Below, one piece after another: positions 1 through 64,000 of a stretch of 64,000 bases of DNA. The notes beneath the pieces are model-generated. The model was given only the letters and a program-made list of their open reading frames with translations. It was not told the DNA's origin and searched no databases. This DNA comes from Sphagnum compactum (Eukaryota). How positions within the stretch are numbered: the first letter of the stretch is position 1; every line of letters begins with the position of its first letter. Location: assembly GCA_965153455.1 (NCBI GenBank), contig OZ234493.1, positions 11,150,213-11,214,212 of the forward strand, in the 5' to 3' direction. A program made the position numbers and the translations under genes.

Positions 1-19
1 TAAAATTCACACCTTGGGT

Positions 20-500
20 GTAATGTATAAGAAATAAGTAGAACTCGATGGACAATCATGGCAACTTGTATCATCCTAAGATTGAGTGTAGAATTCTCAA
101 TAAATAGGGTTATTCTCTAATCCATTGTTCCATATTTGTATGTTGTCACCTTCCAAAGTGGCATAAAAGTTTGGATGCTTGTAAGTTGTTTTCAAGTTGT
201 TGACATCTTGAAAACTTGAAAGTTATGGGTGCCTAATTATTCAGAAAAGTTGGCACTGTGTCTAAATTTGCTGTCTAGATCAGACGTTTAAGGAATTGAG
301 AAACTTGACAGCAAACAATGTTATATTGCAAAATGAAAATGGAATTCCTCTTGCATCAAAAGGAGTTGTGGAAAATCATTTCAGAAATCAAATTTGAAGA
401 AATTATTCTCAAAAGGAGGCATTCTTGAGTAACATCTATTCTAGCAAAAGAAAGTCAGCTCATCTGACAATGCTCTTGAACATTGTTGATTCCTTGTTTC
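20..500 (+). mobile_element. Ty1/copia LTR retrotransposon remnant (LTR end, PBS-like site, gag N-terminus)
   Basis: PBS-like 'aaagttatgggtgcc' at about 220. It is followed by a frameshifted reading GIEKLDS../KMKMEFLLHQKELWKIISE and ..MLLNIVDSLF, resembling the copia gag N-terminus (IEKLxGxNYxxWKxKMExLLxxKxLW). Confidence 0.45.
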
Positions 501-933
501 GCTTAACATTTGCATGTTATTAACTGACTCTAATAAACCAAGAAGCTTATGATTTGGAGATGGAAGACTGAGGTAGTTAGGTGCAATTTGAAACCAACAA
601 GCTCAATATCCTTGGCCAATCAATTGGCCAATCAGTAGTTTATTGCAGGCAGGAATGTAGCCATTTCTGATGTAGCAGAAACCCTTGAAAATGCTGCCAT
701 AGTCTCAAATTCCACTTAGTTTTGAAAATAACTCTGTACATAAGAGAAAAGAGTCAGTAGACCTAAGTGGTACAAATGGTAGAGACAGGGTTACTACTGA
801 AAGGCTCTGTGGCCACTTTTTCAGTGGTACCACATCTGACAACAGTGTTCACCTATGACAGTTTATATTACTGCTACACATGGTATGGAAAAACTGAAGT
901 TGATAAAGTGATTGACAGGACAGACTACTAGCA

Positions 934-3382
934 TCATCAATAGTCCATGCAAGAACAAACACCATCATTGAAGTGATGAAAGCAATTCACATCCCTCACC
1001 ATGATTGTTCTCCCAACTATTTTTGAAATGAACTTAGTGGAAATATGGCAATCTTCACAAACCTGCAGCTTCTCTTTTTCAGAGTGGAGTACCAGGTGCT
1101 GTGTTGAGGAGCCTGAATGCAATTGCCAGGTTCTCACTATGGTGGCACAAATGAGACACCTTTTCTTCTTCCTCTACATCATGTAGCACAATTGCAGTAC
1201 GTGGCACATACCCAGCATCATGCATGAGCCCTGACAATCTCTTCAGTTCTGCACGGATTTCAACCATCTGAGGGTGGTCTTGATCATCTACTACAAATGT
1301 ATGCACCTTGTTATCCACCACAATCCAGGTGCAACCTAGCTGCCTTTTCACGCCTCTTTCCTTTCTCTGCCATTCAACATCCTCACAGAGATGCCTGTTG
1401 CCAGAAGCAGCATAGATGTTTGCTAGCAGCACATAACCCACAGCATTTTCAGACTCCAATTCAATAACTTGCTTAGCAACACATTCTCGCATCTCCACAT
1501 TTCCATGAATACTGCAAGCACTGAGCAAAGCCATGCATGTAGCAAAATGTGGTTTACAGGGCATGCTCTTGATCATATTCTCAGCCTCCTGTGGATGACC
1601 AGCAAGGCCAAGAAGGTCGACCATGCAGGTGTAATGTTCCACTGTTGGAGAAATCATGTAAACTTCCTTCATTGAAGCATAAAAGCACATGCCTTCATGC
1701 ACCAAACCTGCATGGCTACAAGCTGACAGACAACAAACAAAAGTGATATCATCTGGCTGTACACCTTCTTCACACATCTGTTTAAAATATGTAAGAGCTT
1801 CCTTACCATGCCCATGCATGGCAAATCCTCCAAATATGGAGTTCCAAGAGACCACATCCCACAATGGCATCTCATTGAACTCTCTTGGCATCCTCCATGC
1901 TGCCACATTTTGCGTACATGTCAACTAAGCAATTCCCCACAAAGACATCTGAATCCCATCCACTTTGAATGATCTGCTTGTGAGCAAATCTGCCCTCTTC
2001 AAGTGCAACCAAGCTGGCACATGCATTCACCACCCCCACAAAAGTAAGAGAGTCTGACTGCACACCTTCCTGTTGCATTTGTCGAAACAGTTCCAGTGAC
2101 TTCTGCCCTTGCCCACATTTCACATGTCCCAATATCATGGAATTCCAAGTGACCACATTGCGTGATGGCATCTTGTTAAAATCTCTCCAAGCATCCTCCA
2201 TGCTGCCACATTTTGCATACAAGTCAATCAAGCTATTCCCCACAAACACATCCAAATCCCATCCACTTTGAATTATCTGCTAATGGGCACAATTGCCCTC
2301 TTCAAGTGCAACCAAGCTGGCACATGCATTTACCACCCCCACAAAAGTAACAGGGTCTAGCTGCACACCTTCCTAATGCATTTGTCGAAATAGTTCCAGT
2401 GCCCTCTGCTCACGTCCACATTTCATGTGTCCCATTATCATGGTGGTCCAAGTGACCACATCATTTGATTGCATATTGTTGAACACCCTCTGAGCATCCT
2501 CCATGCTGCCACATTTTGCATACATGTCAACCAAGCTACTGCCCACAAACACATCTGAATCCCATCCACTTTGAATGATCTGCTGGTGAGCACATCTGCT
2601 CTTCAAGTGCAACCAAGCTGGCACATGCATTCACCACCCCCACAAACGTAACAGAGTCTGGCTTCACACCTTCCTGTTGCATTTGTGAAAATAGTTCCAG
2701 TGCCTTTTGCCCTTGTCCACATTTCCCACGTCCCAATATCATGGCATTCCAAGTGACCACATCCCGTGACGGCATTTTGTTGAACACTCTCTGAGCTTCC
2801 TCCATGCTGCCACATTTGGCATACATATCTACGAGGCTACACCCCACAAAGGCATCACCCTCACAACCACTTTGAATTATCTGTTCATGAACCTGTCTGC
2901 CCTCTTCAAGTGCTCGTAAGCTAGCACATGCATTGAGCAGTGGAACGAAAGTGAACGTGTCAGGAGACATGCCTTTTTTTTGCATTTCTTGGAAAAGCGC
3001 AATCGTCTTCTCGTGTTGCCCAGCCTTACCGTTCCTTGCAAGCCTCGTATTCCACAAGAACCCGTCCAATTGCACAGTCCCTGGTGCCATGGCGGCCAGT
3101 TTTGAATCCACCCATGGGGGATTCCTTCGGTCCCCCATCCAGAGTGAATCCTGCGTCGTCTTATGCTTGAAATCCGGGTATTGTGCAGTCGCCTTCTCCG
3201 ACCTGCATTCCCACCACCGCGAAGGATCTGAAAATAATTGCTGCCAGAGTGTCTCGATTCTCTGGCCCGCTGCTGTTGGTCCACCCTTTCCACCCCAATT
3301 ACTTGCCACCGCTCTGCTGCCGCAAACTCACTACATGTCCTAACCGGCGCCACTCGACGGTGAGTCGATGGCGCACTGCCAT
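934..3382 (-). pseudogene. PLS-class PPR-E1-E2-DYW RNA-editing factor with N-terminal OSB-type PDF motif; pseudogene
   Basis: Joined from ORFs 3299-3625, 2536-3309, 2373-2630, 1872-2255, 1079-1924 and 937-1137. Order: Arg-rich transit-like leader (ATG 3382, MAVRHRLTVEWRRLGHVVSLRQQS), PDF motif, 4 P-L-S triplets, P2-L2-S2, E1, E2, PG-box (LGCTWIVVDNKVHTF), HSE..CEDCH zinc site, CSCMDY. Lesions: frameshifts near 3310, 2600, 1880 and 1072; stops TAG 2373-2375, TAG 2280-2282 and TGA 1079-1081; terminal Trp codon changed to TGA (937-939) just before a second TGA (934-936). Intronless. Confidence 0.93.
3097..3249 (-). other. PDF motif (OSB-family ssDNA-binding motif) within the PPR-DYW gene
   Basis: LWQQLFSDPSRWWECRSEKATAQYPDFKHKTTQDSLWMGDRRNPPWVDSKL matches the OSB PDF pattern LWxxFFxxPxxWWDNRxxKxNxxxPDFKHKxTGEALWL..PxWV. 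It is in the same ORF as the first PPR motifs. Confidence 0.88.
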
Positions 3383-3954
3383 CACCACGAAGATTTGACG
3401 AAGCAAGCGAATTGAGGGGCTTGGGATTCCCCGGTGCCCCAACAGCAGCACCATGTCACAACCACAAACAGGTTCAGCAGACTGGTTCAAGCACAGCTCA
3501 CCACAGCTTTCAATAAGACCCCACAATGGAGAGTCTTGCGCGCAAAGAAGTCGCATGAGATTAAAACTATAGCCCCCTTCGCACCAAATTGGAGAGCCTG
3601 ATAACACCATAGGCACTCGTAACAAACGGTGACGCGAAAGAAAGAATGAAGAGACAATTTATACGGGACACAAGGAATTTTCCACTCTGACGGAGTATCT
3701 TATGCCACTCTTAGCACACGCACATGAATGAAGAAGCACGGCAGACTGCCGCGCGAGAAGCAGATCTGCCCGCAATCTTCCACAAAACCTGGCAGGCAGA
3801 AAATCTGGACTTTCTGCTCGGCCGCATCCGGCAGACGTCTGCGTGCTCCTGGAGCTCCCCTTCCGGCCTGCCCAGGAACTGCGGCGCTCCGTTTTGCACT
3901 CTGCCCGAGTCTCTCACAAAGTTTAGAGCTTTGTGTGAGTTTATGTAGGGTTGG

Positions 3955-4245
3955 GTTGGGAACAAAAGGAAGTTGATGGGAAGTTAATGGGAACAAAAGG
4001 ATTTTGATAGGAACTTGATGGAAACAAAAGGAATTTGATGGGAACTTGATGAAAACAAAAGGATTTTGATGGGTTATTGATGGGAATGAGAGGAATTTGA
4101 TGAGAATTGTTTGGGAACTTGATGAGAACAGGATGAATTTAATGGGAATTGTTTGGAACTTGATGAGAACAAAAGGATTTTGATAGGTTATTAAAGGGAA
4201 CAAGAGGAATTTTATGGGAACTTTTTGGGAACTTGATAGGAAATC
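3955..4245. repeat. Degenerate short tandem array (gatgggaacttgatgagaacaaaagga-like units)
   Basis: Recurrent 'gatgggaac(tt)' and 'gaacaaaaggatttt' motifs; the overlapping ORF 3700-4203 translates to low-complexity sequence. Confidence 0.75.
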
Positions 4246-4661
4246 AAGCCCCTACCCCTTAAAAAAGATAAGAAACTTCCCTTGGGAGCATGGTTGCACC
4301 ACCCAATTGGCTCACCCCTTCAAAAAATAAGAAACATCCCTTGGGGGCATGATGATGCCACCCCATTGGCACTCCTCACATGCTTTATAGTAAGGTTTTT
4401 TTGAGGGACCAGCTACTAGGATAGGTGCTTCCCATGTAAGGAACTTTGTTTTAACAAATTGGCTAGAGGGCAGGGAGAGAAAATCAAATGGACCAGCTAA
4501 AAAGGTGGGCAGACTATGTGTGCATGTGCATGCACATTCTATCTGCCTGCCTTCCTTTCTGCCAGCGGATTTCAAGGAGCAGGCAGGCAGAACCCAGGGT
4601 CTTCACAATCATGTGCGTGCCCCATCTCTTACCCTCTTTAGGGCTACTTCTCCATTTGGAC

Positions 4662-5162
4662 CCGTCTTGTGCGGTATTTGAATTTATGGACTACGTAATC
4701 AGCAAGAGTAGCCCGGGAAAAAAAAACCAGCCGTCTTGTGCGGTATTTGAATTTATGGACTATGTAACGGGTGAGAGCAGCCTGGTTACAGGAAAAAAAC
4801 CAGCCATCTTGTGCGGTATTTGAATTTATGGACTACGTAATCAGCAAGAGTAGCCCGGGAAAAAAAAAACAGCCGTCTTGTGCGGTATTTGAATTTATGG
4901 ACTTCGTAATCAGCAAGATTAGCCCAGGAAAAAAAAACCAGCCATGCCATCTTGTGCAGTATTTGAATTTATGGACTACGTAACGGGTGAGAGCAGCCCG
5001 GTTACAGGAAAAAAACCAGCTATCTTCTGCGGTATTTGAATTTATGGACTACATCACCAGCAAGAGCAGCCCAGCTACTCGAAGAAAAACCAGCTGTCTT
5101 GTGTGGTATTTGAATTTATGGACTATGTAACCAGCCAGAGCAGCCCGGTTACTGGAAAAAAA
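4662..5162. repeat. Tandem minisatellite, 7 units of about 69-74 bp
   Basis: Units start at 4662, 4731, 4804, 4873, 4947, 5020 and 5094; conserved core cttgtgcggtatttgaatttatggacta. Confidence 0.95.
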
Positions 5163-6516
5163 TGGGACATAACTGGTGACTTGACAGATGAGATTTCACC
5201 CACCCATAATTGATGACTACTTGGACATCTGGGATGAATGCTGTTGTTGCTATCTGCATAAACCCCTACGCTCATCTGGCCGACCCAATACACAGTGGAT
5301 ATGGGTTGTAATCGGAGACCTCTTCGGCAATGGGGTGGCGCCACACCATAGATTTCCACAGAGGAACCAGTTATGTACTAGATAATGTCTGCTTCCTAGT
5401 GAGCCTCTATGATGAGGCTGATACTAGGTGCAGAATGCACCATAGGGGGGCGCATTATTTAGCATAAATGAAATTTTGAGGGCAGATTCTGCTCAAATTA
5501 AAGCTGTGGTTTCCTAAAATCCAACATTTATGTCAAAATCGCCACATTTCCAATGAAGGCCTCGTCTTGCAAAGTAAGATGCTTGAAAAGTGTGCAGAAT
5601 CGGCCCTCCAAACAGGGTAGGTATTGGTAACAAACGGTTGAAGCTAAACAAGCAAAGGCAGAATTAGATGGGACACTTGAGCTTCCACTCATGTGGAGTG
5701 TCTTTGCCATGCCAGCTTCCACTCATGCGGAGCATCTTTGCCACTCTCTACAACCCGCTTTATGTCTTCTTCTCCGTTTGGACCCATGTTGTGTGATTAT
5801 TTGAACTAATGAAGAAATGCTAGTTTCTGTCTTTCAAACATTTCAAAATCAAACAACTGTCAGTCCTAGTTGTTTCAAAACAATCCTTAAAGAACTGGCG
5901 GTTTTTAATTGAAGAACTAGTCAAGAACAAGTTGTTGTTAGAATTAGTTAAATCTGATTTTTTCCAAATAAATTGAGAACATTGGTCATATGGTGACCTA
6001 AAGGTAGGTGACGTGGATGGACTTTCTTCTCTCTTCATACTGATTAGGGTAGGTGTATGTGAAACAAAACATCTCTAGAACCCTAATGCCAAAGAAAAAT
6101 TTCTTCCAAAAAACATTTAGGAACTTTCCTTTCTTCATCATGGAAGTTTGTGGATTGCATCGATGATGTTCAATGATGGAAAGGAGATGTGATGTGCCAA
6201 CTACAAGTGAGATTTCTTGGATTGGCCTGCTCAAAATTTGCAAAAGGGCTTCTGGGTAGCTAGTCAATTTTTGGTGAGCAAGGTCACTAATGGGCTGGTG
6301 TTTTCTTAGCGAAGTATTATGGAGGCTTATTGCAAAGATGTGCATGGCGATGTGGTTGTGTGGTGTTGGTATGTGATTTCGGATAAATGGAAGTTGCTCT
6401 AGATGGACAAGGTTTTTGGTTTTCTAATAAGCAAGGAACATCTATAATTTTATGTTCATCTTTGGCTTTTAACAAAAAGAAACATGCAATAGAGATAACC
6501 GTAACATAACCTTGTT

Positions 6517-6900
6517 TTCACCCTGCCTTTGGGCCTCTTTTCACCTCTTAACCCCTCTTTGAGTGGTATCTGCAAAGTAAAGATATTTTATTAAATCTCA
6601 GTATGACATGCGGCAACTCACTATGAAATGCTGAAACTCAGCATTTAATGCACAAGGTTCGAGACTAATTATAGTACTCGTACAGTTAGGAGCAATGAAA
6701 AATGAAAATATGGAGGTGCTCAGGAAAAAGGAAAGACAGAATGAAACTCAGTTTACCACCAAATTCGATGGTTTTATGAGTTTCATCTACTGTTGAATGC
6801 TAATGTACTTTTTTACAGGTTTTTAAAAGAAATTCACCCTGTGTATAACCAAATTCAGGGTTCTGGTGTTTTATTTTTCTTACTTTATGGATAATTCTGA
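6517..6900 (+). mobile_element. Dispersed non-autonomous repeat (about 380 bp), family A
   Basis: The same sequence (..ttttattaaatctcagtat..gctgaaactcagcatttaatgcacaaggttcgagactaattatagt..) recurs inverted at about 60622-60957 and twice at 58560-59100. Confidence 0.8.
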
Positions 6901-6909
6901 TGTCAATAA

Positions 6910-8300
6910 AATGTTAAACTTGGATTCCTTGCAGGTAGTCGTACACATGAAAATATTGATTGATGTTTTGGGTATTTGTCAAATAAGTTGAGAAAACAAA
7001 AGAACTACATTTCAGATTTAATACATTTCAGATTTAATGAAGGTTTTTATGATCTCACAAAAGTGACTTTTCATTCTGCAGTTGATTCAAAAGATTTTAG
7101 ATTTCAAAACCTAAGTCCTAGATTCTTTAAAAGATGATCTTGAAACTTGGTAAGGCATATTGATGGGCATATTTTTAGATTTTTTTGTTGATTTGTCCAA
7201 TTAGGCTATGATGCAATACAAAGTTTCATCTATAGATAGTGTTTGGAGTCCCTTAGATGGGCCTCTAATCAAATTGTGGAAAGTTAATCCCAATGGATCA
7301 CCAAAGCTTCCTACTAAAGTCCCAAGCCTTATTCCTTATCACCTAATTTGGGGCAATGATGTGTTTAGTCCATGAAAAGGGAAAAGTTTATTAGTGTTGG
7401 ACTATTCAAATATGTGGAATTCTAGAAGCAAGGCATTGAATAAAGTGCAACTTACACAAGGAAAAAGATTTTGTTTGTGGAATATTGGGAGGATACTTGT
7501 GCAAAGTTAATCCCAATGGATCACCAAAGCTTCCTACTAAAGTCCCAAGCCTTATTCCTTATCACCTAATTTGGGGCAATGATGTGTTTAGTCCATGAAA
7601 AGGGAAAAGTTTATTAGTGTTGGACTATTCAAATATGTGGAATTCTAGAAGCAAGGCATTGAATAAAGTGCAACTTACACAAGGAAAAGGATTTTGTTTG
7701 TGGAATATTGGGAGGATACTGTATTGCATTTGTCAAAATTGTTACTTCTTCAAAGTTTCACTCTTTTGGAGGGCTAGTGGCCTACAAACAATTGAAGGTT
7801 TTAATTATGCCAAGGCTTCATTGCCATTCATAGTGAAAGTTATTGATTTAAAAAACTTAGTCATACATCTTAATTGTGGACCCAAAAACTTAAAGACTAC
7901 TCCAACGTACATTTTGTTTAAAGATTTCAACATTGGGAAGTTTGTTTTCCATGAGGCCACATGATTTTGTCCTTGTGTGGATGAGAAGAACACAAAGTGA
8001 TGTCAAGGATGACCAAAATGAATTTTTCAAAATGTTAAAAGTTTAGTGGTGGAGATTCCAATGAAGAAAGGGTCAAACTTAGATGAACAACCCTTATTAA
8101 AATTACTGGAATGGCAAATGAAAATGCAATTTAGTAGATCCAAAATACTGGTTCGAAATTTTAGTTTTTTCTTTTCTTTTCTTACTTGAAAAAATACAAC
8201 AAACAAAAGTCACATCATTATTCCTGATAGTTGTGCTTTTCGAACTAAAGTGATTCTTGAAGCTCTTGAAGCTGCTAATGCATCAAGTAATTTGTGAAGT
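6910..8300 (+). mobile_element. Degenerate DDE transposase remnant (GHTHEDID-type; DUF7869/Sola1-like)
   Basis: Reads VKLGFLAGSRTHENID*CFGYLSNKLRKQKNYISDL at about 6913-7020, resembling the (V)GHTHEDID catalytic motif. Later fragments include WWRF..KKGSNLDEQ..YWNGK*KCNLVDP. Many stops and frameshifts. Confidence 0.5.
7274..7720. repeat. Near-perfect 223-bp tandem duplication
   Basis: 7274-7496 and 7497-7719 are almost identical (aaagttaatcccaatggatcacc...attgggaggatact). Confidence 0.95.
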
Positions 8301-9639
8301 ATGTTGATGATGTCGATAAAATATTGGTTATATAACAATGTCCTTTTTAATCATTCAATTTATTTCACTTTTGGTTTTATATTTTGGGTGCCTTTTTGGT
8401 CTTTCTCGTGTTGTGTTATTTAAGGAATTTAATTATTATTCATGATTTTTTTTTGAGTGTTCATAATCAGTAATTGATTGATTCCTATTCATTGTTGGCA
8501 TTTGTGTTCCTTGTGTGTAATTTGGATAATTGCATTTATAGTTGAGACTAAATTTTGGACATTTCATTTTTGGTTCACAAAATCAATAATCCATTATTGT
8601 GCACTTGGTGGCCATAAGGAGGAATGGTATATAAAATTTGAACCTATTAATCTTTTTAAAACTATGAATACCATATTTTGATCTATAGACAATGTAGTTA
8701 AATTTGGATTGGCCTTTCTTTGAAACTCAAAGAATTGAGTTTTTTTTTGTTGCTAATGATAGCATTAACCCATGACATTCATTATCAATAATATAATAAT
8801 ATTATTATATACATCACCTAGTGGCTAGTAGGCGCAGTAGTATATAAAACTTGAATTTACTAATGTATTTGTTTTAATATTTGCATCATCTCTGGATCCA
8901 TAATCGTCGTTGTCATTATTGAATTTGCATGGTGTCCCTTGTCTAAAAGTCAAAGAATTGAGTTTTTCGTTGTCACTAATGGGAGCTAACCCTTGGTTTG
9001 AAATAAATCCTGGAAACTATTGACACAGGTGTTACAGAGAATATGGACAACCCAAGTTGGGGGGCTAATCACCTTCTAAATGGATTAGAAATGTAGGGTA
9101 AATGTCCCATCAAATTGATATGAATTTTTTTGAAAAGTCATCATTTTTGGAACATTTCTCAAGCTTTGGTTTTTTGCACATCATATATCCACCATCATTC
9201 CCTTACTTCATTAAACATAATGTGCAAACGTTAATGTTATTTTTTGGAAATTTTCGGGATATTCTCATGTTTATTTAACAATAAACTTATTGAAACGTGC
9301 ATTTAAATGATATTCATATATAAAATGATCACAAACTTGTTAAATCAAATGACCACCAAATAAAGTTCATCCCATCCATTAGGTTGTTTCAAGTTTTAAA
9401 TTAATAATTTTATCTTAAATTAATTAATTTTTTTGTTTATTTTGGCTATTTATTGGAACACGTTACAAAAATCTACTAATTAAAAAATAATTGGCCAAAA
9501 TCTAACGGTTTAAAGTGATTTTTTCCACAAAGATCCTTTCAATGTATCAAAAAAGATTCTAGGTTAAAAAATGCAAAAAAATTGCCACAAAATATTAGAT
9601 ATGATGATGGAATTTTTTTCATTTTAAAAATTATTTTTA

Positions 9640-10260
9640 CAACTAATTTCAAAGTGTAAAATGTTGGTGGATTCTTGCCCAAGTTTATGAAGCTTTATAG
9701 AGCCACAATTTTTGTGCACAAATAAATACAGAGCAAGGAATTGAAATTGTTGAAAATATGACAAAATTTGTTTGTTTCCCATGCTTTTGAATTGTTGTCA
9801 ACATTTGCACCCTCTATCACAAGTTGAATTTGGACTTTTAAAGAAGATGAGGGAAAAACTTGTAGTTTGGAAATTTTTGAAATGATTAACAACAAGGGAG
9901 TTTGTAAATAGAGAGTTATTCATATCCTAATGCTGTGAGATTGATATGAAGGAAATCAAATGCCTTTTCCAATGGTGGACCAAGCATGACACAATGTTTC
10001 AAACTATTTGGTTTCTTGCAAAACAAAATTTAGGAATGGTAGGATCATAGATTGAAACTAAACATATTTTTTTCACTTATTGTATTTTTACAAATTTCAT
10101 AAGATGTAAACTATGATCATAAATTCTTGAGAAATTAATTCTTATATATATAAATTGACCTATTGATACTAGAATCGGTAGTAAGTCTGCATTGATGAAA
10201 TTGATAAAATCAAAAGTTTGTTTTGAAGGAAGAGTTTCAGGAGTTTGAAGGCTGTTTTGA
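9640..10260 (+). mobile_element. hAT transposase remnant (C-terminal dimerisation domain)
   Basis: KEIKCLFQWWTKHDTMFQTIWFLAKQNLGMVGS*IETKHIF..RCKL*S*ILEKLILIYIN*PIDTRIG matches the hAT dimerisation pattern (PLxWWxxHxxxFPTLxxLARxILGIxxSQIETERIFS). Confidence 0.8.
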
Positions 10261-11422
10261 GCAAGAGGAAGCACGAGCAAGAGGACTTCATTAATTAATC
10301 AATTGGAGAAATTAAAAACCCAATTAAAGAATGGTCGACATGTAAGCAACTATTATCAGTTGATAGAGAAAAGCAATATTAAAAACCAGTTATTATGACA
10401 ATATAAAACTTTGATAATCTTCAAGGTTCTTTGGAATTTTAAGAAAAGGTTGTGAACTGGGTCAGTTCTTTGAATTAATTATTTTGAAGAATCAACCTTT
10501 TCCCCCAAAAAGCAAACCGCCCATCGACCAGGGTTTTTGTTTTCAATTTTCTCAAGTTGGGCGATCATCCACAAGAGGAATGACCCAAAATTTGGCAGCT
10601 AGAGGTCAGCCAACAAAGTAGAAGTAGCATTTTTCAAAGGACCCCACTTTGTTCTAGCAACCTCCAGGAACTCGTAATTCAAATATGGCAACTTCTAACA
10701 CTTTTTTCCCCTAAAAAAATTGGCGACTGTTGCACATTTTTTCCAAAAAAAAAAACCCTTTAGACATGTCGCACCTCATTTTATAATTTTGGGTCGCCGT
10801 ACCGCAAAAGAAATTTCGCCAAAGGAAAAACATTGGTGAGAATTGGCATACTAGGTTGTAGAAATTTGGCCTTGCTGAATGAATGTTATGTTGATGAATG
10901 ATAAAGGCCAATTGGAGAAACAGGATGTTAAATCCTAACATCGATGAATGTTACGAAGTCAAGGCCGAGAAGCTTCGCAGTCTGCAAATGTTGGGGAAGG
11001 AAGAGGAGGGAGTAATATGGGTGTTACTGAAGCACTGGAGTTCGAGGCGGGGGTTTTGGAATTGAAATTGAGATGATTCTCGTTCTGCACTGCTCCGTAA
11101 ACGGGAGTTTTGGGAATGATGTATAGCCTTTGAAGCTCCAAGCGAGGCGATTTTTGTCGGTGCAGTGCGTTGAGATCACGACCTTGGAGTTGGCGAAAGA
11201 CTTGCTTGAGTTTGCACGTTTCTTAGTTTGCAGTTCTCGGTAAAGGGGAATATTGGGCATTTCCATGTACCGATAGGCTTTGGAGCTTAAAAGGTGGCGA
11301 TTTTTGTCGGTGCAGTGCGATGAGATCTCGACCTCGGAGTTGGCGAAAGTCTTGGAGATCGAGCTTGGGGCGAAGAGGACGCACGACGCACAAAGGGTGT
11401 ACACAAGCAAGATTTTAAAAGC

Positions 11423-13022
11423 ATGGACTGGATAACATTTATCAACTACTTTGCCGTCTTCTTCGCGATATGGCAGTTTGTTAGAGATGCGAAATTCTGT
11501 AGGATTCCATACGCCATAGTGAATTCAGTATGGCACCAAGGAATTAGGAAAACCTGGTTTATGGAGAGGGAAATCCTGGAGATGAGAGAGTCCTACTCAA
11601 ATTTCCACGATCGGAAGTCAGAATGCGATTATGCGACAGTATTCAAATGGAAAGAAGCCTCTGTAGATGATGAAGATGAGTTGGGCAAGATGGTGTCATT
11701 CGAAATAGAAGGGGAATCTCACACTCTGTACCTGGACAATCACGGTATTGGAGTTATAAAGGATTACCTAAGTGACAGGCAAGATTGTGTTCCTGTTAGG
11801 GAAACTAAGTATCTAATGAGAAAGACATTCTTCTGCCAGTCAGCGTCTGATAGGGAGGTTGTCGAGCATCTGATAAACGGAGGATTTGTTGAAAGAAAAT
11901 CTTTGTACTGCCTTTATGAACAGAGTAGTGGATTTGAGCTGAATAAGAATTTCACAAAGGCGATACAGATTGCACCATTGAGCCTGCAAGCAAGAGGGTT
12001 CAATACCCCTGCAGCAGTTCTAACATTACTAAACATAGTGTTAGATCAGTTGAATAAGCCTGCTAACAAATTGTGGAAGGTCTTTAAATTCTACGTCTAT
12101 GTGTGGACAAAGTATGCTCTAAACTATTTCCCCAAGTCAATAAGGTCAGAAGTCAGTGGGATTCTCTCAAGTGCCAGTGAAGGGTTCTTGTATTGTGATG
12201 ATTCAAAGTAATTGATTTATTCAACAGTGTTTGACAAGGGAATTCCATGCTCAATGGAAAGTCACTACACAGACAACACTTATTGGTTCTACAAAGAAGC
12301 AAAAGATGCTGATTTCAAGGTAGAAAGAACAGTTGGAGATCCGGTTTGTTTGTCTTATTTCTGTTCCAGCAAGGAGTTCAAGCTAACTTACAAGCTTAGA
12401 GTCCCAGATGACAGGCCACCACAATTCCTTTTGGGGGACATTTATGTAACGGATGGGGAAGTTAACTTTATAGGGGAGATGTGGACTTCTCTGAAATATG
12501 TAATTACATCATTTATTTCAAGTCCATAGATGGGTTAGACAGTTATCCATTAGTTTACTGTAGGAGCGGATATGCACATTTAGTGAACCCCATAAACAGC
12601 ATAAGAGATAAAATAGGTGTGTCTAGAGTTCATATGGTAAGGTTGGTGGGGTATAACAAGGTTATTGTCTCTCAATGTGAGATACCTGAATTTAGTTGCA
12701 GGAACTATCTTCCAAAGAGATGGCAAAGCTGGGCCTAGGGTTTGCAGAGAACACATTGGCTCACCACCATAATGCATGTAAAAGACAGCATCTTGATGAG
12801 GATGGTGATGGGAGTCAAGGTTTCAATCAAGGCATACCTAGCAGCCTGTTGCCAAAGGCAGCTGGTATCTGTTGAGTGCACAATAAAAGGTTCTGGAGAA
12901 GAGTAGGAAGACATCAGCGTTGTTTGGGGTCTGCTTCTTCAAGTGTGTGTGAAGAAAACAAAGGGAGAAACATACCAAGAAGATGGCCCATGAGAGACAA
13001 ATATTCAATTCCTAAGGAGTGA
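11423..13022 (+). pseudogene. Intronless orphan protein gene with N-terminal hydrophobic segment, disrupted
   Basis: 262-aa ATG ORF (11423-12211) whose frame continues past a single TAA (12212-12529), then shifts frame (12481-12738). A further frame (EMAKLGLGFAENTLAH...PKE*) may extend it to 13022 through one more stop. Protein-like composition throughout; no family recognised; 3' end uncertain. Confidence 0.6.
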
Positions 13023-14459
13023 TTTCTAGTATATTCTTTTGGTTTAGGTGACCAAGAAGTTTGGTAAATTATTCCGGCTTTTGAAGTTCTTGAGTCTCAG
13101 GACTTGGATTTGTCGAATTATGTAACACTGGGAATGTTAAGCTGCCTCTTGGAATTTGTAGCTTAATCAAGATTCATGATGTTGTGCAAGTAGTTGAAAT
13201 CCTGCATTTGTATTCTTTGCATCTCTACCATTATAGTTCTGATAACATCATTGTCTAAAACAAAGTCATGAGTCTATTCATTATATGTATCTTGTAGAGC
13301 TTTTTTGGTGTGTTAGTCAGGAAGAGAACAGAGAGGGAGAAGCAGAGTAAATAACAAGTCCTGAGTGTTTGTTTTTGTTTGTTCTTTTTTTTAATTTTAT
13401 TGTTTTGTGGTTTCTCTTTGTCTCCAGTTTTGTTCATGTGAAAGTGAATGAATGTTTTTGCTCACATGGAGTTGATCTAGCAATGATGTGGTACTCGTGT
13501 GACACTTGGGAGCACAATGTTCGCCACGGGAATGTGTTGTACCCCATTGCAACATGAGGTAGACACATGGAAATGTGAAAATAGGTGATTTTTTAAAAAT
13601 CAAATTTTATTATTTGATACCTATGTGACACATCATTATTTTTGACAAAAACCTTGGCCTACTGGTCATTAAAAAAAAAGCTGACCAACACTAGATTCAA
13701 TGTTCGGTGGTACTAAGTCGAACCTATTTCCAAATGCTCACCTCACCTAACTATTTATCTATCATCTATTTTTTGAATGATAACTTGGTGAACAAAAAGT
13801 TGAAGATGTTCATTATATGGATGCCCTTGAATCTTGTGCAAGCAATTATAGTTTTTTATATTTTCATTTGTCAAATAAATTATCTTTGTAAGCAGATTTG
13901 CAAGTTTAGAAATTTACAACAGTACCAATGCAAAGGTTGTTGCCAAGTAAGTTAAGCGTGAAAATGCTTTGGATGGTGCTTCAACTAAAGGGTTGTTTGC
14001 TAGTGAACACTCTTATATTTTTGACTTCATGCTTATCATTATAATACCTTTTGTAATTTTTTCATTTTGCTTGATCTTTTAATGAATTCCATTGTATTCA
14101 TGCAATCCATGAAGAAATGAAAAAAAAAGTGGTGAAACTTTGTTGGGCCCTGCCCTCACAGGGCATTGGATCCAACTCTTAGAAGTTGTAACTTATTAAA
14201 ACCAGTTTCCAGATTAGGTGAACCGGTTTCTGTGGTGAAAGTGTTTAGACTGTTCAGATTGGAACAGATTGCTTTGTTGTTCAGAGTGTGGACACAGTAG
14301 GTAGATGTACAACATCTTATCTATTGGCAGGGCCAACGTGTTTGTGATGCCTTGTTTGATTTTGCAGTACAAGTAAGAAAGTGATGATATTACTGAGTTT
14401 TTGGGAGGTGGGTGCAAATAGCTCCCAATGGGGGGGGTTCTGATAGTACCAGTGGAAAT

Positions 14460-15400
14460 ACGATTTATCTAGCTATTGCCAATGAATGATAACGTTGAAA
14501 TGATGTTCTTTTTATAATCTAAATTATGTCCTTCTAATCCTAGTCCAACAAATCCAAATAACGTAATATGATGGTACGGTACTATTGTGATGGTAATTTT
14601 TCTTACATGTGGTCGGATAGCAGTACATATTATTATAGTTGTAGTTATTTTTGTAGGTTGTGTTATTATACTAGTTTTTCTTGCATGTGGGACTATAACA
14701 CTAGGTACCATTATGGTGGTAGTTTTTTCTACTGATAGTGCTATGGTGGTTATTTCTCCTATAAGTGGTATTATGGGGGTAGACACTGTTCTAGTAGTAA
14801 TTTCTTCTACATGTGGTATTATAGGGTTAGTTGTTACAAATTAATTTTTCATATAGTTAGCATTGTGGCGGTAATTGCTATTTTTTTTTCACAAGTAGTT
14901 TGCCAAATAGGTGTTTCTTTCAACACTATTTTTTTTTGCTTCAAAGTTGTGGATGTAAAATTTGGAATTGGAAACTTTCTTTGTGTTACTTTATTTTTAT
15001 TTCAAGGTAGTGTCTTATGAAAGGTGAAATTCTCTTACCCCATAGAATACTCCTCTAAATTGTCAAGGGTTAATGCTTCTTTTGTGCCTTCCCCTCTAGA
15101 CTTCAAATGATAATCCATCCATTTCTAGGGTAATCATATTTTTTACTCTAGTAAGACCCACTACCTCATTTGCATTTTTTGTCCTCTTGTCCTTGTGATA
15201 CCACAAATGATGGTGGTAATTTGCTATTTATGTTACCCTAGGAGCCAGTACCTCCTACCTTGTAATGAGTTCAAATGGTAATTCCATATTACCACTAGTA
15301 AACTGATATTACGAGAGGGGACCATTCAAATTTGTTACTGGAGGTGACTCCCTTGGTGCTCTAGGTTCCTTGATAAATTACTTGGTACTCATAATTACAA
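14460..15400 (-). mobile_element. Probable retroelement gag-like remnant with short coding repeats
   Basis: Minus-strand Thr/Ile/Pro-rich repeats (VPHARKTSIITQP / RPHVRKITITIVP) and fragmentary ORF pieces with stops; the assignment is weak. Confidence 0.3.
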
Positions 15401-16853
15401 GGGCTCCACAAATAGTAACTTTGGTGTAAAAATGTCAACATTCATTTTTTTTGGTAGTTTTGTTTGTAGAACATTTTTTTCTAATTTTGTTATTTCTCCT
15501 TCTTGCACATGTAATAGGAATTGTTAACCTCCCTAGGTGCAAGGTAATCGCATCCCACTTGTTGGTGCCCCATTTGACCACCCCAACCTGTACAAATGGT
15601 GTAAAAGGTCAAAATGATGGAAAAATATAATACCAAAATAGTGGATGATGCCAAAATGTTGGAAGGGGCAAATGCCTCTTCCTTCCTTTTAAAAATCATT
15701 AACTAATTTTGCATAGTGATTAATGAAGAACAAATGCAAGTGGGTGTTGATATTGTGAAAACATCTATAGCAAATGTTGTTAGAATTGAAGTGGATTTGG
15801 CGAAAATAATTTTGAACATAGTGGAGCAAGAGACTATAGATTCTACTCCAATGCTAGAGCACGAGAATGCAAATGAGGTTGTTGATATTGATCGAAATGA
15901 CATATTGAACTTTACTTATTATAATTAATTGCCCATCCATCTCTCTAGTAGAGAGGATGGTGGGGTTTTTTTTGGTCAAAATTTTGGGTGCAATACCTTC
16001 ATTACTTGAACCCATTAATTGTGGTTGTTAAACCTTTGCCCCACGTTCCTTCTCCATATGAGCGGGTGGGTGGGGCATTTGTTTTTGTTCAGAATCTCTA
16101 GGCAATACCTTAAGGCTTTGTAAGTGATATTGTTTTTTTTAGGGTTAATTTCATTTCTTGCAATTTTGAACATTGGGTTCTAGTAATACCCTCATATTTT
16201 CTTATTGATCTTTTATCTTTATGTTCAATATCTTCATCTCATGTTTCTTATCCTTTATATTTTTATGCAATACCTTCATTTTTTCTTTTTGATCTTTTAT
16301 CTATCTATGCAATAACCTTATCGTATGTGGCCTAACCTTCATTTAGAATGTTAATTCTCTCATTAAGTTTATTGTTTTTGTTTTTTTGGTTTCAAATGCG
16401 ATTGCCCTTCCCCCAATTTCCGTAGAAGGTGTCCATTTGGCAAGGGATGGTACTAAGTGGGCTTGTAGGGTTGATGGGTGTGATGCATCCTATATCGCCA
16501 AATACAACTTGGTATAACATTTGCGATTGTGCCACAATGTGGTGATGGAGTTGGGCAAGCCCAAACACCCATTTACTTGGGAGGAAGGCCCAAGGCATCA
16601 AAATCATGTGGCCATGAATGCACGGGTTTTGAACAACTTTATGGCCCAATTCTATCACAATGAAAAAAAGGTAATTACTAGGGCTAGGGGGCACGTAAAC
16701 CTAGATTGGGATAAGCTTTAGGTTGTTTTGTGAAACACACCTAAGGTTCCTAAATTTGCACTTGTCAAGCTAGCCTTTAGCCACATTCTTGAGCTTTTTG
16801 GCATGACTACACGAGGTGTGGGGTTCATCCCTCTCAATGTGCAAGCCAAGGTG

Positions 16854-19800
16854 CACTAGAAGAAAAACATGTATTTTTACTAGTCTTTGTGACTAAATTT
16901 TATTCGCAAGAGACATTTTGCAACTAAAATCCCTTTAGTCACCTGAGACAAGTCGTATATGATAAACTAGTCGCAAATGACAAAGAGTATTGTATGAAAG
17001 AAAAAGTCAACAGATACATTTCATCCTTTGACTCCATTGTATACATATTGTCACATGCGATTAAGATGCAACTATTTTGGTCACACTAGAGGGCAAATGA
17101 TGTGCTGCCACGTGTCTTAATATTTAATTATTTAAAATATTATAATTATTACTATTTTGAAATAATCTAAGATGTTCAATTCAAATACTTGGATGATCTT
17201 ATATTATGACACGTGAGCCAATGTAAGTATGCCACGTGGCATTAAAAAATAATTTAATAAAGATATTAATATTAGGTTGGTAGGCACCTAGGTAAGTACA
17301 TAAATAGATGCTTACAAACCTAGGCTACATACCAACCTACCTACTTAGGTTTAAAAATAGGTAGGTAGGTATTATGTTCCTAGGTTAAATACCTACTCAT
17401 ATAGGTAGGTACTTAGGTAGGTAGGTACATAGGTCAACCTAGGTGGGTAGGTCAAACTAGGTACCTACCTAGCTAGGTAGATAAGTAGGTTGGGAAGGTA
17501 AATATTTTAGAAATGTGCATAATTTGTTTTTTTGTTTTGGATTGAGCTTTTTTATTAACTCATCCCGTGTGCAAAAATTTCTTAATGTGACATTGGAGAC
17601 CACACCCCCTTGTTTATATAATGTTCAAAATAGGAATGAAGAACAAACAATATGAGATAAGTTTTGAACTTGCAACTTCCTCACAAATTAAGTTGTAATT
17701 CCAACACTTTTTTCATGCCTTACTTTCTTAGTTTTTAGATTTCTAAACAATTCAAGTACTAGATAACTAGATAATCATTTAATTAATAATGATTAAATTT
17801 AGATATATTTAAATTATAAATTATACACTACAAATATTCAATATTGATTATCAATTACTTAAATAAGTAATAACTTCTTAATATTTAACAAACTAGTTAT
17901 CTAGTTATTCACGAGTTATTAATACCTAACTCATAAATAATTAAATAACTAAAATATTTTAAAATATATAATTATTTTTTAGAATTTGATACAATTATAT
18001 ATGATATAATTAATATAAAAATACTTAAAATATTTATGCTAAAATTATAAGTAATGAATTAACAATTGCTGTTAGAAAGTAACGAATTCTTGAAATATTA
18101 TTATTCAACTAATTACATTACTTATTTCATAATTACATTTATTGTTGTAAAAATTATTATAGGTCAAGTAATTTTTTTCTCTTGGTAATTGTTAACTATA
18201 AATACAATAATTTGTTAAACACTACATTAATTTTCATAATTATTGTAAAATTACTATAAAATATTTACTGTAGATGATTAATCACAGGATTAAAATAATA
18301 ATAATTTTATACAATAACTCGTGAGATTAAAATCAATAAAATAATTATCTTGATTACACTGTAATTTTTCCAAATTTTTAATTCAGGTTTGAAGTTATAA
18401 ATTACATAGTCTGATTAATTATGTTCAATTAGAAAATAATTATGCACATACTAATTAATTTTTATCTGAAATAATTACAATAATTTTAAAGTATGTCACA
18501 TTAATTATATTAATTTATTTATTCTAATATAAGAATATAAATTATATAACATACATATATATATTATAACAATAATTATTTAGTGTAACTTAGATTTTTG
18601 TTAACATAATTTCTGTTACATAATAACTTATATAATGACAAATTTCAGAATTGGAATTTCAATTTTCAGATTCAAATTATAATATTCAAAATTAAAATGT
18701 CCATTGTAAGACTCAATTAACAATTTTCTGAATTGAAATATTAATTTTGAAAATCCAAAATAATAATATTGAAATTCAAATTTCAACTTTTAAGTCCAAA
18801 TAAAAATATTTAAATCAAAATAGACTCAATAAATTTTTTTGAATTGAAATAATAATTTTTAGATTCGAAAACAAATAATTAAGAATTCAAATATAAATTT
18901 TTAGATCAAATAAGTTTTTGAATTTTTTTTTTAAAATTCCAGAATTGAAATGTCAATTTCAGATTCAAATAACAATATTCAAAATAGAAATGTCCATTTT
19001 AAGACTCAATTAACAATTTTCTGAATTGAATTATTAATTTCGAAACTCCAAAATAATAATTTGGAATTCAAATTTCAACTTTCAAGTCAAATAATTCCTT
19101 AAAACTGAAATTTTAAACTTCAGAATTCAAATATCAAATTTCAAGTCCAAATAAAAATATTTTAAACCAAAATGTCAGTTTTTAGACTCAATAAAGTTTT
19201 TTGAATTGAAATACTAATTTTTAGATTCGAAAATAATAATTTAGAATTCAAATATCAATTTTGAGATGAAAAAAGTTCTTTGAATTTAAATAACAATTTC
19301 CGGAATTAAAATGTCTATTTTCAGATTCAAATAACAATATTCAAAATTGAAATGTCCACTTTAAGACTCAATTAACAATTTTCTGAATTGAAATATTAAT
19401 TTCGAAAATGCAAAATAATAATTTGGAATTTCAATTTTCAATTTTCAAGTCAAATAATTTCTTAAAATTGAATTTTAAACTTCAGAATTCAAATATCAAA
19501 CTTCAAGTCCAAATAAAAATATTTTAAATTAAATGTCAATTTTTAGACCCGTAAAGTTTTTGAATTCAAATAATAATTTTTAGATTCGAAAATAATAATT
19601 TATAATTCAAATATCAATTTTAACATCAAATAATTTTTTTGAATTTAAATAACAATTCGCAAGATTGAAATGTCAATTTTCAGATTCAAATAAAAATATT
19701 CCAAATTGCAATGTCCATTTTTGGATTCAATTAATGATTTTTCAGACTTGAAGTATTAATTTTGAAAGTCCAAAATAGTAAATTGGAATTGAAATCAAAT

Positions 19801-20522
19801 AATTATTCAAAATTTAATTCATAATTTTTAGAGTCAAAATATAAATTTTCATGTTCATATTAAAATACTTAGATTTAAAATGTCCATTTATATAATCAAT
19901 TAATAATTTTCTGAATTGATATACTAATTTTTAGATTCAAAAATATTAATTTAGAATTCAAATATTAATTTTTAGATCAAATAAGCCTTTTTGAATTTAA
20001 ATTGAAAATATCATTCAAATCAGAAATTTTAAATTCAAATAATGTTTTAAACAATTGAAATAATAATTTTCAGATTCAAATATCAAGTTTCAAATTATAA
20101 TATTTTTTAAAAAACTATAATAATATTTTGCAAAATTTAAATATCAATTTTCAGATGAATAAAAAATTCAATGTTCAAATATTAATTTTGAGATTCATTA
20201 TATGAACAATATACGTATGTATGCATATTTTATATATATAATTTTAGTACATACATTAAAATACACCGTATGTCATTGTAGAATACCTTTAGGATGCAAC
20301 TAATTTGGTGACTATTGCGACTAATGGATATCAACCTATAAATGTAAATTGATCTAACCAATAGGATGAAATTTCTAATAGTTGCATCATAGTTGTGAGA
20401 ATGACCAAAATAGTTGAAATATGTCCTATAGTTGCAAATGTTCCCAAATCTAGTCACAAACGACTACAAGTCGCATGTAGTCGTAAATGGAGTAGTTACA
20501 TTTTGACTGATTTCTACTAGTG
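16854..20522. mobile_element. Non-autonomous CACTA (En/Spm) element
   Basis: Left end CACTAGAAGAAAA at 16854; right end TTTCTACTAGTG ending at 20522; 3-bp TSD GTG at 16851-16853 and 20523-20525. Subterminal gcaacta/tagttgc repeats. Removing the element rejoins the flanking reading VQAKV|ERDEDL. Confidence 0.92.
18640..20180. repeat. AT-rich satellite inside the CACTA element (about 21-bp monomers, higher-order blocks of about 290-360 bp)
   Basis: The marker 'atgtcca' recurs at 18697, 18990, 19352, 19711 and 19880; monomers resemble ttcagattcaaataacaatat. Confidence 0.85.
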
Positions 20523-21279
20523 GTGGAGCGCGATGAGGACCTTGCAGTTGTGATTCAAATTAAACCAAGTATGTAAAAGGGTTCAAAGGCATTTGGATGG
20601 AGTGTAACTAGAAGTCTACATTTAATAAGATGGTGTGGCGTGAGGAAATTGACCTTCTTATGCAATACCATGAATCAGAAATGATTCATGGTTTGTAAGT
20701 TCTAACAATGCCATATTCAATTTTATTTGAATTTCACGTTTTAGGTTTCGTATGCAATATTTATTGTAGTGTGTTGTTTGTTTTAGGGTTGGAGGCACCA
20801 TCAAGGAGGTGCTTGTGGTTGATGTTATGCAGGTAGCATTGGCCAATCGTGGGGTATTTACGCATCAGCATGCTTAGGATGTAGAGGTTGCATTAACGTG
20901 GTTTAGGAGGGGCAACGTGATCCCATCCCCTTCCAATAATGACAGAGATAGTTCAAAGTTTATCCCCCATTTTGATTAGGGTGTTGTTCTGGACTTTAGG
21001 ATGTTCAGGTAGTAATTTATCTTTGAAGCAACCACATATTTACCATTATGACATGTTCCCCATTTTATGGTGGGTTTGTTTCAAACTTGGACATTTTTGT
21101 AACACGTCGCCCATATTTTTTATCTAAGGCATTTAACTTTCTTTTTGCACCATCTTGTGTTAATGGTTAGAAATATATTCCTATATGTATGTTTGATAAA
21201 ATTGTCCAAACAATTATTCTAGTCTTGCATTCAAACAAAAAAACATGTTTTGACTCCCAAAAATGCAAAGTTCAAACGT

Positions 21280-21930
21280 GAAGGAAAACAATACCTTCAT
21301 GAAGGTATTCTGTAAACACCACGGGTTGAATTATTTTGGTTTGAGCTATAAGAGGGGTATTGTTCATGCCCAAAATTACTATTCAATGCATACATGCAAT
21401 ATCCTTTTTAGGGTATATAAAAAATCCTTTGGGTTCCATAACATATCTATTGAAACCTATAGGGGTATTGCATAGCCATTCCAAAACCTAGAAGGAAAGC
21501 AGTACCCTCATGGGGGTATTATGTAAACACCATGGGTTGAATTATTTTGGTCCATGCTATCAAAGGGGTATTGTTCATGCCTATAATTATTCAATGCAGG
21601 TGTAATGCCCCTCTTAAGGTATATAATAAGTCCTTGGGCTCCATACCATATTTATTGAAATGTGGACGGGTATTGCATAGCCATACCACAACCTAGAAGG
21701 AAAACAATACCATCATAAAGGTATTCTACAAACCCCATGGGCTTAATTATTTTGGTTCAACCTATCGAAGCAGTATTGCTAATGCCCGTAATTACTCAAT
21801 TCACATGCAGTACCCCTCTCAATATATCCCATAAATCCTTTGGATTCCATAACATATCTTTTGGAACTTGGACGAATATTGCATAGCCCTAGCAAAATGT
21901 AAAAGAAAAGCAATATTCGTGTCATTTTGC
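21280..21930. repeat. Tandem repeat, 3 and a partial units of about 205-211 bp
   Basis: Units start at 21280, 21491 and 21696 (gaaggaaaacaatacc..ggtattgcatagcc). Confidence 0.9.
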
Positions 21931-24369
21931 AATAATACCATAAACCATGAAACAAAAGAATGTTTTTAAAAATATTTATTCCATGTTCACGATATCATAC
22001 CATACATATTGATTCAAATAAATGAGGGTATTGCAAAGGTGGTCACATTGATGGTAGAAGGTTTTGCTTGAACAAAGTTATGGAGTTAAATGCAATATTC
22101 GTATCATATTGGGATATTTGCATTCACCATGAAACACAAGATTTTTTTTTCAATAATTGATCCCCTAGCAATATATCATGAAATTCATGTTTTCAAAATT
22201 CTTTGTTCACCTTACAATATGATTTAATATGTATAACATAAAGGTTATGAAAAATTGGTCACATTCATAGTAGAGGGGTTGAGGGTTTAAGGTTTGATGT
22301 GTGATTTATAACTTAATGTTTGAATTCATATTTTCTCAATATCAAATATTACAAGTTATTTTGAACATTTTTCCAATGATGTACATATTTATGTTTTTCC
22401 CCTCTTAAAGTTGCAAACTCATGTAAGGAAAACAAAAACTTAAAGTTTATTATTTGACAAGATTTTAATGGTTGTTTACAAAAACATTACAGCACATGAT
22501 GTCACCTTTATCTAATGGTTCACATACTAATAAAAATTGATACTTCGCCCATATATTAATCATATGTATGATTGAAATTTTATTTTATAGTTTTTTACAT
22601 ATATTAACTAATTTCTCACCTAAACTAAATATATAGTAGATCGTTAATATTTTATATTTTATAAATACATAACACAAGTTTTTATGTAATTTTTAAAAAT
22701 GATGGATAATATTGGCTTAAATATTGATCTTTAAATATATTGTTTTTTATATCAAATAAAAAATTATATAATTAAAAATATCTTAAAATTAAGATTTTAT
22801 TCATTTCAATAAATATAATATCTTAATATTTATTTAAACTACCATAATAATTGAATAAAAATTATATTAAATAAAAATTAGATGTATATAAACCCATTGA
22901 TCTGTATATTAAAAATTGTTATCATGTTTTTAAATTTTTAGAGAGAATTTAAAAATTCCAAAAGATAAGTTATTAACATTGTATATTTTATTAATGCATG
23001 TAATTGAATATTATTTCAATGTACGTTGGAATTTAGTTTATGACATATCATATAATGCCATATATGATCAATAATTTTTTAATAATTTAATGTGTATACC
23101 CTTTTGTATTAAAATATACTCAAGTTTAAAAAACTTTAATCTTTCATTAAAAATAAAATAGATGTAATTGTTTTTTGAATAAATGGATGGTTACTTGTGA
23201 TTAAAAAAATAAACATGGTGTATAAATATCAAATTGTAATGAATTTTTTAAAAATTAATTGAAATTTTAAAAACTTTATTCTTATGTCTTGTGGTTAATA
23301 ACATTATCACAACGTAATGAAGGTATTGCAGTTACACTTTTAAACTTTGTTCATGCAAAATGTGGTTAATTTTGCAGTACCTTCATTTACATATATTAAC
23401 CATTTTGCATTGGTCCATTAAACAATTCTTGTTGTTTATGAATTTGAAAATGTATTTCAACTATATCTAATGTTTTAATTCAAATTTCTACCAAGTTAAA
23501 ACACTTATGCAAATATTATATCTTGAAAAATGAAATATATATATAATTTCACTCATTAAGTATGTCATTATTTAATACATTGTAAATAAAAATTTACAAA
23601 AAATTAATTTACAGGGACTAAACTTACATAAAATTAGTAACTTGTATTTCAAACCTCAAATAAAATATCTTTAAATTTAAAAATTGATATTTTGTGTGCC
23701 ATTATTAATCTTTGAATCATAAGTAACCATTCATTTATTCATTGACCTCCACCCACTGGTGGGAACCAATGAAATCAATGGAGATATTGTGGTAGCAGGT
23801 TGTTGAAATTCAATTTTTGTTCATGTTTTCATGTATGGAGTTTGGTTAATACTTAATAAGAGCATGCACTAATGACAATTTTTAGGGAATTGGTTCATTC
23901 TTAACCCATGCTTCATTTTTTGTTTGATAACATGTGCATGCTTGAGCATTAGTGTGGCCTATATGTAATTTTCATTTATGTAATTTGGAATGGGTTGTTA
24001 TTGGTTACATGTGGTCTTAATGTGCATTTGGAGATGGAAACAGACCCACATTCAAGCATTATGATTTGCACAATATCAATTCTAACCCACAAGCAAATAA
24101 GAAGCTAATTTTGTAGGAGTGACAGTCATATCTTCCACATAAATCTCCATCAGCCAGGTTTTATCTAATCTACATCCAACATGTTCAAGCTCATTGTTTA
24201 ATTCATTTTTTAGCTTTGAGTCCTTGAATGTTCACTTTTGGTTTTACTATATAGTATGTAAAGGAGGAGTCTTAACAACAATATGTCCTTGGCTTAACAA
24301 TTATAGTAGTTCTTTTTATTATTCAACCAAATTTCTTGGTTCAACACCTAGATACACCTTGTCTTACCA

Positions 24370-25200
24370 CCCAATATTTGCTTGGCTCACCATTGTGGCT
24401 TATTAATTTCAAGCATATAGTGTGGACAAGCATACATTAATGTTGGTCCACTTATTTGCTAATAGTCATTTTTGTTTCCTAAAACCATTTTGCCACTATA
24501 GTGCTTGTCCAAGCACTATGGCTTCTTTTCTAGCACATAGGTTCATTCCAATAGTGGTGGTCAACTACTTTTCCATAAGTGATTGTGCTTCATGAAATAG
24601 TTACAACTACCCCTAGTGCTTGTCTAAGCAATGTGGCTTCTTTCTAGCACATTAAAGTAAGGATCCATTCCTTTGCCAATAGTTAGTTTACTTTCTAAAA
24701 CTACCTCCACCACCCATGGTGCTTATTTCACCATTGTGTTTTGTTTTCAAGCACTTGGTCTCCTTCCATTAGTGAGGGTCCACTTGTTTTTAGGTAGTCA
24801 ATGTGCTCATTAGAATCACTTCGGCACCCATATTGCTTGTTTCACCATTGTAACTTCTTTTCAAGTGCCTAGTGTCTTTTAATTAGCTGTGGTCCACTCC
24901 TTTGCCAGTAATCATTGTGCTTCTTAAAACTAGGTCCACCACCCATAGTGTTGATAAGCCTTGTGGCTTCTTTTGAAGCACATTGGGTCCCTTTACTTGC
25001 GGTGTTCCACCTTTTTTAAGAGGCTTGTGCTTCCTAGAACCATAACCACAGCCACAATGTTTGTCTCAACACTATGGATTCCTTTCAAGGTCCTTCTATG
25101 AATGGTGATCCCCTTTCTTTGGTAGTACTCATAGTGCTTTCTTAAAGCACTACCATCGCCCAATGTCATTGGCTTAGGATTATGGCTAAATTTGATGCAC
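24370..25200. repeat. Degenerate tandem repeat, about 7-8 units of about 113 bp
   Basis: The marker 'ttgtggcttctt' and variants recur at about 24394, 24517, 24632, 24734, 24848, 24961 and 25072. Confidence 0.7.
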
Positions 25201-25479
25201 CTAGTTATCCCATTTTCAATTTTATTGAAAGGAAATGGGATTTTAGGTCATATGACACATGATGTAGTTTTGTTGCGGGTAAAACTCTTGCTTGAAATAT
25301 TAATTGGTGAATTGAATGTGTGGTTCAATTATGTTGGTTCATGATATGATACACTAAAAGATTTATCTTTGAACACCTTATACTATGGCATACCTATCCC
25401 CTAAAATTACATTTGCATTAACTTTTGTAAAGTTTGGGACATGTTTTCAATTTAAATATGGTGTGTTTGTGTTGAAATT

Positions 25480-28400
25480 ATAGGCCTAGTTCCCATGGCC
25501 AGCAAAAGGGCAAGTCTTGAAGAGGTTACCAAAAATGTAGTAAGGAAGGTAAAACCTAATATTGACCTTGGTGATGGAGCAAGTGATGAAGTTGACGAGG
25601 ATGAACTAGAAGAAAAACTTAGAAAAGAAAAAAACTATAAATACAAATGGGCATCACGAACATGAATAGCTGCAACAAATCAAGAAGTTAAAGAATTGTT
25701 ACAACTTTCAAACTCTGGATCAATTGGACCGTCAAAAGGTAGTGGTGTTGGGTGTAACACTACATACACTCCTAAGGGGGAGACATGTTCAATAACAATG
25801 CTGGCTAAAAATGCACTTTTGCACCTAGTTCATGACTTATTTGGTATGAGTGGGCAGTTCAACAAAAGGTAATAGAAAAGATGTTTGGACATGACTTAAT
25901 GAAGCCAATGTTACCCAATTTTTTGTCCAACCTTGTTGAAACAAAACAAAATAATCTTATTATTGAGGCCATCAAATCTGGAATTTTCACACACATAACA
26001 AGCAACCACACTATTAGACACAATGTGGCAAGGGAGTTTTTGGGCACCTTGGTCACCATTACCTTGGTCTCTAGTAAGAACGCAAGTGGCAAAATGGCGG
26101 CAAAAAATTTTGGGCCTTCAAGGAAATGTGTCTATTGAAGTCTACAACAATGTTTTCAAATTGAAGATGGTGCATTGGCCTTTTGGACTGACATAAAAAA
26201 ATAGTAAAAGTCAATTGCACTTTCAACATAAACAAAAGATTTTATTATATAATGGTGGAAGGTGAAAGCATGGTAAAATGTATACTAGTTAAAAGTACTT
26301 GCCAATCTACTTGTCAACTAAACAAAAAAATAAGACCAAAACCCATCACAAAATTGTTATACATTCAATCTTTTTAGTTGAATTATAAACAAAAATATAT
26401 TTTTCATTATTATGCATTAACTTTTAAATTTTTCATTATAAAAGTAGGTTTCAAGTAGACTTTTCTAAATGCAAATAGCTTTTAAAACCCACTTTCTGCA
26501 ATGTAAGATTTGATTCAAGTATGTGTCAAGTATATTTTACCAAAAGAAAATAGATTTGTTTTTTGGTGACGCCCTTGAATATACAATGATCTTTATGCTA
26601 TAACTTCACACACATGTATATTTCATTAAATTTTCTAATGAAAAAGTAGGTTTGAAGACCATTTTGACTAGTCAATTTCAAACCTATTTATTTCCTACTT
26701 TTATTATTCCAAATTTTTTGAAAATTTGTAGTTGATTTACAATAAACCCAATTGAGGGCTCAATAGTTTCAAAATGAAATTTAAGTAAAATTTGAATCTA
26801 CTTTCTTGTATTTTCATGAAAAATTGCCTTTTTTTAAGCTTGAGATTTTTTTAGCAACTTTTTATGTACATTTTAGCATATTTTCACCCTAGACTATGGA
26901 AACAACTGTTTTTTTGAGCGAAAGAAAGTATGCAAAACGATACTTGGCAAAAAGCAAATTATAGAGCATCCCACTCATTTCTTGCAGGTGTTCCAAGTAC
27001 GAAAACTTTCAAAGCTTTAGTATGCTCTTGTAGCCATTTGTAAATGTTGCCGAGACTTTAAGATTGTACACAACAAAAACAAATTTGCTCAATTTGTTTT
27101 GTTTCATGACTTTTACTTTGCTTTGTTTTTATTTTTCATTGCTTTGCTTTAGTTTATTTTTCATGTGTTTCATTGTGTTCTCAAGCTTGTTAAGTAATTA
27201 TTCATATTCACATATGACTTTGATTGAATAAAGTATGTGTAATGTAGTTATACTCTTCACTAACTTCAAGGAGAAAGACCATAATGTCTCCATTGAACTC
27301 ACAAGTTTCACCCATTTGAAACCATGGTTTGTGAAGCACATGAAAGAGTGGAACACGTGTTGTTGCCGCTACCACACTAAACTAGTGGAACTAAAAATTG
27401 GCCTATACAACATGCACTCCAAGACTAGTGGTATTCATGCTAATTGCGCACGTAGATGTGTGGATGTTTATTGCCCTATAAATGCTTAAGATGTGGGTGA
27501 CTGTTGTGCCAGTCAAATTACATTTGCAAGGTTGGTTGACTTGTCTAGTTCTATTCTTTGTCCCAAACCAGTTGGTGATGAGTGTATAAGCAAGAGTGCT
27601 TAATGGGTGATTATTCATCATGTGGAATCAACACAATAAAGGTCTACCCCATTGAAGAGATTCTTTGTGTTTCAATAATGGTGTAATGGTGACGATACAC
27701 AAAGGTAATTGTTGGCTAGAAAGACAATGGTGATGACCGAAAAGTGATGCAACTATAGTACATGGATACTCCAACCTCCAAGCTCTTGGATTATCTCCAT
27801 CCAAGATTGAAGGAATTTGTCACCCATAACTTTGTGGCAAAATGGTAGGACAAGGTGCAACACTCCTCACCCATACATACATTTTATCCTTGTTTATACT
27901 TCAATTGGAATATATGTGCATCTAGTTAGGGCAATAATTCAATTTTTGCACTAATACTCATTATTAGCAATAATATGATTGTTCAATATTGAACAATCAT
28001 TTGGTAATCCTTTATTAGCACGGTACTTAAGTCTAGTTCTTGAATACGGTGGACAATCCTTATAGAGTCCTTGAATAGGATAGTCCAAGGAGGTAGATAG
28101 TTTTGGAATGGTGCAACTTGAAGTTAAAAGTGGACAATCCTTAAATAGTTCCTAAATATGATAGTATTTAAAAATGGATAGTCATTGAATAGTGCAATCT
28201 TTAGAAGTGGATAATCTTTGAATAGGGCAATCCTTATAAGTGGACACTCTTTAGATGATCCTTTAATTATGTTTTCACACTGACAAGTTGTTGGTTTTTT
28301 TAATAGGAATTCAAATAGTTTTTGAACAATATTCCTGATGACACCATTCTCTCATGAATAGATTTTTAAAAGAATTATGCATTCAAAACTTAGAACGAGG

Positions 28401-28900
28401 TCTAGGACATGCACTAATATAATTTCTAGATTACCATTTTGGTGCATATCACCTACATAGTTAACCTCAAGTTCAACCCAACCAATCCTCAAAGTTCTTG
28501 AATTATAAAGGAAATTCATTACTACATTAGTGATGACAAGACTCATGACAACCTTTTTGTGCAACATGCTTTAACCTTGCACTAGGGCAACTTGCAAACT
28601 AAGGGATGTTGGCCAAAACATCATGTGATTTGGAGTGATGGGTGCACTGCTTAGTTTAAGTTTGCTCAAACATGGTATTTTGTTGCGTAGTTTCCACAAC
28701 CAACTATTTGTTAGGAGAGGCTAGAGGGGATAAACATGTACTGGAACTACTTTGCAAGTGGTCATGGCAAGGGCAAAATTGATGGTGTTGGTGCCCTTTT
28801 TGAAGCGCAAGATTCATAAGAAGCAAATTAAGCCACATGCATGTAAGCTACAAAATGCAAAAGATGTTGTCACCTTTTGTCAAAAAAAAACAAGTATATG
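25480..28900 (+). mobile_element. Degenerate spliced DDD transposase gene (Sola2-like motifs)
   Basis: LKPWFVKHMKEWNTCCCRYH (Cys cluster), FVTHNFVAKW*DK, intron 27855-28306 (GT..AG), IDF*KNY (28358), ISDDKTHD, WSDGCTA*FK (28631), WNYFASGHGKGKIDGVGA (28742). Many stops. Left boundary approximate. Confidence 0.7.
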
Positions 28901-29129
28901 TCCAAAACCCATTGTCAATTCTTTGCATCCACTCTTGATTAGTATTTTTTTTGAATCAAAATTGCCATTGTTGTCACTTTAGTGGGTGAAATCAGGGGCC
29001 TTTGGTCCTCCTTGGTTAGAAGCAACAAATTTTTTTAAAAATAAAATAATGACATTCATTTTTCAATCATCCAAGTTGTTCATACAATCCTTGGGGTCTA
29101 ATCCTTGGTACAATCCTTTTATATGAAGT

Positions 29130-29585
29130 CATTTTTCAAGTGGGCAATTATTTGTACAATCCTTAGATAGTCCTTTGCATCAAGGAACAATTGGTCCCTT
29201 TTTTTTCATAGTGTAAACCACATGGACATGTGCTTGCTAGTCCTTTTTCAAGTGGCAAATTCTTTGTATAGTCCTTAGATAGTCCTTTGCATCAAACAAC
29301 AATTGGTCCTTTTTTTTAATAGTGAAAACCAAATGGAAATGTGCTTGCTAGTCCTTTTTCAAGTGGGCAATTTTTTGTACAGTTCTTAGATAGTCCTTTG
29401 CATCAAGCTAGGATTGATCTTTTTTTTTAAATTATGAAAACCACATGGAAAATGTGCTTGCTAATCTTTTTTCAAGTGGGTAATTCTTTGTACAATCCTT
29501 AGATAGTCCTTTACATCAAGCAATAGTTGGTCCTTTTCAAAAGTAATGAAAACCACATGGAAATGTGCTTGCTAGTCCTTTTTTA
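29130..29585. repeat. Tandem repeat, 4 units of about 112 bp
   Basis: 'caagtgg' marker at 29137, 29249, 29360 and 29473. Confidence 0.92.
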
Positions 29586-29613
29586 ATCATTCAAGTTCTT
29601 CATACAGTCCTTG

Positions 29614-32106
29614 CACTAGTAGAAAATTGGCCTAAATGTAACCACTTTATTTGTGACTATATGCAACTATTAATTATTTGCAACTACATTTGGACATTTT
29701 TGCAATTATTTATTGTGTTGGTCATATTTGCAACTATAGTGCAATTAGTTTGCAACTATTTTGGTGTTCATCCTTCGATGTGAACAACATTAAGTTTAAT
29801 TTTTATGTCCCATTAGTTGCAAATGTGATCAATTTAATTGCAACCCTATGAGTATACAAAGGTGTATTTTATGAATTCTAAGGAATATAGTTGGGTGTAT
29901 TAGGATTTATAAATGTATATTTTTAATTTATATGAACAACCATATTATATGTGTATTCAAGTATTATTATTAGCATAAATGGCCTTGATATTATGGTTAC
30001 ACTAAATAATGTATATTTTGAATATATTAAACTTTTACGTAAGATATTTTGCTAAATATATTGTGCCCATATTACAAGTTTATTCAAACCATTTTATTAT
30101 ACTTCTTAAAATTATTACAAATGGCATTTATTATTTATTATTAATATTATATTATATATTAATATTACTTAAATGTGATAAAAAAACTAAATTTCAATAT
30201 TATTTCTGACTAAAATTTTAAATAATAATATATTATTACATAATGGTCATAATGATGATGATGATATTAGAATGATAGGAAAAATAACCATAGAATTAAT
30301 GGGGTAATTATTTAAAACTTTATATATTATTAAATTATTTTCAAATGATTAATATACTTATTAAGAATTATTTTTTATTTATGAAAAAATTAATATTTAA
30401 TTATCATAAATCATAAGGACTTTAACAAGTGACATAATAATATATAATATTAATAAAATAGCTAACCTAGGCTAGCTACAAATGACATTATTATTATTAT
30501 TATAAGTAATCAATTACGAAGTATTATTAGATTAATATAATAATTACTAAGAAACATTAATATATAGTTTTAATTTTTTTCTTTTCAAATGTATAATTGA
30601 TATTAATTAATTATTAATAATTAAATGATTCTTATCAATTACTGATATATAAATTTTATTTTTAGTTTCATTATTTTATAATAATTATTGTATTAGTTAG
30701 AATGGGAATCTAATAAATTATTATTCAAATGTAGAAATTATTTTTGAAGGAAAATATACTTATTAAAAATATATAATATTTATTGTAATAGTTCATAATA
30801 GTTTTAATGAGTGAAGTAATAATATGAATAATAAAAATCAAATAGTTAACCTTGGCTACCAACTACTACAATAATAATTGAATTAATGTTATTGTTACTA
30901 TTAAATATTTACATTTATATTTACTATTAACTATATAAATGAAAATAATAATGGGAATAATTATAATAAAATAGTTAGCCTAGGCTAGGTTTTAATTATA
31001 TTACTAAATATTACTAAATATTTATTATTAAATATGAAATATTTCAGGTCTTTTATTAATTTATTTTGTTACGCAATAATAATTTAATTAGTTAATTATT
31101 TCAATATTAGCGAATTACTAGTTAATTAAATTGGTTGATAGATTATTATAGTGGATATATATTTAAAATTGAATATTATTATTTTTATCTAACGAATAAA
31201 TTAAGTAATTTTTAATAATAGCTAATAATATAATTAATTCATTGATTCATAAGATATTGATGATTATTACTATAAATAATTGGATAGTTTATTAAATGAA
31301 TTAGCTAGTTTTTAATTTAGTTTTTAAATAAATATTTAGTAAGTTTATTTTAAAATTTTCTATATTATGTTCATTAAATAATTAGTAATTTTATTAGTTA
31401 ATTAATTAGTTAATTAATTAGCTAGTTAGTTGTCACTAACCTACTTAATTATATATTTTTCAAGATGAGAATAAAAGCTAAAACATATGGGATAATTTTT
31501 TTTAATTGCAAGTAGTTTGCAACTAAAATTGTTTAATCACAAATGACTTGCAACTAAAATTTTTATCCCATATGTTTTGGCTTTCTTTCTCATCTTGAAA
31601 AGTATATAAACAAGGTGTTTTGTCTTACATTTTCATATTTAAAAAGATGGATATATGGGATGAGTCAATAAAAAAGACTTAACCCAAAATAAAATAAAAA
31701 TATTCATGTACTTATGATTTTGGAGTGACCCATGCCTTAGGAATTGGATATGATGTACACAAAAAAATTGTCTAGTTACATTTTTTTTACTTCTCCGCTG
31801 TTATGGCACTTTCCATTTGAATTTCTTGATTTTGGCAAAGTTAGGGGAAATTGGTGTTTTGGGGGGCTGAATTAGGGCAGATTTGGGGGCAAAAAGCGAG
31901 TGAATTGGGGGACTCTTCAGAAGTAATGTTGGGGGCAAATTTGGGGCTATTTGGGTGAGTTTTATGGCAGACTTATAGTGTTTGAGGGCTGGTTTCAAGG
32001 TGGCAAGGTGACATTTTAAACTTACCATACAAGTGCATGAGATGGGAAAATTTGCAACCAATCGAACGAAAAGAAAATCGTATTGATCCATTAATAATTA
32101 GTAGTG
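29614..32106. mobile_element. CACTA element related to 16854-20522, opposite orientation; right boundary uncertain
   Basis: CACTAGTAGAAAATTGGCCTAAATGTAACCAC at 29614 resembles the reverse complement of the 20522 end, with gcaacta subterminal repeats and an AT-rich interior. A candidate end ..TAGTAGTG at 32106 has an imperfect TSD (TTG/TAG) and a different TIR. Confidence 0.65.
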
Positions 32107-32628
32107 TAGTTTAGAGTTTGAAAGTAGGTTACCTGGAATCTATCCTAACCTACCTTAAAACTGGGAATTAGAATACTTTGAAAATAACAAGAACCAGAAT
32201 CAAAAGCACCTTTGAAAAACAAATACCGAAACCAAAATCGAGTCAAAATCAATTTCTTAAAAAAATTAAAAATCAAAATTGAAGGTTCCTTCTAGAGCCT
32301 AGGAATCACACTTAAGCTCTTATCAAATTAAGCTCATATCAAACTTAATATTTTTGTGGGGCAAATTTTCACACTGTGGCAACAAAAATAAAATAAAATA
32401 AAAGTTCTAGTACGAATTGTAAAAAAGGTTTTTCTTTTGGAAAAAAATGCAAAAGTCCAAAGGCTACTAGTTGAGCTTGTTTGCTTGGCCATATGGTAGG
32501 CTAGTGCGGTGCTCCTACGAAAGAAACAACACATGCATTATATACCAGCATGCAGCCTTCATATGTGATCTTCCCTTTTCTGGCGTTGGAAATGAAATGT
32601 TTAACATGTGATTACCATCGTACCTTGC

Positions 32629-32787
32629 CCATTTCAACACATGTTCGTTGAATGATTAATTAATTTTTAAAAATTCATATCCATTTCAACACATGTTCGT
32701 TGAATGATTAATTAATTTTTAAAAATTCATTTCCATTTCAACACATGTTTGTTGAATGATTAATTAATTTTTTAAAATTCATTTCAA
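32629..32787. repeat. Tandem repeat, 3 x about 52 bp
   Basis: ccatttcaacacatgttcgttgaatgattaattaatttttaaaaattcat at 32629, 32681 and 32733. Confidence 0.92.
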
Positions 32788-33418
32788 CAAATGAAATAGT
32801 CCTAAATATTCAATATTTTTCCTTCAAAATATTTCTTGATTTGAAAGGAATAACTTTTGAAATTTTCAACATTCTTAAAAATATATAAAATTAGTGTTGA
32901 ATTGGCCAAGGTACTAGGGTATATGGTAGTGTGGGGCCACAGTGACCAGCACACCACCACTGGATGCCCCTTGTAACTCAGTTGTGAGTTAATATGTGGT
33001 TTCACGTTGGTAACCATTTATTTACGAAATAGGTCTCATATATAGGTAGACAGGTAGGAAAATAGGTAACTACCAGATAATTAGATGGTTTATACATAGG
33101 TCAGAAAATGGTTTCTTTGTCAAAAACAACCGAAAATTCGCTCCCGAAAAAAACACTGCTACCTATTCAAGTGGATGCAACCCGGGCCCAGGACAGGACG
33201 CCCACGGAAGTTGTCAATGCTGGAACTGGGAGCTTCCGAGCAGAGGCTCCTTATTGCAGGCAATATAAAAAAAGCACTGCATGCTTCTTTTTTTCCTTGT
33301 CTGCCATTTGGCTTGATCCATCTTCTTCTGGAGAACAAGGGAGAGTGAAGATTCACTGACACCTTTCATTCCTGGATCTCATAAGAAATCACAGTGCGAG
33401 AAACATTCTGTGCATGCT

Positions 33419-35525
33419 ATGGAGAACATTGTTGTGAGGTGGGCTCAGCTGATGATACAGCCGGCTCAATTGAAGATAGTTGCTGCCACAATAGCTGTTT
33501 TGATTTTTTTTCATCGTCTTTTCAAGCATTTTTTCCACCAGCACACAAAGTTGAAGAGACCACCGGGTCCATTCCCCTGGCCAGTGGTTGGAAACCTTCT
33601 GATGCTTGGCAAGCTTCCCCACCATGCTTTCTACAGCTTGTCGAAGAAGTATGGGGACATCATGGAGCTGAAGTTGGGATCTGTTCGCACAATTGTCGTC
33701 TCCTCACCAGAGATGGCAAAACAAGTGCTCAAGGTTCATGACTTGATATGTGCATCACGTCCTGAAACAATTGCAAGTAAGATCATATTTGAACAACGTG
33801 ATATTGGATGGGCACCTTATGGGGATCATTGGCGACACATGCGAAAGCTTAGCACGTTGGAGCTTTTGACTCTCAAAAGGCTCGAAGACTCTAGGAACAT
33901 CCGAGATGAGGAGTTTTCATGGTTGGTGCATGGGATCTTTGAACATTGTAAGGTAAATGTATTGTTTCACAAATTCAATTTTTGTTTTTTTTTTTCACTA
34001 CATTTCAAGTGTTGCATGAATATGATACCAAAGCTAGAGAGAGGATCCAAATTGATCAACATTATAATTGAAATAGTTGGATGCATCACCTTAAGTCTTA
34101 GTTTCAATCCTTCTTTTGGAACTAATATCTTCAAGTTTGGGCTTGACACTAGACTGATTGAATTCAAATGCATTCATGGAGTTTCAAAAATCTTATTAGG
34201 AGTTTGAACAATTTGCAGGAAGGAAACCCAGTGAACATGCGAACAAGCTTGTCTAGTACCTCCATGAATGTGATCTCACGCTTACTCTTCAAGAAAAGAT
34301 ATTTCAACACAATGCATAGTGATGAGGAATCTGAGGAGTTCAAGGATATTGTTATGAAGATCTTGAATATAAGTGGTGTCTTCAACATTAGTGATTATGT
34401 CCCATTCCTAAAGCCATTTGATCTCCAAGGTATTCAACTTGAATGCAACCAATTACTTTCGAGGGTACATCGATTTTTCAACAAAATTATACAAGAACAT
34501 CTAAACGAAAAAATGAAGGCAAATGAATCGAAAGACTTTGTAGATGTCATGCTCTCTCATCCTGGTGTAGATGGTGTTAAAGACAGGCTCGATGAGCTCA
34601 CAATCAAGGGAGTTGCCATGGTAAGTTGTTTTATGTTCTTATAACTCATCTATAGATTTCCCAAATTATTGGTTTTGAATTTGGTTAATGGTTGTGTTCA
34701 ATGATTTCAACAATTTGATTTGTGAGCTTCATTAATGAACACATCACTATGATCTTTGCATGATTTGTTTGCAGTAGGACTAGGTAATATTGCATGCATA
34801 ACAAGTTCTTTTTGCTTGAATTCAACAACCCACTAATGATGTTCATTGGCTAATTGTGCCACAATTGTGTGTAGGACATGTTTGTTGCAGGGACTGACAC
34901 AATTGCCACCACAGTGGAATGGGCCCTTGTGGAGCTCATAAGGCATCCAAATGTATTAAAAAAAGTTCAAGATGAATTGGATGATGTGGTTGGCCAAGAA
35001 CGGGTTGTAGATGAAAATGACATTCCTCAATTGAAATACCTACAAGCTGTATTGAAAGAAACATTTCGACTTCATCCTCCAGCTCCCCTAATGGTGCCAC
35101 ATGAAAGCAGAAAAGCTTTTGAAATAGGAGGTTACCACATACCTGCCAAAAGTCCCATTTATGTGAATGTATGGGCCGTTCATCGACATCCATCTGCTTA
35201 TGAAAATCCATTTGATTTCAATCCTGAAAGATTTGTTGAAAATTTGATTGATGTAAAAGGGATAGATTTCCAATTGTTACCATTTGGCTCTGGACGACGT
35301 ATGTGTCCAGGTTTGAATTATGGTCTCTTGATGGTGCAAATTCAATTGGCCAAGCTTCTTCATAGCTTCATGTGGACATTGCCAAAAGGACAGAATCCTC
35401 AAGATATTGATATGGGTGAGATATTTGGTGTCTCAATTCCCAAAAAAATTCCATTGCAAGTTGTGGCTAGTGTTAGGCTTCCCCTACACTTGTATGCATC
35501 TAAAAAACTTGATGCATTTATTTAA
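33419..35525 (+). CDS. Cytochrome P450, CYP71 clan (A-type), 528 aa
   Basis: Exons 33419-33952, 34219-34620 and 34875-35525 (GT-AG, phase 0, 1587 nt). N-terminal TM anchor, PPGPFPWPVVGNL, WxxxR (WRHMR), AGTDT I-helix, ETFR, PERF, PFGSGRRMCPG heme motif. Confidence 0.96.
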
Positions 35526-36217
35526 ATTTACAGTTGTTGGGCCACAAGATTAGTTTTACTACACTGCAATTGAACTCACCCTAAGAGTAAGGTTAGCCAT
35601 TTCCTTCTAATTAGAATTCAAACTCCATAACTGCTGAGTTGTTGATGATACCATTTGTAGCATGACCTGATATACAATATTTTCTATTTTTTTTGCATTT
35701 TTTGTTAGAATTACTTTGGGATACCTTTTTATTTAGATAAGTAGCGAGACGCATAGATTTATCAAACATGGTATGAAGTCCATGCAAACTGTGTGAGCAA
35801 TAGATGTTGGAGTATGGGTGGAATATTTTGAAAGCTGATGTAGGCAAACATGACATTCCATTCCATGCAACACATTTAAATGATCACTTTCAGAACCAAT
35901 TATTTTTATTATCTTTATTTTCATATGTGATGGCAATGGCAAACAATGATTGCATGGGAATTGGGGGGCGGGGGGGGTGTTGCAACACACATGCCCATGA
36001 TTTCATAGTCATCACACATGCCTTCCCAACACATATTTCAAATAGCTCTATTTTTTGCATTTTAGTACAACAATTAAGGCCAATTTTAAAATCTGCATTA
36101 TTAGATATTTCCAACCTTTCCTTTGGCCCAAATAAATCATTCATTTGATAAAGGCTTTCAAATGGGTCTCCGTTCATATCCTCAATAGCCCGTACAATCT
36201 GCCACCTAAAAAATGGA

Positions 36218-36496
36218 GTCATGATGCCAAAAAGTACTTCAAGAAAAATGACCCGGGAGAGGCTTTGTTGATGGAAATATTCCCCAAGCTTGAAATGATT
36301 GTATCTATTCAGGTGCAAACCCCTCATGATTAGCATTGACACCATCATGTTGGGACTAGAATCATAACTCAAAACTCCCTATTTGAAATTGACCACAAAC
36401 TGATTACCATTGCATGTTAGAAAGACCATGTGGTCATGACGTCATGACATGAAAAACATGCACATCTAACATTTGCGTGTAAGCTACTATAAGCAT
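36218..36496 (-). pseudogene. Detached copy of one ICME exon plus flanking intron
   Basis: Aligns with 38599-38868. The exon copy ([16 protein letters not shown]..) has a 1-nt insertion relative to the 66-nt exon at 38619-38684. Confidence 0.88.
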
Positions 36497-37562
36497 AAAA
36501 GTATTCAAATACTTTCACACCCAATTTCAAGACATAAAAACTCCAAGTAGTTTGAAATTGAGTGTGAAGGCATTTGAATACTCTTATAATACAAATTTCA
36601 ACAAACATGCCCAAATTGCGAAGGTCCAAACCCCATGCTTAGAATCAAAAAAACTGTTCTCTAATGGGCTTCAACTTCATTGGCTCCAAGACCAAAAGAG
36701 AATCTAGCCCAGGCTAATGGAATATTCCTTGAGGCACACTAGTATATGTTATGGACACATATTTTGGTGCACTATTTTAAGAAAATATTCTCTGTACATG
36801 TTGAAAGATGATTCACCATACAACATTAATCAACTTTGCATCCTTGAATTTGTATATTAGTGGGAAAGGTTGCTTCACATTGACATCTAGCATGTTTCAT
36901 TTGAATGGAGATTGTCAATTTGATGTTTGGGAGGATGTAATTGTCACAATGTTTGATTCAAAACTTTATGCAAATATTCAAAACATGTGCTTGTTCCTCT
37001 ATTGCACATAATGACCATCGCCTAATCAAACATGCTAAATTCAAGAAGAATCATTGATTACATGATGAAGGTCATTGTCTGCATGAGCATATGCATTACT
37101 ATGTTTGAATATAGTGACACAGCAGGTGGGGATTTCATTGAGTTCTTTTCAAAGCATGAGGAGATGACTGGAAGGAAATCAATCATCAAAACCAAACCTC
37201 AGTTGACATTTTAATAAAGATGGAATCTGCCATTGGTAATATGCAGGTGAATTGTTTCTCCTCAATAACATGGGTCACTCCTTCACCTCTTTCAGGTTTA
37301 CAGCAGCAACACCTACAACAGACCCAAGATGCAATAGTGAGTAAACTTCTACATACCAAAAACATGCCCTGTCACTTTACTACAATCACATAGTAATGGA
37401 GGTTTGTCAGTCGTTGCATAATGCACAAGGATCATGTATAACATGTAACTCCCTTACAATTTAGTCATAATTTTTACATGGCAGGCACACCCTGCCAATC
37501 CTTGTGCACAAATATTTAACTCACTGAGAAATGCCCACCTTGTGAATGTTGGAATCTGCTGT

Positions 37563-40500
37563 TCAGAATGGACTGACTTTACGGGCAAGTTGCAAAAGAA
37601 TTTCAGGCACAAGACGTCGGCGCATCATTGCTGTGGCATCTTCAGCTTTTGATTCTTCGTCATCAGCATGTACAATTGAAAGAATGTCGGCTAACAACTT
37701 ATCCTCACCACCACGCATGGGATCCTAAGATGTCAAAGAAAAATTATCTGTCATATGTTAAGACTGTGCTATCTGGCCATAGAGTATTCCAAGGACAGGA
37801 TCTGAGTCCACTGGGCAGGCCATGATCTTCATGAGAAGAGAATTAGGTTGATATGCGCTACTTATCATGGCCATCATGAAAAGGAAATAACCACACTAAG
37901 AGGTTAGGGAGGCCTGGTAAGAATGGTAATTGTGTTCCCTTGTTGTGAACAATAGGCTCTTAAGCCCTCTTCACACAATCTGAAAGGATTGGGTGCTCTA
38001 AAGCTCATCATCAGGTGAGCAACAAGAGACTGGGGAATCAACTTGTACCCTCTACACAAGGGAAACTATTTTCACACCAACAACAGAGACACCAATTTCA
38101 TAAGGAGGGTTTGGAAGAAAACCTGCAAGAACAAGTCTGTGTGTGTTTTGTCTGGGTACAAAACTGTTGTCACTTTTGCACCAACTGACCGTAATGCTTC
38201 TCCAAAAGTGACACTGCAACATACAATTTCACAAACTGTAAAGGAACTAACACAAGAACATCTCATTTTAAGACCATCCTTGAAGAATACAATGCAGTAA
38301 GAAGTATGTTCCAGTTACAGTACCTGGCCTCGTAAGGAATGGAGTAATCAGCTGTTCCGTGGAATAGTGTAATTGGTGGTAGTAAAGGAACTGCTTGGCG
38401 AAATGAAGGATCCATCACCATTATCTCTGGTGAGAAGAGTGGCAATGATTCCTCCCCCTCCATCACACTGCCAAACTCCGAAGAAGAATTTCGTTTATTT
38501 GCTCATAGACAGAAGAGAATGTTGAACAAAGCTTGTAAACCTTTTGTCTTCGGATCACTTGGTGTATGCTATTATATGCAACAAGGCTTAGTTTAGTTGT
38601 CACAATGCCAAAAAGTACCTCAAGAAAAATGACCGTGAGAGGCCTCGTTGATGGAAATATTCCCCAAGCTTGACAAGATTGTATCTGTTCAAGCACAAAC
38701 CCTTCATGATTAGCATCAACACCTTCCTGCTGGGACTGGAATCATACCTCAAAACTCCCTATTTGAAATTGAGCACCAACTGATTACCACTGCATGTTAG
38801 AAAGACCATGTAGTCATGACATGACAAACATGCACATCTAGCATCTGGTTGTAAGTTACTAAAAGCATTTGCTACATTTATTCTGAAACATGTCATCTAA
38901 GAATTCAAAGATCAACTAATAACAAGTGCTTTCATAAAGTTCAACGTTTTTATTCGGAGTTATACTATGAGATAATACTTTTGATCATAGAGTTAGGTGG
39001 CACATGTACATAGGGGGTTCACAACTCAGACTTTGGACATAACAAAATCCTTTCAGGGGTGGACAAGTTTTACCAGGCTGTAAGTTCTTCCATAGGTCAC
39101 TAGGTTTGGACAATTAGGATGATGCTTCACCCAATACAAGGGCACCAGCATGTCCCAAGTGGGTTTGGAACCTGCAATCTCTTGCAAAATGGTCATGAGC
39201 CCTGCAACTAAGCAACTCATGGCATGTGGCACAAATTGCAAAGGGCAGCCTCTATTCTCAAATGTTTCTTGCAGTCATGTTGAACTTGCTGCTTTGTTAA
39301 GGATCCATTTCCCATAATAAGTGAGTTCATTCACCACCTCAGGATTCTCTAAGACACTAATTTCTGTAAGTACAGAGAATTTCTCAACACTTACAATTCA
39401 AGTCAACCTAGACACAATTGAGAGAGTCCAGGTGTAAGCTAATATCAAGCATCAACCACTGTACTGAGTTTCTGTCACAACACCAGCAGTGATGGGAAAC
39501 CTCACCCATGATGCTAGGTGGCTCAAATAAACTTAGAATGGAAAGAGAAGAACAAAGAAAAAATAGGAAGGAAAAAAAAAACAAACAAACAAAAAAAGGC
39601 AACACTGGAAAAACCCAAAAAATAAAAGAGGAAGAAAACAGAGAAAAGGAAAACAGAGAGCATTGAGAGCAAAAACATTTGAGGATAAAATGTTAACTTA
39701 AAGTTTGAACTCCACAGTTAACAAGTAGGATGTGACTTGCTTACCCTCCAGAAATAGCTAAATAACCTCTCAATTGTGAGCTCCTCCAGACAATATTTGT
39801 AGGGTCATCAAAGTATTCTTTTTTGGCTTGCATTATCAAGGAACAAGCAGCGAGATGTGCCCCAGCCGATTGGCCTGCTAAAAATATCCTGCTTGCATTC
39901 AACACATTCCTTCTTATTAAACGAAAGATGTGTGCACAGCAAGTCATCTAAAAGTTAAAACTCCAGGCTCAAGAAGCATATGCATCATAGATTGTGTGCA
40001 CTATGTGCAGGATCTACTATGGCCCAACAACAAAAAGTGTGATTTGTGTTACAGACTAACCTGTCTGCATCACCACCATAGCTCCCAATATTTTGAATCA
40101 CATACCCTATTCCTGTTGTGACATCTGATACCATGTTGCTAATACAGCCTTGTGGGAAATTTCTGCAGGTTCACAACTTTGAACATTCTTCAATCCAGAA
40201 CCTACCACTCATCTGATAAAATATTGCTAGTACAGCCCTTGTGGAAAATTCATCCATTAAGTGCTTACTATCTCTGGTGGGGGCACTCTTGGGGGTTAGT
40301 TTTCGAGAATTTCTTTCTTCTCCCTAGTTTCCTGGTTGCATTGAAGTCCAGGTTAACCTTATACAACATATGTAATATGGTCTTGCAGCAGAACCCTAGG
40401 GATCTTCCAACTACTGGAGAGGATAAATTAAAAGAGGTATTTTCTCCAACCCTATCAAAATGAAATGGGGTTTCTGCAAAAATTATGTCATCACATAACA

Positions 40501-43500
40501 TAATGTGCAGGTGAAGGAACAGCACCTATAATCGATGCACACAACAATAATGTCTCGTTCAACAAGCTGTTGGCCTAGTAAAGTGCCCCAGGCCTTGTAC
40601 CTGTTAAACCCACCTTTCATCTCAAAATTGTGCACAGGAAAAATAGATTTTGAAAGTGGAACCTGAACAAATGTCAAGCTCAGACGGGCAGGCATTGAGG
40701 GGGGGACCATACATACCCAATGATCCAAGCACCACCTGTCACAAAAATCACCACAGGCTTTGGTTTATCTCTATCTGGTGGCAGATATAGGTCCAATCTG
40801 TCCAACATAGACCAATCATGCCCCAATTAAGTTGTCCTTACCAACCTGAGTTGGCATGCTTAATTTCAAGAACATGCAGACATAATTCCACACATTACAA
40901 CATATAAGGGAAAAAAGAAAGACATTCAACGATGTGGATCCAATTATCTTCTTGTTCACAACAGATTTGCAGGCTGTACCTGTTTCGGGGTTCGTCCCCA
41001 TACATGATGCTACGGTGGACACACTTGGAGAAATAGTAAAAAAAGCCCACTGCAAGAAAACTCCAAAAGACACCTTTCAATCTTTCCATTTACCAGAGAT
41101 CCTTCCACAAAGTGGCCACTAGAGGCAGTCAGTGAAAGTTGTGCGTTTGATGAAGGAAGGATGTATGGGCACTCTGTTTGGCAGGGTTCACATACCCTGC
41201 CTACTAGAGCTGAGCATTAAGTTACTAACTGGATTTATTAGTATGAGCATTTTATACTCTGGTGGAGGTTAGAGTGAATTGACATATTCTCACCTTGAAT
41301 GAAACCAGGCATAAGGAAAATTCCGTAGAGTCCCAAACGAATGATATTGATAATCCATCGGATTCCAATCCTATCACAGAACAAAGGTATTAGTAAGATG
41401 TGAATTGTTATACTGTCATGTTTTCAGAAACACAATGAGCTTTGTTATAATTGGACTAAAAGTCATAACTGGACTAAGAGTCCAAGCAGCAGTGCACATA
41501 AAAGTAGATGGGAAAGTGGGCACACCCAAGCCTTCGAAGAAGAGTTAGGGTTAGTCGAGAGATCAAGTGGGTTTCAGTAGTCTCATGGTCCACATTGTTG
41601 TGAAATCCCCTGAACCAACTCTGTTGGTATGGACCATGCAATTGATGATTCTCTGACCCAAGAGGAGGATGCTTGTGCTGTGACACAGTGGGGACAGAAC
41701 CAATTAATGAATGGTTTCTCCTTTGGTTGGTATGCAAGCTCATACAAACAAATGGAAAAAAAGAAGAGGCTTAAATCAGTTGATCACATACGTGGCGAGA
41801 ATGTCTTCTTCCCTCATGCAAAATATTAGTTTGCAAAGGTGGAATAATACTCCTGCTTGAGCAGTTCCCAGATTCTCCAGAAGATAATCCTGGTCTCCTT
41901 CCATCCACTGATAGTTTCTCTTCATCAACTGTAGTGTCCCTTTTGATTCCAGAGCTCCCATAGCTTAACTTTGTGTAGGAGCAGCATGCAAAACCAAGTT
42001 TGAGGCCTTCTGAGTTGAAACCAACATCAAGTACATGTGCTGGCAAGACTGTGTTTTTGTGCAGATCATCTGTTGTGAGAATCAAACTTGCTCCTTTCAA
42101 AAGGCTGAATTTTTGGACACCAGGACTTCTCCTGCTGCAAGCAGTACCATGTTGCTTCAACTTGTCTTTGAATGCAATCCTAACCTGGTGCAGTCTTGTT
42201 GCTTGGTGAAAGAGTTGTGTCTCATTCTGATTATTTGACTGAGTGTAACAATCTTCAGGGATTTGTCTCCAACCAGTGAGAGCTGTGGCTCGGAATCCAA
42301 AATGCTCTCTGCTGTGATGGTGTTTGGCTAGGTGAGATCCCAAGCAATCTGTAACACTGATCATGGAGACTCCACATCGGCTCCAACCTTTGCTGCAAAA
42401 ACATAAGTACTCCCTGGTCAGACATTCCATTAAAACACTAGTTTACATGGCAAAAGATACAGCAGAACTACACTTTAACAAATGACAAGGCTGCATTCAC
42501 TTGAGTTCCACATACATTCTGTAGAAAGAAAGACACTAACCCAAGGGTTTAGGGTTTAGGGCACAGTAAAGAACCAATACAGCAGAGAGGTAGTGTGTGA
42601 TGTGATCCCATTCTCCATTACATGTAGAAAAAAATCTGCTTTGTTTTTCTTGATCATGTAAAGTTCAACAATAGCAAAGAGTTGTGAAGCTACTTCTGAC
42701 ATAGAATGCTGTATAAAATCTGAAATAGAAATTACTAAATGATGCTGTCCATCTGCGAAGTGTTTCTAAAGTGGCCTGGACCTTCAATGTCGATGTATCT
42801 GCTGAAATCACTGCATACAAAGTTGAAAGGAATCTGTAAGTGCACACCATATTGTTGAATGCAATCCAAGAAAACTCATGAATTCTCATGAGCTTTCCAT
42901 AGAACTAACAGACACTCAGATGACAGCAAACCGAAACATCTATGGCACATCACTCTTCAATACTCAAGAGCAGCATATCAAGCTTGCTCGATCGATTTTG
43001 AGCTATTTTGCCATATTGAACAAGGTTTTTTTCCATTGCAAAATTCCAGCAATAAGAGTTTTCTCTGAACTACAAAACAAACAGTCTTGTGATTTGCCTG
43101 ACTTGCCGCACACAAGGTTCAATCAGTCCAAATGCAACAGCAAAGAAACAAAACCAAAATCACAACAATTGCAACAATCAAACCACAAAGTTACAGAAAC
43201 ACGGCTGCAACGACATGACAGCAAACAGAAACATTGATATCACATGACTCTTCAATGCTCAAGAACGGCTTGTTAGATCAATTAGAAGCTATTTTTCTGA
43301 ATTGAACGAGATTTTTTCTGTTGCAAAAGTCCAGAGACAAGAGAATTCTCTGAACTGTAAAACAAACAGATTTGCCTGACTTCCCGCAAACAAGGTTCAA
43401 TCAGTCCAAACGCAGCAGAAAGAAAGAAAAAAAAACCCACGACAATTGCAACAATAATCAAATCAGAGTCTTGCAAAAACACAGCAGCAACTACACCATA

Positions 43501-43505
43501 CCTCC
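37563..43505 (-). CDS. ICME: Isoprenylcysteine alpha-carbonyl methylesterase (ICME/PCME-like alpha/beta hydrolase)
   Basis: Minus-strand exons: 37563-37724 (DPMRGG..ARKVSPF*), 38123-38213 (KTHTDLFLQ), 38324-38467 ([10 protein letters not shown]), 38619-38684, 39745-39888 (GQSAGAH nucleophile elbow), 40061-40162 (NFPQG), 40526-40600 (YKAWG..IDYR), 40717-40797 ([15 protein letters not shown]), 40980-41049, 41294-41370, and an exon ending at 41526 ([17 protein letters not shown]). The 5' exons and start codon (between about 41.7 and 43.5 kb) are uncertain. Confidence 0.88.
42950..43475. repeat. Diverged direct duplication (period about 295 bp) in the ICME 5' region
   Basis: About 42950-43185 is similar to about 43245-43465 (ctcttcaat.ctcaaga...gatttgcctgactt..caaggttcaatcagtccaaa). 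Confidence 0.8.
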
Positions 43506-43599
43506 ATCAGATGCTCTCGATCTTAGTCTCCTCTTCCCTCCTGCTTCACACCGAGTCAGACCTTCCTGCAACAAAACTCTACACTCCGATCAATAATCC

Positions 43600-44070
43600 T
43601 TCTCGTAAAAAAGCGCTGCAGAAAGTCTTGAAACAGTCCTGTGAAGCGCTTTTCTCCCTTTCAGATGATCAGATTAGCGTACACACTAATCATGTTTAAG
43701 CTGATCAATTCACGCTAACCTGAATTAACGATCTTACTAATCACTGTTTAACTGAACATTACTCTTGAACAGACGGGCGTGCGTCGTCGGGCCACCCGAG
43801 AGTTGGCCTCACTGAACCCAGAGGAAAAGCGGGTCGACCACACGGCAAATCCAAATTCTCACACGTTTCGTGCAGCCCGGTTTCTTTTGAAAAGGATCAA
43901 AACCCTAACCCTAATTCTGAAACCCTAGCCCTAACCCTCCTCTTCCTGTACTTTGCATTTGGAAAAGCTTTCATGTTGTCCATTGTGTCGATCATGTCTG
44001 TTTGCTGGGCAGATAGAACCGAACCCAGGCCGACGTTTCGACAAGGATATGATCTCTTGGCAGCAGCGAA
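43600..44070. promoter_or_regulatory. Short bidirectional promoter region with telo-boxes
   Basis: About 0.5 kb between divergent ICME and monooxygenase genes; GC/CpG-richer patch at 43770-43880; AAACCCTAACCCTAA at 43900-43914 and aaaccctagccctaaccct at about 43921. Confidence 0.55.
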
Positions 44071-47000
44071 ATGGGTTTCAGATTGCAAGGATTAATGTTT
44101 CCTTGGAGACTACCATGTCTTCGCATTTTGCAGCATCTACAATTGCAGAGATTTGTAGCTTCGGAATCAGTTGCAAGATGCTCTTCGAAAGCGATGAGTA
44201 TGGAAGCAGTCCAGAGAAGTGATCCAGAGGAGGAGGAGGATGAGAAACTGGGGGTGTTGATAGTGGGAGCTGGCCCAGTTGGTCTCACTCTCTCCATTCT
44301 GCTCTCCAGTTATGGTAAGCTTCCCTGTGGCAGCAGATATGGCACACTCTCTCCCTTTCTCCATTATGCTCTCCAGTTATGGTGAGTCTCCCTCTGGCAG
44401 CAGATATGACTCTTTCTCCCCATTCTGCTCTCCAGTTATGGTAAGCTTACATATGACAGCAGATATGGCTCACTATCTCCATGCTGCTCTCTAGTTATGG
44501 TAAGCTTCCCTCTGGCAGCAGATATGGCTCTGTTCGTTGCCATTTTCCCTTCTTCTTGTGCCCTCCTCTTCCTCTGAATCCAGCATATGTGTTGTTCTTG
44601 TATTGTGGAATCTGTTGAATTCACCTGGTTTCCAGTAGCATGATTCTCTCTTCCAGACTGTCAGATGCTTCAAACCTAATGTCTAAGGGTAAGCTGGTAA
44701 ATGTAAGTTCTGATTTCTGGGTTCAAACTCATGCAAGAGGGATCGGAGAGGGTGGGAATTTTTCAGGCTTTTGTGCCTCAAGCTTGAGAGCAGATTCTAC
44801 TAGTTCCTTTTTGCTACAACTTGAATTGATGATTGTCTTGTGGATCTAAAGACTACAGAAGAAAGCTCTCTTCTATTGAGTATAGAAGCAGAAGATGACT
44901 TGATTTTACTATTGAATTTTGGTTTTAGTTTGCTGATTGCCAGTTGAGGGCTACTCATAATCTGCCATCAACCTCTTCTTATTGTCATTCAGACTTTTTG
45001 ATTGTCAGTATTGGATATTTTCTATTGCTGACTGCACAGCACATGGATCCTCCAACCTTGAGTGGGAAACTTTGGGCTAGGTGTGCGTTCTTTGGTGGTG
45101 GAGAGACGTTCAAAATTGTCGGACCATCCACAGGCGCACTTCCTTAATAATCGCACAATGGAGGTGAGGATGTTATGAAATGCTCATATAGGGTTTTGAA
45201 ACCAGCCCAAAATGCATGCTCATATCAAGGAAATTCAAAGTGTTTAATTCCCTTTGCAGATTTTCAGAAAGATGGAAGGGTTGTCAGAGGAGATAGAAAC
45301 AAAGCAACCACCTCTAGAACACTGGCGCAGGTTTGTGCACTGTACCACACTTGCTGGTCGTGTGCTTGGCACTGTGGACCATTTGCAACCTGAGGGTATG
45401 CTCCTGGCCATCCTCATCTTTCTATGTTTCTTTCTCTGTCAGTTTTGGGTTGATTGCCACAAGTCTATGCCAAGCAAGTTAGTGTACGACACACTCTCTC
45501 TGTCATTTGCAAAAGGCTTGCTCCTTGCAAACTGGGTAGGGTGGTGGCCATTGGGTTGTGGCATTCAACAGTCTTCTGTGTACTCTACGTTTGACTTTGA
45601 TCTGCATTGTGCCTATTTCTGACTCATGTTTCTATTACCTGAGTGAGGACCTGAATGTGAGGACTTTGTTTCTTCTAAATGGGTAAATGTTGGTTGAGAA
45701 CAATATTACTTGCTTGGGCATGTGCAGATGTACCTTCAGGAAGAAGTCCAACTTCTGTTGCCCATTTTTCTCAGCACCATCTTCTACCATTATTATTTGA
45801 AAGGGCCCAAAGGCTCGGCCGCAGATTAGAACCCAAAGCCTCTACTGTGAAGATAGCCTCATCAGTTCTTAATGCAGGACCAATTTTGATGGGCCATGAA
45901 TGTACATCAATCAAAAGCGGCTCCAATGGTGTCCTTGCAAGTATCTTTCCAACTCAGGTGTATGAGCCAATCAAGCCATTGACCAGTTGTTGCATCAATT
46001 GTTTTGAGACGCAACTGATTTTTTTGTTGGATACTTGGAGTCTATAGGTTTTCTGTAAGAAGCAGAGGGGAAAGCCTTTGTCTTCAGGTTCTGATCATCA
46101 GCAACTACCTCTTGTTCACTTGGCATTTTTCAATCCACCTGTTAGAGAACAGACGCATTGTCTCCTATTTTCCTCATTTGCTGTCATTTCCCTTCCAATT
46201 ACTTTTAGTAGTTTCCCAGTTTCAGAATGAAACCAATAGGGTGATAGATTTGTACCATGTTAAAAGCCTGCATTCTTTGTTCTGTTGTTTTTGCATTGGT
46301 GTTCTGCTTGAATCCAAGGGTCATCTTTGGAAAAGATTTTTTGTCATAGCATGTGCTTATACCGTCATATGCAAACTGATAGAGGATTTTGGGTCTAGGT
46401 GTCAGGCTGGGATTGGTCAGGGTCAAAAACTTGCATGTCAGTACTTGGTGGCAGCAGATGGAGCTGGAAGTTCTGTGAGAGAACTTGCAGGTGTGCAAAT
46501 GGAGGGTGATGAGAATTTGCAGAAGCTCATAAGTGTCCACTTTATGAGCAAGCAGTTAGGACAACACTTATTGGACTCAGTTCCAGGAATGTTGTATTTT
46601 GTTTTCAACCAAAGGGTGATTGCTGTCATTGTTGCCCACAATCTTGAGGCTGGTGAATTCATAGCTCAGGTTTCTTATCTGACGATGTCTTTGACTGGTT
46701 TCTGGATAAGGAGATTTGGGTATAAAGTTATTGAGCTTGAATCTTTGTCTCTAGAAACCTTCCACTTTTCTGTCAAATTTTAGAGCATATTGCAATCAGT
46801 GTCTCTTTATGCAGATGTGAGAGAAGTCTTTGATTATAAACATCCTAATCTTAAGGATCTTTCTATCTGCACAAGTATATGTAACTGAACTGGAATGGAC
46901 TTTTTTTGAACTTTGTACATTGCAGATTCCTTTTTATCCACCTCAGCAGCAGTTTGAAGAGTTCACTGAGGAGGTAATCTTATTTCTTGCCTCTTGTCAC

Positions 47001-49608
47001 TCTTACTATTCTGCTTCCTCCAACTTGTTTCAATGTCCGTTGAGGTTGTGTTTGGGTTTAGGTTTCAACATGGTGTTTTTTCTACATGTAGCAGTGATCT
47101 GTCAAGTATTGGACTTGACCTGGATTTTACTATTCAGGTCTGCAAAGGCATCATTTATGATGCAGCAGGGACAAGAGACATTGAAATTGAGGTCAAAACT
47201 ATTAAAAAATGGAGTATGCATGCTCAAGTGGCAGCCTCTTATTTTGACAAGTATGGCCGCATCATTCTTGTCGGTGATGCTGCTCACCGGTTTCCACCAG
47301 CAGGGGGCTTTGGTGATTACTTTTATCTCCATTCTTTGTTTGGGGCTCTGCTTATCTTCTCCAGCAGAGTTTTTGGGTTCGGATGGGTTGACTCGAAAGT
47401 GAAGCAGCTTGTCAACTTGAACATAAAAGTGTCTGCTGTGCTTGCTTTTCTTCAGCGCCAGTTCATCTGTTTTTGTCTGTTGTTGGTGTTTTTCATAGGG
47501 GTTTGGTATGGGTACTGGCAGGATTAAATACAGGTGTACAGGATGCCCATAATTTGGCATGGAAGCTAGCTGCTGTTCTCAAGGGCCATTGCCCAAGTGC
47601 CTTACTATTAACTTATGCCACTGAGCGTCGACCGGTGTGCACTGAAACTTTGATTTGAAGAACAGAGTTATTTATATATATATATATACATATACATACA
47701 ATGTTGCAATTTTTGCAATGGTCCCCAGAAGAATAGTGTACTGATGACTATTGATTGTGAGGATCATTGCTGCCCAGATTTACATAATTTGATGCACTGA
47801 AGCAGATAGAAGTGAAGCATATTTTGTTAGAGATGAGTCTTCAATCAGCAATTTTTTTCTGTCACAAAGATTTTATGATACTGACAAGTTGGGGTTATGC
47901 AGGTTGCAATAGCAAATACAGCCCTGAGCGTAGCAAATTTCAAAGCTGCCATGGCAGTTCCAGCTGCATTGGGCCTAGACCCTTCAGCTGCTAGGTCTGT
48001 TGAAACTGTTATATGGGCTCTGTCTGCTTGTTTCACATCATGTTCCAAGCGTGCGCTCTCATGGCTGGCTTTAGGTGTTTTTCTCAGTAGAAAGCAACTT
48101 AGCTCTGATAGCGCAGGCTTTCTTTTAAATGTGGTGACAGTTTTGTGATATGTCACTTCACATTGAATGCTGTAGTGAGTGTGAATCCCCATTGTGCAAT
48201 GTCATGGGCACTTGTAGCTAACAAGGTGTGTGTCTGTGATTCAACTGTTGGAGAATCATTTTGAGGAGGATTTTTTACTCTGTTTGCAGATTGGTACATA
48301 AAGTTGTCAACAGTGGTGTGGGGCTGTTGCTCCCGGAAAGATTCCAGGTCACACTTTTGGATGGCCTTTTTGCTATTGGCCGAGCCCAGGTGTCACCAGC
48401 TTTTCTTAGTAGCCTCAATCCCATTGGCTCAGCTCGGGTATTGGAAGTGCAACGGATATTACGAGAAGGGCAGAGTCTCCAGCTCCAGTTTCCTGCTGAA
48501 GATCTTGGGTTCAGGTTTGCACTAGCAATTATATCTGTCCAAAGAGAGTTCGAAGAGAATGTTACCAGTTCTGTTTGTTTCAGTGCTGCTTGATTAATTT
48601 GTCAAAATTGAGGGTGGTGTAGGTATTTGGAGGGAGCTTTGGTTCCAGAGGTGGAGGCACAACAACAAACCAACTCTCATCAGAATTTTCCTACAGGGAG
48701 GAGAAGGGAATATTTGCCATCAACTCAGCCTGGGGCACGGTTACCACACTTTCCCATCCACATGTTTTGTCTAAATCCTCCAGCAACCTCCAAGGTGTAC
48801 AAATTCTCCCCTTTGGAATCTTCATTGTTTCTCCCCTTGTTGTCTGGATAGTGATCAGCAATTCATAATGGGAGATCTAACAAGTTTTTACAAAGAAAGG
48901 GGGAGATATATATACACTCAGGAAAACCATAATTGTAGGGTTTTGGGTTTAGGGTACATTGTACCTGTCATTGGATGTTGACAGGTTCAAGAACCAAAAT
49001 CAGGATTTCCATTTTACTGCACATTCTGCAACTGTCCACAAATTTAGTTCAATATTTGGTGGCATCCCTCATGAGCTGTTCATGTAAAACAGGAGATTTG
49101 TTCAACTCTGGACCTTGTAAGCAGAGGTGGGAACAGAATGGAGTTTGTTCTTTTAGTTCAGAGTCACAGATCGGGTTGCTGTTGGGGGGATGCGGCTATT
49201 ACAGCAGGACAGGCTTTTGGAATCTGGGTAAAAGTTGTTTTTATCTGGCCATCAGGGTCATATGATGGTTTTCTTGGAAAATCCCATATCCATACAGAAT
49301 CTGCTGAGTTAGGCAATGAGCAAATGAGTCCTGACAAAGATATGTTTTCCAATGACAATGAAGCAACTGCTGTTTTTGAATGGAGCCAGAGAAACAAAGG
49401 CTGTGTTTTACATGCTGAAGAGGTGGGATCTGGTTGGCAGGACATCTTTGGCATCCCAGAAACTGGTGCTATTTTAGTTAGACCAGATGACCATGTTGCA
49501 TGGAGGTCAAAAGCAGAACCAAAAGCCTCTTCTATTCAAGAACTCTATTTAGCCTTTAGCAAAGTGCTGAAGAAACCCAATATTCAAGTTCCAAGATTTA
49601 TGCAGTAA
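44071..49608 (+). CDS. FAD-dependent monooxygenase (FAD_binding_3, phenol/aromatic hydroxylase type; At1g24340/EMB2421-like), 765 aa with probable organellar transit peptide
   Basis: 12 GT-AG exons: 44071-44314, 45081-45163, 45260-45395, 45728-45957, 46406-46669, 46926-46973, 47138-47312, 47522-47634, 47903-47994, 48290-48514, 48623-48794, 49093-49608 (2298 nt, phases consistent). Motifs: [72 protein letters not shown]. Confidence 0.94.
44288..44530 (+). repeat. Four tandem copies of the exon1/intron1 junction of the monooxygenase
   Basis: ctctccagttatg|gt(a/g)ag with GT at 44315, 44382, 44441 and 44500 (spacing 67, 59, 59). Confidence 0.93.
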
Positions 49609-49959
49609 ATAGTGTGCAAATTGTAAATTTGGCAGCAGCCCTTACTGAGGAAACAAGAGGATTCATACCTAGGTGAAAAATAAGCAGCAAGTTGGTACTT
49701 AAACTAGTGGGTGCTGTTCAAGATCCCAGAATTGACATGAGTGCCTTTGTGGCACGCACATGATTTGTTTTAGACACAGCAATTTAGAATACTAGATGAA
49801 GAAAATTGGCTGCAGTTTGATATGGACTCTTATTTTTTGTGTAATAAATGTAGTGATTGGGTGGCAAGTATCTTCTTCCCTCAATGTTTGATGTAAAAAA
49901 CTACAATGGAATTTTTGTGAATCTGTGCTAACTGACAGAAGTGTGCAAACAACTGGTGT

Positions 49960-50200
49960 GGGAAGCTTTACCATAACTGGAGAGCACAATGGAGGGTGAG
50001 ACCTGACTGCTCTGGCCAGCTCTCACTATCATCAACACCCTGAGTTGCTTACCCTCCTTCAGATCCCTTCTCTGGTGTGTTTTCCATACTCATCGCTTTT
50101 GAGTCTCTCATAAGTGATTCTGAAGCTACAAATTTCTGCAATTGTAGATGCCGCAAAATGTGAAGACATGGGTACTCTCCTCCCACGGAAACATTATTCT
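49960..50200 (-). pseudogene. Inverted diverged copy of monooxygenase exon 1 plus its donor site
   Basis: The reverse complement reads taatgtttcc..ccatgtcttcacattttgcggcatctacaattgcagaaatttgtagcttcagaatca..aaagcgatgagtatggaa..gtgctctccagttatggtaaagcttccc, matching 44092-44326 with substitutions and small indels. Confidence 0.9.
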
Positions 50201-53200
50201 GCCCCCTTGGGGATCCACCTGTCACTAAAAGCTTCTGTTTTGTGTACTAATTATGCAGTTAAATGTCAAGATAGGTGGGAGAAAAATGCAAGCATCTTCA
50301 GTACAATTTGAGCAGTGGTTAGTACTAAACTTCTGCCCAACTTCTTTCCTGTATGTGGACCCATCCATCATCAACACCACCACCACCACCACCACCTCTG
50401 CCCATACCTCGTTATCACATGTGTTGAAAGAGAGAGGAGTCCGTAGTACTTGTCTTTCTTTTTGAAACTTGCTCCTGGATTCCATTTTGTCTTCTTTCAT
50501 TCAACCTTTTGAAAAAAAAAAAGTTCGTCTTAAAGGTCAATTTTTTGAAATTTTGACATGAGAATCACCTAATACACATCCACTAGCAAATGAGTCGAAC
50601 TTTTTTAATATACCCAACCTGAGAACCACCTTGTGTTGTGGAACTTCTTTTAATTATGAGGGAAATGAAGGAGCTTTGCTGACTTTCCATTGACAATCCT
50701 TACTACTTAGCATTGCATTGGCTCTTCAAAATCTCCGCCTGTTTTGGTCACATGATTTTTAGTGGGACTATTTGGGCTTATTCTCGTGAAGTTGCACAAG
50801 TCAAGCAACTTCATTGGAGGGAGAATATATCATAATATAGAGTTATCTTCTTCATGTGTAGGCAAGTTGGTGCATCTTGTGAAAACGTCATTCAACATAG
50901 AAGTTCAAGTGTGCAAGGCAAAAGGGTTTAGGGTTTAGAGATAACATACCTGGATGAAACAAATGTTTACAAAGGCAATATAAGGAGGGTATCGACTTTT
51001 ATCAAAATGATATTCGACCGAATGAGTTTTGACAAGACTCTTCAACATTAGTACCAAAGGGGCTTGGGGTCTCCAATCCATTCTTACAAAAATTGTTACA
51101 TAATAGATTGATTTTCAATACCTTGCCTTAGACCTGACCAAATATTTGAATCAATTTTCAATATTTGATTGACATCAGTTTCAACAAAATTTAATTTGAG
51201 AGAGAATTTGATGTGAAGATGAGAAAAAACAAAATGATAGAAAATTAGGGTGTTGAGGGCATGGGGAGAAGTGGGCTTTCACCCACATCATTCATAATTA
51301 TAATTCAATTTCTTTTAAAGATGTACATAGAAGTTTGATGGTTGGGTTTGGTGGATCTTTATTGGGTTCAAAACAAGCTTATGACCTATTATTCCATCAA
51401 AAAGATTTAACAATTGTGATCCTTGCATTTGTGCTTTCAATGGGGCTTGTATCACTTTTTCAATGTATGCGAACTTACACACTTCCCTAGGATTCACAAT
51501 TGCATGGACCTAATGTCGTGTTGTTAGCAATACTTTTTAGCAAAAATTAGTAATTAGATTTATCAATATGTTCATTGAATGTATTGCTACTTGGTCCTTG
51601 TCTTAACCTATTAGCATAGATACCATGTAACTAATTACATTGGCATGATACATTTCCAACTTGCAAGAAAATACACACAAACATGAAACTAGAGAATGAA
51701 AGGAAAAAGACATCTACATTTCTTATCAAAAAACATTTCCATTGTTTATTTTTTTTTTTTCAACAACAGAGACTCATCCTTCCTTCTCATTCTATTACAT
51801 CATAATCCTTTTCTTCTCTTTCATTCACCAAACTTTTTAGAAAAATCTTCTCCCAAAATGAACAATCACAGCTTTCTTGATTTACCTTTTAAATAGTTCA
51901 ATAGATGGTTGTACCTCTCTAACTACTTCTACACGAACAAATTAATTTAACATAGTCATGTTGGTTAGTTATTTTAGTTGACTTGCTTAACTAGGCTTTT
52001 GTTATGTTTATTTGAGTCACTATGACAAGTCAATCAACTTTTCTACTATGTCTAACCAACCATCTTATTCTAGCTCATCAACTTACCCAATTAATCATTT
52101 CTAGTATTTACTATGCTAAAACTTCTTTTCATTACATTTGTTGCCCAATGTTTTGGAATGTAATGAACCTATAAGTGATGAAGTAAGTCAAATGATAATG
52201 GAATGCACATGGCAAACCATGAGCAAAACATGCATGAAAACTAGAATTGCATGACATGGAGTCCACATCTTTTAACCCACAACTTTAGACCAAATTAAAT
52301 AAGTGTTGATTTGGTGTCTTAGAGCATATCCATCCACACCTAGCATGTGGGCCTCTGGCATTGTCCACCACGTCCAAAATAATGTGCAAGATGTTTTCTA
52401 TCCTCACCCATAAACATGAAATTTTGGACATTGCAAGCTAAGGAACAATTAAATCGCATACATATGTTCATCTATTGTTGCACATGCAAGGCTTTTTCTT
52501 CAATTCTCCAAATCCAAATGTTTCAGAAGGAGGATTAATACCAACTATTAGGTAGATGGAACACACCTACTTTTCTTTACAAAATCTCAAAAACTTATAT
52601 GGAAGAAAAATAATAAAACAATGACATGTTTTGAGCACATTAATGAATTGGTGAGGATGCAAATCATAGATCTTGTTATAATGTAATAGAAACCCCATCC
52701 ATGCATCCACCATAATCCTTATTTGTTGTTGCACAATATTTGAATGACACAACCCAAGAGGATTTCTCTTCCAACTTTGTCCTTGGAAATTTTTAAATGA
52801 ACAACATACAAAACATGTTGATGATAAGAAGAATTTATGATTTTTCATGTGTTTTAAGGATGTGGTTTCAATTTGGTTCCACATTTTTGAAGAATGTCCA
52901 TAAAATGTTAGGGTAAATTGGCCCATCACCAAACACTCATATAAGGAAAGAGCAAGCTTATTATAGAACTTGCAAAACTTCATGAACGTTGTAAACCTTA
53001 CTTATGATCGAACAATTGAATGTGAATGATTAAGTTTTTCAAATTTTCAAATTTTGACTAGGGAAATGATTTTACATTTGACTATAAGTGTATCCTTGGA
53101 CATATATGTATAAAGAGGGTTGCTTTAAAGTGTGATAATGTTAATGATGGGTAATGAAATAAACACAAAAATGAAAAGAAGTAAATGTCAATATGCAAGG

Positions 53201-53789
53201 TTTATAATAGGGGATTACTTACTTTTAGTGTTTGGTTATGGAACATGATGTGAACCTATTTTATAGAAGCCCAAGTTTAGAGTGAAAAAAAGAATTTGGT
53301 GATGGGTATTGAATTGAACATAGAAATGAGGAAAAATCAAATTTAATACGCAAAGCCCAAAACATGGCTTATTTTTAATATTTGGTTATGGGAATGAATT
53401 AGGGTAGGAAGTTGACTTTTCAATTACCTTGCAATAGCTAAACATGAAAGTTGTAAAAGTAATACAAACTAAGCCTACACCTTTTCAAAATTGAATGTTA
53501 AGGAATAGTTAGTAGTATTGGTTTATGTTGACATCCTAAAATGAACATTCGTCAAGAAAAAGAACTAGATATTAACCAAACACAAAGATTAACTACACAC
53601 TCCTACTAGAGCTTCCCATATAACAAACATAACTACAATGTAGATCACATATGGAATTAAGATGAAACAAAAATCCAAGCAAGCAAATAATTAAGTTTTT
53701 GGTCACACAAAGTATATAACACAATATCCAAATTTAAGGAATGGTTGACTATTAATTTGTTGTTAATGTAGTCAATATATTTTTATTAG

Positions 53790-54260
53790 TGTTTTATATC
53801 TTTAGGTGAGAGAGATTGCATGATGATTACATAAACCAAGAGATGTATGGTTACGTAAAAAAAACATAGATGATCAATTTCATTTCCAAAAAATGGCTAT
53901 ATTATTTTGATAGATTGATACCAAATGGAAATTTTCTAAGTAATATGCATTTGTTGGTTTTAAATGGGCACAAATTTCATGTCACCTTAAAGGCAATTGA
54001 ACAAACATAAAATTTTGGGTTAGACATGAACACTTTACTTTGACATACATCCCATGCACTTTCACCTTTAAATGTGGCTTGTTTCAAACCTTTTTTATAG
54101 ACAATTTTAAAAAGATAGAAAGATGGTTAAAGGTTAGTAACAATTATTATTACTTTGGTAGGGTGGGTAGACAAAACAACGTTGACCAAGAAAACATAAT
54201 ATTTGAGTTTAAATTTATAGGGTTTTGGTCTCATAACCTTAAGGTCATGGAAGAAAAAAA
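53790..54260 (+). mobile_element. pogo/Fot1-type DDE_1 transposase remnant
   Basis: HLLVLNGHKFHVTLKAIEQ (compare LLxLDGHxSH) and LDMNTLL*HTSHALSPLNVACFKPF (compare LPxHTSHxLQPLDVxxFKPF). Confidence 0.82.
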
Positions 54261-55149
54261 AAACTTTAACATCTTGTATACATCAATCAATATGAGTAGG
54301 GAAGAAGGGGATGATACCATATCAAATGGAGAAAATGAAATTATGTTATGAGAAGAATATTTTGTTGTAGTAAAATAATCAATATTGCAACAATTACAAA
54401 TCATAAATCAACTACTAATGATGTGTTTCAAAATCACCTTAGGTACTATGTAAATATGCTTAAAAGTCCAACAACCACAAAGTTTTAAGAAGTCACAACA
54501 AATCCACCAAATTTGGTTATGGACATAAATGACCCTACATCAAAGGTGGAAATAGAAATTAATAATGTTGAGTGTTTGAATAAAGAACATTATCGATTAG
54601 CAATATGTTGTCCTTGCCATATCTACTTGTAAGAAGGACAAATGGTAGAGATGCATTAGTCAAGTATTCAAAAAGCCATGTGGTAATTTCATATTGATAT
54701 TTAACATCATGTCACAAAAGGCAATTGAAATGAAAAAGTATAAACAATTAAACAAAATCAAAAGAAGGAAAGGTAAAAAAAAAAGCTACTAGAGCTTTGA
54801 TATCAGTAACATGGGTTAAAAAAGTAGCTCGAAGGGAACTTGAAGAACAACAATGAGCAAATTGCATTTTAGCTTGGTTAGCCAATGAAATCTCAACAAT
54901 AGGACACAAATTTCACCACAATTTCCAAGTTGGAATGTGAGTTCACTCATTTGGTGATAAAAGGGGTTAAAATGGATGGATAATAGAAGGTCAAAGCTTG
55001 GTTAAATAAGAAGCAAAGACCCAACAACAAGCAAATAAAAAGACAAGACACATCTACAATAACCTCAAATAGATAATTGATAAGCAAGAGAAAGAAGGGG
55101 GGAAACTATTCTAGCGTACCAACAAGATGAGAGGATCATGATCATAGAA

Positions 55150-56300
55150 TAAGGATCACAACTAGCATGATGGGAAGAACAAGGCAATGAGAATCAAAAC
55201 AAAGGTGAAAAAAGGTTTGAAAGTTCATATAAACACAAGAAGAGGACAAACACGTGACAAACAAAGAGAGGGGGAATTGTGCAACAAAGACGAAGATGAA
55301 CATGAAGAGGGGTATTAGGAGCTCCTATAAGTAGAAGATGAAGAAAAACAAGATAAATAGGAAGATAGGAAGTTTGGAAGCTCTTGCAAACATAAGACGA
55401 AAACAAATGTTACAAACATGAAAAGAGGGAGTTGTTGCAACAAAGATGAAGATGAATAAGATGATTAAAGGGGCCCAATAATTCTATAATCACATGACAA
55501 AGACAAATAGGATGAATATGAAGGGGGAGAGCAAAAAGTTCCTATAAATAAAAACATATAAATGTGATGAATAGGAAAAAGGAGAGCTTTTGTAAGCATA
55601 AGACAAAGAAGAAAGGGGGAAGGGTTTGGAGCTCTTGTAAGCACAAAACAAAGGCGAAAACAATAAACAAGAAAAAAGGGAAGCTCTCACAATAAAGACA
55701 AATGGAATGAACCAAAATCTCTGGCAAGTATAAAACAAAGATGAACAAGAAAGGTAGGGGAGGTCAAGAGTTCTTGTAATCACAATTAAAAAACAAAAAC
55801 AATGAATAGAAAAGGAAGGAATTGTTGCAACAAATGTGAAGATGAAGATGATAAACAAGGAGGGGGGTAAGGCCAAGAGTTCATGTAAGCACAAGACAAA
55901 GAATAATGTGAAGGAGAGGAAAAGGGGGAAGGTGTGGAGTTTTTAGATACATAAGAAGAAGATGAACATGACACACAAGAAGGGAGTTGTTGCAACAAAT
56001 TGAAAAACAACAAATAAAAAGGGGTGAGATTAAAGTTGCAAAAATGAAAATGACGAAGATAAATAAAAAGGTAACAAAATGGAACATGAAAACAATGAAC
56101 CAATGCAAATGCCTCCATTTGTAGTCACAATGAAAACACAAGTTATAACGGTTGAAATATAAACATAAAGAACATGAACAGGACCATCACCCACATGTAC
56201 CTCAAGAGAGATTACCAAACATGAAGATGAAGAACATGTTGAAAATCAAGAGCAAGCTCACAATGTGAAAAAGAAGTTGAGCTTGCAAGAGAAGAGAAGA
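55150..56300. repeat. Purine-rich degenerate repeat tract
   Basis: Recurrent 'gttgttgcaacaaa..gaagatgaa' and 'gagctcttgtaagcac' motifs; the Phe/Leu-rich minus-strand ORFs are low complexity. Confidence 0.6.
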
Positions 56301-56792
56301 AAACATAAATGTTGTCCATGTGTCAGCTTTGAAATGTGTGTTAGAAGGGGCTCTATTGCTTGAAGTCAAGGGTGTGGGACATTTGATGAGGATTTTGTTT
56401 TAGGCAACAAGACCCTCCCTTACTTTAAGGCGCCATATCTTGAGCGTCCCTGAACCAAATTGCGCAATCTAATGAGCATCAAAAGCGCGCAGAGCAGCTC
56501 TATAATCCATATTGGACCCCAAAGGTAGTTGACCCTGATTGAGATCACAAATCTCATCAATGCTATGTTCCATTAGAGTACCAAGTTGTTGCAAGGTTTA
56601 TGATGATTCAAGAGTTGATTCAAGAGTTGAAAAATGTTTTTAAACAACCTAAACTTGGTCCAAGACAAATAATTGTTTTTTTCTCTCTAAGGTTGCAGGA
56701 TTGTCTTAGACAAATTAATTGCAATTTCTATTCTGAGATAAGCCTGCCCTGCAACTTAAAAATATATTTCATTTGAGAATGCACCTGTAGAT

Positions 56793-57467
56793 TTAGCTTG
56801 GTGGAACATTGGAGATGAAAGTCTTCAACGAGGTTGTTGTGGTTTCAGAGTCAAGAGACGCTCCAGCAGGAGCTAGAGCGAATCCAATTCCATGTCTGGA
56901 GTTGGTCTTGAAGCCGGAGATTGCTATGACCGATAGCACCAGACCCACCAAAGGTATGGACTTCACAATGGAGGTGGTGATTCCAGGGTAGAGACAAGTA
57001 GTTATAGGAGGTGTCAAGAGCGAGACAACCACAAGAGCTGTGACGGAGATGGCAGCATTCACGAAATCGCTAAACTTGAGCGTGTATTTCTTCTTATCGT
57101 CGCTACTTAGGCCTGTGAACATGCAGCCCTTCACACCCGCGATGTTGGCAGTCTTGAAATTGGGATTCCACATTCCTCTGGTAGTCACGAATCCGTAGTA
57201 CACTGTGCCATTCTTGTCCTTGCAGCTGTCTGTGAAGGACGTGAAAAAACAAACGAGGCTGAGGACCGAGATGGTGACGGCGGTCAGCACTTTCTCCGTG
57301 CCATGACAGTCTCCATTGTTGGTTGCCAATGGTGCTAGCGCTTGAAGCAGCAGAAAAGTACCGGTAGGAAGCACATTCGCCAATTTGGTGAAAACATCTG
57401 CTGTCGACTCGCGAGATCTCACAAGCTTTACCACTTTGGTGACAATGAATCTCAACACTTTGCTCAT
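56793..57467 (-). CDS. DMP: DUF679 membrane protein (DMP family), 224 aa, intronless
   Basis: LANVLPTGTFL..APLATNNGDC, CFFTSFTDS..GTVYYGFVTTRGMW, YTLKFSDFVNA, CLYPG and SRHGIGF are DMP hallmark motifs. The first in-frame ATG is at 57467, with an in-frame TGA upstream. Confidence 0.92.
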   Translation of the reverse strand: MSKVLRFIVTKVVKLVRSRESTADVFTKLANVLPTGTFLLLQALAPLATNNGDCHGTEKVLTAVTISVLSLVCFFTSFTDSCKDKNGTVYYGFVTTRGMWNPNFKTANIAGVKGCMFTGLSSDDKKKYTLKFSDFVNAAISVTALVVVSLLTPPITTCLYPGITTSIVKSIPLVGLVLSVIAISGFKTNSRHGIGFALAPAGASLDSETTTTSLKTFISNVPPS

Positions 57468-58141
57468 CTCGACGGAAGGTGTCGAGGCCGCCGATTGACC
57501 ATCCACCACTGTTGTTGAAGCTTTTCAAGACAGCAGCAACTGTGCAAAATGATCAGGCCGAATTCTCAACTGTAGACCAGGACACCCAATATCTCCGACA
57601 GATCGAGGCTACTAGCTGGGTTCAATCACAATGACAAAAATACTCTCCTTTCGAAACCAACTGCAACAGTTTGTTCTTCGAGATTGTTTCTGGAGTCTCA
57701 TGAGAGCTGGAAACCTTACACCCAAAATCTCCGACAAATTGATACACTTATAGATTGCAATGAAAGCTGCAGATCGAGACGACTGGGGTTCAATCTTCAC
57801 AATTATAAAATAAAAAAACCTTTCTTCTTTTGAAATTACCATTTATTGCAGTGACATCATGTTGTTCGAGCTCATCAATTCACGTTTCTTGAGGCTTAAT
57901 ATTCTGAGAACGTGAGATTGATAATTTCTGGAGTCGAAGAACGTGATATTCTCCGGGGTGATCTGAGCTAGCTAGACTCACTCGAATCTATTTCTGTCAA
58001 GTAGGCGAAGGAAGGTCAAGCACGCTAGCTGCATCTAATCTTGTCAGATCTTTAGGGCTTCCAAAAGCGCAACATTAGTAAACTAGAATTGTAGTCCAGC
58101 GACCAAAAAAACCACGTTTTTGTATCTTGGAATCTCACCTC

Positions 58142-58156
58142 CCTTTCTCCCTCACT

Positions 58157-58188
<32 letters not shown>

Positions 58189-58332
58189 GTGACTCCCCCA
58201 ATTGAAAACACTTTCTCCCTCACTCACACACACACACACACACACACATAATGACTCCCCCAATTGAAAACACTTTCTCCCTTACTCACACACACACACA
58301 CACACACATAGTGACTCCCCCAATTGAAAACA
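58142..58332. repeat. Three tandem units, each containing a (CA)n microsatellite
   Basis: ctttctccct.actc(ac)n.ata.tgactcccccaattgaaaaca x3. Confidence 0.92.
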
Positions 58333-58559
58333 TATTCGCTTACAGACTCCTTGCTTTTTGAAAAACTTGTCAAAAATTGGAAATTATTTGTTTGCCACAT
58401 TTCCACTCTAGTTTTGGTAGAAATTTGGTTTGCATTAAAGCTATCTATAAAGTCAGGCGAGAACGGCCAGTTTTGGCATAATAGGCCATCAAATGCGGAA
58501 CTGCTAATGAAATTTTACAAAACAAAATAACTGGGACTCAAACTAGTTTTTCCACCAGT

Positions 58560-59100
58560 TTTGGTGGTAAATTGAGTTTCATTCCCTTTTTTCCTTTCCT
58601 CAGCACCTTCACTGTTTCTACATATATTTTCACTGCTCCTATCTGTACAACTATTATAGTTACTCTCTAACCTTGTGCATTAAATGCTGAGTTTTAGTAT
58701 TTCATACTGAGATTTAATAAAATTTCCTTACTTTGCATTTACCATTGAAAGAGGGGATAGGGGGTGAAGTCACCTTGTCTTTGGGCCTTCTTTCACCCCA
58801 AACCCTTCTTTCAATGCTATCCATAAAGTAATGAAATTTTATTAAATCTGAGAATGAAACGCTGAAAATCAACATTTAATGGACAACGTTCAAAACTAAT
58901 TCGAGTAGCTTTACAAGTAAGAGCAGTGAAAATATATGCAGCAACAGTGGAGGCCCTCCCCCCCCCCCCCCCCCCCCCAATGCTAATGTTCTTTTTTTTT
59001 TCTTTTTTTTTGGGTGTAGGTTTTTATTTTTTTGAATCTCATCATATTTATGATCAAAGTCAGTGTTCTAGTGCTGTTTTCCTTACTTTATAGATAATTT
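58560..59100. mobile_element. Two head-to-head copies of repeat family A forming an inverted repeat
   Basis: Arm 58600-58768 is the diverged reverse complement of 58792-58956; both match 6517-6900. Confidence 0.8.
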
Positions 59101-59652
59101 TATTTTATACGTTGAATGACCATACTATTTTGCGAAGTCATATTAATTAGTTGTGGGAGTATGTTTTAGGATTTTTTTTAGTGCATTTCTAGGTTGCCTA
59201 TAGGCTGATAAGGAGAGGGTATATGTATACCCTTGATCAGTGTTTCTCAAAAATCAACTAACCAGTCTAGAACCTTAACCAAGGTTCTAAACAATCAAAG
59301 TCAAAACATGGAGTGGTGTATAGTACAACCCATCCATGAGCTATAGTAGAAGAAATTCCATAGCTATGGAATATGATAATAGACTTTATTGGCACCTGTT
59401 TCTGTTTGCTTTTTCCATTGCAACAATATTCCAGCCAGGGGAAGAAGGGGGAAGAGAAGTCTCCACAATATTGTAGAACCTTGACAAATTTGACACATGT
59501 TTGTCAATTAATTAATTAATTTAGAGATATTCATTTTGACAAACTGAATATTCTTGAAATTTCAATATTTTCCTTCACATCATTTTGTTCTTTGAAAAAT
59601 GTTCACAAATTTTGAACATTCCAACAGTTCTGAAAACAGCACCTATAACTAA

Positions 59653-60063
59653 TCTATCTATGAAGGAAGGTAGTTTGTTTTGTTTTGTTTTGTAGACCTG
59701 GGGTACTTCAGATCATGTTCTTGGTGTCTCTGGAAAGCTCTCAATGAGGAGGGGTGCATGGGCTTGGTTCCATGGTGTTTGGACTTCCAGTGCAAAAGTT
59801 TTTGAATATTGAAATTTTTTTTCACTGAAAATTAAATTAAGTTGTAGCTGGAAATTTTGGAGGAGTTGGAATGTGCCTTTGGTGTTGTTGGAAAGATCTT
59901 GATGAGCAGGAGTTAATGGAATTTATGTAGTAAGATTTGGATTCAGAATGTGGGAGATATTAATTTTAAAGTGATTCAAATAAATTCCCAAAAACCTGGT
60001 TTTGGAAGGAAAAATCAGTTGAGGACATGGTAACACTTGGGCCAACAGCACAAGCCACACTAG
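59653..60063 (+). mobile_element. Non-autonomous Helitron-like element
   Basis: A|TC start (59653), CTAG|T end (60060-60063), weak GC-rich hairpin-like tgggccaacagcacaagccaca just before the end, no TSD. Confidence 0.45.
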
Positions 60064-60268
60064 TTAGTGTTATACTTAATTAGTGTTGTTGAAGCTGATT
60101 ATGGTAGTTAACCGACATAATGTTTTGTCCAATTGAATCCAGTACGTCTCAACTTCTGCAACTTCAAAAGCTTTAGGAGTTGAGGATTGGGGATGGACTC
60201 TAGCAGGTTTGGATTTTCACTTGTCTGCTCCATCTCGATTCTCTACGAACTAAATATATCAGTCGTTG

Positions 60269-60491
60269 ACAAACAAGTACTCTATCACTTTTGATGAGAG
60301 CTTTGAGAAGACAACCCTCTGGGAAAGGAGGCCCCACAATCTTTAGTGTACCAATTGTAGCACGCAAGAAGGTCAATCACAAACAAGTACTCTATCACTT
60401 TTGATGAGAGCTTTGAGAAGACAACCCTCTGGGAAAGGAGGCCACACAATCTTTAGAGTACCAATAGTAGTAGCACGCAAGAAGGTCAATC
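60269..60491. repeat. 110-bp tandem duplication
   Basis: acaaacaagtactctatcac...gcacgcaagaaggtcaatc at 60269 and 60379. Confidence 0.95.
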
Positions 60492-60621
60492 GCGTGGTTT
60501 TGACAAAGTATAGAAAATATGAACAAGATTCGTTTAATTAGCACACCTCAAGCACATTGTTTTGACAAAGGGTAGAGCTAGCTATACACGGTTTGCTACA
60601 TCTAGCACTCTATGCACACAA

Positions 60622-60957
60622 TAGAGTTATCCGTAAATTAAGACAAACACAGCACCAGAACCCTAAGTTTGGTCATACAGAGGGTGAGACTCAAAAAAAA
60701 CCTGCAAAAAAGTAGATTAGCATTCAAGGGGGGGATGAAACTCAGAAAACCATCAATCTTCGTGGTAAACTGAGTTTCATCCTGTCTTTCCTTTTTCCTG
60801 AGCGCCTCCACTGCTGCTACATATATTTTCACTGCTCTTAGCTGTACAACTACTATAATTAGTCTCGAACCTTGTGCATTAAATGCTGAGTTTCAGCATT
60901 TCGTACTGCGTTGCAGCATTTTATACTGAGATTTAATAAAATGTCCTTACTTTGCAG
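60622..60957 (-). mobile_element. Repeat family A copy
   Basis: The reverse complement aligns to 6570-6900. Confidence 0.8.
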
Positions 60958-61249
60958 CTGTCGGACTCACAATTGGGTCATGTTGGATGTTATTTAACTC
61001 TAACATATGGAATACATTTGGTCGATCAAATTGGCAAGTCAACTTTTGCTTTTTCACCAAGTTCAGTTTGCAAAGTTGCCAACCCCACATCACCAGTTGC
61101 CAACTTCACATTGCCAACTTGCCAAGTGCACTAAACTGCTTGAAATGCTCTTCAAACTGTGCAGAATTAGAATTTTACAAGCTGCTCATCTTCCGAATGG
61201 CTGATGGGTGAAATTGACTAACCAATTGGAATTTTTTTTGGATGGAGAG

Positions 61250-62780
61250 AACATGACCCCAAGCAATGGATGAAACTAATTTAAATGGATGAATTTAAAT
61301 CCAGTGATTGGATGCATCTGGTGTATTAATTATGGACCCAAATGTAATTATGGAAATTTGATGGATGTGAAATGAACTTATTAGATGAATTATTTCCTTA
61401 GTGGATGAATGGAACAATCTAATGAAATTTCATGCTTTTTCAAATTGAATGGTATATTGCTTCGAGTTTTACTTCATCCATTAAAAATTTGTCTAGATTC
61501 CATGAATGGAATATCATCCATGGATGAATGGATGAACCTTCATTCATAGTTTTTTTTAAATGAAATTTCATGGACTTGAATATGTGTAGGCTTCTAGACT
61601 GAAAGTTTTGTGATATATTACAATGAAATAAAGTTTCGTACATAGGAAATATCATCTTGAATTTTATTTCATGCACAAAATATAGTTTGTTGACATTTTC
61701 ATTCCATGCATTAAAAGTTTGGCCATATTACATGAATGGACATCCATAAGATATCAATTGTGAATTTTCAATGGATGAATGGTTAAACTTTTATGGACAT
61801 AATTTTTTGAAATTTTAGGATGAAATCAAATTCATCCATATAATATTATAATTTGTATTTCATTCATGAAAGTTCTTCCAAATATCATTCATGAGATTTA
61901 GATGGCATTTTAATTCAATCATGTGGCAAGTTTTGTGGCCAACAAAACCCATATTAGCTAACATGTTTTCTCTCATCACATGAGTAACTAGTTTACTCTT
62001 AGCCCCAAACTACAACAACATTATATATATGATGACACTAAGTAGCCATGATGACAAGATGCATCAGCCAAATTGACAGACTAGCTATTGTGTCCAATGA
62101 ATAATATGAGTATGTACTTTGACTTTGTTACAACTATATTTAATAAACATATGTTTAAATTAAAAGTTTAAGTAGATTCATTGAAATACAAGCATATGTC
62201 AAAACCTACAAAATCGATTGTGAATAAATGAAATATTAATTTTTAAAAAAATCAACTCAATGGCACATTAAAAATGTAGTCATAGACTTTCAACTTTTTC
62301 ATATTATAATCAAAATATATTCAACTTTTAATGTAAAAATAAGTTTGAACACCATATTGATTACTTAGTTTCAAATGTATTTGTTACTTATTTTTAATAT
62401 GTTCAAAATTTTCAAATTCTATATTCAACTTATCATGATTTTGCGTTGTCATAATGAGATTTAAAAAGGTTTTGAATTTTTTTTTGGTCTTTCCACTTAA
62501 AATTGCCAAATTTAAAATTTTATTTTTGAACAAATTACTTTTGTTCCTTTTATTTTGCCATGTTTTCACATATTGAAATTTCCATGCATTAAAATTTAGC
62601 CATTTCATCAATTATAATTCATGGATGACATTTTATGGATGTTCATTCATGGAATCTACATGAATTTTGATGAATGAAATCATCTTTGAATGAATGAAAT
62701 AATATGGTCCAAACATTTTTCTAAGACCAATATTTTTTCTTGAAGAGTTCTTGAATTGAATTCATATGAGGAAGTTACAT
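61250..62780. repeat. Degenerate AT-rich repeat with many (a)tggatgaa / ttcatcca motifs in both orientations
   Basis: Dense tggatgaa and ttcatcca motifs, typical of transposon subterminal arrays; no coding signal. Confidence 0.5.
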
Positions 62781-64000
62781 GAGCCCACAAAATAGTATGA
62801 TTTGTAATTTGTAATTTTTGGGATTCACACTTGAAAGGTACAAAAATTCATGTCATTTTGATGTGATTTTATTCGCCATTTACAAAGTATATTATAGGAA
62901 AGAAAGTGATGATTCTTCACAAGTTCAAATCATATGAACATGTGTATCTAGTATTTCAAATGTGCACCATTTTTGCACTAATTGTCATCTTTTTCAATTT
63001 GTGTAAATTGATTTCACTTTGCATTCAAATTTGTGAGCTCCTCCTTGTCCAATCTCGAAACTTTCACCTCCTTTTTTTTTTGTGGGAGTTAGGGATTGTT
63101 CTTTGAGTTTGCCCTCCATTACAAAAAAATTTGGTCACCATAGGATTAGAGACCTGCCACCCACGAGGGTGCGCACCACGAAGAATGGATGGTAAGCTCT
63201 AGTTCCCTAGCTAAGAATGGTGGTTAGTTGCACTGCATACATACTGGGAACCTGGACTTTGGACATGGTCCAGAGTCCAGGACCTGTATATTCAGGTAGG
63301 ATATGGTCCAGGAGAAGAAAATGGCTGCTTTTCATTGGCCGGTCATAAAGATTGGCCCAAGAGGCAGAGTTTTATTTTGTCAAGTATGTGGACTGGTGAT
63401 CATCCCCAGCCCATAATAATTGGCCTGAGTGGCAGGGTTATTACTTATTACCCTGTTTGGCAAGTTAGAACTCGAGGTTCTTATTCTAGACTTCCAGTTC
63501 ATAAAAACCAAACCCCATTTGGATCTGATTTTGGGGAACCCTATAACTAAAACCAAATTTGTATGAGCTAACTTGACATCCTGTAAATTCTCCTTTATTT
63601 ATTTATTTCTTATTCATTAGTACATTTTTCGAATCTACGGTGTGTTCATCAATACATTTTTGCACTATGATTAAAAAATTAAAATTATTTTTTGAAAATT
63701 TAAAGAAAGAGCCAGACCTGGAAACTGAATCCTGGTTCCAATTACATATATAAACCAAATCTGGAACCAATATTTTTTAATTTCTTTTGAGAAAAAAACA
63801 CTAAAACTAAGGGCTAACCAACAGTCAGACTGTTGTTCCCCATGACTCAGACTGAAATGGTAGTAATTTTGCCAAAATACACAGCAAAGTGGTAGTACCA
63901 TTGTTTATTTAGTGTTGTTAATTGTTCCAGTAGCCCCACCAATAAACGTGCAAAATTGAACAGTTTCAGATGAGAGACTAACACCCAACAAATATGGGGT

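Follow-up and report, generated by a model that had tools for sequence, protein, structure and literature searches.

[quoted passage not shown] An initial annotation of a 64,000-nucleotide stretch of the Sphagnum compactum genome (the window) proposed that one such gene carries the PDF motif of OSB proteins ahead of its PPR tract. This raises the question of whether the segment is truly an OSB-type PDF motif joined in frame to an editing factor, or a chance resemblance in a dead gene. If the fusion is genuine, it also raises the question of what such a motif might do for an RNA editor. According to a figure legend (PMC9459714), the first motif of described PLS-DYW members is preceded by a presequence alone. 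The architecture had been suspected not to be a described class, and we found no description of it in the searchable literature: no searchable paper joins PDF or OSB with DYW or PPR proteins.

A decayed editing factor with an N-terminal PDF motif

The locus spans window positions 934-3454 on the minus strand, as do all features described below, and is a pseudogene of the PLS-class PPR-E1-E2-DYW editing factor type. Its PLS array (1544..3060) matched the Pfam families PPR, PPR_1, PPR_2 and PPR_3, and direct reading of the spliced frames reproduced the count of 15 motifs, arranged as (P1-L1-S1)x4 followed by P2-L2-S2. A 303-bp period recurs 3.6 times at 1836-2934. The array is followed by E1 and E2 motifs (1340..1543; Pfam E_motif, E = 2.4e-12, and Eplus_motif, E = 0.0045) and by the DYW deaminase domain (937..1339), which Pfam DYW_deaminase matched over two frames with E-values of 4.7e-10 and 6.8e-16. 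Within this domain, HSE lies within 1115-1144 and CEDCH at 1045-1059. The domain had been described as PG-type with these signatures; the E motifs, HSE and CEDCH were all recovered, but the PG box reads LG in the window copy (QLGCTW) and PG in the intact relative P0002. The locus therefore displays the defining features of an editing factor, namely P1-L1-S1 triplets ending in P2-L2-S2, E1/E2, and a DYW domain with the HxE...CxxC zinc-binding signature. By family assignment, PLS-class PPR-E1-E2-DYW members are predicted to act as organellar C-to-U RNA editing factors.

The PDF motif, LWQQLFSDPSRWWECRSEKATAQYPDFKHKTTQDSLWM..NPPWV, occupies 3070..3255 and comprises 62 codons, including a PPR-specific tail (AAMAPGTVQ). 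It forms residues 19-80 of a 257-aa ORF (3309..2536) that continues through five PPR motifs, the first of which (FSWN) begins after about 3 residues. Farther upstream lies a transit-like N-terminal leader (3328..3454) with an ATG at 3454 or 3382, in a frame that differs from the rest of the gene; its frame-1 translation is MVLLLGHRGIPSPSIRLLRQIFVVMAVRHRLTVEWRRLGHVVS. Residues 15-77 of protein P0001 aligned with 3454..3266 at 65%. The leader is transit-like in composition and is a putative organellar targeting signal. The claim that leader, PDF and PPR motifs share one uninterrupted ORF was thus correct for the PDF and the first five PPR motifs but not for the leader, which is set apart by a 1-bp insertion near 3326.

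Alignment with MAFFT of the window to the ORF of an intact relative (L005) located four frameshifts. The first is this +1 bp change near 3326 (3322..3328), where indels also occur in contigs of relatives, and the other three are each -2 bp, near 2599, 1880 and 1078. Bases missing from the window copy are present in relatives' contigs at 1072, 1878, 2598 and 3322/3323. Two internal TAG stops interrupt the PLS array, at 2373-2375 and 2280-2282. The terminal W codon (937-939) is now TGA and directly precedes the original TGA stop codon (934..936); it is TGG in all aligned reads of relatives (T>C at 937). With these lesions the window copy cannot yield a functional protein, as had been supposed. 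An intact frame ending in DYW is absent from the window locus and present in the relatives L004, L005 and L053.

The segment is homologous to the PDF motifs of OSB proteins

To evaluate the identity of the segment without reference to PPR proteins, we used a profile built only from OSB-type proteins (49 PDF copies from 22 proteins). The window segment scored 75.9 bits (E = 1.1e-22) over model positions 1-55 of 56, and none of the other six-frame ORFs in the window (1139 in total, each 30 aa or longer) matched. With BLASTP, the segment aligned to P0097, 'protein OSB2, chloroplastic-like', with 47% identity over 53 aa (E = 5e-15), along with two further repeats. When 49 OSB and 31 PPR copies of the motif were aligned, the W, F, P, W, D, R, K, PDFKHK, LW and P-WV columns were conserved in both settings, and PDFKHK is present in the window segment. 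The aromatic and basic columns common to OSB PDFs are invariant among the PPR copies. These comparisons identify the PPR-borne module as homologous to OSB PDFs, which bears out the original identification.

Other searches had less reach. Pfam contains no PDF model, and ORF residues 1-83 matched only sub-threshold noise (BA_2335-like, DED). A sequence search of the PDB with a profile of 17 PPR-borne modules (A1) returned no matches at E ≤ 1. A near-length word-index search with the PDF region gave three candidates, two of them short PPR fragments and none an OSB; this reflects a limit of the index, as the index-free profile search did find OSBs. Phage gp49 clusters in the ESM Atlas (best score 0.83) fell below a usable level and were dropped.

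The module differs from its OSB counterparts in its surroundings. OSB proteins (OSB1-4 of Arabidopsis and homologues) share with it the PDF of about 50 residues, with columns W..lf..P..WWD.R..K....PDFKHK....LW.....P.WV, and in both settings the motif can be repeated in tandem. However, OSB proteins have a central OB-fold/SSB-like domain with C-terminal PDFs, while here the PDF is N-terminal to a PPR-E-DYW body. Neither SSB (PF00436) nor any other OB-fold family was detected in the five reading-frame pieces of the locus (Pfam, E ≤ 1), which places it outside the OSB family. PPR-borne PDFs are also extended by the conserved tail AAMAPGTVQ, and SDPSQ is preferred in them at the place of nP.. in OSBs. 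OSB surveys whose methods demand both an OB-fold and a PDF, as in PMC13393729, would by design overlook PDF-PPR genes. The PDF would probably also escape pipelines that score PPR, E and DYW motifs alone.

The fusion recurs across plant lineages and is under selection

A single pseudogene could be a one-off dead chimera, an artifact of gene-model fusion, or a chance resemblance. The state of the window copy fits such an explanation, and some database matches are evident model fusions, including a kinesin joined to a PDF (P0104) and a protein with two separated PDF blocks (P0271). Yet the PDF extends through to DYW within one uninterrupted ORF of 872-875 codons in each of L004, L005 and L053, confirming both the in-frame fusion seen in the 257-aa ORF and the existence of intact paralogs. 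The 872-codon ORF of L005 corresponds to protein P0002, which shares a 90% cluster with a Sphagnum magellanicum protein. Dozens of loci encode proteins combining PDF and PPR, and these span four or more plant lineages, among them several Sphagnum species, a liverwort, a lycophyte and a fern. Together with the OSB-only profile score and the dN/dS of about 0.15 reported below, these observations refute an accidental origin, to which we assign practically no probability. They show that the window copy is a decayed paralog in a family of PDF-bearing PLS-class PPR-E1-E2-DYW proteins.

The motif itself is widespread. Out of 1.84 billion representatives searched with the A1 profile, 1158 proteins matched at E ≤ 1e-3, many with 2-13 tandem copies. 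Named matches included OSB2-like of Asparagus and OSB3 of Quillaja and of Morus. Among 147 listed matches scanned with Pfam, 21 contained SSB PF00436 and 11 contained PPR families. Hence, the PDF motif also occurs outside the OSB genome-maintenance proteins. PPR proteins of Sphagnum and the liverwort have one PDF, and those of the lycophyte and fern mostly have two or three. In 123 of 124 PDF+PPR proteins examined, all PDFs were N-terminal, and 34 of the 124 had HxE, CxDCH and a ..YW end. Of 80 related metagenome loci, 61 showed one or more stops or frame changes when tiled with tblastn; either decay is common in the family, or introns or assembly errors account for some of these lesions. In a domain tree of 79 PDF copies (56 columns), the PPR label needs three changes, but 50 of 76 inner branches are unresolved.

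We next asked how the PDF has evolved in loci that escaped such lesions. Across its 62 codons in 13 lesion-free unique loci, median dN/dS was 0.147 (67 pairs), with a pooled pN/pS of 0.24. Six disjoint pairs gave values of 0.05-0.28, and the dead window copy relative to its nearest relatives gave 0.66-1.10. The dN/dS test that had been proposed for this motif therefore indicates that the PDF in lesion-free loci is under purifying selection. Across lineages, identity reached 58-82% in the PDF and 65-84% in DYW, compared with 44-74% in the first PLS triplet and 13-29% in the leader. Judged by these ranges, the PDF is about as conserved across lineages as the DYW deaminase domain.

RNA data weakly indicate that PDF-bearing paralogs are expressed. 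RNA libraries contain contigs that diverge by 3-7% from the PDF-coding part, and raw polyA reads cover this part at a depth of about 1. Among 752 raw polyA RNA reads aligned at 90% likeness, none was at least 99% alike to the window locus, and 78% ran into unlike sequence. No sequencing run held more than 0.29 of the sampled words. Most aligned reads thus derive from relatives rather than from the window locus.

Structural modeling of the PDF with the PPR array

In the AlphaFold2 (AF2) model of the 257-aa ORF, residues 11-80 were predicted with pLDDT 81-95 together with the flanking PPR motifs. The PPR part of the model matches PLS-type PPR structures, including the synthetic PPR-DYW 9kfx_A, with Z = 18.4 and 48-49% identity over model residues 81-257. 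Fold searches with this model matched only the PPR part, from about residue 81, leaving the PDF part uncovered. Synthetic consPPR-DYW (PDB 9kfx) and the DYW editors of Physcomitrium resemble the family in their P1-L1-S1 and P2-L2-S2 motifs, E1, E2 and DYW with HxE and CxDCH; since the match to 9kfx begins at residue 81, the PDF lies outside it.

When the PDF was modeled alone, mean pLDDT fell to 59.5, although the alignments of the two runs differ in depth (41 versus 17 rows). This contrast could reflect packing of the PDF against the PPR array as a structural cap, which counts against a role as a nucleic-acid clamp. More generally, the PDF could be mainly an N-terminal cap, or a protein-protein or oligomerization element of the PPR solenoid, with little contact to nucleic acid. 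The confident prediction of the PDF only in company with PPR motifs is consistent with this idea, as is the conserved PPR-specific tail connecting it to the first motif. However, the comparison draws on two models from alignments of unequal depth, the columns invariant in PPR copies are the aromatic and basic ones common with ssDNA-binding OSB PDFs, and the multi-PDF arrays of the lycophyte are hard to square with a cap. Overall, we regard a mainly structural role as decidedly improbable.

The PDF may clamp single-stranded nucleic acid ahead of the PPR footprint

Proposals for the function of the PDF begin from what is reported for OSBs. The initial annotation had offered three candidate roles: an anchor on ssDNA that would make editing co-transcriptional, a guided deaminase of ssDNA, and an accessory binder standing in for MORF. 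The OSB PDF is described as responsible for ssDNA binding, and OSB1 and OSB2 as preferring ssDNA over dsDNA or RNA (PMC4166229; PMC6963530; PMC6451138). For PPR proteins, binding affinity is reported to depend chiefly on the N-terminal part of the PPR tract together with the target's 5' end (PMC13324415). The conserved, selected module, for which single-strand binding is inferred from OSBs, sits at precisely this affinity-dominating end of the tract.

The reading we favor, at somewhat better than even odds in our estimation, is that the PDF of intact members serves as an integral clamp for single strands, positioned 5' to the PPR footprint. PPR tracts bind RNA with their N-terminal motifs toward the 5' side. 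With only about 3 residues between the PDF and the first PPR helix, and with the N-terminal motifs reading the 5' side, the PDF would contact RNA just 5' of the footprint. There it would serve as a largely sequence-independent clamp for single-stranded nucleic acid that raises affinity or on-rate, or keeps the target single-stranded. Meanwhile, the DYW domain would deaminate a C located 3' of the footprint. The PDF could then be a cis-acting helper, perhaps a functional analogue of the N-terminal RRM of maize PPR4 or of the trans-acting MORF/RIP proteins in seed plants. MORF/RIP proteins are not known from these PDF-PPR-DYW lineages.

Both analogies have bounds. Maize PPR4 and its orthologues offer a reported precedent (PMC9459714), in that an accessory domain binding single-stranded nucleic acid precedes their PPR tract, but PPR4 has an RRM rather than a PDF, is P-class rather than PLS-DYW, and functions in splicing rather than editing. 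MORF/RIP cofactors may be comparable as helpers that are reported to raise RNA binding by PLS-type PPR tracts (PMC13324415; PMC9459714). They differ in being separate proteins of unrelated sequence that bind L motifs.

The main rival holds that an OSB-like preference for ssDNA tethers the editor to organellar ssDNA in the nucleoid, a transcription bubble, an R-loop or replication intermediates, making editing co-transcriptional or spatially confined. The reported preference of OSB1 and OSB2 for ssDNA over RNA (PMC4166229) favors such tethering over a clamp on RNA, and the columns conserved in OSB PDFs are kept in PPR PDFs. Against it, the near-absent linker between the PDF and the first PPR motif is better suited to binding the same strand than a separate DNA strand. 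We consider tethering to ssDNA unlikely, if a serious competitor.

A more radical proposal is that intact members, guided by their PPR tracts, deaminate single-stranded DNA instead of RNA. The PDF binds ssDNA in OSBs, and a designed PPR was crystallized on ssDNA (PDB 5orq, by its entry title). Nonetheless, the P2-L2-S2-E1-E2-DYW part is of the canonical RNA-editor type, it shares 48-49% identity with a synthetic RNA-editing PPR-DYW (9kfx), nothing in our analysis points to a DNA substrate, and deamination of organellar DNA would be mutagenic. We therefore give DNA deamination only a slim chance.

It is also conceivable, but quite doubtful, that PDF-PPR-DYW proteins naturally unite an organellar ssDNA binder with a programmable cytidine deaminase and work at the DNA-RNA interface. 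They would either edit nascent RNA at transcription bubbles or R-loops, held in place on the displaced DNA strand, or deaminate ssDNA. If so, the PDF would be a portable helper that frees PLS-type editors from cofactors, and it could be added to designer PPR editors.

Returning to the clamp, the architecture points to a so far unrecognized route by which target capture may be assisted in early-diverging land plants, and offers a testable add-on for engineered PPR editors. The restriction of all DYW hallmarks to just 34 of 124 PDF+PPR proteins, the lesions in 61 of 80 loci and the weak signal of expression weigh against a clamp serving editing. The two to three tandem PDFs of the lycophyte proteins are compatible with both a clamp on single-stranded nucleic acid and a tether to ssDNA.

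Architecture and decay of the window gene

Six-frame reading of window positions 801-3500 revealed a single minus-strand gene split into five frame pieces. Read across the frame breaks, it comprises a leader (start ATG at 3454 or 3382), the PDF segment (3070-3255), 15 PLS motifs arranged as (P1-L1-S1)x4 followed by P2-L2-S2 (1544-3060), E1 and E2 (1340-1543), and a DYW domain with HSE and CEDCH (937-1339), all on the minus strand. Pfam placed PPR families in four of the five pieces, E_motif (E = 2.4e-12) and Eplus_motif in the fourth, and DYW_deaminase across the fourth and fifth (E = 4.7e-10 and 6.8e-16). Direct reading and Pfam agree with the initial annotation on the PPR-E1/E2-DYW body. Its claim of one uninterrupted ORF stood for PDF and the first five PPR motifs, which share a 257-codon ORF (3309..2536), but not for the leader, which lies in another ORF. 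Intact relatives covered window 3454..940 in tblastn, with best-matching segments 85-89% identical, and the same search found no second copy within the 64-kb window. The P1-L1-S1 triplets form a 303-bp tandem DNA period (1836-2934; 3.6 copies, 83% match). Together with the varying length of relatives (564 to 1253 aa), this period suggests that whole triplets were gained or lost by unequal exchange.

The window copy was 91.5% identical in DNA (2365/2586 aligned columns) to the intact 872-codon ORF of metagenome locus L005. Relative to that ORF, it has gained 1 bp near 3326 and lost 2 bp near each of 2599, 1880, and 1078. Missing bases were present in relatives' contigs aligned to the window at 1072, 1878, 2598, and 3322/3323, providing independent support. 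There are TAG stops at 2373-2375 and 2280-2282, and TGA replaces the terminal W codon (937-939); all aligned reads of the relatives have the base giving TGG there. These four frameshifts, two TAG stops, and terminal TGA confirm that the copy is dead, as first proposed, and it does nothing itself. Four further loci (L001, L002, L003, and L006) are broken as well and matched the window at 91-94% identity over the gene with its two flanks (701-3700); therefore, the pseudogene lineage exists in several related genomes. The window and L001-L003 have in common a WWE (D>E) change in PDF.

A scan of metagenome contigs returned at least 600 pattern matches, of which 504 were confirmed, and the best 80 of the 504 were tiled with the related protein P0003 using tblastn. 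At least one stop or frame change occurred in 61 of these 80 loci and at least three in-alignment stops in 31; several loci represent one gene from different samples, and an isolated lesion could reflect an intron or an assembly error. The other 19 had no lesion, many of them ending at a contig end, and 4 of the 19 reached the DYW end. The PDF-PPR-DYW family is burdened by decayed copies and undergoes heavy turnover.

The N-terminal segment matches the PDF motif of OSB proteins

Because Pfam has no model for the PDF segment, we tested its identity in both directions. In the forward direction, the N-terminal 95 residues were common to 67 longer proteins at E ≤ 0.01, and 17 modules from these proteins yielded an alignment with 19 invariant columns. 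The resulting profile matched 1158 proteins among 1.84 billion representatives at E ≤ 1e-3, of which 479 reached 1e-10 or lower and 62 reached 1e-30 or lower. Many of the best 150 of these 1158 matches were 300-500-residue proteins with 2-13 tandem PDF copies near the C-terminus, and a Pfam scan of 147 of the 150 assigned the SSB family to 21, PPR families to 11, and nothing to most. Matches included 'protein OSB2, chloroplastic-like' from Asparagus (E = 9e-41, three PDF copies), and source names elsewhere included 'Protein OSB3' in Quillaja and Morus and 'Primosome PriB/single-strand DNA-binding' in an Arabidopsis hybrid.

In the reverse direction, we built an HMM from OSB-type proteins only (22 proteins, 49 PDF copies). 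Its rows were aligned by hmmalign on the PPR-derived profile, so the PPR profile guided its columns but not its residues. This HMM matched the window ORF over model positions 1-55 of 56 (75.9 bits, E = 1.1e-22) and no other of the 1139 window ORFs. With BLASTP, the segment was 47% identical to the OSB2-like protein over 53 residues (E = 5e-15), and that protein's two other repeats matched too. Judged by these profile and pairwise matches, the N-terminal segment is a PDF motif, bearing out the OSB-type identity initially assigned to it.

The PDF consensus of OSB proteins (lW..lf.nP..WwDnR..K.npk.PDFkhK.tg.aLWl.....P.WV) agrees column for column with that of PPR-borne copies (E.lW..fFsDPSqWwD.R.eK.n.ryPDFKHK.t..aLWl....nPpWV). 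The conserved tail AAMAPGTVQ is an addition of the PPR-borne copies and is rarely covered in OSB matches. An OSB-type protein of the liverwort Riccia fluitans with SSB and one PDF (P0210) has a PDF very near the PPR-borne type (FFADPSQWWD..NPPWVAAQLAA), a resemblance hinting that the PPR-borne module derived from a bryophyte-type OSB. Separately, some proteins (P0070-P0076) consist almost wholly of PDF repeats: a Kingdonia uniflora protein of 1160 aa has 13, and five others have 6-11 each. They had no credible Pfam family; P0073 had two matches, in which no stretch was significant individually.

The fusion is real, old, and widespread

In raw DNA, L004 and L005 (872 codons each) and L053 (875 codons) read without a break from a Met ahead of PDF to the DYW domain. 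These single ORFs rule out a gene-model artefact and supply the intact paralogs on which the initial annotation had rested its case. The closest intact protein, P0002, is encoded by L005 and shares a 90% cluster with a Sphagnum magellanicum protein, which makes a Sphagnum-like moss the most probable source of the window. Named proteins with PDF and PPR came from seven Sphagnum species, the leafy liverwort Calypogeia fissa, the fern Adiantum capillus-veneris, and the lycophyte Diphasiastrum complanatum, the last accounting for some 35 locus tags in the 120 of 392 matches listed. No protein with both PDF and PPR among the matches listed (150 of 1158; 120 of 392) was from a seed plant. The PDF-PPR-DYW fusion is real, old, and widespread.

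Sphagnum and Calypogeia proteins carry one PDF, while 25 of 40 further proteins checked, mostly from Diphasiastrum, carry two and 6 carry three. Diphasiastrum locus tags (P0265-P0294 and others) are often near neighbours (such as 16G069400/16G069500, 12G080900/12G081100, and 06G018500/06G018700), suggesting that the genes lie in tandem clusters. In 123 of 124 proteins combining a PDF match with two or more PPR signatures, every PDF was N-terminal, and 34 of the 124 had HxE, CxDCH, and a ..YW end. The placement exception, P0271, looks like two merged genes. In P0084, a 1371-aa protein from a Logan assembly, three OSB-like PDFs (nP..WwDnR type) precede a long PPR tract, and Pfam assigned neither an E nor a DYW family. 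These PDFs cluster with OSB copies in a poorly resolved PDF tree, and the protein may represent either a separate fusion event or an artefact of assembly.

We quantified selection on 62 PDF codons from 13 lesion-free, non-identical loci using the Nei-Gojobori method. The median dN/dS was 0.147 (67 pairs with dS > 0.03), with 0.05-0.28 in six disjoint pairs and a pooled pN/pS of 0.24, answering with purifying selection the question first raised of dN/dS on PDF. The window copy gave 0.66-1.10 against its five nearest relatives, a range that rests on no more than 3-10 non-synonymous and 1-3.5 synonymous changes and fits the expectation for a pseudogene. Six moss, liverwort, and lycophyte proteins, compared in 15 pairs, were 58-82% identical over PDF, 65-84% over the DYW domain, 44-74% over the first PLS triplet, and 13-29% over the leader. 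Some of these proteins (P0037, P0051, P0052, and P0003) are unusually alike for such old lineages: Sphagnum tenellum and Diphasiastrum share 82% in PDF, 74% in the first PLS triplet, and 81% in DYW. Repeats close to a consensus, or another cause, may account for this likeness.

In the literature we searched, PPR-DYW editors bearing an OSB-type PDF module at the N-terminus are an undescribed architecture. Our search found no paper tying the PDF motif or domain, or OSB, to DYW or pentatricopeptide proteins as a fusion, and no relevant context for PDFKHK or WWDNR, although an earlier mention may exist. The only paper in this search to cover PDF, OSB, and pentatricopeptide together was a replication review, in which the PDF passages concern OSBs only (PMC6963530). 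A 2026 survey of OSB evolution mentions PPR 0 times and requires an OB-fold plus PDF, which would exclude PDF-PPR genes (PMC13393729). A review of PPR proteins in Physcomitrium names RRM, SMR, NYN, and LAGLIDADG as additional domains and depicts nothing N-terminal except a transit peptide (PMC9459714).

Possible roles of PDF in intact members

For the PDF-PPR-DYW proteins, homology, fusion, position, conservation, and selection are established. Earlier work describes PDF as the ssDNA-binding element of OSBs (PMC6963530, PMC4166229, PMC6451138) and OSB1/2 as preferring ssDNA over dsDNA or RNA (PMC4166229). A role for PDF as an ssDNA tether, as initially envisaged and as favoured by that preference, seems unlikely to us, and we would be very surprised if intact members were ssDNA deaminases. 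PPR tracts recognise sequence upstream of the edited C, with affinity dominated by the N-terminal PPR motifs and the target's 5' end (PMC13324415).

Modelling the 257-residue ORF with 40 homologues (AF2) gave a mean pLDDT of 86.1, and 81-95 over the PDF part (residues 11-80). The model places a helix at residues 13-27, short strands at 32-34 (WWE) and 47-49 (FKH), a helix at 67-73, and the first PPR helix from residue 83. PDF modelled alone with 17 rows was all-helical, unlike the longer model, with pLDDT 59.5. Fold searches of the 257-residue model matched only its PPR part and nothing over PDF, the best match being the synthetic PPR-DYW 9kfx_A (Z 18.4, rmsd 3.3, 163 aligned residues, model range 81-257).

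Some three residues separate PDF from the first PPR helix. The PDF of an intact member would contact the nucleic-acid strand immediately 5' of the PPR footprint and serve there as a non-specific single-strand clamp that aids capture or holds the target open. We give this inferred clamp role roughly an even chance. Maize PPR4, whose N-terminal RRM is described in the PPR review, offers a precedent for an accessory binder (PMC9459714). PDF could instead be a structural cap or interaction element, which we consider improbable.

Remainder of the window

Outside the pseudogene, the window resembles ordinary nuclear DNA of plants and includes a cytochrome P450 gene with at least three exon-like ORFs (33317-35522, plus strand), an FAD-dependent aromatic-ring hydroxylase-like gene with several ORFs (44053-49605, plus strand), and a DUF679 (DMP-like) ORF (56796-57524, minus strand). 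Upstream of the pseudogene lie tandem arrays at 3957-4184, 4662-5148, and 7274-7720, built of units of 31/41 bp, of 69/216 bp (6.8 or 2.2 copies), and of 223 bp (two copies, 99% match). GC falls to 17-23% in parts of the 18-32 kb region.
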